In this document: positions 1-64,000 of the stretch, one piece after another | Numbering within the stretch: the first letter of the stretch is position 1 | How the letters are laid out: every line of letters begins with the position of its first letter | The notes under the pieces: model-generated | The model's input: only the letters and a program-made list of their open reading frames with translations | Databases searched by the model: none | What the model was told of the DNA's origin: nothing | Made by a program: the position numbers and the translations under genes | From: Syntrophobacterales bacterium | Lineage (GTDB): Bacteria; Desulfobacterota; Desulfobaccia; Desulfobaccales; 0-14-0-80-60-11 | Assembly (NCBI GenBank): GCA_023229795.1 | Contig: JALNYP010000001.1 | Coordinates: forward strand, 5,321-69,320 | Reading direction: 5' to 3' | Length of the DNA: 64,000 nucleotides

Positions 1-440
1 AGCACAAAGCCCAGGGCAATGCAGACGATATCGATGATAGCTCGATGCTTGAGAAAAAAGGAGTAGGCCACATTGAGGAGCAGATAGGCGCCCAGGATTA
101 ATAAGAAATCCGGCCTGGGCAGCAGAGCCCCTAACAAGGCGGCCAGGATCAGGAGGACGGCCATAAACATCATGGCCCCCGGGGGCTCGATAGCCCCGCT
201 GGCCAGGGGGCGGTTCTTCTTGGTGGGATGCCGGCGATCTTCTTCGACGTCTTTCAGATCATTGAGGACATAGACGCCGCCGGCCGCGCAACAGAACGCC
301 GCAAAGGCGATCAGGGTCTGCTCCAGGGCCCCCAGGTCCGCTAATTTCGCCCCGAAAAAGATGGGCAGCCAGACAAACCCATTCTTGAAAAACTGATGAG
401 GCCGCGCCAGTTGCAGGTATAATTTAGCTTTGTTGAGCAT
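1..440 (-). CDS. UbiA-family prenyltransferase, decaprenyl-phosphate phosphoribosyltransferase-like (3' end runs off the window)
   Basis: Absent from the ORF track because there is no stop in the window. Reverse-strand translation from the ATG at 440-438 gives MLNKAKLYLQLARPHQFFKNGFVWLPIFFGAKL...GGVYVLNDLKDVEEDRRHPTKKNRPLASG... This shows the NDxxDxxxD Asp-rich motif and hydrophobic helices typical of UbiA prenyltransferases. The start overlaps the stop of the upstream HAD gene. Confidence 0.75.
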   Translation of the reverse strand, partial: MLNKAKLYLQLARPHQFFKNGFVWLPIFFGAKLADLGALEQTLIAFAAFCCAAGGVYVLNDLKDVEEDRRHPTKKNRPLASGAIEPPGAMMFMAVLLILAALLGALLPRPDFLLILGAYLLLNVAYSFFLKHRAIIDIVCIALGFV

Positions 441-1101
441 CTTTCAACCAGACGGCGAGCCCGTGCAAATGGCGGTTTTTTTGGCGCGCCGCCAGGATCA
501 GGTGGGGCATGCCGGCCCGCCGGGCGCACTCTCCGTCTTTGGCCTCCTGATCTCCGATAAATAAGCACTCCGGGGGCGGGGCGCCCAACTTGGCCGCCGC
601 CACCAGCAGGCCGGCGGGATCGGGCTTCAGCCGGCTGACCTCGGGGCAGGTGGCCGACACCACTACCTGGGCCGTTAATTCCAGGGTGCGGAGCTTGTCC
701 AGAGCCGGATAGTCGGAAAAAACGCCGATAGGGATGCCTTGCTCCTGGAACTGCGAAAATAAGGCCTGAGCGCCAGGATAGCGGCAAGACCGTAAATAGG
801 CAAGAGGTCTTTCAAACATCCAATATTTGACTACATCCCGGACCTTCTCCGGGGACACGCCCGCGGCTTGGGCGGCCCAGGCATACTGCCGGCTTTCCAG
901 ATCGGCCGCGGCCTCTGCCGCATGCTTTTCCCGCATTGTTCTGAAGAGCCAGAGGATTCTCAATTCAGCGAGGCGGGCCGGTTGACTGAGGACGCAACGA
1001 AACATCTCCCTTAACATCCAGAGGCGGAGCCTCCGTTGATCGTAAAGGGTGCCATCCACGTCAAAGATAACGGCTTGGGGAATGCCAGCGGGCGTGGTCA
1101 T
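424..1101 (-). CDS. HAD-superfamily hydrolase/phosphatase
   Basis: N-terminal DVDGTLYD (the DxDGT motif I of HAD enzymes) and a C-terminal GDQEAKDGECARRAGM motif IV-like region. 225-aa ORF. Confidence 0.8.
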   Translation of the reverse strand: MTTPAGIPQAVIFDVDGTLYDQRRLRLWMLREMFRCVLSQPARLAELRILWLFRTMREKHAAEAAADLESRQYAWAAQAAGVSPEKVRDVVKYWMFERPLAYLRSCRYPGAQALFSQFQEQGIPIGVFSDYPALDKLRTLELTAQVVVSATCPEVSRLKPDPAGLLVAAAKLGAPPPECLFIGDQEAKDGECARRAGMPHLILAARQKNRHLHGLAVWLKDAQQS

Positions 1102-1144
1102 AGTCCAGGATAAGTTAATGCGTTTCTTTTCTTATATCATGCAG

Positions 1145-1459
1145 TTAGCCAAGTATCGACCAAATTTTGCGGCATGATAGTACGCCGATGAACTCTCCCA
1201 AACCGGCCACTATCCCGATTATCGTGGCGCTGGCCTTGAGGGAACCCAAAAAGGGGCCAGTTATGCTGCGGGCTCCTTCGTAGGTCAGGTCGCTGAAGAG
1301 GCTGACCACCCCCACCAGGATGATAAATTTCCAGGCCGCGGCCCGGGGAAGGTCTTTAGGGCTGATCGAATGCAAGGATTTTTTCTCTGGATGTCGACGA
1401 TTCACCGTTTCAAAGCCAGGATAACCACGCCTGCTCCCATGAGAAAAATGCCGAACCAC
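1145..1459 (-). pseudogene. N-terminal remnant of an MFS transporter (truncated after about 1.5 TM helices)
   Basis: WKFIILVGVVSLFSDLTYEGARSITGPFLGSLKASATIIGIVAGLGEFIG matches the conserved N-terminus of a roughly 400-aa MFS family. The ORF then diverges and stops (VLSCRKIWSILG*). Its 5' part overlaps the EamA gene end. Confidence 0.45.
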
Positions 1460-1836
1460 TCCCTGGCGCCCGGTCGTTCACCGAGGAACAGGACCGCAAA
1501 AAGCGCCACGAACGGGAGGCTCAGCTTGTCGACGGGCGCGACTTTCGAGGCCTCGCCCACTTTCAAGGCCCGAAAGTAGCAGACCCAGGAGGCCCCGGTC
1601 GCCAACCCTGACAACACCAGAAAAATCCAGGTCTTCGGTTGAAGTTCGAAGGGGTTGCGGTATTTCCCGGCGAAGTAAACGAAGCCGGCGAGCACGATCA
1701 GGATCACAACAGTGCGAATAAGCGTGGCCAGGTCCGAATCGACGCCCTCCAGGCCGATCTTGGCGAAGATCGCCGTCAGCGCGGCAAAGACCGCTGATAA
1801 TAAGGCCCAACCCAACCAGCCGGTCACCGGGGTCAT
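1402..1836 (-). CDS. EamA/DMT-family small transporter (single EamA domain)
   Basis: From MTPVTGWLGWALLSAVFAALTAIFAKIGL...; 4-5 hydrophobic helices; the EamA-like GASWVCYFRALKVGEASKVAPVDKLS segment. An internal Met was chosen because the upstream ORF extension is Arg/Pro-rich. Confidence 0.7.
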   Translation of the reverse strand: MTPVTGWLGWALLSAVFAALTAIFAKIGLEGVDSDLATLIRTVVILIVLAGFVYFAGKYRNPFELQPKTWIFLVLSGLATGASWVCYFRALKVGEASKVAPVDKLSLPFVALFAVLFLGERPGAREWFGIFLMGAGVVILALKR

Positions 1837-1843
1837 GGGTGTC

Positions 1844-3124
1844 TCACGCGGTTGGGGCTGAGGTGGAGGCATATCCAGCTCGCAGCAGGGCATCACGGCT
1901 GACCAGGCCCTTGAATTTTCCCTGCGCATCGACCACAGGCAAGCGTTTAATCGCCTTTTCAAGCATCAGTCGGATGGCTTCGTTGATCGGGGCGTCTTCC
2001 CGCACCGTCACGATATTGGGGTTCATGACTTCCCCCGCGGTTTTGCCAGCCAGGTCTTCCTGAAGCGGGGTGGGCTCGGCTAAGGAAATCTTGCTCACAA
2101 AGTAATCCCAGATGCCCGGATGGCGGTCAGAAAAAGCTGCCAGGAGGTCCCGATCCGAGATCAATCCCAGGAAATTTCCTTCCCGGTCCACCACGCAAAC
2201 CCGCTGAAGGTCGTTGCAGTCGATGAGGCGAATCACTTCCGCGATCGGGGTGTCTGGGGAAACCGTGGCGGTATCGCGGCGCATGATGTCGGAGACGAAG
2301 CGCAGGTTGACGGCAATCTCCTGCTTTTGGAAAGCTTGCCAATCAGGGCACTCCCGCAAAATGGTATGAAACACGTCCAGGCGTGAGAGGATGCCGACAA
2401 GTTTGCCGCTGGCATCGATGACCGGAAGACGCTTCACCTGTTTCTTCAGCATGAGATTTACGGCATCGGTAACCGACTTATCCTGCTCAATGGTCACGGC
2501 CGGCCGAGTCATGACTTCTTTGGCCTGCCTCGGAGCGAGATCCGCAAGAATTGCGCTCGCTTTTTCAGGGCCCGATTCAGCCAGCAAACCGAGCCGCACC
2601 GGCATGCCTGCCTTATAGATTAAATCCCCCTGAGAGATGACGCCGACCGGCCGGTTTTCGCCATCGACCACGGGAACCCCGGTGAAAGTGGAAGAGAGCA
2701 GGAGGCGGGCCACTTCGGCCAGCGAGGTGAACAGGCTGACCTTTTTCGGAGCCGGGGTCATGATGTCCCGAACCCGGGTATCCTTCGGGATGAGCAGACC
2801 ATGGGTCTTATGGGAAATGACGTTCAAATCGTGGACAGCGACGATGCCGTCCGAGACCATCTGCTCCGCCCTGGCTAAAACCCTCTCGGATTCGACAGCC
2901 GGCAAGACAATAGTGATCCGCACCGGCATATTGTAGGAGAGGACCTCAAGCCTGCCGGTAGCCATCTCCCCGCTTTCATAGGAACCCTCGATCCCTTTGG
3001 CCACCAGGCAACGCGCCGCGATCTTGAGGTCATGCACAAACTGGACGATGGCATCGTAAACGGGGCTCCCTTGCCAACGGACTTCTTCACTCGTGAAGAT
3101 CTCGATTATTTTATATTGCTGCAT
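1844..3124 (-). CDS. DUF190 (PII-like, CrcB-associated) domain fused to two CBS pairs
   Basis: The N-terminus YKIIEIFTSEEVRWQGSPVYDAIVQFVHDLKIAARCLVAKGIEG...PVRITIVLP fits DUF190. Four CBS-like repeats follow (VRDIMTPAPKKV..., AKEVMTRPAVTI..., VSDIMRRDTATV..., AGEVMNPNIVTV...). It lies immediately downstream of crcB. Confidence 0.8.
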   Translation of the reverse strand: MQQYKIIEIFTSEEVRWQGSPVYDAIVQFVHDLKIAARCLVAKGIEGSYESGEMATGRLEVLSYNMPVRITIVLPAVESERVLARAEQMVSDGIVAVHDLNVISHKTHGLLIPKDTRVRDIMTPAPKKVSLFTSLAEVARLLLSSTFTGVPVVDGENRPVGVISQGDLIYKAGMPVRLGLLAESGPEKASAILADLAPRQAKEVMTRPAVTIEQDKSVTDAVNLMLKKQVKRLPVIDASGKLVGILSRLDVFHTILRECPDWQAFQKQEIAVNLRFVSDIMRRDTATVSPDTPIAEVIRLIDCNDLQRVCVVDREGNFLGLISDRDLLAAFSDRHPGIWDYFVSKISLAEPTPLQEDLAGKTAGEVMNPNIVTVREDAPINEAIRLMLEKAIKRLPVVDAQGKFKGLVSRDALLRAGYASTSAPTA

Positions 3125-3137
3125 CTCCGGCCCCACC

Positions 3138-3512
3138 TTACCGTAAGCGGCCCACCAGCATGCCCAGGAACACCAAGGCTGCGCCCATCACATTGTTGGA
3201 AAGAAAGTTGGCCACCGTGACCAGGTGGGTTCCCGCCCGCATGGAATTCACCGTCTCCAAGCCGAAGGTCGAAAAAGTGGTCAGAGCCCCGAGAAAACCC
3301 GTGATAAAAAACAGGCGGATAGAGGGATTCATGACGCCCAGGCCCCGTTCGCCCCAAGCAAACGCCAGGCCGATGAGAAAGCACCCCGAGAGGTTGACGG
3401 TGAGGGTTCCCCAGGGGAATCTGGTGCCAAAAAGCTTTGCCGCCCACAGGGACACCGCATATCGGGCCAGGGCCCCAATGCTGCCGCCGGCCATCACCAA
3501 GAGTATCTTCAT
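3138..3512 (-). CDS. crcB: Fluoride ion channel CrcB/FluC
   Basis: MKILLVMAGGSIGALARYAVS...FPWGTLTVNLSGCFLIG...GFLGALTTFSTF is the canonical CrcB signature. An internal start was chosen (124 aa, typical size). A fluoride riboswitch lies upstream. Confidence 0.9.
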   Translation of the reverse strand: MKILLVMAGGSIGALARYAVSLWAAKLFGTRFPWGTLTVNLSGCFLIGLAFAWGERGLGVMNPSIRLFFITGFLGALTTFSTFGLETVNSMRAGTHLVTVANFLSNNVMGAALVFLGMLVGRLR

Positions 3513-3701
3513 GATCCACCCATCATTTCCCAGCATCTGTCGCAGCCGATTGAAGGCGAAGCGTTTCAACTCCCCGGTTCCGTGCCAGAGATTCAAGGAA
3601 CGCCATGGGAGGGATAGGCGTTGCCGCAGCTTTAAACGCATCGATCTGTCCTCTATCCCCATAAGATTCAGATTAGGCGAACCTGCGCATGATCTTCAGG
3701 C

Positions 3702-3795
3702 AAAAAAAAACCTCTACCGGGGGCCTTTCGCCCAGTAGAAGTCATCAGCCTCGGGCCTCAAGACCCAGACGGTTCATGGCGGACTTCATCACCTC
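3702..3795 (-). promoter_or_regulatory. Fluoride riboswitch (crcB RNA motif) with intrinsic-terminator expression platform
   Basis: The minus-strand RNA reads GGUGAUGAAGUCCGCCAUGAACCGUCUGGGUCUUGAGGCCCGAGGCUGAUGACUUCUACUGGGCGAAAGGCCCCCGGUAGAGGUUUUUUUUU. The conserved GAUG, AACCG, GGCUGAUGA and CUAC blocks are present. The pseudoknot GAAGUC/GACUUC is perfect. The terminator stem CUACUGGG/CCCGGUAG plus a U9 run shares the CUAC with the aptamer. Confidence 0.9.
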
Positions 3796-3799
3796 TAAA

Positions 3800-3829
3800 A
3801 ATATAGCATCATCAACTCGGCATCTTCAA
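3800..3829 (-). promoter_or_regulatory. Putative sigma-70 promoter of the fluoride operon
   Basis: Minus strand: TTGAAG-18 nt-TATATT, ending a few nt before the first aptamer nucleotide. Confidence 0.5.
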
Positions 3830-3887
3830 TATTTTTTATGCCGGCGCAAAAACATTTTTCCGGCTGGAAGTTGGCCGCTAAACTTTT

Positions 3888-5045
3888 TTAGGCCCCCTCG
3901 GCCAGGATGCGGCGATAGTGCTGAATCAGGCGATCGGCATAATCTCTCCAGGTGAAACCCTGTTGGACCCGCTGGAGGGCTGAGGCTCCCATGGTGCGCC
4001 GGGCCTCGGGGTGTTCATAGAAATAGAGAATCTTCTCTTTCAGGGCGGCTACATCCCGAATGGGGACGATAAAGCCATCCACCCCGGGTCGGACGATATC
4101 CTCACCCCCCGTGTTGGTCGTGATAACTACCGGCAGGCCGCACGCCATGGCCTGGGCCTGCACCGTGGCCAGGCCTTCTTCGATGGAGGCCAGACAAAAG
4201 ACCGAGCCCTGGGACAGGATGCGGCTTAATTCCCTTTGGGGGAAGGCGCCCTTGGCAATAATGGCGGGAGAGGCAAACTTTTTCAGGAAGGGGGCGATCT
4301 CTTCGGCAATAGGGCCGACCAGCCATAGTTCGGCGCGGGGCAGCTTGAGCTCAAAGAAGGCCTGCAGCAGATAATGCACCCCTTTTCTGAGGCTGGCATT
4401 GCCGCAGTGGATAACCCGAAAGATTTGGTCTGCCTTGGGGACCGGATAAAATTCGGCAAGATTGACGCCGTACGGATTGTGAATGAGCTTGCTCTCGGGA
4501 ATCCCTTGTTCAAGGAAGCTTCTTTTCACATATTGGGAAGGGACCAAAATATAATCCGCTTCCCGGTATTCCGCCAGTTCTTTCTCGACCACTTGGGGAT
4601 GAACAATGACTTTCTTGAGGCCCAAGCGATCGTACTCTTCCGTGAGTAACCTTCTTTGGGAAAGCATGTGGCTCGAACCCCGCTCCAGCACGGTTAGAGC
4701 TCCCAGCTTTCGGGCCCGGCGCAAAGAATGGAGGGCCCCGCTGCTCAATCCCATGAAGATGTCCGTATCCCGGGGAATATGCCAGGCGGCATGGCGATCA
4801 AAGAACTCAAAGACCTGGTATTGAGGGTCAATCAGGGCGCGGAGGGCGTCGGGGAATTTAACGCTGATCCGGTTACTGATCTCATGGAGCACGAGGGATT
4901 TAAGGTGCTTCCGGTCAAGGCCGTATTTTACCGTTTCAAAGGCCGGATAGCTGGTGATCAGCCTCCTTAAGCAGCCCCGATCCTGTAACTGCCTGGCGAC
5001 CTGAAACAGATGGAAACGCCCTAAGACGCTCATGGTGATGTTCAT
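3888..5045 (-). CDS. Glycosyltransferase family 4 (GT-B, Glycos_transf_1 type)
   Basis: C-terminal CLASIEEGLATVQAQAMACGLPVVITTNTGGEDIV...GFIVP is the E-x7-E type GT4 signature. The start is set at MNITMSVLGRFH; the ORF extends to 5087 and a GTG or ATG alternative is possible. Confidence 0.8.
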   Translation of the reverse strand: MNITMSVLGRFHLFQVARQLQDRGCLRRLITSYPAFETVKYGLDRKHLKSLVLHEISNRISVKFPDALRALIDPQYQVFEFFDRHAAWHIPRDTDIFMGLSSGALHSLRRARKLGALTVLERGSSHMLSQRRLLTEEYDRLGLKKVIVHPQVVEKELAEYREADYILVPSQYVKRSFLEQGIPESKLIHNPYGVNLAEFYPVPKADQIFRVIHCGNASLRKGVHYLLQAFFELKLPRAELWLVGPIAEEIAPFLKKFASPAIIAKGAFPQRELSRILSQGSVFCLASIEEGLATVQAQAMACGLPVVITTNTGGEDIVRPGVDGFIVPIRDVAALKEKILYFYEHPEARRTMGASALQRVQQGFTWRDYADRLIQHYRRILAEGA

Positions 5046-5122
5046 TTGTTCGCTAGAGCCTGCCATTTGTTCTCTATCTGTAAGCACCAGCCTCCGTATG
5101 GCGGCGGGCCGGGAGGCCCGCG

Positions 5123-6466
5123 CTACTCAGTACCCCGCCGGATGGCTTCAAAGGTAAGGTCGCACAGGCTACCCAGTTCTTCCGGGGTGATGCACAAGGG
5201 CGGCAGGAGCACGATGACATCTCCCAGGGGGCGCAGGATGGCCCCCAACTGCCGGGCCGCCTGGATTACCCGGTGGCCGGTGCGCCGTTCCAGGGGGAAG
5301 GCTTCCCGGCTGGCCTTATCGGCCACCAGTTCGATCCCCACCATCAGGCCCCGCTGCCGGATATCCCCGACGTGGGGATGGGCGGCCATCCCGGCCAGGC
5401 GCGCGGTCAAGAGCTCGATCTTGGCCGGCAGCCCCTGAAGCACCCGGTCCTGGACGAAGATATCCAGGCTGGCCAGACCCACCGCGGCCCCCAGGGGATT
5501 TCCGGTATAGGTGTGACCGTGGAAAAAGGTCTTGAACTCCTCGAATTTGCCCAGGAAGGCCCCATAGACCTCGTCCGTGGCCAGGGTGGCGGCCAGGGGC
5601 AGATAGCCCCCGGTGATGCCCTTGGCCAGGCAGAGGAGATCAGGGCTCACCCCTTCGTGTTCGCAGGCGAACATCCGGCCGGTGCGCCCGAAACCCACGG
5701 CCACTTCATCGGCGATGAGGAGCACGTCGTAGCGCCGGGTGATCTCCCGGACGCGGGCCAGATAGCCGGGGGGCTGGGGGATCATGCCCGCGGCGCCCTG
5801 CATCACCGGCTCCAAGATCAGCGCTGCCAGTTCCTGGTGATGGCTGGCCACCGTTTCCTCCAGGCTCATGAGACATTGCTCCCGGCAATCGTCCCGGTGC
5901 GGGCAGCGGTAGCAGTAAGGGGACGGGGCCTCCAGGGTGTCGAACAACAGCGGCCGGTAAATTTCGTGAAATAGGGGAATGCCGCCCACGGACACCGCGC
6001 CGAGGGTATCGCCGTGGTAGGCGTTGTTGAGCTTCAGGAAGCGCTGTTTCTCTCCCTGCCCCCGGTTGCGCCAGAATTGGAAGGCTATCTTCAGGGCCAC
6101 TTCCACGGCGGTGGAGCCGTTGTCCGAAAAGAAGACTTTGTTGAGGCCCGCGGGCGCGATCGAAGCTAAGCGGCGGGCCAGGCGGATGGCGGCGGGATGG
6201 GCGATGCCCAGGAGGGTGCTGTGGGCCACCTGCGAAAGCTGGGCCACCAGGGCCTGATCCAGTTCAGGGCGCCGGTGCCCGTGGAGGTTGGCCCAGAGGG
6301 AAGAGACGCCGTCCAGGTAGCGGCGGCCCTGGAAATCGTAGAGATAAACTCCTTCCCCCCGGCTGATGATCAGGGGGTCTTCTTCCCGAAAGCCCTGCAT
6401 CTGGGTGAAGGGATGCCAGACATGCTCCCGGTCCCAGGTAACCAACGTGTCACGGTCATAATCCAT
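5123..6466 (-). CDS. bioA: Adenosylmethionine-8-amino-7-oxononanoate aminotransferase
   Basis: WHPFTQMQ..., class-III aminotransferase body, PLP-lysine context [14 protein letters not shown]. 447 aa. Confidence 0.85.
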
Positions 6467-6858
6467 GGATGTGCCTCGCTGACATGGCGGCGTGCCGGGG
6501 CGCGGCGGCAGGCGGCCGTCCCCTCCCTACTAATATATGAAAAAAACCGCCGGGAAGGAAGGAGAAGGATGGTGCGAGTGGCGCGTTCGACAGGCGCCTG
6601 CCCAGGCGAGAAGGCGGCGCCATTCCATCCACGGAGCGGTCCCCGCAAAACCCAATTCCGGCATAATCTTGAATCAGTCAAGTTAAGGATAACAGGGAAG
6701 AATTACCCCCCTTTCCTAAAGGGGGGCAGGGGGGATTAAATAACCGTCTGATAATCCCCCTAAATCCCCCTTTAGAAAAGGGGGACTTAAAAACTCCCTG
6801 CCTAATTTCTTACCGGCTGAGGGGATATTGGAAACCTCAAATTGATTTGAAATAGGTT

Positions 6859-8268
6859 CTAGGCAGAGGTCGGCCCGGCGAAGCCCTCCGGCGCCGGACG
6901 CCGGGGATCGACGAGTTGGAAGCGGCGCATCTTGTTGAACAGGGTGGTGCGGCTGATCCCCAGGCTGCGGGCGCTGAGCTGGCGGTTCCAGCTAAAGGAT
7001 TCCAGGGCATTGATGAGGATTTCCCTCTCGGCCAGGGCCAGGGCTTCCTCCAGCTTGAGGTGCTTGAGGGCCTCCCGAGGGGTGGCCGGCTTGCTTTCCC
7101 GGATATTGCCGGGCAAGGATTCGGGGACGATAAACTCCCCGGGGCTTAAAATGACCGCCCGTTCGATGACATTCTCCAACTCCCGGACATTCCCCGGCCA
7201 CGGGTATTGGAGACAGATCTGCAGGGTGCTCTTGGAGATGCCCTTGATCTCTTTATGGTGAATCTGGTTGAAATGCTTGATAAAATGCAGGGCCAGGGGT
7301 TCGATGTCGCTCAAACGGTCCCGCAGGGGCGGGATGGTGAAGGAGACCACATTGATGCGGTAATACAGGTCTTCCCGGAAGTTCTGCTTGGCCACTTCGT
7401 CCTGGAGGGAAGTATTGGTGGCGGTGATGATCCGCACATCCGTCTGATAGGGGACATTGCCGCCGACGCGTTCGATGACCTTTTCCTGGAGGACGCGCAG
7501 GAGCTTGACCTGGAGATTAGCGGAGGCGGAGTTAATGTCGTCCAGGAAGATGGTGCCGCCGTTGGCCTCCTCGAATTTGCCTTTTTTGTCCCGGATGGCC
7601 CCGGTAAAGGAGCCCCGCACATGGCCGAAAAGCTCGCTTTCCAGCAGGGTTTCGGAGAGCGAACCGCAACTGATCTTGACGAAGGGACCTTCCCGGCGGT
7701 GAGAGTGGTCGTGGATATAGCGGGCCAGCATGGACTTGCCGGTGCCCGATTCGCCGGTGATCAGGACCGTGGCCATGGTGTCGGCAATGGTGTGGACCAT
7801 TTCGAGGAGGCGGTCCATCTTGCGGTCCCCGAAGACCAGGGTCTCGTCCAGGGCCCAGGGCTTAAGGCGCTGCTTCAGGGTGTTATAGGAGGCCTGGAGC
7901 TTTTTCTGCTCCAAGGCGTGGCCGATGGTGAGCTTGAGACGCAGATCGTCGATGGGCTTGGTAATGTAGTCGTAGGCTCCCAGTTTAATGGCTTCGACCG
8001 CGCCGGCGATATGGCCGTGGCCGGTGATAAAGATGACCAGGGTGTCGGGAGCCCGCCCTTTCAGCTCCTTGAGCAGCTCGAAACCGTCAAGCCCCGGCAT
8101 TTGGATATCGGAGAGGATAAGAGAGTATTTTACCCCCCTAAGGTTCTCCAAGGCGGCTTGGCCGCTCAGCACCGCGTCCACGGTGAAGCCTTCCATCAAG
8201 AGCATCTCTTTGAGAGACTCGCAGACCAGGGAATCATCATCCACGATCAAGAGGTCTTTAGTCGCCAT
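6859..8268 (-). CDS. Sigma-54-dependent response regulator (NtrC/AtoC family)
   Basis: REC domain (LLIVDDDS...DIQMPGLDG), AAA+ Walker A GESGTGKS, the GSFTGA sigma-54 contact motif, and a C-terminal Fis-type HTH. Confidence 0.9.
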   Translation of the reverse strand: MATKDLLIVDDDSLVCESLKEMLLMEGFTVDAVLSGQAALENLRGVKYSLILSDIQMPGLDGFELLKELKGRAPDTLVIFITGHGHIAGAVEAIKLGAYDYITKPIDDLRLKLTIGHALEQKKLQASYNTLKQRLKPWALDETLVFGDRKMDRLLEMVHTIADTMATVLITGESGTGKSMLARYIHDHSHRREGPFVKISCGSLSETLLESELFGHVRGSFTGAIRDKKGKFEEANGGTIFLDDINSASANLQVKLLRVLQEKVIERVGGNVPYQTDVRIITATNTSLQDEVAKQNFREDLYYRINVVSFTIPPLRDRLSDIEPLALHFIKHFNQIHHKEIKGISKSTLQICLQYPWPGNVRELENVIERAVILSPGEFIVPESLPGNIRESKPATPREALKHLKLEEALALAEREILINALESFSWNRQLSARSLGISRTTLFNKMRRFQLVDPRRPAPEGFAGPTSA

Positions 8269-10282
8269 GCAAAACTCCCGAATCAGTATACGGCAGGATA
8301 ATCCGGATTTTGGTGCCTCGTCCCGGCTGGCTTTCGACCTTCAGGCGGCCATCGTAGCGCTCGAGGATTTTTTGGCAAATGGGCAGCCCCAATCCCAACC
8401 CCTGGGTCGCATCTTTGGTGGAATAAAAGGGCTGAAAAATATGCTCCATCTCCTCGGGCGACAGGCCGGGTCCGGTATCCTGAAAAGAAATCTCCAATTG
8501 CTTATCACTGACGGAGGCGGCCACATCCAGGCGGCCTCCCTGGGGCATGGCCTGGAGGGCGTTCTTGATGATATTGATGAAGACGTAATAGAGATCGGCT
8601 TCGGAAACGATCTTTTCAAACTCCGGGGGCGTGCTGGCACTGATCTGGACCCGCTGGTCGCTGGCCTGAAACATCATGATCTTGATGGCGTCCTGGAGGA
8701 GGTTCTGCATGGTGTCGCTGGCCCGGGGCGGCGCCTTAAAGGGATTGGCCGAGAACATCAGGGACTTGATGCTCAAAGACATTTTATTGAGGCCTTTCTG
8801 GGCCTCGCCCAGATAGCGGGTGACACTCTCGGGGTCGTCTTTCTTCAGGAGGGCCAGGGACAGGTAACGCCGGATGCCGTCCAGGGGGTTGTTCAACTCA
8901 TGGGCCACACAGAGGGTGAGCTTTCCCATGATGGCCAGGTGTTCGTAAAGCTCGAGGCGCTGCTTGAGCTGTTCGGCTTCGGTGACATCTTCGACCAGGA
9001 CCAGACCCCGGGGGGCATTGCGCTCATCCGGCACCAAGAACATCTTGATCCCCAGGTACCGGGCGGCATTATCCTTGCCGGTGGATTTAAGGGAAAAGAA
9101 TTCCCCGGGTTCCTGGGTGGCCAGAGCCTGCTTTAAGGCCTGGGTTAAATTCTCCCGGTCCGTAGAGCTGAAACCCAGGCAGGCAAAGATGTCCCGTCCC
9201 ACCAAGTCGCCTTTGGGCAATCCCACCAGGCGCTCCAAGGCCGGGTTGGCCTGGATTACCAGGGCAGCCTGGTCCAGGATGGCCATGCCCACCGGGATCT
9301 CTTTGGTGATCCAGGTGGTCAAAGACGGGATCAACGCCTCCTCGGGGGCTTCCCGGGCTTCGAGGATCTCGATCAGGAGCCGGCCCATCAGCCATCCCAG
9401 GAAAAGATCCCGGGGGGCAAAGGGCTTTCTATCGAGGCGGTCTGCCAGGTTGATCACGCCCCAAAACTTATAGCCCGTGAGGGGAATGACCATAAAGCTG
9501 TTGGTCTGGTACGAGGAGCGCCGGGGCATGAGGGCTAATTGGGAATCCCGGCTGAGATCGGGGACCAGGAGCGGCCGCCGGTGGGTGGCGACGTAGCCCA
9601 TGACCCCTTCGGCGGTGATCATGGCCCCGGTCTTGGCTTCGGAGTCGGGGCCCAGGGCCGCCAGGCCGGAGAATTGGCCCCGCACCGCGTCATAGAGGAA
9701 GATGGAACTGTTGGTCACCTGCAACAATTCCCGGGCCGCCTCCAGGAAAGAGCGCCCCACCTCCTTGAGGTCTTTTTGGGCCCAGGCCCGCTCCCGCAAG
9801 TCGGCCAGGATGACGGCCTCGGGGGTGGTGGAGACCAGGTCCAGGGCCTGCCACCCTAGCGATTCGGCGCCTTGAAAGACGGTCTCAAGATCCCGTTGGG
9901 AACGGCACAGGCGCTGGTATTCCAGAGCCCGCTCAATGGCGTGGCGCAAGATTTCGGGCTGCAGGGGCTTGGAAAGGTAATCGAAGGCCCCGAGCTTCAC
10001 GGCATCCACGGCATCCTGATAGCTGGCAAACCCGGTGAATACGATGACCAGGGTCTCGGGATGATGGAGGCGCAGGTATTGGACTAACTCCATGCCCCCC
10101 ATCTGAGGCATGATCATATCGGTGATGACCAGGTCATAGGGATGGGCCTGGATAGCCGCCAGGGCCTCCTTGCCGTTGGAGGCGGTGTTGACCAGGTAAC
10201 CGGCGGGACGCAGAATATCTTTGACCAGATCGAGAATGGTCGGCTCATCGTCCACTATCAAGATCAGCGGCTGCTTTTTCAT
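8258..10282 (-). CDS. Hybrid sensor histidine kinase (REC-GAF-PAS-HisKA-HATPase)
   Basis: N-terminal receiver (ILIVDDEPTILD...DMIMPQMGG), H-box LCVAHELNNPL, and C-terminal DTGPGL and GLGLGLPIC ATPase boxes. It overlaps the downstream regulator gene by 11 nt. Confidence 0.85.
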   Translation of the reverse strand: MKKQPLILIVDDEPTILDLVKDILRPAGYLVNTASNGKEALAAIQAHPYDLVITDMIMPQMGGMELVQYLRLHHPETLVIVFTGFASYQDAVDAVKLGAFDYLSKPLQPEILRHAIERALEYQRLCRSQRDLETVFQGAESLGWQALDLVSTTPEAVILADLRERAWAQKDLKEVGRSFLEAARELLQVTNSSIFLYDAVRGQFSGLAALGPDSEAKTGAMITAEGVMGYVATHRRPLLVPDLSRDSQLALMPRRSSYQTNSFMVIPLTGYKFWGVINLADRLDRKPFAPRDLFLGWLMGRLLIEILEAREAPEEALIPSLTTWITKEIPVGMAILDQAALVIQANPALERLVGLPKGDLVGRDIFACLGFSSTDRENLTQALKQALATQEPGEFFSLKSTGKDNAARYLGIKMFLVPDERNAPRGLVLVEDVTEAEQLKQRLELYEHLAIMGKLTLCVAHELNNPLDGIRRYLSLALLKKDDPESVTRYLGEAQKGLNKMSLSIKSLMFSANPFKAPPRASDTMQNLLQDAIKIMMFQASDQRVQISASTPPEFEKIVSEADLYYVFINIIKNALQAMPQGGRLDVAASVSDKQLEISFQDTGPGLSPEEMEHIFQPFYSTKDATQGLGLGLPICQKILERYDGRLKVESQPGRGTKIRIILPYTDSGVLHGD

Positions 10283-10493
10283 GTCTAGCCTTTGGCCGGC
10301 CACAATGCACAGGACGACCTGGCATCAGACCTCATGGTCTTGTTCGGGTGTTTCCCCGGATAACTTAATTACTATATCGTTTTCCCGACGGGTTTCTTTA
10401 ATAATCTATAATTGTAAGATAACTTTCCCCGGAGCCGCAAGCTGTCGCTGTCGCCGGGCTTTCAGGCTAACGTCTGCGGTGACAGAGAAAAAT

Positions 10494-11579
10494 TCACGGC
10501 TTTGGCCCACCTTTTCCCGTCACCCGGGCGCCATATTGTTGCTGCAGAAAGTCGCGGTACACCTGGGAGCGCACCCGGTCCAGCCAATCCTGGTGAGACA
10601 GATACCAGGCAATAGTCCGCTTCAGCCCTGCCGCCAGAGTCACCCGGGGGCGCCACCCGAGCTGGGCCTGGATTTTATCGATGTTCAGGGCATACCGCCA
10701 GTCGTGGCCGGGCCGGTCCGGCACCAGGGTAATCAGCCGGGTCAGATCGCCCAGCCCCGGCCGCAGCTCCTGAAGCGAGTCGAGCAGCAGGCGCACGACG
10801 TCCAGGTTGGCCATCTCGCTTAAGCCGCCGATATTATAGGTTTCCCCCACCCTGCCCTGCTCCAAGACCTGGGCCAGGGCCTGGCAATGATCCTCCACAA
10901 AAAGCCAGTCCCGCACGTTGGTGCCCTGGCCGTAGATGGGAATGGGCTTGCCCTCCAGGGCCTGGCAGAGGCAGAAAGGGATCAGCTTTTCCGGGAACTG
11001 GTAAGGCCCGTAATTGTTGGTGCAATTGGTGACAAGCACCGGCAAGCCATAAGTATGGAAATAGGCGCGGGCCAGGAAGTCGGCGCCGGCCTTGGACGCG
11101 GCATAGGGGCTGCGAGGGGCGTAGGGCGCGGTCTCGGTGACCGGCGGATCGCCGGGCCCGAGGGAACCGTACACCTCATCGGTGCTGACGTGCAGGAAGC
11201 GGCAAGAGGAAGCCGCGGCGGGGTCTTTCCAGGCCTGGCGGGCCGCTTCCAACAGGGTGTGAGTCCCGATGACGTTGGTGCGCACAAAGACCCCCGGGTC
11301 CAGGATGGAGCGGTCCACGTGGGATTCGGCGGCAAAGTGCACCACCCGGGTGATGGGATACCGGGTAAAGAGGTCTTCAACCAGGGCCCGGTCGGCGATG
11401 TCACCCCGGACAAAGGTATAGCGGGCGTCGTCTTGAAAACCGCTCAGGCTTTCGAGGTTGCCGGCGTACGTCAGCAGGTCCAAATTCAGGAGATGCCAGT
11501 CCGGGTGCTCCTGTCTGAGGAAGTAAAGGAAATTGGCGCCGATAAAGCCGGCGCCGCCGGTTACCAGGACACAGGTCAT
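10494..11579 (-). CDS. rfbB: dTDP-glucose 4,6-dehydratase
   Basis: MTCVLVTGGAGFIGANF..., YAASKAGADFL (YxxxK), STDEVYG. An internal start was used; the upstream ORF extension is antisense-type Arg/Pro-rich sequence. There is an ATGA overlap with rfbD. Confidence 0.9.
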   Translation of the reverse strand: MTCVLVTGGAGFIGANFLYFLRQEHPDWHLLNLDLLTYAGNLESLSGFQDDARYTFVRGDIADRALVEDLFTRYPITRVVHFAAESHVDRSILDPGVFVRTNVIGTHTLLEAARQAWKDPAAASSCRFLHVSTDEVYGSLGPGDPPVTETAPYAPRSPYAASKAGADFLARAYFHTYGLPVLVTNCTNNYGPYQFPEKLIPFCLCQALEGKPIPIYGQGTNVRDWLFVEDHCQALAQVLEQGRVGETYNIGGLSEMANLDVVRLLLDSLQELRPGLGDLTRLITLVPDRPGHDWRYALNIDKIQAQLGWRPRVTLAAGLKRTIAWYLSHQDWLDRVRSQVYRDFLQQQYGARVTGKGGPKP

Positions 11580-12436
11580 AAGCGGTCCCCGTAGGCCTTC
11601 CAGAAGTCTTGGAAGGCGGCCTGCCAGGCCGGCATGAGGTCCAGTCCGGCCACCTGGAGGAGCCGGTTGGCCAACACCGAGTTGGCCGGACGCGGGGCCG
11701 GAAGTGGATATTCCGCCGTAGTACAAGGAGTCACCCGCAATTGGATGGCGGCCGTCTTTAGGATCAGGCAGGCGAAACCATACCAGGTCGTCTCGCCCTG
11801 GCAGGTGGCATGATAGGTGCCGAAGGCCTCGGTGCCGGCCAACGCCAGGAGCTGGCGGGCCAGGGCCGGCGCGCTGGTGGGCGTGCCCCGCTGATCGCAC
11901 ACCACCTTGAGCTCTCCGGACGGCCCGAGGCTGCGGGCCCGGGCCAAAATGGCGGTGACGAAGTTGGGACCGGGAAGGCCGTAGAGCCAGGCGGTGCGCA
12001 CGATGAAGTGGTCCGGGCATTGCTGCCGCACCCATTCTTCGCCCAGGAGTTTGCTGCGGCCATAGACCGACAGGGGGCCGGTGGCGTCCCATTCCTCATA
12101 GGGGCCGGGCTTGGCGCCATCGAAGACATAGTCGCTGGAGAGATGGATTAACTTCAGGCCCAACCGCCGGCAGGCCACCGCCAGATTCCGGGGCCCGAGG
12201 CTATTGACCTTGAGCGCCAGATCGGGGTTCGACTCCAGGTCGTCCACCAGGGTGGCGGCCGCGGCGTTGATCACCACGTCCGGGCGGCGTTGGGACAAGT
12301 GTCGCCATACCGCCTGGGGGTCGGTGACGTCCAAGTCGTGCAAGTCGGTGGCCACCACCTCCCAGCCCCGACGGCCTAATTCTTCAAGCAAGGCCCTACC
12401 CAACTGGCCCGATGCGCCGGTAATCAGTATCTTCAT
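11576..12436 (-). CDS. rfbD: dTDP-4-dehydrorhamnose reductase
   Basis: MKILITGASGQLG..., SSDYVFDG, YGRSKLLGE (YxxxK). Typical RmlD length. Confidence 0.85.
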   Translation of the reverse strand: MKILITGASGQLGRALLEELGRRGWEVVATDLHDLDVTDPQAVWRHLSQRRPDVVINAAAATLVDDLESNPDLALKVNSLGPRNLAVACRRLGLKLIHLSSDYVFDGAKPGPYEEWDATGPLSVYGRSKLLGEEWVRQQCPDHFIVRTAWLYGLPGPNFVTAILARARSLGPSGELKVVCDQRGTPTSAPALARQLLALAGTEAFGTYHATCQGETTWYGFACLILKTAAIQLRVTPCTTAEYPLPAPRPANSVLANRLLQVAGLDLMPAWQAAFQDFWKAYGDRL

Positions 12437-12605
12437 AATCTTTAATCGGTCAGCTTTCCCGCCTTCATCCATGACCCCTTTCCAAAGTGGAATACGGAGA
12501 ATTAAAATACCCTCCGCCTAACAAATCCATTCTAAATCTAATTCATCGGATATATTCACTATCCACTCCCGAATGGCGAAGCTTGGCTAAAGCTAAAACA
12601 AACAG

Positions 12606-13016
12606 TTACCAAGCTACCTTATACGGAACCGTGTCTGAAGCATCATAAGTCTCAGGTGAATATTCCAGAACTTGAGAATATTTGTTGGACCTATAGGCAT
12701 GAGCTACTTTCGGGCCTATAGTTAGCCTGTCTCCAGCCTGTACCAGCACCGTCTCCTTGATGCCGCTCTCAAGGTCCTCCAAAAGTAACTCCATTTCTCC
12801 TGACAATATATAGACGTGTTCTGTCTTTCTTTTGTGGTAGTGGTGCCCTCTTTCTTGTCCAGCTTTATCTAAATCCCAATATACCAAGTGCTTGTATGCC
12901 TCATTGGCGCGGTTTAAGATTTGAACCATTTCTCCTTTGTTTGAGAAAATTCTGCGCTCTGAATCGCCATTTCCATCTGTGGGAAGCTTTTCAATGTCAA
13001 CCTTGACTATTAACAT
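12606..13016 (-). CDS. Cupin-fold protein, FdtA/WxcM-like (possible dTDP-4-keto-6-deoxyhexose isomerase/epimerase)
   Basis: ERGHHYHKRKTEHVYILSGEMELLLEDLESG resembles the RGxHxHK...Q..x.L.G....L.D.G core of sugar 3,4-ketoisomerase cupins. A strong GGAGG RBS overlaps the stop of the upstream gene. AT-rich relative to the flanks. Confidence 0.6.
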   Translation of the reverse strand: MLIVKVDIEKLPTDGNGDSERRIFSNKGEMVQILNRANEAYKHLVYWDLDKAGQERGHHYHKRKTEHVYILSGEMELLLEDLESGIKETVLVQAGDRLTIGPKVAHAYRSNKYSQVLEYSPETYDASDTVPYKVAW

Positions 13017-13026
13017 AGCTTTCCTC

Positions 13027-14613
13027 CTATTCGAAAAATGAATTTTCGACTGCTTTAGACGACCCACAGCTATGAACCAAGCTGAGAACTGCTGCCGCTA
13101 GTGCCAATGGAACATAGTCCTTAATACCAGCTTTTATCTCCTCCGCTCTTTTATTCAGAGAATGCCTTTCTTTTGCTAATTTCTCCCTGCCAACTTCTCT
13201 CAAGAACCTAACAAAATCAGATGGCGTAAAGGGGATAGCTATGAACTTCTCCGATTCAAAAGAATCCTCAATACAACCTAATATATGTCGATAGCTTCGC
13301 TTGATCCTAACTTCACCAACTAGTCCGACTTCAAAAAAATGTGTCTCTCTTACTAAGGCTAAAAATACAATATCAGCCTCACTTACTTCTAATCCGGTTT
13401 CTTGTTTAATTTCACGAATGGCTGCGGCGAAAAATGGATTTGGAATAGTAGATGATGTATCCGGCTGCATATTAACCATCCCAGCCGAACCTGCTTGCCA
13501 ACTCTGCCAACAGTGCATAACCTTGCTTTGATTACGTTTTTGGATGACTAGACGTTCTGTCCCATCAGGTTCTTGTGTAATAATATTGATTGTAACAGTC
13601 AGAGGATTTGCTAAAAGAGAATCACTAAAGTTCGTAACAGATTTTTTTTCTACTTCTATGAGACCACTTCTTTTAATATTTTCTGTGAGAGATGATTCAA
13701 GTGCATGGTTAGTAGCTAAAAAAGTATAATAATCAGTAGATTGAAGCCTTAATTCTAATCCGCGGAAACCTTCTGTATCGTCACGCATAGGTTTAAAGTC
13801 TGTCAAACGTGCAAGCCGGCCATTATATAAGACTTGCGCTTTGTCCTTAGCAATCTTGATCTTCTCTTCCAGGACCTTATTGCATAACTGGCGAAGTTCC
13901 GAAGGTAAGCTTTTTAAAGTGTAGGAGGGGCGAGGCTTCCATCTATGGGTTATCATTCCTAATTTCCCATTATGATATTCATATAAGCCATCTCCCTCCA
14001 GTATAACAATAGGGATTTTTAATCTATCAAAAAAGTATGGAGTTATTGCTATTAATTCTTTGTTAATTGGAGTGGTTTTGATAGGGGAAACAATAGCTAT
14101 CGGGGCTATAGAAAATGCGCCTGCTAAATGACAACAATGAATAACCCCTTGCCATGTTGTCTCTATCCAAATGGGGATTGATAAATCAGAAGTGTGTACC
14201 TGGACTTCAAATTCGATCGTTAGCGCTATTTCCTCTTTATTGTTCTTCGTATTTGGGAGTCCACCTTCGAAATTATAGGTAAGGTATTTATCTCGTTTTC
14301 CTTCCGATTCGCGAATAGTTTTTTTAGCACTTTTAAGACTTGCCTTCCTGCCTCCACTTAATCCAAACAAGGATACACCAAAAGAACTTTCAACTTGCTT
14401 TTCTGAGGCAAGATTAGACCAACCTGAAAGCTGAGGGTTTTTAATAGTGAATTTGTTTGGGTCAAAGACAATAGATATCTTGAAGCGCCTTCCATAGTGG
14501 GTCAATCGCCTAAAACCCCGAGGAGAAGCAAAGGCAATAGAGATTGTTAATACAATATTGCCTTTAGAATCCTGAGATGCTTTTGTGAAGAATTGAATAT
14601 TGTTTGAATTCAT
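13027..14613 (-). CDS. Orphan 528-aa protein: unknown N-terminal domain plus C-terminal Nudix-like fold with a degenerate Nudix box
   Basis: Long uninterrupted ORF in AT-rich DNA. The C-terminal half contains ...FFAAAIREIKQETGLEV..., which matches REUxEExGU with E->Q. The upstream Glu of the box is missing. I recognise no family for residues 1-230. Confidence 0.7.
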   Translation of the reverse strand: MNSNNIQFFTKASQDSKGNIVLTISIAFASPRGFRRLTHYGRRFKISIVFDPNKFTIKNPQLSGWSNLASEKQVESSFGVSLFGLSGGRKASLKSAKKTIRESEGKRDKYLTYNFEGGLPNTKNNKEEIALTIEFEVQVHTSDLSIPIWIETTWQGVIHCCHLAGAFSIAPIAIVSPIKTTPINKELIAITPYFFDRLKIPIVILEGDGLYEYHNGKLGMITHRWKPRPSYTLKSLPSELRQLCNKVLEEKIKIAKDKAQVLYNGRLARLTDFKPMRDDTEGFRGLELRLQSTDYYTFLATNHALESSLTENIKRSGLIEVEKKSVTNFSDSLLANPLTVTINIITQEPDGTERLVIQKRNQSKVMHCWQSWQAGSAGMVNMQPDTSSTIPNPFFAAAIREIKQETGLEVSEADIVFLALVRETHFFEVGLVGEVRIKRSYRHILGCIEDSFESEKFIAIPFTPSDFVRFLREVGREKLAKERHSLNKRAEEIKAGIKDYVPLALAAAVLSLVHSCGSSKAVENSFFE

Positions 14614-14858
14614 AATTATAGGTTGAGTGACATAGGTTCCTATGAAAAGATATTTTCCGCCTTATAACGTTATATTTTATTATTACATAGAATAGCTCAT
14701 AGAACTGTCATACTTTGGGGGGGTATCTCAGAGAGGGGATTTGAATTTCCGTTAATATAGCAAACCCCCATAATATTTTAGCCGCTTCCCTGCCTATGCC
14801 CCCCCTCAAGGGAATGAATAAAGGCGAGCACATTTTATTAGTACTCGCGAGAAACGAT

Positions 14859-15356
14859 CTAAGTAAGCCGGAAGGGAGAATCGGGGTCGTTCTCAAACCG
14901 GATTTCGTCCACGGGTTCCCGGCGACCGGGGCCCCGGTAGAGGCGATTGGCGAAATTACAGACCAGGCCGGGGTAACCGCTTTCATTCTTATAGCCGTGC
15001 ACCACCCCGGGAGGCACGATGATGATCCCGGGGCAGGCCTCGCCCAAGAGGAATTCCTGCCGGACCCCGTGGGTGGGACTGCCGGGCCGATTATCCCACA
15101 GGACCACGCGGAAGGTCCCCGGTCCGGGAAAGCAGAAGAGATCGGTCTGATCGCGATGGGCATGGGGTCCCCGGCCCAACCCCGGTTCGGTTACCGAGAT
15201 ATATGCCATGGCCGGGAAATGCTCAGGGGCCAGCTCATCCTGCCGGAAAATTTCGGCCAGCCAGCCGCGCTGATCGGCGAACTTGGCCAGGGCTCGGCAC
15301 AAGACCCCGGCGATTTTGACCTCCGGATTCGTTTCTGGGTTATTCACCAAATGCAC
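14859..15356 (-). CDS. dTDP-4-dehydrorhamnose 3,5-epimerase family protein (short RmlC-like cupin)
   Basis: FADQRGWLAEIFRQ..., RGPHAHRDQTDLF..., VVLWDNRPGSPTHG..., PPGVVHGY are RmlC-family blocks. Confidence 0.75.
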   Translation of the reverse strand: MHLVNNPETNPEVKIAGVLCRALAKFADQRGWLAEIFRQDELAPEHFPAMAYISVTEPGLGRGPHAHRDQTDLFCFPGPGTFRVVLWDNRPGSPTHGVRQEFLLGEACPGIIIVPPGVVHGYKNESGYPGLVCNFANRLYRGPGRREPVDEIRFENDPDSPFRLT

Positions 15357-15596
15357 CTATAAAGGGCGGCGCGCCGCCTGGTGAAAGTCAGGCGCTTAGG
15401 CCGCGGCTGATTCTTAAAACCCATTTTACCATAAGCTTGATTCCCGATGAAAGCAAGTGGGAAAAGTTCCAGGCTGCGGGCGGGAAAAGGCAGGCTTTTG
15501 CCAATCTCAGAGGCCCGCCGAAAGGCAGAGAACGGGGCCGGGGAAAAAGCCGGCTGCTCGTTAACTGCCCCCCGGCCCGAATCCGGACTGGGGCAG

Positions 15597-16253
15597 TTAT
15601 TGGCCGGTGATGAAGCCGTATACCGTCCTGACCAGGGAATCAAAATAAGGGGTGATGATGCCATGGTGGGTGACGCGCTCCAACAACACCAGGGCAATAA
15701 TGAGATACGGTCCGACCTGGTCAAAGAGCGACCTGGTTCTGACCTCATCCTCCGGGAGCAACTCGCGGACCAGGGCGCCCATGGCCAGAGGCGGTATGGG
15801 CAGGAGATTGTAGACGGCCGTGGTGATATTCACCCCCACCACCAACAAAAAGACCCGGGGGTCCCATTCCCAGCTTTTCATGACGCCGGCCAGGCTGCCG
15901 GCGATTCCCGCCAGGAGGAGATTGGCAATAGGCCCGGCAAACCGGGCGATCACCATGTAGAGGCGGGGATGGGCAAATTTACTGCGATCGAGATCCATGG
16001 TCCGGGGCCACCCGAAACCAGCCACCAGGTAGCAGATGGAGCCCAAGATACCCACATGCAGGAAGGCATTAAAATTGAACCGGTCTTTGGGTGCGATCCG
16101 GCTGTCTCCCAAAAAGGTGCCCGCAAAGGCCTGGGCCTCGGCGTTAACCATACACGCCAGGAGCACCGAGACGACAAACGCCACCGCGGAATCAATGGCC
16201 AGATTCTGGGGACCTAAAACGAACGGCACCGGCCAGGCAGTACTGGGATCCAT
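15597..16253 (-). CDS. Site-2 protease (M50) family membrane protein lacking the catalytic residues (pseudoprotease)
   Basis: Collinear with the COG1994-type S2P pattern (GFGWP...D, AGPIANLLLA, NLLPIPPL). The HExxH position reads NAEAQ and the LDG Asp reads LAMG. Confidence 0.7.
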   Translation of the reverse strand: MDPSTAWPVPFVLGPQNLAIDSAVAFVVSVLLACMVNAEAQAFAGTFLGDSRIAPKDRFNFNAFLHVGILGSICYLVAGFGWPRTMDLDRSKFAHPRLYMVIARFAGPIANLLLAGIAGSLAGVMKSWEWDPRVFLLVVGVNITTAVYNLLPIPPLAMGALVRELLPEDEVRTRSLFDQVGPYLIIALVLLERVTHHGIITPYFDSLVRTVYGFITGQ

Positions 16254-16367
16254 AGTTTAGGTTTCATCCTTATTGAACATGAAGAAGGCAGGGATTGCCT
16301 CCCTGCCTTCTCAGATTAACAGATTTTGGGGAAAAGCTAAACCGTTACGAGTTTGCTTGGCCCCTGT

Positions 16368-17660
16368 TTATCTTTCGTGCTCCAGCAACGGCCGCTTGGT
16401 GACACGGGAAATGACGACCGCGACGATCAGCACGATGGCTGAAAGGATGAAGGCCCAGGTCAGAGAGCCGGTCCAGTCTTTAATGGAACCGCCCAACCGA
16501 GTCATGAAGAAGCCGAGGCCCCACCCCAGGAACACGATACCGTAGTTCATGCCCAGGTTCTTGGGACCGAAGAAGTCCGCAGTGTAAGCGGGCATCAGGG
16601 CCAGGCCGCCGCCGTACTGCCAGTAGGCGATGCCCACGGCCACGAACAGCAGGAAGATATTGCCGCTGGCGATGATGGTCGGCAGCAGGAACAGGCAGAG
16701 GGCCGATACCAGACAGTTCAGGGTATAGGCGTTGTCCCGGCCGATCTTATCGGAGTACATACCGGTGCCTACCCGGCCGAGGGCGTTGATCAAACCGCCG
16801 TAGGAGGCCAGGATCCAGGCGTTGGCCGCGAAGAAGGCGATGCCTTTGGCCGCGGTAGCCAGGATGCCGGCCGCATTACCGATGATCAGCAGGCCGGACT
16901 GGGTGGTGCCGATGAACATCAGGATCAAGGCATAGCACTGCCAGGTCTTGATGATGTCGCTGGGCGCCCAGTCCACCAGGGTGCCCGCGGCCTTGGCCGG
17001 AGCCGCACCTGCCTTCACCGGAGCCGCCGGAGCCACATAGCCCGCAGGCGCCTTGGCCAACTGGCTGCCGGCGATGATGACCACGATAGCAAAGAAGATA
17101 CCCAGGAAAATCCAGCTGTAGGTGACCCCGCCGGCTTTAATCAGATAGGCGGCCAGAGGCGAAATATACAAGGCTGCGCCACCGTAACCACCGACCACCA
17201 AGCCCGCGACCAGACCGCGTTTGTGGGGTCCGAACCAGCTCAAAGCCGCCGGCGTAGGTGCAGCGTAACCGATGCCCATGCCGATGCCGCCCAGGACGCC
17301 AAAACCAAAGATCAGACCGCCGTAGGATTTCATCAATCCGGCGATGATGCAGCCGACTGCCAGGAAGAGGCCGCCGGTAATGGCGCCCACTTTGGGACCG
17401 TACTTATCCTGGATCCGGCCGCCGGGGATCATTAAGAGGGCAAAGATAATGACGCACAACGAAAAGGGCGTGGCCGCTTCCGCATTGGTCAGGTAGGTCC
17501 AGCCGGCCGCGGGACCTTCGGTGATGAGCTGGCCCGCTTTGGGCACGCTAATCAGGGAGCCGGTCCAAACGCTCCAGGCGTACAGGATTCCCAAACAGAG
17601 GTTGACAGCGGTGCCGCAAAATACGACTACCCACGCTTTTCCTGGAACTGTGTCTGCCAT
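16368..17660 (-). CDS. MFS transporter, oxalate/formate antiporter (OFA)-like
   Basis: 430 aa and about 12 TM helices. N-terminal VVVFCGTAVNLCLGILYAWSVW and GRIQDKYGPK motifs are typical of the OFA family. Confidence 0.8.
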   Translation of the reverse strand: MADTVPGKAWVVVFCGTAVNLCLGILYAWSVWTGSLISVPKAGQLITEGPAAGWTYLTNAEAATPFSLCVIIFALLMIPGGRIQDKYGPKVGAITGGLFLAVGCIIAGLMKSYGGLIFGFGVLGGIGMGIGYAAPTPAALSWFGPHKRGLVAGLVVGGYGGAALYISPLAAYLIKAGGVTYSWIFLGIFFAIVVIIAGSQLAKAPAGYVAPAAPVKAGAAPAKAAGTLVDWAPSDIIKTWQCYALILMFIGTTQSGLLIIGNAAGILATAAKGIAFFAANAWILASYGGLINALGRVGTGMYSDKIGRDNAYTLNCLVSALCLFLLPTIIASGNIFLLFVAVGIAYWQYGGGLALMPAYTADFFGPKNLGMNYGIVFLGWGLGFFMTRLGGSIKDWTGSLTWAFILSAIVLIVAVVISRVTKRPLLEHER

Positions 17661-17785
17661 GAGTTCCCTCCTTAAGATAAAAAATGAAATAAAGCTTGCG
17701 GGTTATGTGGTAAATAATTGCCGACTCTCCCGGCTCCTCAAGCCACACCTCCTCTCCGGGATAAATTTGATATCGTGATGAATAA

Positions 17786-17801
17786 TGCAAGGGACCTGCC
17801 A
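17786..17801 (-). promoter_or_regulatory. Sigma-54 (-24/-12) promoter upstream of the OFA transporter
   Basis: The minus strand reads TGGCAGGTCCCTTGCA. GG and GC have the exact consensus spacing of TGGCACG-N4-TTGCA. It lies about 125 nt upstream of the ATG at 17660. An inverted repeat GTCAAT-N16-ATTGAC lies further upstream at 17832-17859. Confidence 0.65.
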
Positions 17802-18121
17802 ATCCGATAATAGCCATGAATAATTTCGATAGTCAATTAAAATAGTTAAAATCATTGACATTATGAAAATTTTCTCAAGCTCCCCCTTGGAAGCCCGACC
17901 CCGAATGAGGACCTTTTTTAGGGACATTCTCCCCACGACGGGGGGTGGTTTACCCCATATCACGGGAAAAGGCGAAGGCCGGCCCGGCCGCGAAGGGTGC
18001 GGAGCGCGTCTGGCCGCTGTACTGCACAGGCCGGAGGCCGGTGCCACTAGAATTTTATTTGAGGGAAAGAGAGAGGCCGGACCTCGGGATCAGAGGCCCG
18101 ACCTGGTGGTTGGCGGGGCGG

Positions 18122-19411
18122 CTACTGCCACCGGGCCCAGAGGCGTTCGGCCGCGTCCACGGTGTCTTGCAGGTCCTGGCGGGCGTGGGCCAGGGAGACG
18201 AAAAAGGCCTCAAACTGGGAGGGCGGCAGCATGACCCCGGCCGCGAGCATCCCCTGGAAGAACTGTCGGAAGCGGTTGAGGTCGCAGCGCTTGGCGTCCT
18301 CCAGGTTGGCCACCGGACCGGGGGTGAAAAAGACGGTGAGCATAGAGCCGACCCGGTTGATGGTCAGGTCCACGCCCTGACGGACCGCGGCCCGGGCCAG
18401 TTCCCGGGCCAGCCAGGCTCCGTTGTCTTCCAGGTCCTCATAGACGCCGGGCTCTTCCAGGGCCTTGAGGGTCGCCAGGCCCGCGGCCACCGCCACCGGG
18501 TTGCCGGAGAGGGTGCCCGCCTGGTAGATGGGGCCGACGGGGGCCATCTGGCTCATCAGGTCCCGCCGGCCGCCGTAGGCGCCCACCGGCAGACCGCCGC
18601 CGATGATCTTGCCCAGGCAGGTAAGATCGGGCTTGACGCCGTATAGCGCCTGGGCCCCGCCCCGGCCCACCCGAAAGCCGGTGATCACTTCATCGAAGAT
18701 CAACAGGATGCCGGCGGCATCGCAGATCTGCCGCAAACCCGGAAGGAAGCCGGGTCGGGGCGGCACCACCCCCATGTTGCCGGCCACCGGTTCGACGATC
18801 AAGGCCGCGATCTCTCCGGCATAACGCTGCACCGCCCGGTGCACCGCGTCCAGGTCGTTGTAGGGCAGAGACATGGTCAAATCGGCGATTTCGGCCGGCA
18901 CTCCGGGACTGCCGGGGATGGCGTGGGTGAGGACGCCGCTGCCCGCGGCCACTAAAAAAGAGTCGGCATGGCCGTGGTAACAGCCGTCGAACTTGATCAC
19001 CCGGGGCCGGCCGGTGACGCCCCGGGCCAGGCGCAAGGCGCTCATGGTGGCTTCGGTGCCGGAGTTGACCAGACGCACCATCTCGAGGCCCGGTACCGCG
19101 GCGCAGAGGACTTCGGCCAGCTCGAGTTCCCCCGGGGTGGAGGCCCCGAAGCTGGTGCCCCGGGCTGCGGCGGCCTGAACCGCGGCCACCACCGGCGGCG
19201 CGGCGTGCCCCAGGATCAACGGCCCCCAGGAGGCCATATAGTCCAGATAGGAGTTGCCGTCCACGTCGAAGACCCGGGCTCCGGCTCCCTTGACGATGAG
19301 CCGGGGGGTAAGCCCCACGGCCTGCCAGGCCCGCACCGGGCTGTTCACCCCGCCGGGGATGATCTCCTGCGCGGTTTTAAAGAGTTCCTCTGATTTGGCA
19401 TACCCGGGCAT
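18122..19411 (-). CDS. hemL: Glutamate-1-semialdehyde 2,1-aminomutase
   Basis: MPGYAKSEELFKTAQEIIPGGVNSPVRAW..., DEVITGFR, CLGKIIGGGLP. Confidence 0.92.
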   Translation of the reverse strand: MPGYAKSEELFKTAQEIIPGGVNSPVRAWQAVGLTPRLIVKGAGARVFDVDGNSYLDYMASWGPLILGHAAPPVVAAVQAAAARGTSFGASTPGELELAEVLCAAVPGLEMVRLVNSGTEATMSALRLARGVTGRPRVIKFDGCYHGHADSFLVAAGSGVLTHAIPGSPGVPAEIADLTMSLPYNDLDAVHRAVQRYAGEIAALIVEPVAGNMGVVPPRPGFLPGLRQICDAAGILLIFDEVITGFRVGRGGAQALYGVKPDLTCLGKIIGGGLPVGAYGGRRDLMSQMAPVGPIYQAGTLSGNPVAVAAGLATLKALEEPGVYEDLEDNGAWLARELARAAVRQGVDLTINRVGSMLTVFFTPGPVANLEDAKRCDLNRFRQFFQGMLAAGVMLPPSQFEAFFVSLAHARQDLQDTVDAAERLWARWQ

Positions 19412-19503
19412 CGCGTGCTCCTGTCATAATATAGACGCCGCCGGGGGCGGCGGCGCCACATTCTCATAATGGATGGGCGGGCCTCAGGCCCCTGAACACC
19501 TGC

Positions 19504-20007
19504 TCACTGCTCGTCGTCTACTCCCTCACGGAAATAGCGCATCGTGGTCTTTTTCAGTTCGGTCTCGCTGAACAGCAATTCGTAGTCCTGGAGGCCGGTT
19601 TCCGCCGCCATCTGGGCGGCGATGGCCACGCACTCCTCGGAGGTGCGCCCGTGAATCATGGTATAGAGATTATAAGGCCAGGTGGGGGCCGGCCGCCGGG
19701 CATAGCAGTGGCTCACCACCCGCTGGGCCGCCAGGTGTTGGCCGATGCGCTGGAGGTCGGCTTCGGGCACCGCCCAAGCCACCAGGGCGTTGGCCTCAAA
19801 GCCCGACTGCTGATGGCGCAGAGTAGCCCCAAACCGGCGGATGTAACCCCGGGCCATGAGGCTGTCGATCACGTCCAGCAGAGCCTCTTCCGGGATTTCC
19901 AGGGACTCCGCCACTTCCTGAAAGGGGCGGGGGCAGATCTCCAGGTCCCGTTGCAGGGCCAGGATGACTTTTTGGTCCAGATCCGACAGCATCAATGACT
20001 TTCCCAA
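19504..20007 (-). CDS. Siroheme decarboxylase subunit (AhbA/AhbB, NirDLGH family, AsnC-type)
   Basis: LDQKVILALQRDLEICPRPFQEVAESLEI...GYIRRFGATLRHQQSGFEANALVAW...YNLYTMIH. Adjacent to hemL. Confidence 0.7.
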   Translation of the reverse strand: MGKSLMLSDLDQKVILALQRDLEICPRPFQEVAESLEIPEEALLDVIDSLMARGYIRRFGATLRHQQSGFEANALVAWAVPEADLQRIGQHLAAQRVVSHCYARRPAPTWPYNLYTMIHGRTSEECVAIAAQMAAETGLQDYELLFSETELKKTTMRYFREGVDDEQ

Positions 20008-20102
20008 TCCTTCAAGGAATATAGATCAATCGGCGGGGCTTGGCAAGGGCGGCGGGAGGCTCGAAAGCCGGAGGCGGCGCCTGGATAACCGCGTCAGCCT
20101 GG

Positions 20103-20588
20103 TTAGCGCCAACTCACCCGGTCCCCTACCCGGAGGCGGTACCGGTCGATAAAACCGGCAGGGACTTCGAGAATATAGTTTACCGGCTCAGGCGAAGTCA
20201 GATTCCCGGGGAAGTCCGCAGGCACGTTCCGGGTCAGGCCCGCGACGCGGCCGTGGGCGATCCAGATAAAGTCCAGGGGAAAATTCATGCCTCGCATGCA
20301 GAAGTGCTGGACCTGAAGCTCGGGCATGAAGAACAGCATACCCCGCCCGGCCGGGAGGTTGGGGCGGTGACTCAGGCCCAGATAGAGCTTAGCCGGAGTG
20401 CGCACCGCTTCGGCCTTGATTTTCACCTGGCCGACGCTTACCCAGAGATAAGGGTTGCCGTATTCGGAGAGGTCCGCTCCCGCGGCCGACGCGGTCCAAG
20501 CCAGCAGGGCGGCCAGGAGCAGGGCCGCCAGCATCAAGGGAAAGTTGGTTCGCGGGTGGTGGATGGTTACCTTGCAAGCCACCCACAC
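20103..20588 (-). CDS. DUF192 domain-containing secreted protein
   Basis: Signal-like N-terminus. GMLFFMPELQVQHFCMRGMNFPLDFIWI...YILEVPAG matches the DUF192 pattern. Confidence 0.7.
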   Translation of the reverse strand: MWVACKVTIHHPRTNFPLMLAALLLAALLAWTASAAGADLSEYGNPYLWVSVGQVKIKAEAVRTPAKLYLGLSHRPNLPAGRGMLFFMPELQVQHFCMRGMNFPLDFIWIAHGRVAGLTRNVPADFPGNLTSPEPVNYILEVPAGFIDRYRLRVGDRVSWR

Positions 20589-20831
20589 ATTTTACCGGAT
20601 GTGGTGGAGGATGTCCAGGGAGGCGCTCGGGGCGCACTGGGGCGGGAAGGGGGCGCTACTCAGGGCAAAGGGAATCGGGAGGAGCACGGAGGCCCGCCCC
20701 ACTAGACACGCCTCAAAGCCAGGCCGGCTTGATTCGGCCGGGGGGCGGGCGAAAAACGGGCGGGAATCAGCCGGTTGAGAGCTGGCGGAGAAGACTTGTA
20801 AAAATCCGAGAGACAGTGGTATCATAGCACT

Positions 20832-21785
20832 ATGGAAGAGGGCTTTACCCGCAAGGAAAAGCTGGTGGGAGTATTTCTCCTGGTGTTGGGAATCTTCACC
20901 ATGGTGACTTTGCTGGTGATTGCCCAGGGCAAGGGCTGGTTCCAGCCCCAGCGGGTCTACCTGGTAAAATTCAAACAGGGCTACAACCTGCGCCAGGGTT
21001 CCCTGGTCGAGATGTTCAACACGGAGATCGGCAAGGTCTCCAATATGCGCATCGTGCAAACGCTGGGGCTGCCCCAGGTCGAGGTCACCGTTAAAGTCTA
21101 CAAGGAATACGCCGACCTTATCCGGCAGGATTCCCTGGCGGAAGTGGTGAGCCCCACCCTCATCGGCAGCGAGTATCTCGACATCAGCCCCGGCTCCCCG
21201 GGCTATCCCAAGCTCGAAGCCTATGGCACCATCCCCTCTCGGGAGCGCAAGTCCATGACGGAACACCTGGCCGAGCTCTTTAACCAGGAAAATATCCAGA
21301 AAATCAAGACCACCCTGAACAACCTGGCCCTGTTGAGCGAGCAGTTGAAAACCGACGAGAAGGCGGTGTTGGCCGCGGTAAACCATGCCAACCAGGTGCT
21401 GGTCAGTCTCACCGAGGCCCGGGGGACCATGGGAATGTTGCTCATGCAAAAGGATCTATATAACCGGATGATCCAAAATCTGGCCCACCTGGACCAGGTC
21501 CTGGTGGAAGCCAAGACCCTGACCGGCAATCTCAATCCCATGGCCGAAAACCTGCAAGTCTTCACCAAGTCCATGACCCTGCAATTGGAAACCGTGAAGG
21601 CGATCCTGGCGGACATCAAGAGCGGCAGCCAGGACTTTCCCGGCCTGATGCAGGCGGCCACCGAGACGGCGCAGAGCAGCAAGGAAGTGATGGATGCCAT
21701 CAAGGCCAATCCCCTGATCCGCCTCACGGCGCCCAAAGCGCCTCAGAGTCAAACCATCCATGTGGAACCGCGGACCCTACCTTAG
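20832..21785 (+). CDS. MlaD/MCE-family protein with coiled-coil C-terminal extension
   Basis: An N-terminal TM helix followed by YLVKFKQGYNLRQGSLVEMFNTEIGKVSNMRIV (MCE beta-barrel core). Confidence 0.7.
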   Translation: MEEGFTRKEKLVGVFLLVLGIFTMVTLLVIAQGKGWFQPQRVYLVKFKQGYNLRQGSLVEMFNTEIGKVSNMRIVQTLGLPQVEVTVKVYKEYADLIRQDSLAEVVSPTLIGSEYLDISPGSPGYPKLEAYGTIPSRERKSMTEHLAELFNQENIQKIKTTLNNLALLSEQLKTDEKAVLAAVNHANQVLVSLTEARGTMGMLLMQKDLYNRMIQNLAHLDQVLVEAKTLTGNLNPMAENLQVFTKSMTLQLETVKAILADIKSGSQDFPGLMQAATETAQSSKEVMDAIKANPLIRLTAPKAPQSQTIHVEPRTLP

Positions 21786-22680
21786 CCGCTGGGCCCGGCT
21801 CGGGCTGGCGGTCCTGTGCCTGGCCGGCTGCGCCGGCAAACCGGAGCCGTTTGCCCAGCAGGTGCAGCGGATCAACGAGGTCTCCATCCAGGGGGACCAG
21901 AAGTTCTCCCAGGGAGACCTGAAGCGGGCCAACCGGGACTTTTCCCGGGCTCTGGCCATGAGCCGGGCGGTGGATTATCCCCAGGGTGCGGCCCAACAGC
22001 TCAATAACCTGGGGGCGGTGGCCCTGGACGACGGGGACCTGAAGCAGGCCCGGGAAAGCTTTACCCGGGCCTACGACCTGAACCGGGACCTGGGGCAGTG
22101 GGCCGCAGCCAGCATCAACCAGGCCAACCTGGCCACCGTGGCCCAGAAGGAAGGCAATCCCGGGGCAGTCTCCCAGCATCTCCTGGCGGCGCAGGAAGCG
22201 GCCCAGCAGTCCCGGAACTATCAGGCCGTGGGGAGGGTCTTCCTCCAGTGGGCCGGTTTTTATTTAGACCAGGGTGATCCGGCCGCAGCCCAGGATATGC
22301 TCAACCGGGCGGCACCGCTAGCCACCACGCCGGCCCTCAAGGGCACCCTTTTTCATCACCAGGGCCGCCTCGCTCTGGCCCGGGGGGATACGGCCCAAGC
22401 CCTGGAGAGGTTCACCCTGGCCCTCAGTACGGACCGGACCATCCTGGACCGGGCCGCCATGGCCGGAGACCTGTATTACCTGGGCGAGACGCATCGGACC
22501 CGGGGGGATTTGCCCCAGGCCTGGGAATACTACGCCCGGGCCTTTGACGTGTATGCCGGTTTGGGGCGCAAGTCTCAACTGGACCGGTGTCTGAAGCGGC
22601 TCAAGGAAGTCAATAACCAGGGGGGCCTGGGCCGCTCTCTGGAGAGATTTGAAAAGCTGACCAAACCCGGGAGTTCCTGA
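21760..22680 (+). CDS. TPR-repeat lipoprotein
   Basis: Lipobox LCLAGC|AG. Repeated A..YY/LG...G....A motifs (TPR). Overlaps the mlaD-like gene end. Confidence 0.7.
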   Translation: MWNRGPYLSRWARLGLAVLCLAGCAGKPEPFAQQVQRINEVSIQGDQKFSQGDLKRANRDFSRALAMSRAVDYPQGAAQQLNNLGAVALDDGDLKQARESFTRAYDLNRDLGQWAAASINQANLATVAQKEGNPGAVSQHLLAAQEAAQQSRNYQAVGRVFLQWAGFYLDQGDPAAAQDMLNRAAPLATTPALKGTLFHHQGRLALARGDTAQALERFTLALSTDRTILDRAAMAGDLYYLGETHRTRGDLPQAWEYYARAFDVYAGLGRKSQLDRCLKRLKEVNNQGGLGRSLERFEKLTKPGSS

Positions 22681-22963
22681 GGTTCCCGGCCAGCCGAGGG
22701 GCGAGTATCCCGGGGATTTGCAGCAAATTGATTCACCCATCTCTGTTGTGCTATTAATCTCGATAAACGGGAATTTTTGCTGACCGGGCCGGTATCTGCG
22801 GTTTAGCTGCGGAAAGGAGGTTCAGAGGAATAATTTCGGGAAGGAGGGCAAGCCGTGTAATCTCGGTCTGAATTAACCCTGAACTCGGAGCAACAAGCAT
22901 TATTAACCTTAACTTCCGGAAAATTGGGAGGCCGATTACGAATACAAGAGGATGGGGATTCAG

Positions 22964-24775
22964 ATGAATGCATTAACCCTGGTTTTCATTGCATTGTGCG
23001 TCTTTGTCCTGGGCTACCGGTTTTATGGCATGTTTATCGCCAAAAATGTCCTGCAGCTCAAAGTGGAAAGGCTGACGCCGGCCGTCAAACTGGCCGATGG
23101 TCACGATTATGTCAAAACCAATAAATACGTGCTGTTCGGGCACCATTTCGCGGCCATTGCCGCGGCCGGGCCGCTCTTAGGACCGGTCCTGGCGGCCCAG
23201 TTCGGTTACCTGCCCGGCGCGCTCTGGATTATTATCGGCTGTGTAATAGCCGGGGCCGTGCACGATATGGTCATCCTCTTCGCCTCAGTCCGGCATAAGG
23301 GGCAAAGCCTGGCCAACATCGCGTCGAAAGAAATTAATTCGACCATTGGCGGCGTGGCCTCGGTGGCCGTGCTGTTCATCCTGATTCTCACTCTGGCGGG
23401 GCTGTCCATCGCGGTGGTCAACGCCATGTTTTCCAGCCCCTGGGCTACGTTCACGGTCTTTTCCACCATGCCCATCGCCATCCTGATGGGAATTTATCTG
23501 CACGTCTGGCGGCATGATGATGTGCTGGGAGCCAGTATTATCGGGGTGGTGCTCCTGTTCGCGGCGGTAATCGCCGGCCCGTACGTCGTGGCCAATCCCA
23601 CGTTAGCCTCCTGGTTCACCTTATCCAAGAATCAAATCGCCATTATTATCCCCATATACGGGTTTGTGGCCTCGGCCTTGCCGGTCTGGCTGTTACTCTG
23701 CCCTCGCGATTACCTCTCCACCTATCTCAAGATCGGCACCATCGCCATGCTGGCCATCGGCATCGCCTTTATGCGGCCGACCTTATTGATGGAACCGATA
23801 ACCAAGTTTGTCGGCGGCGGCGGCCCCGTCATTCCCGGCGCGGTCTTTCCCTTCGTCTTCATTACCATTGCCTGCGGGGCCTTATCCGGATTCCATGCCA
23901 TTATCGGGACCGGCACCACTCCCAAGATGATCGGCAGTGAACGGGACGTCTTGTTCATCGGCTATGGAGGCATGCTGCTGGAAGGTTTTGTGGCGATCAT
24001 GGCTCTGATTGCCGCCTGCGTGTTGGTGCCCGCGGATTACTTCGCCATCAACGCGGCGCCCGCGGTATTCGCCAAGCTCGGCATGACCCCGGTAAACATT
24101 GCCCATCTCTCCAAAGAGGTCGGAGAAAACATTCAGGGGCGGCCGGGCGGCGCAGTCTCCCTGGCCGTCGGCATGGCGTACATCTTTGACAACATCCCGG
24201 TGGTGAAAGGCCTCATGGCCTACTGGTATCATTTTGCCATCATGTTCGAAGCCGTATTTATCCTCACCGCGGTGGATACCGGGACCCGGGTCGGCAGGTT
24301 CTTTCTCCAGGAAATGGTGGGCAAATACATTCCCAAGTTCGCCGAAAAGAGATGGATGCCCGGCATTATCATTACCAGCGCGGTCTTCAGCTTTTTCTGG
24401 GGCTACCTGGTCTATACCGGCAATATCTCCACCATCTGGCCCTTGTTCGGCATGAGCAACCAGCTCCTGGCTTCGAGCGCCCTCATTATCGGCACCACTA
24501 TGATCATGCGGATGGACAAGGTCAAGTATGCCTGGATAACGGCCGTGCCAGGGGTGCTCATGGCCTTCATCACCATGTACGCCGGCTACCTGAATGTGGC
24601 CAATAACTTTATCCCCAAGAAGTTGTGGCTGCTCACGGTCTTAAACATCACCATCATGGTCCTCATGGCCATTGTCTTTGTGGGAGCCATTAAGAAGTGG
24701 CTCGAACTGCTGAAGATCAAGACCACGGTGAAGGATGCGTACGGAGAAAAGGTCCTGGAAATAGTGCCGGAATAA
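22964..24775 (+). CDS. cstA: Carbon starvation protein A (peptide/pyruvate transporter)
   Basis: LGYRFYG..., VLFGHHFAAIAAAGPLLGPVLAAQFGYLPG..., GAVHD. The start is moved to the second ATG, which has an AAGAGGA RBS. Confidence 0.9.
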   Translation: MNALTLVFIALCVFVLGYRFYGMFIAKNVLQLKVERLTPAVKLADGHDYVKTNKYVLFGHHFAAIAAAGPLLGPVLAAQFGYLPGALWIIIGCVIAGAVHDMVILFASVRHKGQSLANIASKEINSTIGGVASVAVLFILILTLAGLSIAVVNAMFSSPWATFTVFSTMPIAILMGIYLHVWRHDDVLGASIIGVVLLFAAVIAGPYVVANPTLASWFTLSKNQIAIIIPIYGFVASALPVWLLLCPRDYLSTYLKIGTIAMLAIGIAFMRPTLLMEPITKFVGGGGPVIPGAVFPFVFITIACGALSGFHAIIGTGTTPKMIGSERDVLFIGYGGMLLEGFVAIMALIAACVLVPADYFAINAAPAVFAKLGMTPVNIAHLSKEVGENIQGRPGGAVSLAVGMAYIFDNIPVVKGLMAYWYHFAIMFEAVFILTAVDTGTRVGRFFLQEMVGKYIPKFAEKRWMPGIIITSAVFSFFWGYLVYTGNISTIWPLFGMSNQLLASSALIIGTTMIMRMDKVKYAWITAVPGVLMAFITMYAGYLNVANNFIPKKLWLLTVLNITIMVLMAIVFVGAIKKWLELLKIKTTVKDAYGEKVLEIVPE

Positions 24776-24839
24776 GGCGGGCGGAGCGCTTCCAGTACTC
24801 GTGAAAGCCTTTCGCACGTTCGATGAGGAGGAGAAGGTC

Positions 24840-25310
24840 ATGTTTAAGAAGGTTTTGGTGCCCTTGGATGGCTCGGAACTGGCGGCGCAAATCCTGCCCC
24901 AGGTAGAGACGCTGGCCAAGCAGGTGAAGGCTGCGGTGACCCTGCTGACCGTGGGCTCATCCAATATTTGTGAGGGCGAGGGGGCGCCGGCCGCGCCGGC
25001 GTGTCCCGAACTCCCCATAGGCAGGTATCTGGAACAAACCGCCGCCAAGCTGCGGGCCGAAGGGCTGGAGGCGAACTGGGTCTATATACAGGGGCAGCCG
25101 GCGCAGGAGATCGTCATGTATGCCGATGCCAACGATTATGACCTTATCGCCATCGCCTCCCACGGTGGGGGCGAGTTCGACTGGCTCCTGGGCAGCGTGG
25201 CCAAAAAAGTCCTGGCCCACGCCACGGTAGACGTGCTGTTGTGGCGGGTGGCGCAGTCTAAACCGCCGACCCTGAAAAGCGAGATGTTTTACTCGCTGCA
25301 GACGCCCTAA
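24840..25310 (+). CDS. Universal stress protein (UspA family)
   Basis: MFKKVLVPLDGSELA...DLIAIASHGGGEFDWLLGSVAKKVLAHATVDVLL. A GGAGGAG RBS precedes the chosen ATG. Confidence 0.85.
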   Translation: MFKKVLVPLDGSELAAQILPQVETLAKQVKAAVTLLTVGSSNICEGEGAPAAPACPELPIGRYLEQTAAKLRAEGLEANWVYIQGQPAQEIVMYADANDYDLIAIASHGGGEFDWLLGSVAKKVLAHATVDVLLWRVAQSKPPTLKSEMFYSLQTP

Positions 25311-25334
25311 ATCTCAGCGATCCGACTTCTTGGC

Positions 25335-25367
25335 GCCCCCGGAGGCTCGTTTCCGGGGGCTTTTTTT
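25335..25367 (+). terminator. Rho-independent terminator after the usp gene
   Basis: GCCCCCGG-loop-CCGGGGGC stem followed by T7. Confidence 0.75.
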
Positions 25368-25452
25368 CACAAGGGAGCGCCGCCAACAGAAAAATGATAA
25401 ATTAACCAGAAAGGGAATTTTTCCCTGGTTATCACCTTGCAAAGGACTGATC

Positions 25453-26475
25453 ATGAACTTAGCGGAGTTGCGGGAAAACGCTAAAGAAAAACTGAAGGGT
25501 TATTGCCGGGTCTGCCCGGTGTGTAACGGCCGGGCCTGCGCCGGCGAAGTGCCGGGCATGGGCGGCGCCGGGACCGGCGCGGCGTTTGCTGCCAACCTGG
25601 AGGCCTTGAGCCGCTATCGCTTCAATATGCGGACCTTGCATGACGTCAAGGCGCCCGACACCTCCTTGACGCTGTGGGGGGAGACGCTGGGTATGCCCAT
25701 CCTGGCCGCGCCCATGACGGGGGTCGCTTACAATATGGGCGGCAAAATCTCGGAAGAGGGGTTCCTCCAGGAGATTATCGCCGGCTCGCTCCTGGCCGGG
25801 ACCCTGGGCATGTCCGGCGACGGCGCCGATCCGGAGATGTATAACGGCGGCTTGAAGGCCATTGCCGCGCATCAGGGCAAAGGCATTCCCGTGGCCAAAC
25901 CCCGGGCCCAGGCGGAGGCCGTTAAATATCTGAAGGGTGCGGAAGAGGCCGGGGCTTTGGCGGTGGGCATGGATATCGACGGCGCCGGCCTGATTACCAT
26001 GGCGCTCAAAGGCCAACCCGTCGGTCCCAAGAGTTTTGACGAGATTAAGGAACTGATCGCCTCGACCCGGCTGCCGTTTATCCTCAAGGGGGTCATGACC
26101 CCGGAGGAAGCGGAGATGGGCCTGGCCGCGGGGGCCGCGGCCATCGTGGTCTCCAACCATGGGGGGCGGGTGCTCGATCACACCCCGGGAGCCGCGGAGG
26201 TCCTGCCCCGGATTGCCGCCCGGGTCGAGGGCCGAATGCTGATTTTTGCCGACGGCGGGGTGCGCTCCGGCAGCGACGTGCTCAAGCTCCTGGCCCTGGG
26301 GGCCGATGCGGTGCTGGTGGGGCGGCCGCTGGTGATCGGGGTCCTGGGCGGCGGCCGGGAAGGGGTGGCCTTTCTGCTCAACAAACTGAAAAATGAGCTG
26401 ATCCAGGCGATGCTGTTGACCGGCACCGCGTCGGTCAAAACGGTGTCCCGGGCTATTCTCTATGACGGTGATTAA
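25453..26475 (+). CDS. FMN-dependent alpha-hydroxy-acid dehydrogenase/oxidase family protein
   Basis: CRVCPVCNGRAC N-terminal Cys motif, then the TIM-barrel FMN dehydrogenase blocks (ILKGVMTPEEA, VVSNHGGR, FADGGVRSGSDVLK). Confidence 0.8.
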   Translation: MNLAELRENAKEKLKGYCRVCPVCNGRACAGEVPGMGGAGTGAAFAANLEALSRYRFNMRTLHDVKAPDTSLTLWGETLGMPILAAPMTGVAYNMGGKISEEGFLQEIIAGSLLAGTLGMSGDGADPEMYNGGLKAIAAHQGKGIPVAKPRAQAEAVKYLKGAEEAGALAVGMDIDGAGLITMALKGQPVGPKSFDEIKELIASTRLPFILKGVMTPEEAEMGLAAGAAAIVVSNHGGRVLDHTPGAAEVLPRIAARVEGRMLIFADGGVRSGSDVLKLLALGADAVLVGRPLVIGVLGGGREGVAFLLNKLKNELIQAMLLTGTASVKTVSRAILYDGD

Positions 26476-26597
26476 TACCGAGTGGTAATCAAATAGTGGT
26501 ACAGGCGTCTCGCCTATGCAGGCGCGTGCTTTCGCCTGCGGCTACAAAAATAGCCTTTGAAACGCAACTTGAGAACTCTGCGAAAGTCCCCTCACCT

Positions 26598-26677
26598 GTC
26601 ATTCTGAGGGAGCGAAGCGACCGAAGAATCTCTTAAATACAATGAAATACGAGATCCTTCGCTTCGCTCAGGATGAC
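26598..26677. repeat. Imperfect inverted repeat of the GTCATYCTGAG...CTCAGGATGAC family
   Basis: GTCATTCTGAGGGAGCGAAGCGACCGAAGAATCTC ... GAGATCCTTCGCTTCGCTCAGGATGAC. A shorter relative (TCATCCTGAG...TTCAGGATGA) lies at about 33425-33468. Confidence 0.75.
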
Positions 26678-26735
26678 AAAATGGCTTTTCGTCTCAACTC
26701 GATATAAGCAGGCCGGGAATGGCCGGGCGTGAGGA

Positions 26736-27740
26736 TCAGGGCGGGGTTATCCCCGGCCTTTTTTTTTGGCCGCGGGCCGCGAGGCAAGGCTCGGGTTCGC
26801 ACTGGGGCGGCAATTCACTCAGATCAGCGGGGTGGCTCAAGGTCCGGGTCAGATGGCCCAGGGGAATGATCAGGACGTAATAGGGAATCAGGTAGAGGGC
26901 AGCCACCACTGAAGTGAGGGGATCGTTGAAATAAGTGCCCAACACGATGACCAGGACGTTATTGATCCAACCCAAGGCCCCGGCCGCGGCGATCCGCTCG
27001 TAAGGCGGGCTGGAGCGGAACAGGAGCAACCCGGCTCCGGCCATAAACGCGGCCAGCCCGAAGCCCACCAGCACCGAAATCACCACCTTGGTATGATGCT
27101 CGATGAGGAAAGGGGCGTAAAGGCCGAAGGCCCCCAGGTTCATGGCGGCAAATAACGCCAGGGAAATGGGGTAGGACTGTTTATCCACCCACTCCGTCAG
27201 CCTGGGCAACCAGCGCCGCACCACCACCGAAGCCACCAGCGGCACAAAGATCAGGGCCATCAAAAAGCCGGTGAGGCTCAGCAGGTCGAAATGCAGTTCC
27301 CGGCCGATGAGGACTTTGATCATCAGCGGCAGGGTCAAGGGCAACGACAGCGTGGTGATCACGGTCATGGCCAGGACCAACGGGATGCTGGCACCGACGA
27401 ACCCGGAAAAAAAGGAGGCGGACAGACCGGTGGAGACCCCGGCCAGGAGGATCAGAGCCAGGGTATAGTCCGGGAGCAGGTGGATAACCACGACAAAGAC
27501 GATCAGCGGCAGCACGACCAGCTTGGTCAGGACCAGGAGGCCCATCTTAACCGGATATTGACGCACGGTGCGCCAGATATCCGGCGGGAACACCTTAAGG
27601 AAGGCCAGGAAGAGCAGGCCCATGAGGACTTCGGACAGATAGGCGCCAAAGGGGCGGCTCCAGGCGGGCCAGGCGACGCCTGCCACCATGCTGCTGGAGA
27701 CCACAACCAGAAGAACGATATCTTTCAGTCTGAGTTTCAA
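26736..27740 (-). CDS. Bile acid:sodium symporter (BASS/SBF-like) family membrane protein (tentative)
   Basis: About 10 TM helices. General similarity by eye to SBF-like transporters; no diagnostic motif verified. Confidence 0.5.
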   Translation of the reverse strand: MKLRLKDIVLLVVVSSSMVAGVAWPAWSRPFGAYLSEVLMGLLFLAFLKVFPPDIWRTVRQYPVKMGLLVLTKLVVLPLIVFVVVIHLLPDYTLALILLAGVSTGLSASFFSGFVGASIPLVLAMTVITTLSLPLTLPLMIKVLIGRELHFDLLSLTGFLMALIFVPLVASVVVRRWLPRLTEWVDKQSYPISLALFAAMNLGAFGLYAPFLIEHHTKVVISVLVGFGLAAFMAGAGLLLFRSSPPYERIAAAGALGWINNVLVIVLGTYFNDPLTSVVAALYLIPYYVLIIPLGHLTRTLSHPADLSELPPQCEPEPCLAARGQKKRPGITPP

Positions 27741-27938
27741 GGCGATGACAGTTCTGAATTATTGGCGAAAACGCCGCGGCGCAGCCGGAAAAGGCATGGC
27801 CCCCGGCCTGACCATCTTAAAAAGATATCATGTTTGAGAAAATGTTGCTTGTCTCGGGAAGGGGTGGCGGGAGGCGAGGCGGCCCGGCTCAGGCGGCGAA
27901 ATTGGTGCTTGCGGATGGGCAGGCAATAACCTCAATTT

Positions 27939-28961
27939 TTACGCTTCTCTCACCACCAGCACTGCGGCGCCATGGATCCGGCCGCGGCGGAGGTCTTCCA
28001 GGGCCTCGTTGGCCGCCTCCAGGGGGAAGGTTTGGACCTCGGTTTTGACAGGCACTTGGGGGGCGAGGGCCAGAAACTCCTCGCCGTCGGCCCGGGTGAG
28101 GTTGGCCACCGAGCGCACCACCCGTTCGCCCCAGAGGATATCGTAGGGAAAGGAAGGGATGTCGCTCATGTGGATGCCGCCGCTGACCACGACCCCGCCT
28201 TTGGCCGAGGCTCTCAGGGCCGCGGGGATGAGGGCGCCGACGGGGGCGAAGATAATCGAGGCGTCCAGTTCCTCCGGGGGCTGCTCATCGGAGCTGCCGG
28301 CCCAGACCGCGCCCAGGCGGCGGGCGAACTCCTGGGTTTCGGTATCCCCGGCCCGGGTGAAGGCATAGACCTGCTTGCCCTGGTACACCGCGATCTGGAT
28401 GGTGATATGGGCCGCGGCCCCGAAGCCGTAAATCCCCAGCCGCGGGCCGGCGTCCTGGGCCATGCGGTAGGAGCGGTAGCCGATGAGGCCGGCGCACAGG
28501 AGCGGCGCGGCTTCGGCGTCGGGGTAAGACGGGGGCAGGGGGAAACTGTAGCGCTGGTCGGCCACGGTGTATTCGGCGTAACCGCCGTCCAGGGTATAGC
28601 CGGTGAAGCGGGGGTGATCGCAGAGATTTTCCCGGCCCTGGCGGCAGTAGCGGCAGGTGCCGTCGGTGTGGCCCAGCCACGGCACCCCGATGCGGTCGCC
28701 CGCCTTGAACTGGCTAACCTGAGCACTGGGGGCCGCCACCGTGCCCACGATTTCGTGCCCCAGGATCAGGGGCAGCTTGGGGTGGGGCAGTTCTCCATCG
28801 AGGACGTGGAGGTCGGTGCGGCACACGCCACAGGCATGGACCCGGATAAGGACCTGTTCAGGGCCCGGCGCCGGTACCGGGACTTCCTGCAATTGGAGAG
28901 GCCGGCCGGGTTTTTCGAGCACCATGGCCCGCATGGTTTTTGGCGTTGTCATGGTCAGCAC
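27939..28961 (-). CDS. Zinc-dependent alcohol dehydrogenase (MDR family)
   Basis: ACGVCRTDLH, GHEIVG, structural-zinc C..C..C.......C (CRYCRQGRENLC), GFGAAAH Rossmann motif. Confidence 0.88.
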   Translation of the reverse strand: MLTMTTPKTMRAMVLEKPGRPLQLQEVPVPAPGPEQVLIRVHACGVCRTDLHVLDGELPHPKLPLILGHEIVGTVAAPSAQVSQFKAGDRIGVPWLGHTDGTCRYCRQGRENLCDHPRFTGYTLDGGYAEYTVADQRYSFPLPPSYPDAEAAPLLCAGLIGYRSYRMAQDAGPRLGIYGFGAAAHITIQIAVYQGKQVYAFTRAGDTETQEFARRLGAVWAGSSDEQPPEELDASIIFAPVGALIPAALRASAKGGVVVSGGIHMSDIPSFPYDILWGERVVRSVANLTRADGEEFLALAPQVPVKTEVQTFPLEAANEALEDLRRGRIHGAAVLVVREA

Positions 28962-29116
28962 CCCCAGGATAAAGCTTAGCTGGAATAGTTAGCGGGATAA
29001 CGCGCCTGGATCAGGCGGCATCAGGCCTATCCAAACCATAAGAATTATGGCGGACCGGTTCAAGGTGGCAAGCGGCGACTATTTGGGCAGGGGTCTCAAT
29101 CCAGCTTAAATCTTTA

Positions 29117-30115
29117 CTACCCCGGACCCATCTTGAGAAGGGCCCACTCCAGCCAGAGCCGGGGGCTGCCGGTACTGGTCTTCAGGTGAAAATCCACCTG
29201 GTGCAGGGCGTTCAGATGGGCCTTAAGCGCCCCGTCGGAAAAGCGAGCCGCCTGCTGGCCTAAGCGCTTGACCACCCCCTGGGGCACACCCAGACTCCTG
29301 GCCAATTCCGCAGGGTTGCCGCCCGCGCCTTCCTTGGCCCGGATGAGCATGCGCACCTGCCGGGCCAGCATCCCGAGGATTCTGGCGGGGGGCTCCCCCA
29401 GGTCCAGGAGGTGGCCCAGGGAGGCCAGCCGCCGCTGGAAGCCGGCTTCCCCCAGGGCGTCCACCAGGGCAAAGATGTTGTAGGTGCGGCTGTGGCTGGC
29501 CAACTGGGAGACCAGGGCCGGGGTCAGGGTGTTTTCCGGGCCGGAGAACAGGGCCAGCTTTTCCAACTCCTGGCTCAATTCCGAGAGATTATCCCCCACC
29601 ATCTCGACCAGGCGCTGGGCCGCGGCCAGGGTCAGGTTCTTCCCCAGGTTCCGGGCCTCCCGGGTCAGCCACTGGTAGAGCTCGCCCTCCCGCAGGCGAT
29701 AAAATCCCAGGGCCGCCTCGGCCTTGGCCAGGCGTCCCCAGACCGCATGTTTCTCCACGTCCCGGGCCTTCAGGCCTGCGGCCAGGAGCACCACCCAGGC
29801 CCGGGGCGCGGGGTGGTCCAGATACGCGGCCACGGCCTTGAGCTGAGCGGCGGGATAGGTCTCCACCCCCCGCAGGATGAGGAACTGCCCCGGTCCCCAC
29901 AATGTGGCCTCCCGGGCCTCGGCCAGGAACTCGGCCAGCCCCACCTCCTGGGCCTCCCGGAGCGTCTTGGCGGGGGGCTCCCCGGCCTGGTTCGTGAGGG
30001 CCGCCTCCAGGCGGTGCAAAGCCCGGTTCATCAAGAACTCCTCCTCCCCGAAAAAGAGGTAGAGGGGCTTGAGGGAGTTCCGCTCGATATGGCGTTCCAG
30101 GATGGGATGGGACAT
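29117..30115 (-). CDS. holA: DNA polymerase III delta subunit
   Basis: LKPLYLFFGEEEFLMNRAL... and the conserved leuS-lptE-holA gene order. Confidence 0.85.
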   Translation of the reverse strand: MSHPILERHIERNSLKPLYLFFGEEEFLMNRALHRLEAALTNQAGEPPAKTLREAQEVGLAEFLAEAREATLWGPGQFLILRGVETYPAAQLKAVAAYLDHPAPRAWVVLLAAGLKARDVEKHAVWGRLAKAEAALGFYRLREGELYQWLTREARNLGKNLTLAAAQRLVEMVGDNLSELSQELEKLALFSGPENTLTPALVSQLASHSRTYNIFALVDALGEAGFQRRLASLGHLLDLGEPPARILGMLARQVRMLIRAKEGAGGNPAELARSLGVPQGVVKRLGQQAARFSDGALKAHLNALHQVDFHLKTSTGSPRLWLEWALLKMGPG

Positions 30116-30117
30116 AT

Positions 30118-30187
30118 ATTAGCGGTTAGCGGTCAGCAATTAGCCGTTAGCATGTGGGGCAACTGCTAACCGCTAACTGCTGACTGC
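30118..30187. repeat. Hairpin built from TTAGCGG/CAGTCAG-type heptamer repeats between lptE and holA
   Basis: TTAGCGGTTAGC (30119-30130) pairs perfectly with GCTAACCGCTAA (30164-30175). The surrounding sequence is made of related heptamers. Confidence 0.7.
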
Positions 30188-30193
30188 TCTCTC

Positions 30194-30712
30194 CTAAATC
30201 ACCAGCAACACCTTGTCCACCACCCGGCGGGCCAGGTTGAAGGCGGCGCGGCGGATGCCTTCGGACTTGGTGGCCTCACCCGCGTGGTAATTGGGGTCCA
30301 CCACGTAATCTTCCTGCAGGACCTGGGTATCCTTCCAGAGGACCTTGTCCCCCTTTTTCTGGCGCAGGGTCAGTTCGATCCTTAAGGTTACCCGGCGCAC
30401 CGTGGAGTGCTGGACATCTTGGAAGGCCACCGAGGTATTGTCTATGGACCGGACCCTGCCTTCCAGCACCAAGTCGGCGTCCCGGTCGCCGGGCACCACC
30501 CGCACCGCCGAAGTCTGGGCAAAAGCATTGATCATAGCGTTGGCGAACACGGTCTCGAGGCCCACTTCGGTGGTGCGGTTGGCGAACAACGGCACGGCCA
30601 TGGACGGCTGCGTCTGATGATCCAGCGCCGTCGCCGTCCCCACCGGATGATAGCCGCAGCCCCACAGGCTAAGCACCAGCAACCCGATCATCCCGAACCG
30701 GCAGACGGTCAT
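30194..30712 (-). CDS. lptE: LPS-assembly lipoprotein LptE
   Basis: Lipobox LWGC|GYH; size and position between leuS and holA. Confidence 0.8.
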   Translation of the reverse strand: MTVCRFGMIGLLVLSLWGCGYHPVGTATALDHQTQPSMAVPLFANRTTEVGLETVFANAMINAFAQTSAVRVVPGDRDADLVLEGRVRSIDNTSVAFQDVQHSTVRRVTLRIELTLRQKKGDKVLWKDTQVLQEDYVVDPNYHAGEATKSEGIRRAAFNLARRVVDKVLLVI

Positions 30713-30724
30713 ACTTAAGCTCCC

Positions 30725-33211
30725 TTAGACGACGATGCTGACCAGCTTGCGCCGGGCCAGGATGACTTTTTTGGGCGGCTGGCCCTGAAGCCATTTGTCG
30801 ATGGCGGGGTCGGCCAGGGCCAGGTTTTTGATGTCTTCATCCGTCGCCGCGGCCGGTACCACCAGTTTGCTTCTGACCTTGCCGTTGACCTGAATCACCA
30901 CCGTTAAGGCGCACTCTGCCAAGGCCTCGGCCCGGGCCTGAGGCCAGGGGACCTCCAGCAGGAGGGTGTCATGGCCCAGGGCCTGCCAGAGCTCTTCGGC
31001 CAGGTGGGGCACCATGGGGCTGACCAGGAGCAGGATGGCCTCCACCGCTTCCCGGAAGACCTGCAGGGTGGCGGCATCCTTGGGCAAGTTGTCGGCCGCC
31101 AGGTAGAAGGCGTTGACCAGTTCCATCACCGCGGCGATGGCGGTGTTGAAGTGGAAGGAGTTCTCGATGTCCTCAGTCACCTTCTTGATGGTGGCGTGCA
31201 CCTTGCGGCGGAACTCTTGTAAGTCCGGAGAGAGGCCCCCGCCGGTCCCGCTGTAGGCGGACACCTGCCGCAATTCCGGCAGCAGAGAGTGCACCAGGTT
31301 AAAGAGGCGGTGCAGGAAGCGGTTGGAGCCGGCCACGCCCTGGTCGCTCCACTCCAGGTCTTTCTCCGGCGGGGCCGCAAACAGCAGGAACAGGCGGGTG
31401 GTGTCGGTGCCGTATTCGGCGATCATGTTTTCGGGATCCACCACGTTGCCCTTGGATTTGGACATCTTGGCCCCGTCTTTCACGACCATGCCCTGGGTCA
31501 GGAGACGTTGGAAGGGCTCGTCGATCTTGACCAGCCCCAGGTCCCGCAGGACCTTGGTGAAAAAACGGGCGTACAGCAGGTGCAGCACCGCGTGTTCGAT
31601 GCCGCCGATGTACTGGTCCACCGGGGCCCAGTAGTTCACCCGGGGCGGGTCCAGGACGCCGCCGGTGTAATCGGTGCAGGTGTAGCGCAGGAAGTACCAG
31701 GAGGACTCCACAAAGGTGTCCATGGTGTCCACCTCCCGCCGGGCGGGACCATTGCAGGCCGGGCAGGTCGTTTGATAAAACGACGGCGATTGCGCCAGGG
31801 GCGAGCCGCCCTCGCCGGTGATCTGGACCCCGAGGGGCAGGACTACGGGCAGGTCCTGCTCGGGCACCGGCATCAAACCGCATTTTTCGCAATAAAGCAT
31901 GGGGATGGGCGCGCCCCAATAGCGCTGCCGGGAGATGAGCCAGTCCCTGAGGCGAAAGTGCACGGTGGGCTTGCCCTGGCCTTTGTCGGCCAGGAAGGCG
32001 GCGATGGCTTCTTTGGCTGGACCGCTGCCCAGGCCGGTAAATTGGCCGGAGTCCACCAGGACGCCTTCGTCTTCATAGGCAGCGGTAAGGTCCGCGGCCT
32101 TCAGTTCCTCCCCCGGCGGCTGGATCACCACTTTAATGGGCAAATCGTACTTCCGGGCGAACTCGAAATCCCGCTGGTCATGGGCCGGCACCGCCATCAC
32201 CGCGCCGGTGCCGTACTCCATGAGCACGAAGTTAGCCACGTAAATGGGCATCTGCCGGCCGGTGACGGGGTTCGTGCAGTAGCGGCCGGTAAAAACGCCC
32301 TCTTTGGTAATTTCCTCCAGGACGCCGCGGCTGCGGTTCTGTCCCGACCAGTATTCCACAAAGCGGCCGACCGCCTCGGCCTGGCCGGTGCCCTGAGCCA
32401 GGGCCAGGGCCTGGGGGTGCTCAGGCGCCAGGCTCATGAAGGTGGCCCCGAACAGGGTGTCGGCCCGGGTGGTGAAGACCTTGATGGGCTCACTGCCCCC
32501 TTCCACGGGGAAAAGGATTTCCGCGCCCACAGACTTGCCGATCCAGTGGCGCTGCATGGTGAGGACCCGTTCGGGCCAGTCGGTCAGTTGGTCCAGGTCG
32601 GCCAGCAATTCTTCGGCGTAGGCGGTGATCTTGAAGAACCACTGGGACAGTTCCTTTAAGTGGACCGGGGAGTCGCAGCGCCAGCAGAGGCCCTCTTCCA
32701 CCTGCTCGTTGGCCAGCACCGTGGCACACTTGGGGCACCAGTTGACCGGGGCCTGCTTTTTATAGGCCAGCCCCCGGCGGAACATTTCGATGAAGACCAG
32801 TTGCTCCCAGCGGTAGTAGGCGGGATCGCAGGTGGCCAGTTCCCGGGGCCAGTCGTAGCTGTAGCCAAGTTCCTGGAGCTGGCGGCGCATGTAGGCGATA
32901 TTGTCGTACGTCCAGGCCGCGGGGTGGAGCCCCCGGGCCATGGCGGCATTCTCGGCGGGCAGGCCGAAGGCGTCCCAGCCCATGGGATGGAGCACGTTGA
33001 AGCCCCGCATCCGCTTGTAGCGGGCCACTACGTCCCCGATGGTATAGTTGCGCACGTGGCCCATGTGGATGCGTCCGGAGGGGTAGGGGAACATCTCCAG
33101 GACGTAGTATTTGGGCCGGGCGGGGTCTTCGATCGCGTTAAACAGCCGCCGCTCTTCCCAGAGGTGCTGCCATTTGGCTTCCAGGGGGCGGGGTTCGTAA
33201 CGAGGCGGCAT
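30725..33211 (-). CDS. leuS: Leucine--tRNA ligase
   Basis: [16 protein letters not shown] (HIGH) and KMSKSKGN (KMSKS). 828 aa. Confidence 0.95.
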
Positions 33212-33493
33212 GCAATACTCCTGAATGCGGATTCCTAAAATTCAAAATTTATCACAGAAATGCCTCTCCAGGCTAATGAATAATGACGGAGTGCCTATGC
33301 CGCCGGGCGGCCAGCGTTTGGGGTCAGATTACGGGATGGGAAGAGGACAACTGGAGGTGCGGCGATGAACCGGCAGCAGGTCCCCCGGGACCCGCTGCCG
33401 GTGAGATAGTGCAGAGGTAGGAGATCATCCTGAGGGTCTTGAGGCACTCCCCTCCGTTCAGGATGACAGAGAAAAGCGGTTATGCACCGGCGG

Positions 33494-33727
33494 TTAGGGT
33501 TGCCCTTGGGATTTCTGGGACTGGTCATAGAGGAAACCACCCAGAAGTCCGGCGCCGCCGCCGATCGCGGCGCCGAGACCCGGAGCGCCTGCGATGGCGC
33601 CGATCGCGGCGCCGCTGCCGGCTCCGATGGCTCCGCCGCTCAAGACCCGCTGCTGGGTGGGGCTCATGCCCGAACAACCAGCGAAGCTTAGAGCTACTGC
33701 CAAAATAACGATGATCGTGCCTTTCAT
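33494..33727 (-). CDS. Glycine-zipper small lipoprotein
   Basis: Lipobox SFAGC|SG followed by GGAIGAGSGAAIGAIAGAPGLGAAIGGGAG. Confidence 0.7.
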   Translation of the reverse strand: MKGTIIVILAVALSFAGCSGMSPTQQRVLSGGAIGAGSGAAIGAIAGAPGLGAAIGGGAGLLGGFLYDQSQKSQGQP

Positions 33728-33979
33728 TCCCGTTTCTCCTCGCTACTTAAAGGAAACCCCCGGCAACTGCCGGGGGTTTGTGAAGGATGTAAGGATTATT
33801 TCGGCCGGGGAAAGCCGATGTGTCTAACTTAATTGAGGCAAGAGAGATTGTCTATAAACGTACAGACCATTTCCGTATGGTCATTTTGACCACGCTCATT
33901 GGCCTGCCGGGGTCAGGGACGACCAGAAGGCTGAATTGGCGGCCATGCAGGCTAGGCTGCCGCAGGGAGAGAGAAAACC

Positions 33980-34030
33980 TTGACAAAGGGGAATCAGCCC
34001 CGTATATTTGGAGACCAACCGGTCGGTCTC
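33980..34030 (+). promoter_or_regulatory. Sigma-70 promoter plus palindromic operator upstream of the TetR gene
   Basis: TTGACA (33980) -17 nt- TATATT (34003), then the 20-nt palindrome GAGACCAACCGGTCGGTCTC (34011-34030, one mismatch). A related ACCGGTCGGTCT element recurs at 34685-34696 upstream of the acyl-CoA dehydrogenase gene. Confidence 0.65.
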
Positions 34031-34050
34031 TAAACCGAGGTTTAAAGATT

Positions 34051-34635
34051 ATGTCGCTCAAAGACAAAATTATCCACGAGTCCTTGCGCCAATTCTCGAC
34101 GAAAGGCTATATGAGCACGTCCATCAGCGACATTTTGCACGCCGTCGGCACGTCCAAGGGCGGGCTGTACAATCATTTCAAGAGCAAAGAGGACCTGTTT
34201 TTCGCCGCCCTGAGCGAGGCCCGGAAAATCTGGCGGCAGAGGAATCTGGCCGGTTTGGATCAACTGGACCAGCCCCTGGACAAGATCAAGAAACTCCTGG
34301 AAAACTATCGGGATCATTATCTCACGGACGCGGAAAACTTTCCCGGCGGCTGCGTCTTCGTCACCCTGGCGGTGGAACTTCATGACCAGCAACCGCACCT
34401 GGCCAAAGAGGTCAACGAAGGCTTCCAGAGATTCAAGTCCCTGGTGAAACGGCTCCTGGACCAGGCCCAGGCCGCGGGTGGCCTGAAAGACGGGGTTAAT
34501 ACGGAGGCGGTGGCCGAGATGATCTTTTCAGGTACTCTGGGGGCTTGCGTGGCCTATACTTCGGACAGATCCCCGGAGAATCTGGATCAAAATATCCGAG
34601 GTCTGATCGCCTTCCTCAATACGATCAGCAGATAA
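34051..34635 (+). CDS. TetR/AcrR-family transcriptional regulator
   Basis: MSLKDKIIHESLRQFSTKGYMSTSISDILHAVGTSKGGLYNHFKSKEDLF is the TetR HTH. An internal start was chosen. Confidence 0.88.
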   Translation: MSLKDKIIHESLRQFSTKGYMSTSISDILHAVGTSKGGLYNHFKSKEDLFFAALSEARKIWRQRNLAGLDQLDQPLDKIKKLLENYRDHYLTDAENFPGGCVFVTLAVELHDQQPHLAKEVNEGFQRFKSLVKRLLDQAQAAGGLKDGVNTEAVAEMIFSGTLGACVAYTSDRSPENLDQNIRGLIAFLNTISR

Positions 34636-34718
34636 GCGCCTTTTTCCCTGAGCTGCAGGGATAGGTGCCGCGCCAATAAGGGAGACCGGTCGGTCTTATT
34701 TTAAAGGGAGGTGTCATC

Positions 34719-35870
34719 ATGGACTTCAAGCTGACGGAAAGAGAAGAACTGCTCAGAAAATCGGTGAGAGATTTTGCGGAGAAAGAGATCACTCCCAAAA
34801 TCGAAGCCATGGAAGAGACGGGGGAGTTTCCTCTAGATCTTTTGAAGCCCATGGCTAAACTCGGGATCACGGGCATCATTGCGCCCCGGGAGTACGACGG
34901 CATCGGCTTGGGTTATCTGGCCCGCACCATCGTGCTGGAAGAGGTGGCCCGGGTCTCTGCGGCCGTGGCCATGGGCATGCAGGTCCATCACATGGCGATT
35001 GCCGCGCTCAGTGATTTCGGCACCGAGGAGCAAAAGAAAAAGTATCTTCCTCCTCTGGCCAAGGGTGAAACCATGGGGTGCGTGGCCATTACCGAACCCT
35101 CCGGCGGCTCGGATGTCTTGGGGATGCAGTCCAAGGCCGAACTCAAGGGCGATACCTGGATTTTGAACGGCAGGAAGTGCTTCATCACCAATTCCCATAC
35201 CTCCGCTTATTGGGTGGTGCTCGCCAAGACCGCGGACGGCCCCAAAGGCCTCACGGCGTTCATTGTCCCGAAGGATGCGCCCGGCGCCAAGGCGGGGCGG
35301 GTAGAGCACAAATTCGGCCTGCGCGGTTCCAATACCGGAGAACTGGTGTTGGATAATTGCCAGGTGCCCAAGGACAATCTTCTGGGTCAGGAAGGCGGCG
35401 GTCTGGCGGTGGCCCTGAAAACCGTCAGCGAAAGCGGTAGGACCGGCATGGCGGCGACGGCCCTGGGCACGCTCCAGGCCTGCTATGAGGAGGCGGCGAA
35501 ATTTGCCAATGAACGGGTCCTCTACGGCAAACCCATCGGCACCCTCCAGGCCATCAGCTTTTACATGGCGGAGATTTATACGGAACTGGATATCTGCCGG
35601 CTGCTCTGCTACCGGGCCAGTTGGATGAAGGACCAGAATCTGCGGTTTGATACGGAAAGCGCCATGGCCAAATATTATACCTGCGACGCCGCGGCGCGCT
35701 GCGCCAAACAGGCCATCGAGATTCACGGCGCGTACGGCATCCTACAAGAATACAAGGTGCAGCGGCTCTTGCGGGATGCCATGGTGACCATCTCCGCCGG
35801 CGGCACCGGCGAGATCGGCAAGGTAGTGGTGGGGAGGGCGGCTCTGGCGCCTTTCAAGAAGAAAGCTTAA
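34719..35870 (+). CDS. Acyl-CoA dehydrogenase
   Basis: CVAITEPSGGSDV, FITNS, and a C-terminal QIHGAYG/EGTGEI-type block (ISAGGTGEI). Confidence 0.9.
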   Translation: MDFKLTEREELLRKSVRDFAEKEITPKIEAMEETGEFPLDLLKPMAKLGITGIIAPREYDGIGLGYLARTIVLEEVARVSAAVAMGMQVHHMAIAALSDFGTEEQKKKYLPPLAKGETMGCVAITEPSGGSDVLGMQSKAELKGDTWILNGRKCFITNSHTSAYWVVLAKTADGPKGLTAFIVPKDAPGAKAGRVEHKFGLRGSNTGELVLDNCQVPKDNLLGQEGGGLAVALKTVSESGRTGMAATALGTLQACYEEAAKFANERVLYGKPIGTLQAISFYMAEIYTELDICRLLCYRASWMKDQNLRFDTESAMAKYYTCDAAARCAKQAIEIHGAYGILQEYKVQRLLRDAMVTISAGGTGEIGKVVVGRAALAPFKKKA

Positions 35871-35883
35871 TCGGGTGGGGGCC

Positions 35884-36680
35884 ATGGAAAGAGTGATTGT
35901 CTGCCTCAAGCCGGTTCCCGATCCCAAAGCCTGGGACCGGCTCCGGATGGATCCCGTGACCAAGACCTTGGTTCGGGATGAGATTCCTAATGTCATCAAT
36001 CCCCTGGACAAGCATGCTCTGGAGGCCGCCCTGGAAATTAAGGACGCTTACGGGGCCGAAGTGGTGCTCCTGTCCATGGCCCCCACCCCTACCCTCCCGG
36101 TGTTGCGCGAAGCTTTGGCCATGGGAGCCGACCGGGCGGTGCTGCTCTCGGACCAGTGGTTCGCGGGCTCGGACACCCTGGCGACCTCGCGCATTCTGGC
36201 CACTGCGATCCGCCGCCTGGAGCCCTTTGACCTTATTTGTTGCGGCAATTTTACCCTGGACGGCTCCACGGCCCAGGTGCCTTCCCAAATTGCCGAGCTT
36301 CTTGGGATTCTAATATCATGCACGTAAGCCACCTGGAGTTCATAGACAGCCGCCGCCTGGCGGTCACCCAAAAGATCGAGCAGGGCTATGTAAAACTGGC
36401 GGCGGAACCGCCTTTGCTGCTCTCGTTCGCCAAGGACGCCAATCAACCGCGCTACAGCACCTTCCTGGAGATCCTGGCGGCGGAAGAGCGGGAGATTGCC
36501 ATTTGGAACAATGCCGACCTGCATCTGGGCGCGGGGCTGATCGGCCTGGGGGGCTCCCCCACGCAAATGGCCGACCTGCTGGTGCGGCGCAAGACCCGCC
36601 AGGGCCTGCGGCTGGAAGGCAGCCCGGCGGAGGTGGCCCAGCGCCTGGCGGACAAAATCCACCAGATGGGCCTCATCTAA
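35884..36680 (+). pseudogene. etfB: Electron transfer flavoprotein beta subunit, interrupted by a 1-nt deletion near 36310
   Basis: Frame 1 gives MERVIVCLKPVPD...VPSQIAELLGI then stops at 36325-36327. The rest (NIMHVSHLEFID...GSP...KIHQMGLI) continues in the -1 frame. Inserting one C (ATT CCT AAT) restores AELLGIPNIMHV. Confidence 0.8.
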
Positions 36681-36689
36681 TCAAACATA

Positions 36690-37694
36690 ATGAAATCGAC
36701 ACTGATTTGGGTATTCATGGAACAGCGGGCCGGGGTCCTGCACGAGGTCGGCCTGGAACTGTTGGGCAAGGCCCGGGAACTGGCCGAGGCCTCGGGCGGC
36801 ACGGTGGCCGCGGTGCTGCTGGGAGAAAACGTGGCGCGGTGGTCCGGCCGGCTGATCGAACACGGCGCCAACCTGGTCCTGCTGGCCGAGCATCCTTTAT
36901 TGGAGCCGTATCGCTTACTGCCCTATACTTCGGTGCTGGCCCAGGCGGTCAGGCAATACCAGCCGGCCATCATGCTGTTCGGCGCCACCAGCCTGGGCAT
37001 GGAGTTGGCCCCCCGGCTGGCGGCGCGGCTCAATACCGGCCTTTCCGCGCATTGCATTGATCTGAAGCTGGATGCTAACGGCAACCTGTTGCAGATGGTG
37101 CCCGGTTGGGGGGGCGGGGTGGTCGCCACCATCAAGTGCCCGGCGCATCGGCCCCAGATGGCCACCGTGATGCCCGGCGTGATGCAGAAGTGCGAGCCGG
37201 CCGCACGGTCCGGGCAAGTTATCAAGTTACCGATTGACGCTGACCTGGACACCTCCGGGCCTCAGGTGCTGGAAGTGCACCGCGAAGAGCCCAAGGGGAG
37301 GCCTCTGGAGGCGGCTGAGGTCGTGGTCGCGGGCGGCTGGGGCATCGGCGGCCCGGAGGGCTGGCAACTGCTGGAAGAACTGGTGGGACTCCTGGGCGGC
37401 GCGGTCGGCGCCACCCGGCCGCCGGTGGATGAAGGCTGGGCTCTGGAGGCCCAAATGATCGGCCAGAGCGGCAAAACCGTCCGGCCCCGGCTCTATATCG
37501 GCGTTGGTATCTCCGGCATGTCCCACCACGTGGTGGGCATGGAGGGGTCCGAAGTAGTCGTGGCCATCAATTCGGACCCCCAGGCCCCGATCTTTGAGGT
37601 GGCGGATATCGTCATAGTCGGGGATTACCGGGAAATTCTCCCTCCCTTATTGGATGAAATGCGGAGCCGACTCCAGGGCGGCGGAAAGAAATAA
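36690..37694 (+). CDS. etfA: Electron transfer flavoprotein alpha subunit
   Basis: IWVFMEQRAG...ELLGKARELA and the C-terminal FAD-binding block PRLYIGVGISGMSHHVVGM...VVAINSDPQAPIF. Confidence 0.9.
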   Translation: MKSTLIWVFMEQRAGVLHEVGLELLGKARELAEASGGTVAAVLLGENVARWSGRLIEHGANLVLLAEHPLLEPYRLLPYTSVLAQAVRQYQPAIMLFGATSLGMELAPRLAARLNTGLSAHCIDLKLDANGNLLQMVPGWGGGVVATIKCPAHRPQMATVMPGVMQKCEPAARSGQVIKLPIDADLDTSGPQVLEVHREEPKGRPLEAAEVVVAGGWGIGGPEGWQLLEELVGLLGGAVGATRPPVDEGWALEAQMIGQSGKTVRPRLYIGVGISGMSHHVVGMEGSEVVVAINSDPQAPIFEVADIVIVGDYREILPPLLDEMRSRLQGGGKK

Positions 37695-37792
37695 TTACTA
37701 ATTCACCATAATAGGCCAGAGAAACACCTGCGTCATCGTCCAGAGATTCCCAAGGCTTGAATTTTCCTGGATTCCTGGTACCTTTCTTAAAT

Positions 37793-38722
37793 ATGGTGCC
37801 CCGGGTCAGCGTCATTATTCCCACATACAACCGCGCCGAAATGGTGCGGGAAGCCGTGGCCTCGGTCCTGGCCCAGACCTGCCGGGACTTCGAGGTCGTG
37901 GTGGTGGATGACGCCTCCACCGACGGCACTGCCGCGGCCCTGGCCGAGTACGCAGAGGTGCAGGTGCTCCGCCACCCCCGCCGCCGCGGCGTTGCCGCGG
38001 CCCGCAACACCGGCATCCAGGCGGCCCGCGGCGAGTGGCTGGCCTTTTTAGATTCCGACGACCTGTGGCTGCCCGAAAAGCTGGCCCGGCAAATGGCCTA
38101 TCTTCAGGCCCGGCCGGGACTCTGGCTGTGTCAGACGGATGAGACCTGGGTGCGCCGGGGGGCCAGGGTGAATAAACCCTGGAGCCACCGGAAAATGGCA
38201 GGGCGCATCTTTTTGCCGTCGCTGGCCCGCTGCGTGGTGAGCCCGTCGGCGGTGATCCTGCACCGGCGGCTGATCGAGGCGCACGGCGGCTTCGATGAGA
38301 CGCTCCCGGCTGCCGAAGACTATGATCTCTGGCTGCGCCTCAGTTGGCGCTATGAGGTGGGCCTGGTGGAGGAGCCCCTGGTGATCAAGCGGGGCGGCCA
38401 CGCGGACCAGCTCTCCCGGCAGTGGGGCCTGGACCGCTGGCGCATTCAGGCCCTGGTCAAGCTGCTCCAGGAGCCTGACCTGCCCGAATCTTATAAACAA
38501 GCGGCCCGGCGCACCCTGGGGGCCAAATGCGCCATCTACGCCCAGGGCTGCGACAAGCGGGGCAAAGGCGAAGAAGCCGCGGCTTACCGGAGGCTGGGGC
38601 GGCAGGCGGCAGATTTTGACACCGACTTCGGCGGCTTTACCTGGATTGGCCCCGCCGAGACGGGGCGGCATCAGCATCTTTCTATCCTAAAGCGAGGAGC
38701 CCGGCATGATAACGTGCTATAG
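37793..38722 (+). CDS. Glycosyltransferase family 2
   Basis: VSVIIPTYNRAEMV..., VVVDDASTDGT, FLDSDDLW (DxD). Confidence 0.85.
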   Translation: MVPRVSVIIPTYNRAEMVREAVASVLAQTCRDFEVVVVDDASTDGTAAALAEYAEVQVLRHPRRRGVAAARNTGIQAARGEWLAFLDSDDLWLPEKLARQMAYLQARPGLWLCQTDETWVRRGARVNKPWSHRKMAGRIFLPSLARCVVSPSAVILHRRLIEAHGGFDETLPAAEDYDLWLRLSWRYEVGLVEEPLVIKRGGHADQLSRQWGLDRWRIQALVKLLQEPDLPESYKQAARRTLGAKCAIYAQGCDKRGKGEEAAAYRRLGRQAADFDTDFGGFTWIGPAETGRHQHLSILKRGARHDNVL

Positions 38723-39089
38723 TAAAAAGGCGAATTTTGACACCTGGTTTACCAACGGCAAGCACGAAGGGCATTGCGATGGGCCGGTGGACAAGGGCGG
38801 CGCTGATGCCGCCTTTAATCCCCACGAGCTTATGGAAGCAGCCTTGGCCGGCTGTTTGAATATCTGGCTCCGGCACTATGCCGCGGGTCATAATATTCCC
38901 CTGTCCGGCCTCGTGACCGAGGTGACCCTGGATCGGCAGACGCCGGGAGAGGCCACCTTCAACTATGCGCTGGACCTGAAGGGGCCCCTGACCGCGGCCC
39001 AACGCCAGGAGTTGCACCAGGCAGCCCATGCCTGCCCCGTGCATCAAACCCTGGGCGGGAAAATCTCGTTTAGCTGCATGTCGGCCTAG
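38706..39089 (+). CDS. OsmC/Ohr-family protein
   Basis: NPHELMEAALAGCL...AHACPVHQTL, the two conserved Cys contexts of OsmC. Confidence 0.8.
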   Translation: MITCYSKKANFDTWFTNGKHEGHCDGPVDKGGADAAFNPHELMEAALAGCLNIWLRHYAAGHNIPLSGLVTEVTLDRQTPGEATFNYALDLKGPLTAAQRQELHQAAHACPVHQTLGGKISFSCMSA

Positions 39090-39110
39090 AAGAACCCTGA
39101 GGAGAACCTG

Positions 39111-39683
39111 ATGGACGTGTACGAAGCGATTCACCAGCGCCGCAGCCATCGGCTGTATAAACCCGAGCTGCCGCCCCGGGAGGTCCTAGAAAGGGTGATC
39201 GAGGCGGCTCTCTGGGCGCCGTCGGGCACCAATCTCCAGCCCTGGGAGATCACCGTCATGGCGGGCCGGGTCCGGGACGAGTTCGTGGAACTGGTCAGCC
39301 AGGCCCTGAAAAACCTGATCCCCATTATGCAAAAGGCCCAGGTGCCGGAAAAAAGCCAGGACCTGGTGATGAAGTTTTTCAAAAACCTGGGAGGCGCGCC
39401 GGCGGTCATCGCAGTGACCATCGATCAGCGGCCTGATGACCCAACCAATTTAGCCAATATCCAGAGCGGCGCCGCCCTCATGCAAAACCTGCTCCTGGCG
39501 GCCCATGCCGAGGGCCTGGGCACCTGCTGGATGACCGGGGCGCACTCCCTGGAAACCGAGATCCTGAAGTTCCTGGGCAAGGAGACCAAGCGGCTGCTGG
39601 CCATCACCCCCATCGGCTACTCCGCCAAAGAGCCGCCGGTGCCGCCCCGGAAAGATCGGGAAGTGCGCTGGCTGGGGTTTTAG
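39111..39683 (+). CDS. Nitroreductase-family protein
   Basis: AIHQRRSHRLYK..., APSGTNLQPW..., GLGTCWM. Confidence 0.85.
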   Translation: MDVYEAIHQRRSHRLYKPELPPREVLERVIEAALWAPSGTNLQPWEITVMAGRVRDEFVELVSQALKNLIPIMQKAQVPEKSQDLVMKFFKNLGGAPAVIAVTIDQRPDDPTNLANIQSGAALMQNLLLAAHAEGLGTCWMTGAHSLETEILKFLGKETKRLLAITPIGYSAKEPPVPPRKDREVRWLGF

Positions 39684-39686
39684 GGG

Positions 39687-39725
39687 CAGTTGCCAGTTGC
39701 CAGTGGTCAGTGGTCAGTGGTCAGT
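39687..39725. repeat. Tandem heptamer repeat CAGTKGY x about 5.5
   Basis: cagttgc cagttgc cagtggt cagtggt cagtggt cagt, immediately after the nitroreductase stop. Confidence 0.85.
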
Positions 39726-39833
39726 AAAAACCAAAAATTAGGGGCCTTAAGTTGATTGCTGAGGGATAGACTGCTTACTGCTCACTAATTGGGTGCCCTG
39801 GGCGCACCCGGAATCAACCCACGAGAGTTAACC

Positions 39834-40883
39834 ATGGCTGAAATCAAGGTTCCCCTGGTAGAGCAAGTCCGCGCCGCGGGCTGAGCTTCGAAAATACCTC
39901 CGGGGGTCCTGGAGGAAGTGGTGCAAAGCCTGCCCCGGCAGAAGCACCCGGATCTGTTGGTGGGCCTGGAGGCTCCCGACGACGCCGGAGTATTTCGTCT
40001 GAGCCCCGAGTTGGCGTTGATCCAGACGGTGGATTTCTTTACGCCCATCGTCAACGATCCCTATGCCTTCGGGGCCATTGCCGCGGCCAACGCCCTGTCC
40101 GACATCTACGCCATGGGGGGCAGACCCCTGACGGCCCTGAGCATCGCCTGCTTTCCCTTAAAGACCATGCCGATAGATGATTTCAAGGCCATTTTAAGGG
40201 GCGGGATGGACAAGCTCCATGAGGCCGGGGCCTTGCTGCTGGGCGGCCACAGCGTCGAGGACCCGGAACTGAAATTCGGCCTGGCAGTCACCGGCGTCAT
40301 CCATCCGGATAAGATCCTCACCAAGGGCGGGGCCCAGGTGGGCGACCTGCTCATCCTCACCAAGCCCCTGGGGACCGGGATCATCGCCACGGCCTTGAAG
40401 GGCCGCCTGGCCGCGCCCGAAGCGGAGGCGGCCATGATCGAGGTGATGAGCGGGCTCAACCGGGCCGCGGCCGAAAGCCTGGAAGGGCTCAAGGTCCATG
40501 CGGCCACCGACATCACCGGCTTCGGCCTGCTGGGCCACGGGCTGGAGATGGCCCAGGCCGGCCAGGTGGAGTTCACGATCTATGCCTCCCGGACGCCGGC
40601 CCTGCCCTGGGCCCGGGACTACGCCGACATGGGGCTGGTGCCCGCGGGCAGCCACGCCAACCGCAACTTCTGCGCCCAACACCTGGCCATCGATCCCCGG
40701 GTGGGCGCCCTTGACGTGGACCTGCTGAGCGACGCGCAGACCTCCGGGGGCTTGCTCATCGCCATCGCCCCGGACAATGCTCCCGAACTCATGGGGCGCC
40801 TTAAGGCGCGGGACGTGCGCGGCGCCGCCATCATCGGGGAGGTGACCGGGGCCGGGGTGGGGCGGATCAGGGTAGTGCCGTAG
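39834..40883 (+). CDS. selD: Selenide, water dikinase (selenophosphate synthetase), selenocysteine-containing form with in-frame UGA at 39882-39884
   Basis: The ORF track starts at 39918, but the frame is open back to the ATG at 39834 apart from one TGA: MAEIKVPLVEQVRAAG-U-ASKIPPGVLEEVVQSLP... This aligns with the SelD N-terminal GAG(C/U)GCKI.P..L motif, placing Sec at the catalytic Cys position. The remainder is a typical AIR-synthase-fold SelD. Confidence 0.85.
39897..39915 (+). promoter_or_regulatory. Candidate SECIS hairpin downstream of the selD UGA
   Basis: CCUCCGG-GGGUC-CUGGAGG stem-loop starting 13 nt after the UGA, with G/U in the apical loop as in bacterial SECIS elements. Confidence 0.55.
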
Positions 40884-41021
40884 GGCGAGTTGGAGGAATG
40901 GTGCGCAGTGCGCACCCTACGTTAAGATTGCACTTGGCAATAATTTCCGTTCCCAAGTGCAACTTGGGAACGAGGGGAAAACTGCTATTTTCATAATAAA
41001 ACGCATCGGAGAATTGCCTTC

Positions 41022-42239
41022 GTGAAACCGGTATCGGAACAACTGGCTCTGATTAAGCAGGGCTGTCATGACATTATTCGGGAAGAAGAGCTCAAGGCCC
41101 GGCTGGAGAAGGCCATCGCCACGGGGATACCCCTGCGGGTCAAGGCCGGGTTTGACCCCACCGCCCCGGACCTGCACCTGGGCCACACCGTGCTCATTCA
41201 AAAGCTCAAGAATTTCCAGGACCTGGGCCACCAGGTGATCTTTCTCATCGGCGATTTCACCGGCCTCATCGGCGACCCTTCGGGCAAGAGCGAGACCCGG
41301 CCGGCCCTGACGGAGGAACAGGTGAAGGCCAACGCCGCCACCTACGAGCGCCAGATATTCAAGGTCCTGGACCCGGCCAAGACCATCATCGACTTCAACA
41401 GCCGGTGGATGAAGCCTATGGGGGCCCAAGACCTCATCCGCCTGGCGGCCCGGCACACCGTGGCCCGGATGCTGGAGCGGGAGGATTTTCATAAGAGATA
41501 TACCACCCAGACCCCCATCAGCATCCACGAGTTTCTCTATCCCCTGATCCAGGGCTATGATTCCGTGGCCCTGAAGGCCGACGTGGAGCTGGGGGGCACC
41601 GACCAGACCTTCAACCTCCTGGTGGGCCGGGACCTGCAGCGGGAGTACGGCCAGGAGCCCCAGGTAGTGATCACCCTGCCCTTACTGGAGGGCCTGGACG
41701 GGGTGAACAAGATGAGCAAATCCCTGGGCAACTACGTGGGGATCGATGAGGCCCCGGACGCGATGTTCGGGAAGCTCATGTCCATCTCTGACACCCTGAT
41801 GCTGCGGTACTATGAGTTATTGACGGATATCACCCCTGCCGATCTCGCCGCCCTTAAAGCAGACGTGGCCGCCGGCCGCAAGCATCCCCGGCAGGTGAAA
41901 GAAGAGCTGGCGGTAACCTTGACGGCCCGCTATCACGGCCAAACCGCGGCGCAACATGCAGCCGAGGAGTTCATTCGCATCCATCGCGAGAAAGAGGCGC
42001 CGGAGGAGATTGAAGAAGTGACCGTGAAGATTGCCGAAGCCAAGCTGTGGCTGCCGAAGATAATGATGGAAGCGGCTTTGGCCTCCGGCACCTCCGAGGC
42101 CCGGCGCCTCATCACCCAGGGCGGGGTGCAGGTGGACGGAGAAAAGGTTACGGACGCCAATCTGGAATTGGCGGCAGGGAAAACTTATCTCTTGAAGGTG
42201 GGTAAACGGCGGTTCAAGCGGGTGACGCTGGCGAGTTAA
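41022..42239 (+). CDS. tyrS: Tyrosine--tRNA ligase (type 2) with C-terminal S4 domain
   Basis: [14 protein letters not shown] (HIGH-like) and [11 protein letters not shown] start. Confidence 0.92.
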
Positions 42240-42354
42240 AGAGCGCAGCGGGACGCCTGGGCCATGGGCTTAAATACGGAGGGCGGACACGCAGGTCCGC
42301 CCCTACAATTTTGGGGGATGGGGAGAGTGGTTAAGGGCCACTGACAAGTAACCC

Positions 42355-43629
42355 TTAACCCTCTTCCCCGGCTTCTTTGCCTCGGCGTCTGCCCCGGGGC
42401 CGGTGGCGGCGGGAGCGCCGGCGTTTGGGCGCGGGCATGGGAATCGGCAGGGCCTCGGGCCGGCAGAGGTCCGGCAGTTCGGCCGCGGGCGCGGTTTTAA
42501 TTTGATGCAGCAGCCAGGTGGCGGGGTAGAGGGTCAGACGGGTCAAGCGGGCCGGAACCGGCTGGTTTTTGGCCAGCAGCGGCACCACCCGCTGTTCCAG
42601 GGCCAGCATCTGGGAAACCTCGTCCTGGCGCTGCCGGGGGAACTCGATGCCCCCCAAAGCCTCTTTAATCTTCTCCTGGATAAAATCCCTAAGTTCCTTG
42701 AAGTCCCGGGGATGGAGCTGAGGCTCGAGGAAGGCGCTCAAAAATACCGCCCAGATCAGGCTGTCGGACAGAATAAAGCCGCCCTCGACCAGGAGGTCCA
42801 GCCGGTCGGCCAGCTCCAGGAGGCGGTCTTCGCCCGAGTCCCCCAGTTGTCCCACCCAGGACGGGAAAATATCGTAGAACAACCCCGAGGCCAGCATCAG
42901 GGCGAAAAAGGGCTGGGCCGCGCCGCTGCGAAAATCCTTGAGGATTTCATCCCGCACCCGGGCGGGGGGGCAGGTGCGGATCAGGTGCCCCTTGGTGCTG
43001 ATTTCCTCCCAGGCCGCGGCGTCGATGGTAAAGCCGGTGCGGGCGGCATGGCGCAGCACCCGCAACATGCGCACCGGGTCGCGCACGAAGCGCAACGCCG
43101 GGTCCCCGATGACCCGGATGCGCCCGGCTTCCAGGTCTTCCATGCCTCCCACGTAATCCACCAGGGAAAAGTCGGCGATGTTGTAGAACAGGCCGTTGAT
43201 GGTCAGGTCCCGGCGTTGGGCGTCCTCCGCCGGGGTGCCGTAGGTGGTGTCCTTAGAGGGGCTGGCTCCGTTCTCGGGAAGCTCGTCGAATTCGGAGCGG
43301 CACCTGAAGGTAGAGACCTCGACGATGTGGCCGCCCTTAAAGAAGACCTGCACCAACCGGAAGCGCCGGCCGATAATGCGGCTGTTGCGGAAAAGCTTGC
43401 GCAGCTCGCCGGGCCGGGCGTCAGTCACCACGTCGAAGTCTTTGGGCGTCTTCTCCAACAAGATATCCCGGACGCCGCCGCCTACCAGGTAGGCAATGTA
43501 ACCGGCATGGTGGAGGCGGTAGAGGACTTTAAGGGCCTCAACCTCGATGTCTTTCCGGGAAACGGTGTGTTCCGGCCGGGGGATGATGCGAGGCGGCGTC
43601 TGGTGGGGCTCTGGAGTTTCAGACCGCAT
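42355..43629 (-). CDS. pcnB: Poly(A) polymerase I / tRNA nucleotidyltransferase family
   Basis: AYLVGGGVRDILL..KDFDVVT, RIIGRRFRLVQVFF, RDLTINGLFY, and a basic C-terminal tail. Confidence 0.85.
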   Translation of the reverse strand: MRSETPEPHQTPPRIIPRPEHTVSRKDIEVEALKVLYRLHHAGYIAYLVGGGVRDILLEKTPKDFDVVTDARPGELRKLFRNSRIIGRRFRLVQVFFKGGHIVEVSTFRCRSEFDELPENGASPSKDTTYGTPAEDAQRRDLTINGLFYNIADFSLVDYVGGMEDLEAGRIRVIGDPALRFVRDPVRMLRVLRHAARTGFTIDAAAWEEISTKGHLIRTCPPARVRDEILKDFRSGAAQPFFALMLASGLFYDIFPSWVGQLGDSGEDRLLELADRLDLLVEGGFILSDSLIWAVFLSAFLEPQLHPRDFKELRDFIQEKIKEALGGIEFPRQRQDEVSQMLALEQRVVPLLAKNQPVPARLTRLTLYPATWLLHQIKTAPAAELPDLCRPEALPIPMPAPKRRRSRRHRPRGRRRGKEAGEEG

Positions 43630-43794
43630 AGCAGGATTATAGTTAAAATCTCGACATTTTTTAACCCCAAACCCTTATAATTATGAAATTACTTTTGCAA
43701 AACCCCCTTGCCCAGGAAAAAAGCGGGGGGGAGGGGGAATTATTGACAAGCGCGGTCATTCCATATATTTCTAAGCTGTTAGAGGTATAAGCCG

Positions 43795-44271
43795 GTGAGG
43801 GAAGAAAACCGGGGCTACCGCGCCTTGATCCTGGGCCTGGCCACCTGGGCCGGGGTCGGGTTCCTGCCCTGGATGCCCGGGACCTGGGGGACCCTGGCGG
43901 CCCTGCCGCTGTGGTACCATCTCGCCCGGCTGGGCCCCTGGGGTTACGGCCTGGGGCTGGCGGCCGTTTTAGTCCTGGGGCTGTGGGCCGCGGGCCCGGC
44001 CCAACGGTTTTTGGGCCGCACCGACCACCCGTCCATCGTGGTGGACGAAGTCGCGGGGCTCCTAATCACCCTGGCCGGCGTGCCGGCGACCTGGGAGAAT
44101 GCGGCCCTGGGTTTTGTCATCTTTCGGACCCTGGACATCCTGAAACCCGGGCCCATCCGCTGGTTCGGCGAAGGTACAGGCGCCCTGGAAGTCATGGCCG
44201 ACGACGTGGCCGCGGGGGTGATCGGGCGGGTGATTATAGAAGTGGTGATGGTTTTTTGGAGTAGGGGTTAA
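43795..44271 (+). CDS. pgpA: Phosphatidylglycerophosphatase A
   Basis: GVGFLPWMPGTWGTLAALPL..., DHPSIVVDEVAG..., FRTLDILKP, DDVAAGV. Confidence 0.88.
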   Translation: MREENRGYRALILGLATWAGVGFLPWMPGTWGTLAALPLWYHLARLGPWGYGLGLAAVLVLGLWAAGPAQRFLGRTDHPSIVVDEVAGLLITLAGVPATWENAALGFVIFRTLDILKPGPIRWFGEGTGALEVMADDVAAGVIGRVIIEVVMVFWSRG

Positions 44272-44312
44272 AGAGGAAGAGCCCCCCGGTTTGACTTCAC
44301 AGGAAGTGGACC

Positions 44313-45344
44313 ATGCGACTAGATTTCCACTTTTATACGATCTATGTCCTGTCAAGAGTTGTGGGTTTCAGTCCGGATAACGCCTATGTCATAGCTTATG
44401 CTTCACAATATACGGATGATGAAGCTAGTGAGAATCCCATATTGTTCGAAAACGGCGGTGAGCTTGAACCAATCATTACGGCTCATCGGATTTTTGACCC
44501 GGGGGCAGTCACAGAGAGAATCTGTAAGAAGGTGTGGATTCCATTCCATTTTGTGCCTGGGAATTTAGGAATAGGTGATGAGCAAATGCTCACCAGAGCC
44601 AATAGTTCATTGACGCAAGCAATGATTAATGAATTGTTGAGTTACGATTTATTACCTTATAGCCGCCATCTTTTAGGCATTATGCTGCATGCCTATGCAG
44701 ATACCTGGTCACATCAAAATTTCATGGGCATGGTTAATGGAATGAATGAAGCTTCACAGCTGAGGGTGAATGGAGAAGATATTTGGCTCTATAACCTCGC
44801 ACCCGCCCTCGGCCATGCGCAAACCGGGGCTACGCCGGATGAACCGAGGCTGGAATGGGAATATCTTGATTATAAGGGTGAGCTTCATCGGGTGGCCAAT
44901 TATAATCGAGCTATAGAGGCGGCGCAAAATTGTCATAAGGTGCTATCTCAGTTCATTGATAAATTTGAGGATGACTTCCGTGATTCACAGTTCATTCCCT
45001 GGGAGCAGATTGCAGGGAAGATCATGGAGTTATTTCGAACACCAACCGATTTAGCGGGGTCCGTAACTGCTTGGGGAGAGGCCATTACTGCTAGTGAATT
45101 TGGATTTCAATCGCAAGGCAAAGATATCAATTTAATCTATGATGCCAGTGAATGGTTCAATGTGGCAATTAAATCTGAATCGATTCTAAATCAAGAATCA
45201 GGTCAATTCATAGAATGTTTTTTTAAAAATGATAATTATGAATCAAGTGACCTGAAGTATTTTAATGAGGCCGCGGGTTTTTATTGGTCTACTTTATTTA
45301 ATAATAACGCGGAGAGATTTGGTTTGAATAGTGCTTTGATTTAA
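44313..45344 (+). CDS. Hypothetical protein with His/Asp motifs reminiscent of the zinc phospholipase C / P1-nuclease fold (AT-rich insertion)
   Basis: 343-aa uninterrupted ORF in AT-rich DNA. Motifs FHFYTIYV...AYASQYTDD, IPFHFVPG, LHAYADTWSHQNF, LGHAQTGATPDEP. The family assignment is tentative. Confidence 0.65.
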   Translation: MRLDFHFYTIYVLSRVVGFSPDNAYVIAYASQYTDDEASENPILFENGGELEPIITAHRIFDPGAVTERICKKVWIPFHFVPGNLGIGDEQMLTRANSSLTQAMINELLSYDLLPYSRHLLGIMLHAYADTWSHQNFMGMVNGMNEASQLRVNGEDIWLYNLAPALGHAQTGATPDEPRLEWEYLDYKGELHRVANYNRAIEAAQNCHKVLSQFIDKFEDDFRDSQFIPWEQIAGKIMELFRTPTDLAGSVTAWGEAITASEFGFQSQGKDINLIYDASEWFNVAIKSESILNQESGQFIECFFKNDNYESSDLKYFNEAAGFYWSTLFNNNAERFGLNSALI

Positions 45345-45501
45345 CAAGGCCTATTAATATTTGCAAAGGGTCGGCAGGTTATTGACCGAACTGGATGAAG
45401 ATTTATCCTTGGAATGGTTATCGAGATAATTGAAAAGGCGGATTTTCGCCCACTCTTAATGGGAAAATGGTGCTCAGTGCGCACCCTACATAGATGCTCT
45501 T

Positions 45502-46740
45502 ATGATGCAAGGTGAGATCATTGCCACCGGCACGGAGTTGATTACCGGCCAGGTGGCTGACTGTAACACCCATTATGCCGCCCGGCGGTTGTTCGAGGCC
45601 GGCTTGGAGGTGGCGCGTTTCACCACAGTGGGCGATAAAGGTCCGCTGATCCGGGAAGTCCTGGAGCAGGCCATGAGCCGGTCGCAGTTTATCATTATTA
45701 CCGGCGGCCTGGGGCCCACCGAAGACGATGTCACCCTGCCGGCCGCGGCCCTGGCTCTAGATCGGCGCCTGGTGGTCCATGACGGCCTGTTGGACCGCAT
45801 TAAACGCTGTCTGGGGGCGCGGCAGATCCCCTGGGAGGAGCGCTATGCCGGACTGGCTCTGATCCCGGAAGGCGCGCAGCTTTTGGACCCGGGCGGCATG
45901 GCCTGCGGCTTTGCCGTGAAACATGAGGAAGTCCGCCTCTATTTCCTGCCCGGGGTCCCTCAGGAAATGCGGAGTCTGTTCGACGGCTTCGTGCTTCCCA
46001 ATTTGGTGGCCTGGGCCCAGCCGGAAGAATATTGGGTCCGGCGCACCCTGCGGCTGTTCGGAATTTCCGAAGGCCAGTTGCAGGGAGTAATCTGCCGGCG
46101 GCCGGAGTTTCAGCAGGGCGTGACCGTGGGGTATTACCCCCATTTTCCTGAAACCCACTTGAGTCTGACGCTGCGGGGGAAGGACCGCGCCGTGCTCAAT
46201 GCTAGCCTGGACCGCCTCACGGCTGCTCTGGGCGCAGAGGTGGGCGAAGCGCTGCTGGGGCCGGAGGAAGCCACCCTGGAAGAGCTGGTGGGCCGCCTGC
46301 TCAGGACGGGCGGGCTCACCGTGGCGGTGGCGGAGTCCTGCACCGGCGGCCTCATCGGCGACCGGCTCACCAACGTGCCCGGGTCTTCGGATTATTTTCT
46401 GGGCGGGGTGGTGAGTTACAGCAACGAGGCCAAGCACGATTTGCTGAAGGTGCCGCCGGAGGTCCTGGCCCAAAAGGGGGCGGTGAGCCCGGAGACCGCC
46501 GGGGACATGGCCCGGGGGGTCAGAGAAGTCTTTCATGCCGATATCGGGTTGGCGGTGACGGGTATCGCGGGCCCGAGCGGCGGCAGCCCGGCCAAACCCG
46601 TGGGCACCGTGTACATCGGCCTGGCCGACACCGAAGGCGAAGACGTCTGGCACTATCAGTTTTACGGCAACCGGACGGAGATCAAGACCCTGACGGCCCA
46701 GACCGCGTTGGACCGCCTGCGCCGGAAGTTGAAAACGTAG
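45502..46740 (+). CDS. cinA: CinA: MoCF-binding domain plus nicotinamide-nucleotide amidohydrolase (PncC) domain
   Basis: EIIATGTELITGQVADCNT..., ITGGLGPTEDD, ESCTGGL..., GIAGPSGG. Confidence 0.9.
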   Translation: MMQGEIIATGTELITGQVADCNTHYAARRLFEAGLEVARFTTVGDKGPLIREVLEQAMSRSQFIIITGGLGPTEDDVTLPAAALALDRRLVVHDGLLDRIKRCLGARQIPWEERYAGLALIPEGAQLLDPGGMACGFAVKHEEVRLYFLPGVPQEMRSLFDGFVLPNLVAWAQPEEYWVRRTLRLFGISEGQLQGVICRRPEFQQGVTVGYYPHFPETHLSLTLRGKDRAVLNASLDRLTAALGAEVGEALLGPEEATLEELVGRLLRTGGLTVAVAESCTGGLIGDRLTNVPGSSDYFLGGVVSYSNEAKHDLLKVPPEVLAQKGAVSPETAGDMARGVREVFHADIGLAVTGIAGPSGGSPAKPVGTVYIGLADTEGEDVWHYQFYGNRTEIKTLTAQTALDRLRRKLKT

Positions 46741-46763
46741 GGTGGGCACGGCCCACCACCTCC

Positions 46764-46808
46764 GCTTTCACCTCGTTCCCAAGTGCAACTTGGGAACGAG
46801 GTGAAAGC
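46764..46808. repeat. Perfect 21-bp-stem hairpin (GTTCCCAAGT-GCA-ACTTGGGAAC core family)
   Basis: GCTTTCACCTCGTTCCCAAGT gca ACTTGGGAACGAGGTGAAAGC. The same core occurs at 40949-40973, with variants at 48521-48545 and 48603-48628. Confidence 0.9.
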
Positions 46809-46828
46809 GAACCGCTGAAAGCTCAAAA

Positions 46829-47395
46829 ATGATCCGTGCTTTCCTGGCCATAGAGATGCCTGACAGCTTCCGGACCGGCCTGGCCCTGGTCCAGGGGGAG
46901 CTGAAGCGCAGCCAGGCCGACGTGCGCTGGGTGGCGCCGGGCAATATTCATCTGACGTTGAAGTTCTTCGGGAACGTCCCCGATGACGAGATCGACACCC
47001 TGGCCCTGGCGGCCGGGGAGGTGGCGCAAGAAGAGGAGCCCTTTCAGCTCAAGGCGACCATTGCCGGGGCCTTTCCGTCCCCCAAGGCCCCCCGGGTGGT
47101 GTGGCTGGGGCTGGGCGGCGACGTGGTGCCCCTGAACCGGCTGTATCATAAGCTGGAGAAGGCCTTCGCGGCCCTGGGGTATCTCCCGGAAGGCCGGGCC
47201 TTCCATCCCCACCTCACGCTGGGCCGGGTCAAGTCCCCCATGAACCGGGAGAAGCTGGCCCGGATGCTGGAAAAGATGCCGCCCATGGACTGGCCGCCTT
47301 TCGCGGTGAAGGAGTTGATCCTGTTTCAGAGCGTCTTGTCGCCCCAGGGGTCGAGATATACGCCGTTGAAGGTGATTCCGTTGGGTAAAGTGTAG
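46829..47395 (+). CDS. thpR: RNA 2',3'-cyclic phosphodiesterase (2H family, LigT/ThpR)
   Basis: Two HxTx motifs (HLTLKF and HPHLTLGRV). 188 aa. Confidence 0.88.
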   Translation: MIRAFLAIEMPDSFRTGLALVQGELKRSQADVRWVAPGNIHLTLKFFGNVPDDEIDTLALAAGEVAQEEEPFQLKATIAGAFPSPKAPRVVWLGLGGDVVPLNRLYHKLEKAFAALGYLPEGRAFHPHLTLGRVKSPMNREKLARMLEKMPPMDWPPFAVKELILFQSVLSPQGSRYTPLKVIPLGKV

Positions 47396-47498
47396 GGTGG
47401 CCATTGCCCACCATTTATCTGAGCACCATATTGGCGCCGCCGCGCCGGGGGAAGAAAAGGACTTGACCAAAACCGGCCAATGTATTACATTGTAAGAC

Positions 47499-47720
47499 AT
47501 GAAGACCAACACATTGACCATCAGACTTGACGAGGAGTTGGATAAACTCCTGACCAAGGCGGCGAAGCAAGCGGGAAAGAATCGGAGTGAGATTGCCCGT
47601 GAGGCGTTGCGCCGCCAACTTCGGGTCAGTCAGTTCGAAGCCCTCCGCAGGAAGATTATGCCTTTCGCGGAGGCGCGGGGATATCTCACCGATGAGGACG
47701 TGTTCCAGGAAGTTTCATGA
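47499..47720 (+). CDS. Ribbon-helix-helix (CopG-like) antitoxin
   Basis: LTIRLDEELDKLLTKAAKQAGKNRSEIAREALRRQL. 4-nt overlap with the downstream PIN gene. Confidence 0.8.
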   Translation: MKTNTLTIRLDEELDKLLTKAAKQAGKNRSEIAREALRRQLRVSQFEALRRKIMPFAEARGYLTDEDVFQEVS

Positions 47721-48121
47721 GAGTTCTCCTGGACACCAACGTCATCGTCAGCGCGGTTGCGACCCGGGGGCTGTGCGCCGACGTCTTTCGTGCGGTTCTA
47801 GCAGCACATGAACTAGTCACCTGTCCACAGGTTCTTCAGGAGGTCCGGCGCATCTTGAGTATGAAGTTCGGGGTCCCGGAACCGTTGATCGCGGAATATC
47901 TGGAACTTATCGGGCAAGAAGCCATCGTGGCCGAGCCTGAAGACTTGCCGGACCTCCCCATCCAGGACCGGGATGACGCGCCCATCGTCGCGGCGGCCAT
48001 CGCCGCCCGGGCGCAGGTCCTGGTTACCGGCGATCACGAGCTGCAAGGCCTCAAGAACATCGAGCAACTAAGGATTATTTCCCCGAGGGCGTTCTGGGAA
48101 GAACTAACGGCCCAGGAATAA
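47717..48121 (+). CDS. PIN-domain toxin (type II TA)
   Basis: MRVLLDTNVIVSAV..., DRDDAPIVAAAI..., LVTGD are the acidic PIN residues. Confidence 0.8.
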   Translation: MRVLLDTNVIVSAVATRGLCADVFRAVLAAHELVTCPQVLQEVRRILSMKFGVPEPLIAEYLELIGQEAIVAEPEDLPDLPIQDRDDAPIVAAAIAARAQVLVTGDHELQGLKNIEQLRIISPRAFWEELTAQE

Positions 48122-48195
48122 AGGTTTGGCAGGGTGCGTCTTACGCACCATTGCAGAAGTCTCGGACATGGCGATCGCGTTATGGTGCTTCAAGC

Positions 48196-48380
48196 CGCAC
48201 CTCACCCTGGGCCGGGTGAAATCCCCGATGAACCGGGAGAAACTGGCCCGGATGCTGGAGAAGATGCCGCCGGTGGACTGGCCGCCCTTTGCGGTGAAGC
48301 AGTTGATCCTGTTTCAGAGCGTGTTGTCGCCGCAAGGGTCGAAATATACGCCGTTGAAGGCGATTCCCTTGGGGAGATAA
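48196..48380 (+). pseudogene. Orphan duplicate of the 3' end of thpR
   Basis: It encodes PHLTLGRVKSPMNREKLARMLEKMPPVDWPPFAVKQLILFQSVLSPQGSKYTPLKAIPLGR. By hand alignment it has 19 substitutions over 59 codons relative to 47208-47395, 14 of them synonymous. There is no 5' part of the gene. Confidence 0.85.
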
Positions 48381-48413
48381 TCGAGGCATGGTAGCCGCAG
48401 GCTTTAGAAAATC

Positions 48414-48628
48414 ATAGGGCGGCCCTTGGCCGCCGAAAAGAATTGGCGTGCAGGGCACGCCCTACATGGCTGTTCCGGGCACAGGCTGGAAAGCCTGTGC
48501 TACCAACAGCATTTTTTTCTGGTTCCCAAGCTGGGCTGGGAACCCTATTGAGTGCAGAGCTATGCTTTGCGAAATATTTCGGCCCGTTAGCCAAACTACG
48601 ATTTCCCAAGCAAAGCTTGGGAACGAGG
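48414..48628. repeat. Cluster of at least five REP-like hairpins from three dispersed families
   Basis: TAGGGCGGCCcttGGCCGCC, GGCGTGCagGGCACGCCCTAC, GCACAGGCTggaaAGCCTGTGC, GGTTCCCAgctgggcTGGGAACC and TTCCCAAGCaaaGCTTGGGAA, back to back. Confidence 0.8.
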
Positions 48629-48640
48629 AAAACCGATAAC

Positions 48641-48996
48641 GTGGAATTCCTTAAGACTATAGCAATAATTGTAGGAGTTATGGTTAGCGTAATAGGTATA
48701 ATGGGCGGAATTTTTTCTTTGCCAAATAGTTATAGGCGCTTTAGAAAAGGATTTTATCCACATGGTGAAAAGGGTACAGGTTCTATTGTACTATCCAAAA
48801 AAATAATAAATGAAAGACAGTTTGTAACTTTCCTTGTTATTGAAGATATTTTTCAATTTATTAAAGCATTTCTTCAACCAAAGGAATGGGGAGGGGAATT
48901 TGAATCAATAGAAAAAATTGGAGAATATTATAAAATAGTAATTTCCTATCCGAAAGAAAAAGAATTCAATTTCTATATAACCAAGGGGAACAAAAA

Positions 48997-49000
<4 letters not shown>
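48641..49000 (+). CDS. Small AT-rich membrane-anchored hypothetical protein, stop overlapping the recA start
   Basis: GTG start with a [33 protein letters not shown] (one TM helix) followed by a Lys/Glu-rich domain. The ATGA overlap with recA falls at 48997-49000. Codon composition is unlike the flanks. Confidence 0.5.
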
Positions 49001-50025
<1,025 letters not shown>

Positions 50026-50028
50026 GAC

Positions 50029-52671
50029 ATGACCAGCCGCGAGATCCGGGAGACCTTTTTACGTTTTTTCGCCTCCAAAGGCCACACCAGGGTGACCAGT
50101 TCCTCCTTGGTTCCCGCCGGAGACCCCACCCTGCTGTTTACCAACGCCGGGATGGTGCAATTTAAAAAGGTGTTCCTGGGGGAAGACCCCCGCCCCTATA
50201 CCCGGGCCGCCACCTCCCAGAAGTGCGTCCGGGCCGGCGGCAAACACAACGACCTGGAAAACGTGGGCTTTACCGCCCGCCACCACACCTTCTTTGAGAT
50301 GCTGGGGAATTTTTCCTTCGGCGACTATTTCAAGGAAGGGGTCATCGAGATGGCCTGGGAACTCCTGACCCAACATTATAAACTCCCGGCGGATAAGCTC
50401 TGGGCCACCGTGTTCCATGAAGACGAAGACGCGGCCCGCCTCTGGGAGAAGATCGCCGGGCTGCCGCCGGACCGCATCATCGGCATGGGCGAAAAAGACA
50501 ACTTTTGGGCCATGGGGGACACCGGGCCCTGCGGCCCCTGCTCCGAAATCCTCATTGATCAGGGCGAGAGCATGGCCTGCGGCCCGGAGTGCGGCATCGG
50601 CAAGTGCGAATGCGACCGCTATCTCGAGATCTGGAACCTGGTCTTCATGCAGTATAACCGGACCCCGGACGGCGTCCTGCACCCCCTGCCCAAACCCAGT
50701 ATCGACACGGGTATGGGCCTGGAGCGCCTCTGCGCGGTCATCCAGGGGGTCAAGAGCAATTTCGACTGCGACCTCTTGCGGCCGGTGATCGCGGGGGTCG
50801 AAGAGCTGGCCGGCCAGGCATACGGCGCCAGCGACACGCAGAACGTGCCCTTCCGGGTCATCGCGGATCATTCCCGGGCCACCGCTTTTCTCATTGCCGA
50901 CGGCGTGCTGCCCTCCAACGAGGGCCGGGGCTACGTGCTCAGGCGCATTATGCGCCGGGCCATCCGGTTCGGGCGGCTCCTGAACCTGCCCACCCCGTTT
51001 CTGGCCAGAGTCTGCGACCGGGTGGTGGACCTCATGGGCGAGGTCTATCCCGAACTGCACCAGATGCACCATATCATGGCCCAGGTGGTGACCAGCGAAG
51101 AAGAGCGTTTTGCCGACACCCTGGACCATGGCCTGAAGCTCCTGGGCGATGAGCTGGAGTACCTCAAGCACCACAGCCTGAAGATCCTGCCGGGAGAGGT
51201 GGCCTTCAAGCTCTACGACACCTACGGCTTCCCTCTGGACCTGGTCCAGGACACCCTGCGGGAAGAGGGGCTGGTGCTGGACCTGGAAGGCTTCGAGGCG
51301 AACATGCGGGCCCAGAAGGAGGCCTCCCGGCAGTCCTGGAAAGGCGGGCCGGGGGAAGAGCTGCCCGCGGTCTATCAGGAGCTGGCGGAATGGCCAGCCA
51401 CGCAATTCCTGGGCTATGAGGCCCTGGAGGCCGACAGCACCATCCTGGCCCTCATCGTGGAGGGCGGCCACAACTCTCAGGCCGAAGCCGGGGAGGACGT
51501 GGAGGTCATCACCGGGGCCACGCCGTTTTACGGCGAGTCCGGCGGCCAGGTGGGGGACACGGGGCTGATCTATGGCGACGGCTGGTCCATCCGCATCAGC
51601 GGCACCCAAAAACTGCCCAACGACCTCATGGTGCATGAGGGCAAGGTCGAGGCCGGCACCGTTCACGTCAATGACCCGGCGCACCTGGAAGTGGACGCGG
51701 CCCGGCGCCGCCGCATCATGGCCCACCACACCGCCACCCACCTCCTCCAGGCCGTGTTGCGGCGCCATTTGGGCGACCACGTCAAGCAGTCCGGCTCCCT
51801 GGTGGACCCGGAGCGCCTGCGCTTCGACTTTACCCACTACCAGGCCATCACCCCTGAGGAACTGGAGGCCATCGAACTGGATCTGAACGAGGCCGTGGCC
51901 GCCAACCTGCCGGTACACACGGATAAGATGTCCATGACCGAGGCCCTGGAGCAGGGAGCCACCGCCCTGTTCGAGGAAAAGTACGGCGACGAAGTGCGGG
52001 TGGTGAGCGTCCCCGAGGTCAGCCAGGAACTCTGCGGCGGCACCCATGTGGAGCGCACCGGCGATCTGGGGCTCTGTAAAATCACCACCGAGACCTCTAT
52101 TGCCGCGGGTATCCGCCGCATCGAGGCGGTGTGCGGCGTGGAAGCGGTGAAGCTCACCCAGGACCAGGCCCGGGAACTGGACCAGGCCGCGGGCCTTCTC
52201 AAGGGCGGCCGGGCCGACCTGGTGACCCGGCTGGAAAAGATGCTGGCCAACCAGAAAAAACTGGAAAAAGAAGTGGAGGCCCTCAAGGGCCGCCTGGCTT
52301 CCACCCAGGCCCGAGACCTGGTGGATCAGGTGCGCCAGGTGGAGGGGGTGCAAGTCCTGGCCCTGAAGGTGGACGCCGCGGACCCCAAGAGCCTCCGGGA
52401 CTTTGCGGTGAAATTCCAGGATAAGCTGAAAAGCGGCATCGTGGTCCTGGGCAGCGACGCGGGCGACAAGGCCATGCTCATCGCCCTGGTATCCAAAGAC
52501 CTGACCAAACGCTTCCCTGCCGGGGAGATCATCAAAGCCATCGCCCCTACCATCGGCGGCAGCGGCGGCGGCCGCCCCGATATGGCCCAGGCCGGCGGCC
52601 CGGACAAGGACAAAATCCCTGCTGCTTTGGAGATGGCGTATGAGGTGATTGGTAGGAAGGTCGAGGAATAA
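50029..52671 (+). CDS. alaS: Alanine--tRNA ligase
   Basis: FTNAGMVQFK, KHNDLENVG, editing-domain HTATHLL and the C-terminal DHHA1 GGGRPDMAQAGG. 880 aa. Confidence 0.95.
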   Translation: MTSREIRETFLRFFASKGHTRVTSSSLVPAGDPTLLFTNAGMVQFKKVFLGEDPRPYTRAATSQKCVRAGGKHNDLENVGFTARHHTFFEMLGNFSFGDYFKEGVIEMAWELLTQHYKLPADKLWATVFHEDEDAARLWEKIAGLPPDRIIGMGEKDNFWAMGDTGPCGPCSEILIDQGESMACGPECGIGKCECDRYLEIWNLVFMQYNRTPDGVLHPLPKPSIDTGMGLERLCAVIQGVKSNFDCDLLRPVIAGVEELAGQAYGASDTQNVPFRVIADHSRATAFLIADGVLPSNEGRGYVLRRIMRRAIRFGRLLNLPTPFLARVCDRVVDLMGEVYPELHQMHHIMAQVVTSEEERFADTLDHGLKLLGDELEYLKHHSLKILPGEVAFKLYDTYGFPLDLVQDTLREEGLVLDLEGFEANMRAQKEASRQSWKGGPGEELPAVYQELAEWPATQFLGYEALEADSTILALIVEGGHNSQAEAGEDVEVITGATPFYGESGGQVGDTGLIYGDGWSIRISGTQKLPNDLMVHEGKVEAGTVHVNDPAHLEVDAARRRRIMAHHTATHLLQAVLRRHLGDHVKQSGSLVDPERLRFDFTHYQAITPEELEAIELDLNEAVAANLPVHTDKMSMTEALEQGATALFEEKYGDEVRVVSVPEVSQELCGGTHVERTGDLGLCKITTETSIAAGIRRIEAVCGVEAVKLTQDQARELDQAAGLLKGGRADLVTRLEKMLANQKKLEKEVEALKGRLASTQARDLVDQVRQVEGVQVLALKVDAADPKSLRDFAVKFQDKLKSGIVVLGSDAGDKAMLIALVSKDLTKRFPAGEIIKAIAPTIGGSGGGRPDMAQAGGPDKDKIPAALEMAYEVIGRKVEE

Positions 52672-52710
52672 GAAAATATCGTCAATTTCTCAGCTTAATT
52701 GGAGATGGTT

Positions 52711-52932
52711 ATGCCTAATAAATTTACCGCGGTAATTACCAAAGAAGAAGAATGGTATGTGGCTTATTGCATGGAGTTAGGAGTGGTGAGCCAGGGGAAA
52801 ACCATCGAAGAAGCCCAAGCTAATCTGCGGGAGGCCGTTGAGCTTTACCTCGAAAGCTTTGGAGCAGAAGACCTTCCCAAAACCACCGGAGAAATGATGC
52901 TCTATCCCTTTGAGGTGGCAGTAGGTGGCTAA
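52711..52932 (+). CDS. hicB: HicB-family antitoxin
   Basis: FTAVITKEEEWYVAYCMELGVVSQGKTIEEAQANLREAVELYLE. Overlaps the downstream hicA. Confidence 0.8.
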   Translation: MPNKFTAVITKEEEWYVAYCMELGVVSQGKTIEEAQANLREAVELYLESFGAEDLPKTTGEMMLYPFEVAVGG

Positions 52933-53140
52933 AATTCCTGCCTTATCCGGTGAGAACCTGATTAAGGCTCTAAAGAAAGCAGGATTTCACCAGGTGCGCA
53001 CAAGGGGTAGCCATGTAAGCTTGGAGAATGGCCCTTATCGAACCGTGGTGCCGCTTCACGATGAGCTTTCCCGAGGAACCCTCTTGGCAATTTTGAAGCA
53101 GTGCGGTTTATCAAAGGAAGAGCTTTTAAAGTTACTCTAG
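52925..53140 (+). CDS. hicA: HicA-family mRNA-interferase toxin
   Basis: LSGENLIKALKKAGFHQVRTRGSHVSL...VVPLH.ELSRGTLLAILKQCGLSKEE. GTG start. Confidence 0.8.
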   Translation: MAKIPALSGENLIKALKKAGFHQVRTRGSHVSLENGPYRTVVPLHDELSRGTLLAILKQCGLSKEELLKLL

Positions 53141-53172
53141 ATGACACGGGATTACAAGCTGACCAGAGGCGG

Positions 53173-53271
53173 CGCCCCGACATGGCCCAGGCCGGGGGCC
53201 TGGATAAGGACAAAATCCCCGCTGCCCTGGAGATGGCGTATGAGGTGATCGCTAAGAAGGCGAAGGGGTAA
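53173..53271 (+). pseudogene. Orphan duplicate of the 3' end of alaS
   Basis: It encodes RPDMAQAGGLDKDKIPAALEMAYEVIAKKAKG*, against RPDMAQAGGPDKDKIPAALEMAYEVIGRKVEE* at 52573-52671. The offset is exactly 600 nt and I counted 15 nucleotide differences in 99 nt by hand. Confidence 0.85.
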
Positions 53272-53345
53272 AGATTGGGGGGAGGGGCTAAGGTCGGGAG
53301 CTTTTTAACCCCTCCCACAATCCCGTAAGTAATGTGGGGTGTTCC

Positions 53346-53558
53346 ATGAAAAAGCATAGATTCACCGTATTGATCGAACGGGATGATGATGGTTACTTAG
53401 TGGCCATGGTTCCGGCTCTCAAGAGCTGCTATACGCAAGCGAAGACTATGGAAGAACTCATGCCCCGGATCAAAGAAGTCATAGAACTGTGCTTGCAGGA
53501 AGAAGAACCGGTGATTATGAGTTTTGAGGGAGTTCAGCAGATAGAGATTGTGGCATGA
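53346..53558 (+). CDS. hicB: HicB-family antitoxin (second copy)
   Basis: FTVLIERDDDGYLVAMVPALKSCYTQAKTMEELMPRIKEVIELCLQEE. Confidence 0.75.
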   Translation: MKKHRFTVLIERDDDGYLVAMVPALKSCYTQAKTMEELMPRIKEVIELCLQEEEPVIMSFEGVQQIEIVA

Positions 53559-53790
53559 GCCGTCTGCCACCATCAGTCCTGGCCTGATGGTAAAATTTCT
53601 TCTGGAAATAGGATTTGAGAAGAGCCCCCAACATGGGAGCCATATCTTTTTCCGCCATCCTGATGGCCGCACCGCCACAGTTCCATTCCATAAAGGGGAA
53701 GATTTGGGTCGCGGTTTGACCAGCAAAATTCTCCACGATATAGATGTCTCGCGCGACTTTTTCTTGGCCTGGCTGGCAAAAAATCCATGA
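53555..53790 (+). pseudogene. hicA: HicA-family toxin with an early frameshift
   Basis: The ATG at 53555 overlaps the hicB stop (ATGA) and reads MSRLPPSVLA* (stop 53585). The HicA body (ISPGLMVKFLLEIGFEKSPQHGSHIFFRHPDGRTATVPFH...) is in the -1 frame. One missing base in CCA CCn restores MSRLPPISPGL. Confidence 0.65.
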
Positions 53791-53972
53791 GATGGTGCGA
53801 CCTCTCCTGTGAATACGCCTCTTTTCCCCGGGTCCAGGCCGTGGATGGGGCCGGGTCGTGCCGCAGCTTTGCGGCTCTGTATTGCGCCAAGCTCGGTCGG
53901 CTGGTGCACAAGAACGCCCCGTGTCCCTGCGATGAGAAAGCCGATCTTGGAGACCAGGGGCAGAAGACCTGA
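53787..53972 (+). CDS. Small Cys-rich hypothetical protein
   Basis: MRWCDLSCEYASFPRVQAVDGAGSCRSFAALYCAKLGRLVHKNAPCPC has six Cys. Host-like G+C. The ATG overlaps the hicA-2 stop. No family recognised. Confidence 0.35.
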   Translation: MRWCDLSCEYASFPRVQAVDGAGSCRSFAALYCAKLGRLVHKNAPCPCDEKADLGDQGQKT

Positions 53973-54125
53973 AGGATAGAGGGGCGGGCACAGAGGCCCG
54001 CCCCACCGCTGAAATTGCCATACGGTAGGGTGGGCACCGCCCACCAGATGGCGGGCAATCCCGCCAAAGACACCAAGGCGGGACGCCCGTGCCGCTGGAG
54101 CTGCAAAGAACCGAGGAGGTTCTCA

Positions 54126-54683
54126 ATGACTGGACTCTACATTATCCTGGGCGTGGTGGTGCTCCTGTTAGTCGGGGCGGTGACGATTTACAACCGGCTG
54201 GTGACCAACAAGAATATGGTGGCCGAGGGCTGGAGCGGCATCGACGTGCAGCTCAAGCGGCGGGCTGATCTGATTCCCAATCTCATCGAGGCGGTGAAGG
54301 GCTACATGGGCCACGAACGGGGCGTCCTGGACCAGGTGACCGAGCTTAGGGCGAAGAGCCTCAAGGCCGAGGGCGTGGGCGACAAGGCCAAGGTGGAAGG
54401 GGCCCTGGGCGCGGCGTTGGGTAACCTCTTCGCGGTGGCCGAAAATTATCCCGACCTCAAGGCTTCGGCCAACTTTATCCAGTTGCAGCAGTCCCTGGCC
54501 GACATCGAGGATCAGATCCAGCTATCCCGGCGTTATTACAACGGCGCGGCCCGGAACTTCAATATCCTGATCCAGTCTTTCCCCAGCAATCTGGTGGCGA
54601 ACACCTTCCACTTCACCGCGGTGGAATACTTCGAAATCGAGGCGGCCGCCGACCGGGAAGTGCCCAAGGTGTCCTTTCCTTAA
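54126..54683 (+). CDS. lemA: LemA-family protein
   Basis: N-terminal TM helix then YNRLV...WSGIDVQLKRRADLIPNLIEAVKGY..., ENYPDLKA..., RRYYNGAARNFN. Confidence 0.88.
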   Translation: MTGLYIILGVVVLLLVGAVTIYNRLVTNKNMVAEGWSGIDVQLKRRADLIPNLIEAVKGYMGHERGVLDQVTELRAKSLKAEGVGDKAKVEGALGAALGNLFAVAENYPDLKASANFIQLQQSLADIEDQIQLSRRYYNGAARNFNILIQSFPSNLVANTFHFTAVEYFEIEAAADREVPKVSFP

Positions 54684-54853
54684 AGGGGTGCCCAAGGGGA
54701 TGGCCTGCTCCCTCACTCCAACCCTTCTCCTATCGGGGGAGGGGGGGACTTCTCGCCGGTGCGGCGCAGGCTGAAGCCTGCGGCTACCTTGGTTTCATGG
54801 CCCAAGAACCTTCTTAGAATCAGGCTCGATTATATAAATCGCAGGATCAATCT

Positions 54854-56773
54854 ATGAAACTCCGTGCCCTTCTTCTGATTTGGTTGGCCGTCGCGGTCCT
54901 TGGCCTGCTAGCCGGGGCCGGTGTGGCTGCGGCCCAGTCCGAGCGCATCCTTAATTTTAGAAGCGTCATCGCGGTGCAGACCGACGCCTCCCTGACCGTC
55001 ACCGAGAACATCACGGTTAGGGCCACCGGCCGGGAGATCAAGCGGGGCCTGGTGCGGGATTTTCCCACCACCTATAAGGACCGGCTGGGGAACACCGTTA
55101 TGGTGGGCTTCGAAGTGCAGGAGGTCTTGCGGGATGGGCGGCCCGAGCCCTACCACACTCAGTCCGCCGCCAACGGGGTGAAGATCTACATCGGCCAGAA
55201 AGACGTGCTCCTGCGGCCCGGGGTCTATACCTATACCATCACTTATCGGGTTGACCGGGAACTGGGGTTTTTCAAGGATTTTGACGAGCTTTACTGGAAC
55301 GTCACCGGCAACGGCTGGACCTTCCCCATCGACCAAGCCGAAGCCGTCATCCAGTTGCCGGCCGGGGCCAAAATCCTGCGCTATGCCGCGTACACCGGTT
55401 ATCAGGGGGAGCGGGGCCATGACTTTACCGCGCAACCCGGAGACCGCGACATCCTGTTCAAGACCACCCGGGGCCTGGCCCCCCGGGAGGGTCTGACCGT
55501 GGCGGTGGCCTGGCCCAAGGGCGTGGTGCACGAGCCCACGAGCCAGGAGCGGATGGGCTTTTTTTTCCGGGACAACGTGGCGGTGGCCGTCGGCTTCATC
55601 TGGCTGGGCGTGCTGCTGGCTTTCTACCTTTGGGCCTGGTATCGGGTGGGCCGGGACCCGGCCAAAGGCACCATTATTCCCTTATACTCGCCGCCGGCGG
55701 GCTTTTCCCCGGCGGGAGTGCGCTTCGTCAGCCGCATGGGCTTTGATGACAAGGCCTTTGCCGCGGCGGTGGTGGACATGGCGGTGAAAGGCGCGGTGCT
55801 GATCCGGGAAGACGACGGCGATTACACCCTGGTCCGCAAAGACGCGGCCAAGAGAGCCCTGGACCGGAGCGAACAGTTGATCGTGGACCAACTCTTCGCC
55901 AGCGGGGGCGGCGAAATCAAGCTGGAAAACACCAACCATACCCGGATCAAGGCCGCCATCGACACCTTGAAGAAAAATCTGAAAACCGAGTTCGAGAAGA
56001 TCTACTTCGTCACCAACTCGGGCTATTTATGGCCCGGAATTGCCATCACCCTCCTGGGGGCGGCCCTGGTGATCCTGACGGCCCGGGAACGGGCGGCGGC
56101 CGCGGGGGGCTCCCTGTGGCTCCTCATCTGGACAATGGGCTGCTACTTTCTGGCGGTCACGGTGTATAAGAAGTGGCGGGCGGTTCGGGGCGGGGGCCTG
56201 GGAAGCCTGGGGGGAGCCCTGCTCACCACGCTGTTTGCCCTGCCCTTTTTTGCGGGCGAGATTTTTGGGGCGGTCATGGTCAGCGCGGCCGTATCCATCC
56301 CCGCGGCCGCGACCCTGGGCGTCATGGCCTTCCTGAACGCCCTGTTCTACCACCTGCTCAAGGCCCCTACCCTGTCGGGCCGGAAAATCATGGACCAGAT
56401 CGAGGGCTTCAAGCTCTATCTGTCGGTGGCGGAAAAAGAGCGCCTCAACCTGCTAAATCCGCCGGAAAAGACCCCGGAGCTCTTCGAGAAATACCTGCCC
56501 TACGCCCTGGCCCTGGACGTGGAGAACCAGTGGAGCGAACAGTTCGCCGAAGTGCTGGCCCACGCCGGGACCGAAGCCCAGCCCTACTCCCCGGTCTGGT
56601 ATTCCGGCCGGTCCTGGGACAGCTTCCACACCTCCCGGTTCACCGATTCCCTGGGCGGGGCCTTTGCCGGGGCCATCGCCTCGTCGTCCACGGCCCCGGG
56701 GTCGTCATCGGGGAGCGGCGGCGGCGGGTCCTCCGGCGGCGGGGGCGGGGGTGGCGGGGGGAGCGGCTGGTAG
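54854..56773 (+). CDS. DUF2207 domain-containing membrane protein with C-terminal poly-Gly/Ser tail
   Basis: Signal peptide, ERILNFRSVIAVQTDASLTVTENITV, internal TM cluster, and a tail SSGSGGGGSSGGGGGGGGGSGW. This is the usual partner of LemA. Confidence 0.8.
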   Translation: MKLRALLLIWLAVAVLGLLAGAGVAAAQSERILNFRSVIAVQTDASLTVTENITVRATGREIKRGLVRDFPTTYKDRLGNTVMVGFEVQEVLRDGRPEPYHTQSAANGVKIYIGQKDVLLRPGVYTYTITYRVDRELGFFKDFDELYWNVTGNGWTFPIDQAEAVIQLPAGAKILRYAAYTGYQGERGHDFTAQPGDRDILFKTTRGLAPREGLTVAVAWPKGVVHEPTSQERMGFFFRDNVAVAVGFIWLGVLLAFYLWAWYRVGRDPAKGTIIPLYSPPAGFSPAGVRFVSRMGFDDKAFAAAVVDMAVKGAVLIREDDGDYTLVRKDAAKRALDRSEQLIVDQLFASGGGEIKLENTNHTRIKAAIDTLKKNLKTEFEKIYFVTNSGYLWPGIAITLLGAALVILTARERAAAAGGSLWLLIWTMGCYFLAVTVYKKWRAVRGGGLGSLGGALLTTLFALPFFAGEIFGAVMVSAAVSIPAAATLGVMAFLNALFYHLLKAPTLSGRKIMDQIEGFKLYLSVAEKERLNLLNPPEKTPELFEKYLPYALALDVENQWSEQFAEVLAHAGTEAQPYSPVWYSGRSWDSFHTSRFTDSLGGAFAGAIASSSTAPGSSSGSGGGGSSGGGGGGGGGSGW

Positions 56774-57047
56774 TTTCGTCAGGAACGAGAAGGCGGGAAG
56801 AGCGGTAGCCATACGAAAGTGCAGTCAAAGGACATTTTTATCCCGCAGATTTCAGTCTTGGCCTGCACAGGCTGGAAAGCCTGTGCCACCGGTTGACTGC
56901 CAAATGGTATCATACCAAGTTGCACCCATAGAAGTCAGGAAACCCTTGACCTGTGGGGGCGCACCTGAGTGTGCGCCCTCAATCCAGGGCGGACACATAG
57001 GTCCGCCCCTACGAGAGATAAATTACCGGTTCGATCGCATCTTGGTA

Positions 57048-58016
57048 TCAGTTGCCGGGCTCAGGCAGGGTCAGGTGCCAATCCCGGCAGAGGGGGACTT
57101 TGAGGACAAAGGCGGTGCCGAGGCCGGACGGCGAACGCACCTCCAAGGTCCCGCCGAGCCGATCCAGGCGCTCCCGGACGCTGAACAGGGCAAACCCGGG
57201 AGGATCATCGCCGATATCCCGGATGGCCAGGCCGTCATGCTCCACCAGGATATGCACCAGGTCCTGCTCCTGCCGCAGGGCGATCTGCACCCGTTGCGCC
57301 CGAGACTGCCGGGCCACGCAGGTCAATAAGTCCCGGATCACAATGAACAGCAGGATCTGGCTGTCATCGCAGGGCGGCCACGCCACCTGCCGCTGCTGGA
57401 CTTCCACCTTGATTCCATACTGCTCCCCAAATTCTCGGGCCAGCCATTGCAACGCGGCCGCAAAGCCAAGCTCATAGAGCACCGGGGGACTGAGCTCGCC
57501 GGTCAGAGTGCGGATGAACCTGATGCACTTATCCACCTGGTTTCTGGCCTCGCAGAGATCCTGGAGCGTGGAACTCTCGAGGGGAGGGTCGGTCTGGGTG
57601 GTCAGGAGACCCAATTTGACCTGGGTCATGGCCAGGATCTGGCCGACCTGCTCATGGAGTTCGGTGGCCAGGCGATGGCGTTCTTTTTCCTCGACCAGCG
57701 ACATTTCCGCCACCAAGGCCCGCAACCGGGCCTGATAGAGGAGGCGATGCTCTTCCAGGCGCTGGTGAAGGCGGCCCAAGGCCGCGCCCACCAGACCGCC
57801 GGTGAGGATAAAAAACAGGGACAGGGGCCAGGCATGGAGACTGAAGCTGTGGAGGATGGTGCCGGTGACCGCCAGGGGAGTCTGATGGCCAAAATATTCA
57901 TGGAGGTGGTGGGCCACCATGAAGAGCGGATGCCCGGCCAGGGCGCCCACCGCGGCCCCGATCAATAAGCCCTTAAGGAGGTGCCGGGAAACCGGCCTTA
58001 CCGGCTGATCAGGCAT
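57048..58016 (-). CDS. Membrane sensor histidine kinase (HisKA_3 / NarX-like class), orphan
   Basis: H-box ERHRLATELHEQVGQIL, a C-terminal HATPase (DDPPGFALFSVRERLDRLGG), and N-terminal TM helices. Confidence 0.8.
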   Translation of the reverse strand: MPDQPVRPVSRHLLKGLLIGAAVGALAGHPLFMVAHHLHEYFGHQTPLAVTGTILHSFSLHAWPLSLFFILTGGLVGAALGRLHQRLEEHRLLYQARLRALVAEMSLVEEKERHRLATELHEQVGQILAMTQVKLGLLTTQTDPPLESSTLQDLCEARNQVDKCIRFIRTLTGELSPPVLYELGFAAALQWLAREFGEQYGIKVEVQQRQVAWPPCDDSQILLFIVIRDLLTCVARQSRAQRVQIALRQEQDLVHILVEHDGLAIRDIGDDPPGFALFSVRERLDRLGGTLEVRSPSGLGTAFVLKVPLCRDWHLTLPEPGN

Positions 58017-58064
58017 CGGTCAGCCTGCGTCCCGGGGCTTGGAGGGCGCCGTCAAGTGTGTCCC

Positions 58065-58958
58065 CTACCGTAACTCTTCTCCGGTGAGGGTCTGGAGCGC
58101 CTGCAGATAGCGGGCCCGGGTGTTGGCCAGGACGTCGGCGGGCAAGGGCGGCGGCGGAGGTTGCTTGTTCCAGCCCAGGGATTCCAGGTAGTCCCGGAGG
58201 TATTGCTTGTCATAACTCTTTTGGGGGCCGCCGGGGCGGTAGTCCTCCTGGGGCCAGAAGCGGGAAGAGTCGGGGGTCAGGACTTCGTCGATGAGGAGCA
58301 GCTCACCGTTGGCCAGTCCGAACTCGAACTTGGTGTCGGCAATGATGATGCCTCGGGGTTCGGCCCACGCCAGGGCCCTGATGTAGATGGCCAGGCTCAG
58401 GTCTCTGACCTTGGCCGCCAGCTCCGCCCCGATCCGCCCGGCCATGGTCTCAAAGGAGATATTCTCGTCGTGGGTGCCCAACTCGGCCTTGGTGGAGGGG
58501 GTAAAGATGGGCGCCGGCAATTTCTGGGACTCCACCAGCCCCGGGGGCAGGGAAAGGCCGCCGATAGCGCCGCTCTGACGGTATTCGGCCCAACCGGAGC
58601 CGGAGAGGTAGCCCCGGACGATGCACTCCACCGGCAGGGGCAGGCACTTGCGCACCAGCATGGTGCGGCCCTGCAACATCTCTTTATACGGCCGGCAGGC
58701 CGGGGGAAAATCTTCCACCTGCAGGGAAACCAGGTGGTTGGGGGTCAAATCCGCCAGGTGCCGGAACCAGAAGGCGGACAATTGGGTGAGGATGCGGCCC
58801 TTGTCGGGGATGGGTTCGGCCATCACCACGTCAAAGGCGGAGATGCGGTCCGTGGCCACCAGGAGCAGTTTATCCCCCAGATCGTAAATGTCCCGGACTT
58901 TGCCCTGGTGCCGGGGACCCAGGTCGGGAAAGGCAGTGGTCATGACCGGGGTATTCAT
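58065..58958 (-). CDS. purC: Phosphoribosylaminoimidazole-succinocarboxamide synthase
   Basis: [25 protein letters not shown]..., [22 protein letters not shown]. Confidence 0.93.
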
Positions 58959-60472
58959 CGGGTTGGCCTCCTGGATGGCTGGTTATTGGCGGTCTTGGAC
59001 GGCAGTTTCACTACCTTGGCGGTGATCTTTTCCTGGGTTTTAATGCGGCCGGCGGCGTCCTCCGCGGCCTTGGCCCCGGTGAGGGGGCCCACCTGGACCA
59101 CATACAGTTTCTTATTCCCGGTCTTCCGCGCGATGACCACGGCCTTCAGGTTCTTGGCCCGCAGGCGCTGCTGCAGGGTTTGGGCCTGCTTCAGGTTGCC
59201 GTAAGTGGCAACCACCACCAGGTAGCGCTCATTTTGGGCCTCGCGGCTGACTTCGGCCGGGTGACCCGGAGCGGAGGGCTGGCCGGCTGCCGCCGGTTGC
59301 GGGGAGGGGCCGAACTCGCCGGTCTCCACCAGGGGCGGCCCGCCGCCCATCGGCGGCAGACCAGCCGGCAAGGCTACTTTGGCCGGCGGCGGTAAGGGCG
59401 CCGGCTGGCGGCGCATTTTCGTCCCGGCAATAATGAGGGCCACGACCAGGACGGCCAGGCCCAGGCCCCACCAGAGGCGCCGGGGCAACTGCTTCAGGGC
59501 GTTCACCTGGGGGGCGGCCAGTTCCTTGGCTTTTTGGATATAAGGCAAACCCGATTCCCAGACCTTCTTCAGCCAGGGCCCGGCTTGAGCCAGGGGCTGC
59601 CAGCCGGCCCCGGATTTTTCCGACCGCCGGGAGGGAAGGCGCTTTTTGCCGCCGCCGTGAATGAGTTCCCGGGCCTGGCGCAACTGGCTGACAAAGGCGC
59701 CGGCATGAGGCAGGCGCTCCTCGGGGTCCTCCGACAGGCAGCGCAACAGCACGTTCTGCAGGGAGAGAGGGATCTCTTCCAGGTCCACCGGGGGATATTC
59801 CAGGCGATAAGGAAAGGGCTCGTCAAAGGTCAGGGCATAAGGCAGGCTGCCGGCCACCAGCCGGAACCCCAGAACCCCCAGGGAAAATACATTGCCGGCG
59901 GGAGTGACATTATCTCCCTGGATGACCTCGGGGGGCACATACGCCTTGAGCTCCAGGTGCAGCGGCTGATCTTCGTAGGCCGGGGCGAAGGCAAAATTGG
60001 CCAGGCGGAGGTCTTCCCCGTGCAGCAGGATGTTATCGGGGCTGAGGGACTGGTGCACTTCTCCCTGTTGATGGGCATAGGCCAGGGTCTGCCCCAGGAG
60101 TTCGAGCAAGTCCAGGGCCTGCCCCATGCTGAACCGCACCGGCCGGGCCAACTGGGTCATCAGGCTCTCGCCTAAGAAGGGTTCCTCCACCAGGTAGAGA
60201 AATTTCTCGGCCTTGTCCACGTGAAAGACCCCCAGGATCTGGGGGTGGCGCAGCTTCCGTCCCAAGACGGCCTGGCGTTCAAACATGTCCCGGGCCGCAG
60301 CCCACTCCGGGGCATCCCGGGCCAGAAGCTTCAAACCAACCTCGGTTCTGAGGAGATTATCCTGGGCCAGCCATACCCCTCCCCAAGGTTCGTCCCGGAG
60401 GGAGCGCACGATGAGATACCTCTGCCCGACCAGTTCGTGGCCTTCGGGATGCTCGGACCGGTTTTGGCTCAT
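58955..60472 (-). CDS. Ser/Thr-kinase-like pseudokinase, TM segment, C-terminal SPOR domain
   Basis: The kinase fold is recognisable ([30 protein letters not shown]). HRD reads HQS, KPxN reads SPDN, DFG reads NFA and there is no GxGxxG. The C-terminus [47 protein letters not shown] is SPOR-like. Confidence 0.75.
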
Positions 60473-60745
60473 GTCTGCCTCGGCTGGGTGAATTGGCCTG
60501 ATGATCAGCCCGATTCACCATAACACAAATCCGGCCGGCAAAAAAGTCCTTTCGGCCCGGGAGCCCCCAGGGTTGCGGCAAGGACGCCACGGACACGGGT
60601 CATGATTGAGGCCCATGACCGGCAGGAGCGAGGCGCGGGAGCATCGCCAACCGCTGCCTTTTTCCCGGCCATGGTTGAATTCATCCGGAGCCGCGTTACA
60701 TTGATAAGGAAAGGATTTTTTCCGAGAGGCGCCTGGTGGGAAACC

Positions 60746-61366
60746 ATGGCGGCGGGATTCTTCATGTCTTTGGCTAACCTTATTACCCTGGCCCGGTTGC
60801 CGCTGTTGTTGACGGTGGTGGCTTTGCTGTTCGTGCCCAATTTCGCAGTGCGGCTGGCGGGCCTAGGGCTGTTGATCATCCTGTTTCTCCTGGATTGGTT
60901 TGACGGCTACGTGGCCCGGCTGCGGGACGAAGTCACCGAACTGGGCGCGGTGTTGGATATCGCCCTGGACCGGTCGGTGGAAAATATCCTCTGGATCACC
61001 TTCATGTATCTGGGGCTGGTGCCCCTGTGGGTGCCCATCGTCTTTTTGCTCCGCTCTTTTGTGATCGACGGGATTCGGGGGGTGGCGCTCGTCCGGGGAC
61101 ACTCCGGTTTCGGGATGATGCACTCGGCCCTGGGGCGTTTCCTGGTGGCCTCACGCTTCATGCGGGCCCTCTACGGCCTGGCCAAAAGTGTGATCTTCGG
61201 CCTCCTTTACCTCACCTGGGCCCTGGCCCTTAAAGACCCCGATATTCTGATCACCTTGCATCCGCTCAACCAAGCTCTTATATTTTTTACAACAGGACTG
61301 TGCATCATTCGAGGCATCCCGGTAATCCAGGATGGCCGCATCTTTTTTAGATCCGGGAAAGCCTAA
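60746..61366 (+). CDS. CDP-alcohol phosphatidyltransferase family protein
   Basis: DWFDGYVARLRDEVTELGAVLDIALDR fits DGx2ARx8Gx3Dx3D. The start is uncertain (60746 or 60764). Confidence 0.8.
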   Translation: MAAGFFMSLANLITLARLPLLLTVVALLFVPNFAVRLAGLGLLIILFLLDWFDGYVARLRDEVTELGAVLDIALDRSVENILWITFMYLGLVPLWVPIVFLLRSFVIDGIRGVALVRGHSGFGMMHSALGRFLVASRFMRALYGLAKSVIFGLLYLTWALALKDPDILITLHPLNQALIFFTTGLCIIRGIPVIQDGRIFFRSGKA

Positions 61367-61407
61367 CCTCGAGGCACGCCGCGGGCACCTTGCCGCCGGA
61401 GGACACT

Positions 61408-62040
61408 ATGAGCCGGGTGGTGGCCATATTCGATGTAGATCAGACCCTGGTTCAGGGCTATACGGAACGACTCTTTTTTCGATATCTGGTGCGCCGGGGC
61501 CTGCTCCGCATGCCCCAGGCCCTGGCTTACCTCGGCCAACTGGCCTGCAATCCCCAGGAGCGGTTCCAGGACAAGCGTTACCTGGAGGGGCTGGAGGTGG
61601 AGGAAGTGATCCACCTGGCCCGGCGGTGCTACCAGGAAGACATCTCCCCGCGGGTGAGTACCACCGGCCTGGCCTGTGTGGTGGAACACCAGACCCGGGG
61701 CCATGCCATTGCGCTCTTGAGCGGCTCCCTGTCCCTGCTCCTGACGCCGTTGCAGGAGGAACTGGGGGCGGACTGGCTCATCGCCACGGAATTGCACCGG
61801 ACGAACGGCAGATTTACCGGGGAGATCGCCGGCCTGCACCCTCGAGGGCCCAACAAATTGTCCCTGTTGCAGGAGTTGTCCCGGATCAACGGCCTGGATC
61901 TAGCCCGGTCTTACGCCTACGGCGACCATATCCAGGATTCCCATTTGTTCCGGACTATCGGGAATCCCGTCGCGGTCAATCCGTCCTGGCGCTTGAAACG
62001 CCAGGCCCGCAAAAACCACTGGCCGATCCGGTATTTTTAA
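61408..62040 (+). CDS. HAD-IB family hydrolase (SerB-like)
   Basis: VAIFDVDQTLVQG..., LLSGSL..., AYGDHIQDSHLF. Confidence 0.8.
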   Translation: MSRVVAIFDVDQTLVQGYTERLFFRYLVRRGLLRMPQALAYLGQLACNPQERFQDKRYLEGLEVEEVIHLARRCYQEDISPRVSTTGLACVVEHQTRGHAIALLSGSLSLLLTPLQEELGADWLIATELHRTNGRFTGEIAGLHPRGPNKLSLLQELSRINGLDLARSYAYGDHIQDSHLFRTIGNPVAVNPSWRLKRQARKNHWPIRYF

Positions 62041-62192
62041 GTTTTCTTCCCCGCCATCCGAACCCGCCATCCGAGGATGCCTAGAGAGAATCAGGGCCGA
62101 GTCGCGCCTGGACCCCAAATTATTTTTCCTGTACAATCTACCCATTAAATTGACAGGGCAAATCTTTTAGAGTAGTCAATAATAGGGGTGCT

Positions 62193-62402
62193 ATGGACGA
62201 AGCTCTGATCCGACAACTGAAAAACCGCGTAGAGGAAGAACTGCAGCAGCGGGAAGCGGCGCTCCTGGAGTTTTGGCTGCAGGAAATGAAGAATATCCTG
62301 GTCAAGCGTCACCACGAGTTGGCGGGATTACAAAGCGACATGAAAAACATGGTCGCCCGCATGGAGACTCGGCTCCGCACCCTTAAGGGGAGTTCCAGAT
62401 AA
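62193..62402 (+). CDS. Small coiled-coil hypothetical protein
   Basis: 69 aa with a heptad-like charged pattern. Its stop lies 1 nt before the queD start. No family recognised. Confidence 0.4.
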   Translation: MDEALIRQLKNRVEEELQQREAALLEFWLQEMKNILVKRHHELAGLQSDMKNMVARMETRLRTLKGSSR

Positions 62403-62403
62403 C

Positions 62404-62775
62404 ATGTATGAAGTTAAAATCGTCACGCAGTTTGCCGCAGCCCATCGGCTGGAAAATTTTTATGGGAAATGTGAATCACTCCACGGCCATAATTGGAAGG
62501 TGGAGGTTTTCCTGGCAGGGAAGAGTCTCGATGAGGCCGGGCTGCTGATGGATTTCGGCGTGCTCAAGGCCCGTGCCAAAGAGGTGCTGGAAGAGATCGA
62601 CCATAAATACCTGAATGAACTGCCGGCCTTTCAGGACCGCAATCCTTCGTCGGAAAATCTGGCCCGTTACCTGTTCGAACGCCTCGGGGCCATTTTAAAT
62701 CGGGAGGGGGCGAAAATCCAACGGGTCAACGTCTGGGAATCCGATACCTCCTGCGCCTCCTATTATCCGGGCTGA
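62404..62775 (+). CDS. queD: 6-carboxy-5,6,7,8-tetrahydropterin synthase
   Basis: FAAAHRL...CESLHGHNWKVEV...DFGVLK, the PTPS/QueD signature. Confidence 0.88.
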   Translation: MYEVKIVTQFAAAHRLENFYGKCESLHGHNWKVEVFLAGKSLDEAGLLMDFGVLKARAKEVLEEIDHKYLNELPAFQDRNPSSENLARYLFERLGAILNREGAKIQRVNVWESDTSCASYYPG

Positions 62776-62782
62776 AGGGACT

Positions 62783-63193
62783 TTGAACAAAGTCTGTCTT
62801 TTAGCCTGCCTGGCGGGACTTATCCTGGGGACGGTAAGCTGGTTGGGGGCGCAAACCGGCTCTCTGACCGAAGCCCCGGCTACCATGATCCTGAGAATTT
62901 CCGGCCCGGGTTTCGGCCGCAAGCCGCCGGTGGCGTTCAGCCACCGGGAGCACGAAGCCGGACGGGTGGCCTGCACCCAGTGCCATCACGACTACCGGGG
63001 GCGGCGCAACGTCTGGCGCCAGGGGCTGCCGGTGGAAAAATGCCAGGCCTGCCATGGCCTCAGGCCCGAGCCGCGCCGCCTGGATTTGAAGAACGCCTTC
63101 CATCGCCAATGTAAAGGGTGCCCCCTGAGGCTGCAGCAGCAGGGCCGACGGGCCGGACCCATTGATTGCCGGGACTGCCACCGCCGAAGTTGA
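62783..63193 (+). CDS. Cytochrome c3-family multihaem protein (three CxxCH plus one CxxCP)
   Basis: Signal peptide, FSHREHE, CTQCH, CQACH, CKGCP, CRDCH. TTG start. Confidence 0.7.
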   Translation: MNKVCLLACLAGLILGTVSWLGAQTGSLTEAPATMILRISGPGFGRKPPVAFSHREHEAGRVACTQCHHDYRGRRNVWRQGLPVEKCQACHGLRPEPRRLDLKNAFHRQCKGCPLRLQQQGRRAGPIDCRDCHRRS

Positions 63194-63277
63194 AACCTGG
63201 AAGCCGCAAGAACCCCGGCCCGACATATGGTCGCCAAGACTTGAGAGACATGCAGATAGACTCTCCAGCAGGGAGTT

Positions 63278-64000
63278 GTGATTAAAGAGTCGATCACCTC
63301 CTTAATCCGGACACTGCACCGGGAACGGGTCTTCGCCCTGATCCTGACCCTGGCGGTGATCCTGCTGTTGGGGGCCCTCGGCTTCAGCCTGGTCGAACCC
63401 TCCGAAGGGCCGTGGTGGGCTCGGTTCGCCCGGGCCTTGTGGTGGGGTATGGTCACCCTGACCACCGTGGGCTATGGGGACGTGGTTCCCGTCACCTTCC
63501 TGGGCCGTCTGGTGGGCGTCGGCCTCATGGTGATCGGGGTTATCAGCCTGTCCCTGGTTACCGCCACGGTGGCCTCGGTATTCATTGAACGCAAGTTTCG
63601 CCGGGAGAAAGGCTTGGAAGCGATCAAAGCTGCGCAGCACATCCTGATCCTGGGTTGGCCGGAAGATGCCGAGACCCTGCTGGACCAGTTGCTCAAACGG
63701 CTGCCCATGAACATCCCCGTGGTCCTGGTCAACAAGGCCACCCCGGAAGAGATGGACGCCCTCAAAGAAAAATACCCCCATCAGACGATATTCTATCTCC
63801 GGGGAGATTATTCCCGGGAAGAAATCCTCCTGAAGGCCAATGTCAAAGGGGCCATCAAGGCCATCATCCTGGCCGACCGGCAGGCGGGAGAGACCGCGCT
63901 CCAGGTGGATCAACGCACCCTGTTCACCGCGCTCACCTTAAAGGCCATCCATACCAAGATTCGCATCATGGCCGAGCTGCTGCGGGCGGAGAACCGCTCC
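63278..64000 (+). CDS. Potassium channel with RCK/TrkA-N domain (3' end runs off the window)
   Basis: Not in the ORF track. Translation from the GTG at 63278 gives two TM helices flanking the TLTTVGYGD selectivity filter, then HILILGWPEDAETLL... (Rossmann-like RCK). Confidence 0.85.
   Translation, partial: MIKESITSLIRTLHRERVFALILTLAVILLLGALGFSLVEPSEGPWWARFARALWWGMVTLTTVGYGDVVPVTFLGRLVGVGLMVIGVISLSLVTATVASVFIERKFRREKGLEAIKAAQHILILGWPEDAETLLDQLLKRLPMNIPVVLVNKATPEEMDALKEKYPHQTIFYLRGDYSREEILLKANVKGAIKAIILADRQAGETALQVDQRTLFTALTLKAIHTKIRIMAELLRAENRS

Follow-up and report, generated by a model that had tools for sequence, protein, structure and literature searches.

How did a small toxin-antitoxin (TA) gene pair come to lie between two diverged copies of the 3′ end of the housekeeping gene thpR, and which of the two gene ends belongs to this genome? 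Coordinates are given throughout as positions in the window, i.e., the whole 64-kb stretch of DNA that was analyzed; this genome is denoted W, related contigs carry L numbers, and features lie on the forward strand unless noted. A repeat search and local alignment of the window recovered an ungapped direct repeat that pairs nucleotides (nt) 47200 to 47385 with nt 48188 to 48373 (186 nt; 20 mismatches; 89.2% identity; spacing, 988 nt; BLAST E value, 2.6e-69). The recurrence of the thpR 3′ end proposed in the first-pass annotation is real, with the coordinates given there (47208 to 47395 and 48196 to 48380) being about 8 nt off. The upstream copy belongs to an intact thpR (46829 to 47395) encoding a 188-amino-acid (aa) RNA 2′,3′-cyclic phosphodiesterase (Pfam LigT_PEase, 7.9e-29; TIGR02258, 9.9e-46), whose stop codon lies inside a REP-like hairpin. 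Homology between the copies stops about 7 nt upstream of this stop codon, and the stop regions are unlike (GGT AAA GTG TAG in copy 1 versus GGG AGA TAA in copy 2). Across the codons at 47207 to 47386, read in the thpR frame, the copies show the 19 differences that had been counted by hand, of which 15, rather than the 14 reported then, are synonymous and 4 are nonsynonymous (Nei-Gojobori pS, 0.34; pN, 0.029; dN/dS, ~0.07 to 0.09). The longest identical run between them is 22 nt, and the frame of copy 2 matches the C-terminal half of LigT_PEase (Pfam, 1.7e-5).

The DNA between the copies has the organization of a self-contained cassette. Its left end (47392 to 47462) consists of a REP-like hairpin (stem-loop, 47396 to 47412) followed by a spacer; it is 95.3% identical to the L098 spacer and is absent from L101. 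A promoter scan placed the cassette's own putative promoter and operator at 47463 to 47498 (TTGACC at 47463 to 47468, a 17-nt spacing, and TACATT at 47486 to 47491). The palindrome AATGTATTACATT (47479 to 47491) overlaps the −10 hexamer and is best read as a putative RHH operator; a dif/Xer-like site was considered and rejected, the sole palindrome being this one, which sits on the −10 hexamer within the cassette. Because the antitoxin ATG follows only 8 nt past the −10 hexamer, the antitoxin/toxin mRNA is probably leaderless. A block running from CTTGACC to AATGTAnTACATTGTAAGACATG is kept in every TA-positive locus. The two genes are an RHH (CopG-type) antitoxin of 73 aa (47499 to 47720; Pfam RHH_1, 4e-9, 36.5 bits against a cutoff of 20.5) and, after it and overlapping it by 4 nt, a PIN-domain toxin of 134 aa (47717 to 48121; PIN_3, 1.7e-16, 61.5 bits against a cutoff of 27; TIGR00305, 40.8 bits against a cutoff of 29.15), which bears out the domain assignments made by eye. 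From its gene order, the overlap, and domains scoring above curated thresholds, we identify the pair as a predicted type II TA system. It resembles VapBC-like type II systems (PIN plus RHH/CopG) in having an upstream, overlapping antitoxin gene and a putative palindromic operator in the promoter but differs from them in being unusually conserved and tied to one locus. Relatives of the toxin fall into more than 120 protein clusters at 84 to 94% identity, and 39 of its positions are invariant among 109 homologs. The right end of the cassette (48122 to 48187), termed X, comprises a REP hairpin (48133 to 48149) and a spacer, after which a truncated inverted REP (TTATGGTGC) runs directly into the thpR fragment; it is 96.9% identical to L098 and 86% identical to L010, with an identical junction, and the inverted REP is untruncated in L029 and L027. 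Thus, where a single REP-like hairpin had been annotated between the copies, there are two (47396 to 47412 and 48133 to 48149) plus a truncated third (48177 to 48187); such hairpin counts are local only, the regular expressions for REP being so strict that hairpins are undercounted. To the right of copy 2 lies native-type thpR downstream sequence with several REP-like hairpins (48381 to 48640, unstranded), collinear with the empty-site loci L004 (86%) and L003.

About 30 lineages of a Desulfobaccales-like group carry the cassette between thpR and recA, with host ThpR identity going down to 63%, and all PIN homologs with at least 84% identity and enough flanking sequence lie between these two genes. 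The idea that W newly captured the module does not stand, since the cassette already sits at the same place in these lineages. The closest relative found, L101, has an empty site (thpR, 168 nt, recA, without the TA pair) that aligns to a single repeat copy, as had been predicted; thpR of W and L101 shows 94 to 96% nt identity, and the pooled host genes of the two give a pS of 0.122 and a dS of 0.133. Further empty sites are found in L003, L004, L006, L008, L011, L104, and the P0129 contig. All of these relatives are metagenome assembled, with L098 and L101 coming from one mixed bin. In L001, L013, and L014, the TA pair occupies the same place next to a single thpR end. The first-pass annotation would have taken such a state as a sign of ancestral tandem duplication; it does not imply this, because the extant fragments are of foreign type. 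A derived junction, TTATGGTGC joined directly to (T/C)TCAA, is common to W, L098, and L010. In L027 and L015, a full inverted REP is followed by a fragment that begins 240 nt before the thpR end, with a junction microhomology, CTAC(C)GGC(C)TGG, shared by the cassette end and thpR. L030, L002, and L009 carry other trimmed versions of the fragment, and the repeat extents among loci range from 40 to >240 nt, with differing left boundaries. From the one derived junction shared by three lineages and the differently trimmed versions elsewhere, we take the thpR fragment to be an old, cassette-linked part rather than a one-off. The fragments of L098 and L010 resemble the functional thpR end of a different lineage more than that of their own. 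No long flanking repeats were found around distant PIN homologs (55 to 73% identity) in other genomic contexts.

Which end is native was decided by comparison with these relatives. Copy 1 (47200 to 47385) is the functional 3′ end native to the W lineage: it is 96.2% identical to the L101 target (7/186 mismatches), compared with 89.8% for copy 2. The first-pass annotation had allowed either copy to be the foreign end; our results assign that role to copy 2, which came with the cassette. Copy 2 (48188 to 48380) is a displaced thpR 3′ fragment, or pseudo-end, with a three-part mosaic structure. At its left edge, A/G at the positions aligned with 47204 and 47206 are common only to the L098 fragment. 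Its body is 96.1% identical to the functional end of L102, 93.0% to that of L098, and 90.7 to 91.5% to copy 1 and L101, with the preference for L102 over L098 as the best donor proxy resting on 5 versus 9 mismatches; it is only 82.9% identical to the decayed L098 fragment. Its stop codon and downstream sequence are of the native type, as in L003, L004, and L101. Hence, the earlier proposal is upheld in that copy 2 is no locally decayed duplicate and has a functional-type body derived from a related lineage (96.1% identity to L102 against 90.7% to copy 1). In-situ duplication followed by decay was rejected because of the synonymous excess (15:4, when ~37% synonymous changes are expected with one neutral copy; P = 2.4e-4) and because copy 2 matches other lineages better than it matches copy 1. 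Moreover, copy 2 has 4 private changes in 186 nt, when about 12.4 would be expected under neutral drift since the W/L101 split (Poisson P ~0.006), too few unless it is younger than that split.

Copy 1 is native up to about 47347 to 47383 and donor-like past that region, its tail from 47383 on, together with the next REP and spacer, resembling L098; copy 2 has donor-like sequence as far as this region. Both copies are mosaics of the kind expected from recombination inside the repeat, with the crossover falling between 47347 and 47383. Two other assignments were tried and rejected. The first took copy 1 as the foreign outlier, with its stop region (GGGTAAAGTGTAGGG) of donor type as in L010 and L014; the apparently unique states proved to be lineage specific when L098 and L101 were considered, and the stop region is a REP element over a GGG AAA TAA-type end. 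The second had the thpR 3′ end hitchhiking with the TA pair; the copy-1 ends follow host distances (rho, 0.78 to 0.84). Divergence of the PIN toxin is flat with host distance, which is at best weakly suggestive of horizontal spread, since only about 60 sites vary, each between two or three states, and the flatness may reflect saturation. The TA genes of W and L098 are 96.0% identical (pS, 0.10 to 0.12), and the host genes of the same pair are 90.1% (cinA), 92.4% (alaS), and 87.6% (pgpA) identical (pS, 0.23 to 0.27).

A second TA pair in the window lies behind alaS. Here, the 3′ end on the gene (copy 1, 52573 to 52671) bears a foreign-type tail (RKVEE*) and is 85% identical to nt 53173 to 53271 and 87.9% identical to the L101 alaS end, the rest of alaS being 96% identical to L101. 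Copy 2 (53173 to 53271) is a displaced native 3′ end: it shares 94.9% identity with the functional end of alaS in L101, its tail (KKAKG*) is native, and so is the sequence downstream. Between them (52711 to 53140) are a HicB-like antitoxin (52711 to 52932) and a HicA toxin (52925 to 53140; Pfam HicA_toxin, 2.9e-17, with weaker HicB_lk/UPF0150 matches for the pair), which also occur behind alaS in L008 and L014 and are absent from the closest relative, L101. Relative to thpR, the situation is reversed, the foreign copy being on the gene and the native end being displaced. The thpR and alaS repeats are the only local direct repeats of at least 45 nt in the 64-kb window.

The explanation that we favor, and regard as fairly probable, is that a self-contained TA cassette located after thpR is exchanged by the homologous recombination of its hosts and that it was imported into W from an L098- or L102-type relative after the split from L101. 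The RHH-PIN cassette, with its own putative promoter and operator, occupies one place only in this group, after thpR and before recA, and has a pseudogenic stretch of the thpR 3′ end permanently attached to its right end. Under this explanation, it would be gained, lost, and exchanged between related lineages as a recombinase-free cassette, with homology supplied on the left by thpR and on the right by the thpR fragment within the cassette, by the sequence that follows this fragment, or by recA. In W, the exchange would have taken place near the right end of the repeat (47347 to 47383), so that thpR kept its native end, now copy 1, and the previous host's end, carried by the cassette, became copy 2. 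The incoming DNA could have been either a 988-nt circle freed between the repeats and inserted by a single crossover or a linear fragment inserted by two. Accordingly, of the homology-driven capture suggested in the first-pass annotation, the import from a related lineage is retained, and the Campbell circle is not singled out, as a linear double crossover from a repeat-bearing donor fits equally well. The sequences directly show the repeat, the native and foreign identities of its copies, the empty site, the shared junction, the confinement to one locus, and the lack of mobility genes; we infer that the cassette was gained in W rather than lost in L101, that the exchange would depend on RecA, and that the incoming DNA took one of these two forms. 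The right end of copy 2 and what follows it may come either from the recipient, as in a Campbell insertion, or from the donor, as in a linear import: nt 48408 to 48992, between copy 2 and recA, have no counterpart in L101 or L098, and L003 is a closer match than L101 to the 34 nt that follow copy 2.

Fragment and cassette were probably fused a single time in the distant past, through illegitimate joining at a microhomology. In homology-facilitated illegitimate recombination, as reportedly described by de Vries and Wackernagel in 2002 for natural transformation, homology on one side is said to be combined with a microhomology join at the opposite side. The oldest junction (L027), with its CTAC(C)GGC(C)TGG microhomology, is alike in this respect, and a donor with a TA pair behind thpR would yield a duplication of this kind. 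Such a process would explain the founding event only; the spread of an identical junction needs fully homologous exchange.

A stricter alternative, which we hold to be possible but would put forward only tentatively, is a Campbell cycle in which a 988-nt circle (thpR arm, REP, spacer, RHH, PIN, and X) is freed between the repeats of the donor and reinserts by one crossover, so that each passage retemplates the arm on the last host's functional thpR. In Campbell integration, known from suicide plasmids, a homologous segment is duplicated around the insert and the copies are reciprocal chimeras; the process is RecA dependent and requires no site-specific enzyme. To our knowledge, a natural and repeated use of this type of integration by a TA cassette has not been described. 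With an L098-like donor, the cycle predicts the copy-2 mosaic without any extra conversion: the old fragment's left edge comes first, functional copy-1 sequence of the donor follows, and a native-type end closes it. It also accounts for the identical junction in hosts of different clades and for the resemblance of the W, L098, and L010 fragments to the functional end of a lineage other than their own, and the crossovers at opposite repeat ends in the two TA cassettes fit it as well. Against this, the circular form was not observed, what follows copy 2 cannot firmly be assigned to the recipient, and a 988-nt circle with an arm of 89% identity makes a poor RecA substrate. In contrast to the suicide-plasmid case, W shows no evident replicon or vector, the presumed circle is <1 kb, and its arm is ~11% diverged. 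Nor was a plasmid or phage carrier for passage between cells found, the plasmid, phage, and IMG/VR collections containing no matches to the cassette.

We think it unlikely, by comparison with import after the split, that the cassette is an old vertical resident that was present in the ancestor of W and L101, was lost from L101 by recombination between the repeats, and had its copy 2 in W overwritten later, either by gene conversion or by an imported functional thpR of a relative. The cassette and its junction are clearly older than the W/L098 split, and L010 has them too; occupancy throughout the group fits long residence with repeated losses, and recombination between the repeats would leave just such a clean empty site. 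However, this scenario needs two events, the refresh in W and the loss in L101, where a gain needs one. The source of the refresh is not copy 1 of W, which is 90.7% identical to copy 2 compared with 96.1% for L102, and W and L098 differ about half as much in their TA genes as in their host genes.

Restriction-modification (RM) systems provide the closest published parallel, being known to insert with direct repeats of tens to hundreds of base pairs (2000, Gene 259:99; Furuta, Abe and Kobayashi 2010, PMC2853133). These repeats often span the stop codon, leaving the target gene intact; a related genome has the empty site, and a life cycle that uses the repeats has been proposed (PMC2853133). W is similar in having a postsegregational-killing module without a mobility gene, flanking repeats, and an empty site: in the terms of Furuta 2010, the insert is <20 kb (0.8 kb), the repeat is >30 bp (186 nt), no mobility gene is present, and L101 supplies the empty site. 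In those terms, however, both copies should be duplicates of the target, and in W, the identities to L101 are 96.2% and 89.8% for the thpR copies and 87.9% and 94.9% for the alaS copies. An insertion with long target duplication in situ, in which both copies would come from the recipient's thpR end and diverge later, is accordingly improbable. What speaks for it is the published pattern of an addiction module without a mobility gene, direct repeats of >30 bp spanning a stop codon, and a relative with an empty site (PMC2853133), and it could describe the ancestral event. On the other side, the copies differ by 10.8%, which exceeds the divergence of W from L101 (~4 to 6%); each of the two TA cassettes has one foreign-type copy, and most of the differences are synonymous. 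These data contradict it for the event that produced the W locus. The W locus also differs from the RM cases in that the module is a type II TA system, that one repeat copy is a foreign functional-type gene end, and that the repeat is a long-lived part of the cassette common to several lineages.

Some integrative islands and prophages insert at gene or tRNA 3′ ends, for which they bring a replacement, so that direct repeats of the gene end result. The W loci are alike in that the gene stays intact and in that, at alaS, the element-type tail is on the gene. Elements of this kind could suggest that the cassette is the remnant of an island at the thpR 3′ end whose repeats are attL and attR and whose integrase was deleted, but we judge this very improbable. 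Neither an integrase nor a transposase is encoded within ~10 kb of the repeat in the window, and no integrase is found between thpR and recA among the called genes of L098, L099, L101, and L102; in the other relatives, only a short distance separates thpR from recA. No tRNA, tmRNA, or other RNA gene that could serve as an attachment site, and no Rfam family, was detected within ~10 kb. These gene and Rfam/structured-RNA searches agree with the first-pass annotation, which saw no recombinase, transposase, or attC-like site. Furthermore, the repeat extent varies from locus to locus, no identity block stands out as a conserved core site, and the inserts are TA pairs of only 0.6 to 0.8 kb (0.8 kb at thpR). 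The cassette is also distinguished from integron gene cassettes by having neither an integrase nor an Rfam or other structured match and, in comparison with typical ones, by having its own promoter. Integrative elements that leave direct repeats of gene ends are likewise discussed in PMC2853133. Finally, a chimeric or collapsed assembly join of co-occurring strains, against which the first-pass annotation had warned, is hardly credible: the source is a metagenome and at least one bin holds two populations with different locus states, but L017 (Logan contig, SRR18595301) is 100% identical over 46776 to 48227, L098, L099, and L100 (one related population, assembled three times) have the same architecture, these independent assemblies reproduce the joins, the cassette-fragment junction recurs in L010 from another study, and the copies would not collapse because they are 11% diverged.

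The spread of chromosomal TA systems without transposases or integrases is poorly documented, and the usual accounts invoke plasmids, phages, integrons, and transposons. The presence of two TA pairs behind two housekeeping genes, each with one native and one foreign end and both absent from L101, speaks for a route by ordinary homologous recombination, in which a gene-end fragment carried along by the cassette acts as the guide. A broader and more speculative proposal, which we consider doubtful as yet, is that this group harbors a class of recombinase-free mobile type II TA cassettes that land at the 3′ ends of essential or housekeeping genes, carry a pseudogenic arm, are released via RecA, and reinsert by a single crossover. 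Both of the two long local repeats in the window fit this pattern. If the proposal is true, the arm would be retemplated at each passage, would stay matched to close relatives, and would record the previous host, while toxin-mediated addiction would penalize loss of the cassette. Independently of this proposal, the two loci carry the long target duplication known for RM systems over to TA systems and refine it, because the repeat is a carried arm and not a duplicated target. The displaced fragment identifies the donor lineage, and such fragments could be used to trace gene flow among uncultured relatives of sulfate reducers.

Apart from its mode of transfer, the cassette adjoins recA, and its antitoxin is more conserved than RecA itself, being 92 to 99% identical at the aa level among relatives whose RecA proteins are 82 to 92% identical. 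This conservation of the antitoxin beside recA merits functional study.

The window carries a conserved gene neighborhood in which pgpA (43795-44271) and cinA (45502-46740) are followed by thpR (46829-47395), a ribbon-helix-helix (RHH) antitoxin gene (47499-47720), a PIN toxin gene (47717-48121), a thpR-like fragment, an AT-rich ORF (48641-49000; 26-38% GC; 119 aa, without a family match) that ends on the recA start codon, recA (48997-50025), and alaS (50029-52671). By repeat search and local alignment, we delineated an ungapped direct repeat of 186 nt (89.2% identity; spacing, 988 nt) that links the 3' end of the functional thpR (copy 1, 47200-47385) to the displaced fragment (copy 2, 48188-48373). 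In the thpR frame, the copies differ at 19 positions across 60 codons; 15 of these changes are synonymous and 4 are nonsynonymous (pS 0.34, pN 0.029), in near agreement with the hand count of the first-pass annotation. The intergenic spaces contain REP-like GC-rich hairpins of several families (46738-46809, 47392-47413, 48130-48149, 48418-48510, and 48514-48632). The stop codons of cinA and thpR copy 1 each fall within a hairpin element (GTAGGGTGG...), which in thpR alters the last ThpR residue relative to L101, the closest relative of the genome carrying the window (hereafter W). The surrounding ~10 kb contain neither a recombinase or transposase gene nor a tRNA or a match to any Rfam family. 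An assembly artifact was rejected because an independent Logan contig (SRR18595301) is identical from thpR through the toxin-antitoxin (TA) genes into the first part of copy 2, and a matching layout was recovered in a related population assembled three times.

A ThpR scan of species-representative genomes recovered 15 loci from Desulfobaccales/Thermodesulfobacteriota MAGs (ThpR identity, 71 to 84%), of which 8 carry the RHH-PIN pair directly 3' of thpR and 6 lack it, with thpR followed by recA or native intergenic sequence. In a metagenome scan with the PIN query, all loci with PIN identity of at least 84% and enough flanking sequence lie between thpR and recA, in hosts with as little as 63% ThpR and 63% CinA identity; homologs at 55 to 73% identity occupy other genomic locations. 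The antitoxin is 92 to 99% identical throughout, versus 82 to 92% for RecA (median amino acid distances of 0.027 and 0.139, respectively, in related loci L001 to L033), and in the same loci PIN nucleotide distances stay flat at ~12 to 15% at any host distance, with the variation falling within ~60 sites. A promoter/operator block is also conserved (TTGACC, 17 nt, TACATT, and the palindrome AATGTATTACATT), with the antitoxin ATG 8 nt past the -10 hexamer. From this distribution, conservation, and shared promoter/operator, we conclude that the TA pair, whose PIN product presumably functions as the toxin, is a long-standing accessory module tied to one locus in this group and is not new to W.

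Fragments of the thpR 3' end lie behind the cassette in W and several related loci, beginning 192 nt before the thpR end in W and L098, 186 in L010, 240 or more in L027, 121 in L015, 98 in L030, 82 in L002, and 58 in L009. In L007, a repeated 40-nt stretch of intergenic sequence takes the place of the fragment, and L001, L013, and L014 have no thpR fragment behind the cassette. The right end of the cassette is ordered as the PIN stop, a REP hairpin, ~30 nt, an inverted REP, GGCC, and the thpR fragment. This order is complete in L027, where CTACGGCC is joined to TGGAAAAAG with microhomology to thpR (CTACCGGCTGGAAAAGG); in L015 this join is combined with an internal deletion, and L029 has a W-type spacer with a complete inverted REP. 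One derived deletion is common to W, L098, and L010, in which a truncated inverted REP is fused to position -192 (TTATGGTGC to TTCAA). We read these junctions as probably reflecting a single founding fusion of fragment and cassette followed by different trimmings, and take the cassette-plus-fragment units of W, L098, and L010 to be identical by descent, despite their hosts belonging to different subclades.

The differences between copies are mostly synonymous in L010 (17:7) and L030 (11:2) as in W (15:4), and remain so even in fragments that are clearly pseudogenes with stop codons or indels. The W fragment resembles the functional thpR ends of the related loci L102 (96.1%) and L098 (93.0%) more than it does its own copy 1 (90.7%); likewise, the L098 fragment matches the functional end of L009 at 90.2% versus 84.9% for its own copy 1, and that of L010 matches L013 at 92.8% versus 87.8%. 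Because each is closer to another lineage's functional end, the sequences indicate that the fragment body was renewed from functional thpR genes of related lineages; the cassette junction itself is old.

A second TA cassette lies behind alaS, whose last 99 nt (52573-52671) are repeated at 53173-53271 with 85% identity, on either side of genes for a HicB-like antitoxin (52711-52932) and a HicA toxin (52925-53140). Here the displaced copy is the native one, matching the functional alaS end of L101 at 94.9% and retaining the native tail (KKAKG-stop) together with downstream sequence of native type. The outlier is the end still attached to alaS, which has the tail RKVEE-stop and is 87.9% identical to L101, versus 96% over the rest of the gene. 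No TA pair follows alaS in L101; the same pair occurs with an alaS fragment in L008, and the pair is also present in L014. Apart from the thpR and alaS repeats, the 64-kb window has no local direct repeat of at least 45 nt, and since one copy is foreign in both cases, simple duplication of the recipient's target is ruled out. A third small pair follows immediately (HicB-like ORF, 53334-53558; HicA-like ORF, 53548-53790), with no long flanking repeat.

The closest relative, L101, is 94 to 97% identical in nucleotide sequence to W in pgpA, the DUF6765 gene, cinA, thpR, recA, and alaS (pooled host genes, pS 0.122, dS 0.133) and has an empty site consisting of thpR, 168 nt, and recA. L098 (host dS 0.26) has the W architecture and the same junction, with an older, decayed fragment. 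Both come from one public MAG (GCA_040961035.1), in which the entire tyrS-pcnB-pgpA-cinA-thpR-recA-alaS locus occurs in two versions that differ in the presence of the TA pair; this bin therefore mixes two populations co-occurring in one sample. Copy 1 of W is evidently the native thpR end because it matches that of L101 at 96.2%. Its tail from 47383, the REP, and the spacer (95.3%) are L098-like, and the copies are identical across 47348-47372 except for one private change, placing the exchange point within 47347-47383. Copy 2 is itself a mosaic of three segments: its first bases have states in common only with the L098 fragment, its body is of the L102/L098 functional type, and its end (stop GGG AGA TAA and the following ATGGTAGCCGCAGGCTTTAG) is of the native downstream type of L003, L004, L002, and L101. 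If synonymous divergence is taken to approximate the neutral rate, a pseudogene dating from the W/L101 split should show ~0.066 × 186 = 12.4 private changes; copy 2 has 4 in 186 nt (Poisson P ~0.006). Synonymous differences between W and L098 are 0.10 to 0.12 in the TA genes, half of those in cinA, alaS, and pgpA (0.23 to 0.27). The simplest reading of these comparisons, all of which involve metagenome assemblies and whose decisive segments span 130 to 190 nt with few informative sites, has the cassette and its carried fragment entering the W lineage from an L098/L102-like relative after the L101 split, by recombination within thpR. A less parsimonious account combines loss of the cassette in L101 with subsequent overwriting of the W fragment.

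As for the route of this gain, recombination between the repeats of an L098-like donor near their left edge would release a circle whose arm would correspond exactly to that of copy 2, namely, the old left edge continuing into functional-type sequence from the donor. Re-entry by one crossover close to the right end of the repeat would then yield the W structure; the circular form and a RecA dependence of the exchange are predicted features. The single-crossover (Campbell) capture proposed in the first-pass annotation accounts for the W structure without further assumption. A recipient origin for the end of copy 2 and the sequence beyond it, as this model implies, is only one possibility, because both L101 and L098 lack a counterpart of the 0.6-kb stretch that separates copy 2 from recA, and the first 34 nt past copy 2 resemble L003 (30/31) more than L101. 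Import of a linear fragment from a donor with an already refreshed fragment, by one crossover in the thpR end and another close to recA, is an equally good fit, so circular and linear import cannot be told apart.

Restriction-modification insertions with long target duplication are likewise addiction modules without mobility genes, with repeats often across stop codons (PMC2853133), and a repeat-based life cycle has been proposed for them but never demonstrated (PMC2853133; PMC3874152). The thpR cassette shares the structural hallmarks of that class but differs in that only one of its repeats has the target as its source. In its mode of action it is comparable to Campbell or flanking-homology integration, its founding junction resembles a product of homology-facilitated illegitimate recombination, and, with no integrase within ~10 kb, it is neither an integrase island nor an integron cassette.

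The DUF6765 gene (44313-45344), an AT-rich stretch (31 to 50% GC versus ~65% around it) between pgpA and cinA, is another accessory insertion in this conserved neighborhood, as it is present in L101 and missing from L098 and the other relatives. Because relatives carry different AT-rich ORFs at the position of W 48641-49000 (L098, 7579-8160; L002, L007, and L014, between PIN and recA), the interval ahead of recA seems to be a hotspot for variable genes of small size. An extra HicB-like gene directly follows PIN in L009 (7327-7473), L013 (7349-7534), L028 (4486-4671), and L033 (2723-2908); in those loci that have a thpR fragment, this gene separates it from the cassette.

Follow-up and report, generated by a model that had tools for sequence, protein, structure and literature searches.

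Toxin-antitoxin cassettes between duplicated gene ends at alaS and thpR of a Desulfobaccales contig

Two cassettes behind alaS and thpR

The window, that is, the whole 64-kb stretch of DNA that was analysed, contains two toxin-antitoxin (TA) cassettes that each lie between two copies of the 3'-end of a host gene. The alaS locus has the following parts, all on the + strand:

50029..52671, +: alaS, alanyl-tRNA synthetase of 880 aa, intact (open reading frame; 88-90% identical to AlaS of Desulfobaccales MAGs)
52573..52671, +: repeat copy 1 (c1), the functional alaS 3'-end (repeat search, alignment)
52672..52710, +: AT-rich spacer of 39 nt (GC 0.33) with the hicB ribosome-binding region
52711..52932, +: hicB1, putative short antitoxin of 73 aa, ATG start (weak family matches; the listed reading frame starts at TTG 52699)
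52925..53140, +: hicA1, toxin of 71 aa (Pfam HicA_toxin, PF07927, E = 2.9e-17)
53141..53165, +: spacer of 25 nt between the hicA stop and copy 2 (0-8 nt in other lineages)
53166..53271, +: repeat copy 2 (c2), a displaced, non-functional alaS 3'-end (repeat search, alignment)
53276..53322, +: G-rich, terminator-like hairpin, the native alaS 3' flank (inverted-repeat search)
53346..53790, +: hicB2-hicA2, a second, unrelated pair (Pfam matches) without flanking repeats

The final 99 nt of the essential gene alaS (52573-52671) reappear at 53173-53271, exactly 600 nt away from start to start, with 15 differences (85% identity). This was the first claim of the original prediction, and repeat search, alignment and self-blastn (E = 3e-26) all reproduce it; the translations quoted there for both copies are also correct. 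The prediction had further described a core that differs mostly synonymously and a divergent tail, and our recount agrees: the first 24 codons contain 8 differences, 7 of them synonymous and the other a Pro->Leu change, and the last 8 codons contain 7 nucleotide differences across 5 codons, non-synonymous throughout. The homology actually starts about 6 nt further 5' (GGCGGC), where c2 has a 1-nt deletion. Apart from this degenerate left edge, which shows indels in every lineage, c2 is still read in the frame of alaS, and its tail, AKKAKG before the stop codon, is the family consensus. The duplicated segment starts at the most conserved AlaRS motif near the gene end (GGGRPDMAQAGG), and interspecies identity peaks there.

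The predicted complete hicB-hicA pair does sit between the two copies, its genes overlapping by 8 nt. HicA1 belongs to the HicA family (62.9 bits, the Pfam gathering score being 27; positions 2-58 of the 58-position profile aligned), matches the HicA structures 1whz and 5yrz_B in the PDB and has the GSH motif (RGSHVSL). All the Pfam scores of HicB1 are below threshold (DUF7387, 27.0 against 27.9; UPF0150, 24.5 against 27.3; HicB_lk, 19 against 27), its structure match is weak (PDB 2yzt, E = 0.0066) and Pfam found no DNA-binding domain in it. HicB1 is 79-85% identical to the proteins of relatives at the same position, and the pair is conserved together in all relatives. Upstream of hicB the motif (G)AGGTG..TTATG is conserved among relatives; the promoter scan found no sigma-70-like promoter in the spacer 52672..52710, and therefore hicBA1 is probably co-transcribed with alaS. 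The second pair is a different one, with no cross-match to hicBA1 within the window at E <= 1e-5 (tblastn). The hicA2 stop overlaps the start of a conserved Cys-rich small reading frame (53787-53972), and L102 and L105 (relatives and surveyed loci are given by such numbers) have the same two hicBA cassettes in the same order.

Regarding composition, the hicBA1 cassette is a foreign, low-GC one, with GC 0.48 and GC3 0.50 (hicA1 alone, GC3 0.51) against 0.645 and 0.85 for alaS. The parts of the locus form a mosaic. The core of c1 (52573-52644) has a host-like GC of 0.64, whereas its tail (52645-52671, GRKVEE and stop) has 0.44, is cassette-like as is the spacer, and matches no relative's tail. 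The identity to the tails of relatives is 48-70% for c1 versus 74-93% for c2, and the consensus-like tail of c2 is contiguous with the native hairpin. The fold of this hairpin is not significant (-25.1 kcal/mol, z = -1.3), and the same element stands 3' of alaS or of c2 in L081, L085 and L139. Copy 2 is the displaced resident gene end with its putative native terminator still behind it, not cassette material.

The second locus, which the original prediction had placed about 5 kb away, lies upstream and shows the same layout, with an RHH-PIN pair between thpR and a copy of the thpR 3'-end:

46829..47395, +: thpR, 2H phosphoesterase of the LigT family, intact (open reading frame, Pfam)
47463..48121, +: vapBC cassette (Pfam, promoter scan)
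48181..48380, +: thpR copy 2, the displaced thpR 3'-end (tail and downstream flank match the empty-site L010)

The thpR repeat (47200-47385 and 48188-48373, 186 nt, 89% identity, spacing 988) is the only other long local repeat in the window, and it starts at the most conserved ThpR motif near the gene end, HLTLGR, where interspecies identity peaks. The thpR stop codon is a TAG belonging to a REP-like element. The cassette has a promoter-like site (TTGACC-17-TACATT, 47463-47491) with a palindrome, an RHH antitoxin (47499-47720; RHH_1, E = 4e-9, 36.5 bits against 20.5) and a PIN toxin (47717-48121; PIN_3, E = 1.7e-16, 61.5 bits against 27). The two genes overlap by 4 nt (47717-47720) and the pair belongs to the VapBC family. 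The same cassette stands behind thpR in L002 (VapB 96%, VapC 87% identical). L001 and L010 show only one thpR end, a native one that matches thpR copy 2 of the window in its tail and in its downstream flank. Judging by family membership, both HicBA1 and VapBC may function as addiction modules.

We searched for mobility functions as well. Among the ~58 reading frames of the window there is no integrase, transposase or RAYT, no cassette contains a recombinase gene, and neither window cassette has terminal inverted repeats. No tRNA and no Rfam match were found.

Occurrence in relatives and at other genes

In the survey of relatives that the original prediction had proposed, the alaS-hicBA-alaS' layout appeared in L001, L002, L081, L083, L085, L086, L102, L103 and L139, and more than ten independently assembled Desulfobaccales MAGs and metagenome contigs carry it. 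L003 is an empty site with a single alaS end, and L003-L009 have a single alaS 3' copy. Many of the alaS-linked cassettes fall in one clade with a conserved hicA/copy-2 junction; one ancient insertion with vertical descent also fits this pattern.

An assembly error might be suspected, either by chimeric joining or by collapse or expansion of a repeat. The window is apparently metagenome-derived, with Desulfobaccales MAGs as its closest matches (88-90% AlaS identity), no other record of HicA1 was found, and contig L086 ends within copy 2. However, 15 of the 99 positions differ in a codon-structured pattern, MAGs and contigs from several unrelated projects have the same layout, and two loci on one contig show it. 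Because more than ten independent assemblies carry the structure, it is not an assembly artefact, and this objection, which the original prediction had raised against itself, has practically no probability left. Its other objection, that c2 might be part of a larger conserved reading frame in relatives, fails too, with the exception of an in-frame fusion of HicA and the AlaS tail in L090/L091.

This fusion bears on the possibility that copy 2 has a function, either as a small peptide, as a C-terminal extension of HicA by read-through or fusion, or as a hicBA 3' UTR RNA that mimics the end of the alaS mRNA. Intact frames and low dN/dS in many genomes would agree with it, as would L140, whose copy 2 follows the hicA stop in the same frame, and another reading frame that borrows the FabF tail. 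Nevertheless, stop codons and an indel interrupt copy 2 in L081, a deletion has removed 33 nt of it in L085, and it shows many substitutions in L103. L005, L009, L092-L096 and L104 have the cassette but no copy 2. Furthermore, the frame of copy 2 relative to hicA is not conserved, nor does copy 2 match Rfam. We therefore hold a functional copy 2 to be very improbable.

The original prediction had argued from two loci for a recurrent mechanism rather than a chance event, and the survey bears this out, since the layout recurs at alaS in relatives and at no fewer than 8 other host genes on unrelated contigs. Of 54 hicBA cassettes, 20 (37%) lie between direct repeats of 25 nt or more that correspond to the end of the neighbouring gene; among random intervals, 84 of 2680 (3.1%) lie between such long repeats. 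The targets confirmed with Pfam include ClpB, lipoyl synthase (lipA), beta-ketoacyl synthase (fabF), an RRM protein and an EamA-like protein and, among the genes duplicated at the 5'-end, a DEAD_2 helicase gene and a Zn-ribbon gene. Flanking repeats were also found around other types of cassettes, namely MNT-HepT, HEPN-MNT and PIN/MazE-type. Copy 2 starts 0-25 nt from the toxin stop codon in most independent cases.

These data also weigh on site-specific integration, in which the cassette would be a miniature non-autonomous element or the remnant of a decayed island, entered at an att site with a surrogate 3'-end by a tyrosine or serine recombinase encoded elsewhere in the genome. Such integration is recognised by an element-borne 3'-end that restores the gene and an original end left beyond the element; TA genes often outlast the decay of islands, and in several lineages copy 2 starts at almost the same point of alaS. 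On the other hand, neither the cassettes nor the window encode a recombinase, there are at least 10 different target genes without a common core sequence and none of tRNA type, the repeats vary from 26 to 246 nt, both 3' and 5' ends are duplicated, and related cassettes in different loci share homology only in the coding region. This origin is thus unlikely, and so on the same grounds is an integrase-mediated element or CIME, although a recombinase acting in trans from elsewhere in the genome may take part. We also discarded a transposon, IS or MITE, given the lack of terminal inverted repeats, the coding-only homology of the cassettes and the long, variable duplications.

Divergence of the copies and arrival of the cassettes

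In the window, c2 of alaS differs from c1 with dN 0.085 and dS 0.62 (dN/dS 0.14), and the thpR copies with dN 0.03 and dS 0.43 (dN/dS 0.07; 14 synonymous and 4 non-synonymous codon differences). The ratio was 0.11 in L002, 0.08 in L083, 0.14 in L102 and 0.16 at clpB in L121; the overall range was 0.07-0.25 at dS 0.4-0.8. Each of these estimates is based on 29-59 codons, and the lineages compared at alaS are not independent of each other. When copy-2 sequences were compared between species, dN/dS was 0.07-0.17. Since the differences are mostly synonymous, the divergence of the copies is that of functional alleles. L086 and L139 have copies with 97-99% identity, and gene conversion, a fresh in-situ duplication or a transfer within the population would each fit this.

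The cassette has also followed a history of its own, decoupled from that of alaS. Among L001, L002, L083 and L085, the dS of hicBA is 0.064-0.12 versus 0.22-0.43 for alaS, and between the window and this group it is 1.1-1.4 for hicBA versus 0.31-0.45 for alaS. The cassette is horizontally exchanged among relatives. Repeats that diverge like alleles and a cassette whose phylogeny is decoupled from that of its host gene are reported here for the first time.

The main competing explanation is one in-situ event per gene, in which some machinery would make a long-stagger cut and the cassette would be joined between identical host copies; from then on there would be only vertical descent, with copy 2 decaying and gene conversion acting at times. 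The variable repeat lengths (26-246 nt) and the young-looking pairs with 95-100% identity (L118, L128, L135, L086) agree with it, and this insertion mode has been described for restriction-modification (RM) systems. Furthermore, the alaS-linked hicBA are monophyletic, L001, L002, L081, L083, L085 and L086 share the junction TAA/TTCGCCTACCGAC, and c1 and c2 share lineage-specific residues (EMAYEVI at alaS of the window, MNREKLARMLEKM at thpR). However, neutral decay of copy 2 after an in-situ duplication predicts a dN/dS of about 0.5 or more, well above the observed range. In L083, copy 2 encodes an AlaRS tail without any damage, and still its dS from c1 of the same locus is 0.57. At thpR the differences are evenly spread and identical tracts never exceed 20 nt, which makes recent gene conversion improbable there. 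Finally, the dS of the cassette departs from that of the host gene both upwards and downwards, and the c1 tail has a cassette-like composition. Therefore, we give the in-situ event a minor share of the probability, although larger than that of site-specific integration.

The reading that we favour, with some reserve, is that the cassette arrives together with a donor gene end by homologous recombination of the host and displaces the resident end, the addiction to the toxin then blocking its loss by looping out. The 99-nt repeat would be the footprint of a foreign promoter-less hicBA inserted at the alaS 3'-end. DNA from a related donor, containing an alaS 3'-end, hicBA and a partial alaS 3'-end, would recombine with the alaS end of the recipient by means of the host machinery, presumably RecA, and no recombinase encoded by the element would be needed. 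Both alaS pieces may serve as homology arms for the one conserved segment, or else one junction may be homologous and the other illegitimate. The upstream copy would complete a working alaS, the tail next to the cassette being imported alongside, and the recipient's own end would be split off and pushed aside as copy 2. Recombination between c1 and c2 would loop the cassette out, but the cells losing it would be poisoned by the longer-lived toxin, and this may be why the structure has been kept. At thpR the same process would have acted on a different gene, with vapBC as the cassette. The first duplication at each new gene and the distance of 0-25 nt between the toxin stop and copy 2 lie outside this model.

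A broader proposal, which we advance only tentatively, is that type II TA pairs between copies of a gene end form a class of minimal mobile elements without recombinase. The host RecA would home the cassette, with the gene-end copies as portable arms, into the same housekeeping gene of related genomes, each arrival would retire the resident end as a new copy 2, and the toxin would veto the reversal.

Relation to known mobile elements

Few genes of free-living prokaryotes are as mobile and abundant as TA pairs, and to our knowledge the movement of their chromosomal copies outside plasmids, phages, integrons and transposons is poorly understood. That the layout recurs at thpR and at many genes of other microbes suggests a general route of spread for cassettes without recombinase. 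Integron cassettes are also minimal, often promoter-less, frequently TA-encoding and expressed from an upstream host promoter, and hicBA1 resembles them in being a minimal promoter-less TA unit, probably expressed from a host promoter. Unlike in integrons, the inverted-repeat search found no attC-like site and there is no integron integrase; moreover, integron insertion occurs without target duplication.

Surrogate ends of protein-coding target genes are also carried by some integrative elements, among them phage 21 and e14, which target icd, and ICESt1 and CIME, which target fda. As in our cassettes, the imported 3'-end differs mostly synonymously and keeps the gene intact, with the displaced end beyond the insert. 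However, these elements encode or depend on a site-specific integrase and a fixed att core, and here we found neither of them, nor a fixed repeat length.

Homology-facilitated illegitimate recombination in transformable bacteria leaves a comparable duplication sandwiching an insertion, also with no dedicated recombinase. Kojima & Kobayashi (2015, PMC4615327) explained such a duplication by one homologous and one non-homologous junction with the incoming DNA, and our model shares with theirs the host recombination with related incoming DNA and the lack of a dedicated recombinase. They dealt with only one duplication, of 1.6 kb and around an ICE of 50 kb, whereas the insertions described here are recurrent, compact (0.5-1 kb) and found at many genes.

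The closest parallel is insertion with long target duplication, described for RM gene complexes (Nobusato et al. 2000, Gene 259:99; Furuta, Abe & Kobayashi 2010, PMC2853133) and still lacking a mechanism. In both cases a small addiction unit without mobility gene lies between long, variable direct repeats (~30-420 bp for RM, 26-246 nt here), which are present as one copy in the empty-site genome and often overlap the 3'-end of the neighbouring gene. Following the definition of Furuta et al. (2010), the repeats of 99 nt at alaS and 186 nt at thpR are single in L003-L009 and in L001 and L010 respectively, and the inserts of ~0.5 kb and ~0.8 kb, with the TA pair only, are below 20 kb and have no other mobile-element gene; however, the cargo is HicBA or VapBC instead of an RM system, and therefore these insertions are a variant and not a member of that group. 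The same authors proposed a life cycle using the repeats and suggested that the double-strand-break activity common to RM systems drives the insertion. Unlike theirs, the cargo here consists of type II TA pairs (HicBA, VapBC, HEPN/MNT). These toxin families are generally described as RNases and not as DNA cutters, thus a double-strand-break drive cannot apply to TA cassettes. We found no report of this type of insertion for type II TA systems in the literature searched.

The scar is common and recognisable, and it ties TA cassettes to a type of rearrangement known from RM systems. The allele-like repeats and the mismatch between cassette and host divergence make it testable whether the cassettes spread by homologous recombination with built-in arms and are stabilised by addiction. 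Duplicated gene-end fragments beside small gene pairs can serve as a computational marker for finding addiction or defence cassettes and for dating their arrival, and annotators should take such fragments as displaced gene ends, not as misassemblies. [quoted passage not shown]

Repeated gene ends at alaS and thpR

A repeat search of the window returned two long local direct repeats, families D1 and D2, and no other of comparable quality; the E-values given below are from a self-blastn. In both, the 3'-end of a gene stands on either side of a toxin-antitoxin (TA) pair; copy 1 is the end of the intact gene upstream of the cassette and copy 2 is the repeat downstream. The features are the following:

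47200-47385 and 48188-48373: D1, copies 1 and 2 of the thpR 3'-end (186 nt, 89% identity, spacing 988 nt, E = 2.5e-65)
50029-52671: alaS, 880 aa, whose end is D2 copy 1
52573-52671 and 53173-53271: D2, copies 1 and 2 of the alaS 3'-end (99 nt, 85% identity, spacing exactly 600 nt, E = 3e-26)
52711-52932: hicB1, starting with ATG, between the D2 copies
52925-53140: hicA1, between the D2 copies
53346-53790: hicBA2, a pair unrelated to hicBA1, directly after alaS copy 2

The original prediction described a 99-nt repeat of the alaS 3'-end, 600 nt apart and with 15 differences, and this was confirmed by the repeat search and the alignment; its translation of copy 2, RPDMAQAGGLDKDKIPAALEMAYEVIAKKAKG followed by a stop codon, was correct. 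It also proposed a mostly synonymous core and a diverged tail, and indeed the first 24 codons hold 8 differences, 7 of them synonymous and one Pro->Leu, and the 7 differences in the last 8 codons are non-synonymous throughout. The homology starts around 6 nt further upstream, where copy 2 has a 1-nt deletion. A hicBA pair does lie between the two ends: HicA1 is well above the Pfam threshold (62.9 bits, E = 2.9e-17), but the matches of HicB1 to HicB/UPF0150 are all sub-threshold and therefore its assignment is mainly by position and conservation. The exact HicA1 protein has no record in public assemblies. The host is GC-rich, and the GC content is 0.645 in alaS (GC3 0.85) against 0.48 in hicBA (GC3 0.50), with 0.33 in the 39-nt spacer before hicB. 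Since the promoter scan gave no sigma-70-like promoter upstream of hicB1 and HicB1 has no DNA-binding domain, hicBA1 is probably transcribed by read-through from alaS.

Regarding the tails, the functional alaS copy ends in GRKVEE and a stop codon, unlike every relative (48-70% identity), whereas copy 2 ends in AKKAKG and a stop codon, which is the family consensus (74-93% identity to relatives). The GC content of the last 27 nt is 0.44 in the functional copy and 0.52 in the matching 27 nt of copy 2. A G-rich hairpin follows copy 2 and is also found 3' of alaS or its copy in three metagenome loci (L081, L085 and L139).

The second locus with this pattern that had been proposed is present upstream of alaS, in the order thpR (LigT), RHH antitoxin, PIN toxin and thpR 3' copy, and this vapBC pair is preceded by a promoter-like site of its own. 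The tail and downstream flank of thpR copy 2 agree with the empty-site sequence of the relative L010. In copy 1 one G was lost directly before the native TAA, so the reading frame enters a REP-like element and ends at its TAG.

A tandem duplication of the alaS end together with hicBA, as the source of hicBA1 and hicBA2, was rejected on the lack of cross-similarity: tblastn in the window gave no similarity between them at E <= 1e-5, and they belong to different cassette families. The hicA2 start may be TTG, or an ATG followed by a frameshift. The pair ends with a stop codon that overlaps the ATG of a further ORF, which is conserved, Cys-rich and 61 aa long (beginning MRWCDLSCEYASFP, extending to 53972). 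This ORF has no match in a Pfam search, and in relatives it is conserved as the gene downstream of alaS; in the relative L005 the hicA1 stop overlaps the same ATG.

Six intergenic REP-like elements (TAGGGYG, then a GC-rich hairpin) are located at 40900, 45469, 46738, 47393, 48415 and 54026. Two genes take their stop codon from the TAG of such an element, cinA from the one at 46738 and the functional thpR copy from the one at 47393. The window has no gene for a RAYT-type transposase. A perfect palindrome, TTCCCAAG-N5-CTTGGGAA, occurs three times (40950-40970, 46776-46796 and 48603-48623), although chance would give none; at 48603, GAGG comes directly after it and an inserted ORF of low GC lies a short way downstream, and loci of the L001 type carry it in the same arrangement upstream of hicB. 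The GTAGGG hairpins and the palindrome were rejected as cassette ends because they are also present at empty sites (relative L003) and elsewhere in the window, and are thus resident intergenic repeats.

Filled and empty sites in relatives and at other genes

The order pgpA, cinA, thpR, recA, alaS, small Cys-rich ORF and lemA is kept in the closest relatives, Desulfobaccales MAGs whose AlaS is 71-90% identical. The HicA1 alignment, used as query in a metagenome scan, gave 63 loci. The alaS loci were of three types:

i) Cassette with a second alaS end. Both L001 and L002, different species by GTDB sampling, have alaS-hicBA-alaS', and L002 has in addition thpR-vapBC-(another hicBA)-thpR'. Among the metagenome loci, those with copy 2 are L081, L083, L085, L086, L087/L088, L090/L091, L102, L103 and L139. 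This recurrence rules out an assembly artefact. In L090 (1601-1880) and L091 (975-1254) hicA has lost its stop codon and its reading frame stays open through the alaS remnant; the result, HicA-IAAALEQAYEVVAKKAKG and a stop codon, is a natural toxin/AlaRS-tail fusion.

ii) Empty site. L003, L004 and L006-L008 have one alaS end and no cassette; at thpR, one end is found in L001 and L010.

iii) Cassette without a second end. In L005 and L009 hicBA is present and directly adjoins the Cys-rich ORF, and a search for an alaS remnant behind it, even a degenerate one, found none. Copy 2 is also absent from the metagenome loci L092-L096, L104 and L105.

The alaS-lemA interval is a variable islet, with low-GC ORFs of 389 and 192 aa in L003 (3879-5596), two small adjacent ORFs, a putative further TA pair (Phd/RelE-like by eye), in L001 (8329-8804) and several low-GC ORFs in L002 (9277-11410). 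Between the thpR remnant and recA, an ORF at 48641-49000 (GC 0.26-0.43, predicted N-terminal membrane segment, no Pfam match) has a 53% identical homologue in the same place in the relative L006. A DUF6765 gene (44313-45344, GC 0.31-0.50 against around 0.65 for the host) separates pgpA from cinA, two genes that in L001, L004 and L010 stand side by side or almost so; no direct repeat was found on its flanks. Finally, a low-GC island (12606-14613, GC down to 0.35) within a sugar-nucleotide/rhamnose gene cluster contains a cupin-domain ORF and a 528-aa ORF without Pfam match.

We then consider the 54 hicBA cassettes that have 150 nt or more on either side. Of these, 20 were straddled by a direct repeat of 25 nt or longer, compared with 84 of 2680 random 430-nt intervals (3.1%) from the same loci. 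The alaS cases are related to each other, whereas eight targets beyond alaS are independent. The layout also occurs with other TA families:

Gene ends duplicated around TA pairs in the compared loci
L121: ClpB, hicBA
L137: lipoyl synthase, hicBA
L140: beta-ketoacyl synthase, hicBA, gene end in three copies
L128: RRM protein, hicBA
L135: beta-helix protein, hicBA
L115/L118: EamA-like protein, hicBA
L112: Zn-ribbon gene, 5'-end, hicBA
L101: eighth independent target, hicBA
L120/L143: MNT-HepT between duplicated 5'-ends of a DEAD_2 helicase gene
L117/L118: HEPN-MNT between duplicated 5'-ends of the downstream gene
L126: PIN/MazE-type pair between 105-nt repeats

The repeats range from 26 to 246 nt, and the gap between the toxin stop codon and the start of copy 2 is mostly 0-25 nt. 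Related cassettes at different targets have only the coding sequence and at most 40 nt upstream in common. A strict polarity, in which the toxin would always precede the partial copy, is broken by the HEPN-MNT case of L118, where the complete gene lies 3' of the cassette. These counts bear out the earlier proposal of a recurrent mechanism rather than chance, and the survey of relatives supports and extends it; gene-end duplication is very probably a general mode for TA cassettes.

In L140 (3643-5877) the fabF 3'-end occurs three times, the leader and start codon of hicB are those of the native downstream gene, and an inserted 498-aa ORF ends with a borrowed FabF tail (SFGFGGHNACLLLQKV and a stop codon). 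These are gene fusions made by successive insertions at one gene end.

Divergence of the copies and of the cassettes

A copy 2 decaying as a pseudogene after duplication in situ should give a dN/dS of about 0.5 or higher. All the tested pairs were far below this value:

dN/dS between copy 1 and copy 2
Window alaS: 0.14
Window thpR: 0.07 (14 synonymous, 4 non-synonymous; dS 0.43)
L001: 0.25
L002: 0.11
L083: 0.08
L102: 0.14
L121 clpB: 0.16

Copy 2 is fresh in L086, L139 and L083, lightly damaged in the window (Pro->Leu), L001 and L102, and wrecked in L081 (stop codons), L085 (33-nt deletion) and L103. In L083 it is an undamaged AlaRS tail, although it differs from the copy 1 of its own locus with a dS of 0.57. 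Therefore, the copies diverged mostly as parts of working genes and were joined at one locus later. Gene conversion alone could explain the similarity of the copies in L086 and L139, but it fails for the pairs that combine a dS of 0.4-0.7 with low dN; in the window, the thpR differences are evenly distributed with no identical tract longer than 20 nt, and this excludes recent gene conversion as the cause. The hicA/copy 2 junction is identical in L001, L002 and L083, and their second copies differ among themselves with a dN/dS of 0.07-0.17 and a dS of 0.5-0.9. On the toxin-gene side, the left edge of copy 2 has indels or substitutions in every lineage.

The cassettes and their host genes also have different histories. 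Among L001, L002, L083 and L085 the dS of hicBA is 0.064-0.12, against 0.22 for the whole alaS gene and 0.25-0.43 over the 80 codons just upstream of the repeat. Between the window and this group, however, the dS of hicBA is 1.1-1.4 and that of alaS 0.31-0.45. This mismatch indicates that the cassette has moved recently among some species, and that the window carries a separate cassette lineage that arrived at the same alaS site. In L001, L002 and L003, alaS codons 780-880 have a dS of 0.52-0.54 against 0.12-0.36 over the remaining gene, as expected if gene ends get swapped, which suggests repeated replacement of the gene end.

Proposed recombination between alleles, and known systems

No integrase, transposase or RAYT was found among the around 58 ORFs of the window. 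The cassettes have neither conserved termini nor terminal inverted repeats, the targets have no core sequence in common, and no tRNA or other known RNA (Rfam) was found as integration target. The best-supported reading is the host's own recombination between a cassette-bearing donor allele and the resident allele. The donor would already carry a gene end, the TA pair and a partial gene end, both pieces being homologous to one and the same resident segment. A left crossover would place the donor tail and the cassette behind the resident gene, and a right crossover would leave the resident tail and the native downstream sequence 3' of the cassette, as copy 2. As a variant, one junction may be homologous and the other illegitimate, as inferred for a duplication around an ICE by Kojima & Kobayashi (PMC4615327).

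Recombination of this kind would account for the cassette-like tail of copy 1, as a donor tail imported with the cassette, and for the native tail and terminator at copy 2, as the resident end left in place by the right crossover. The left edge of copy 2, which no working gene ever contains, would be expected to be degenerate in all cases. It would further explain why the copies diverge like alleles, why cassette and host gene have decoupled phylogenies, and why the duplicated segments begin at the best conserved motifs (GGGRPDMAQAGG and HLTLGR). Persistence may be due to addiction, since a loop-out between the repeats would delete the antitoxin gene. We regard it as nearly certain that copy 2 represents a displaced gene end, with a foreign cassette next to it; the full mechanism of homologous recombination and addiction has, in our judgement, a somewhat better than even chance of being correct.

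[quoted passage not shown] The loci studied here share these structural features but carry a type II TA pair as cargo. Toxins of these type II families are generally described as RNases. Therefore, if both cases are the same phenomenon, the insertion cannot be driven by a DNA-cutting cargo, and the shared trait would be addiction. Phage 21 and e14 at icd, and ICESt1 and CIME at fda, bring surrogate gene ends by means of an integrase. Their layout is alike, but the recombinase and fixed att core that define them were not found here. Searches of the accessible literature gave no report of this gene-end-duplication architecture for type II TA systems. Thus, the TA gene-end duplication is a variant of a known rearrangement whose mechanism is unsolved, and it offers a testable mechanism for it.
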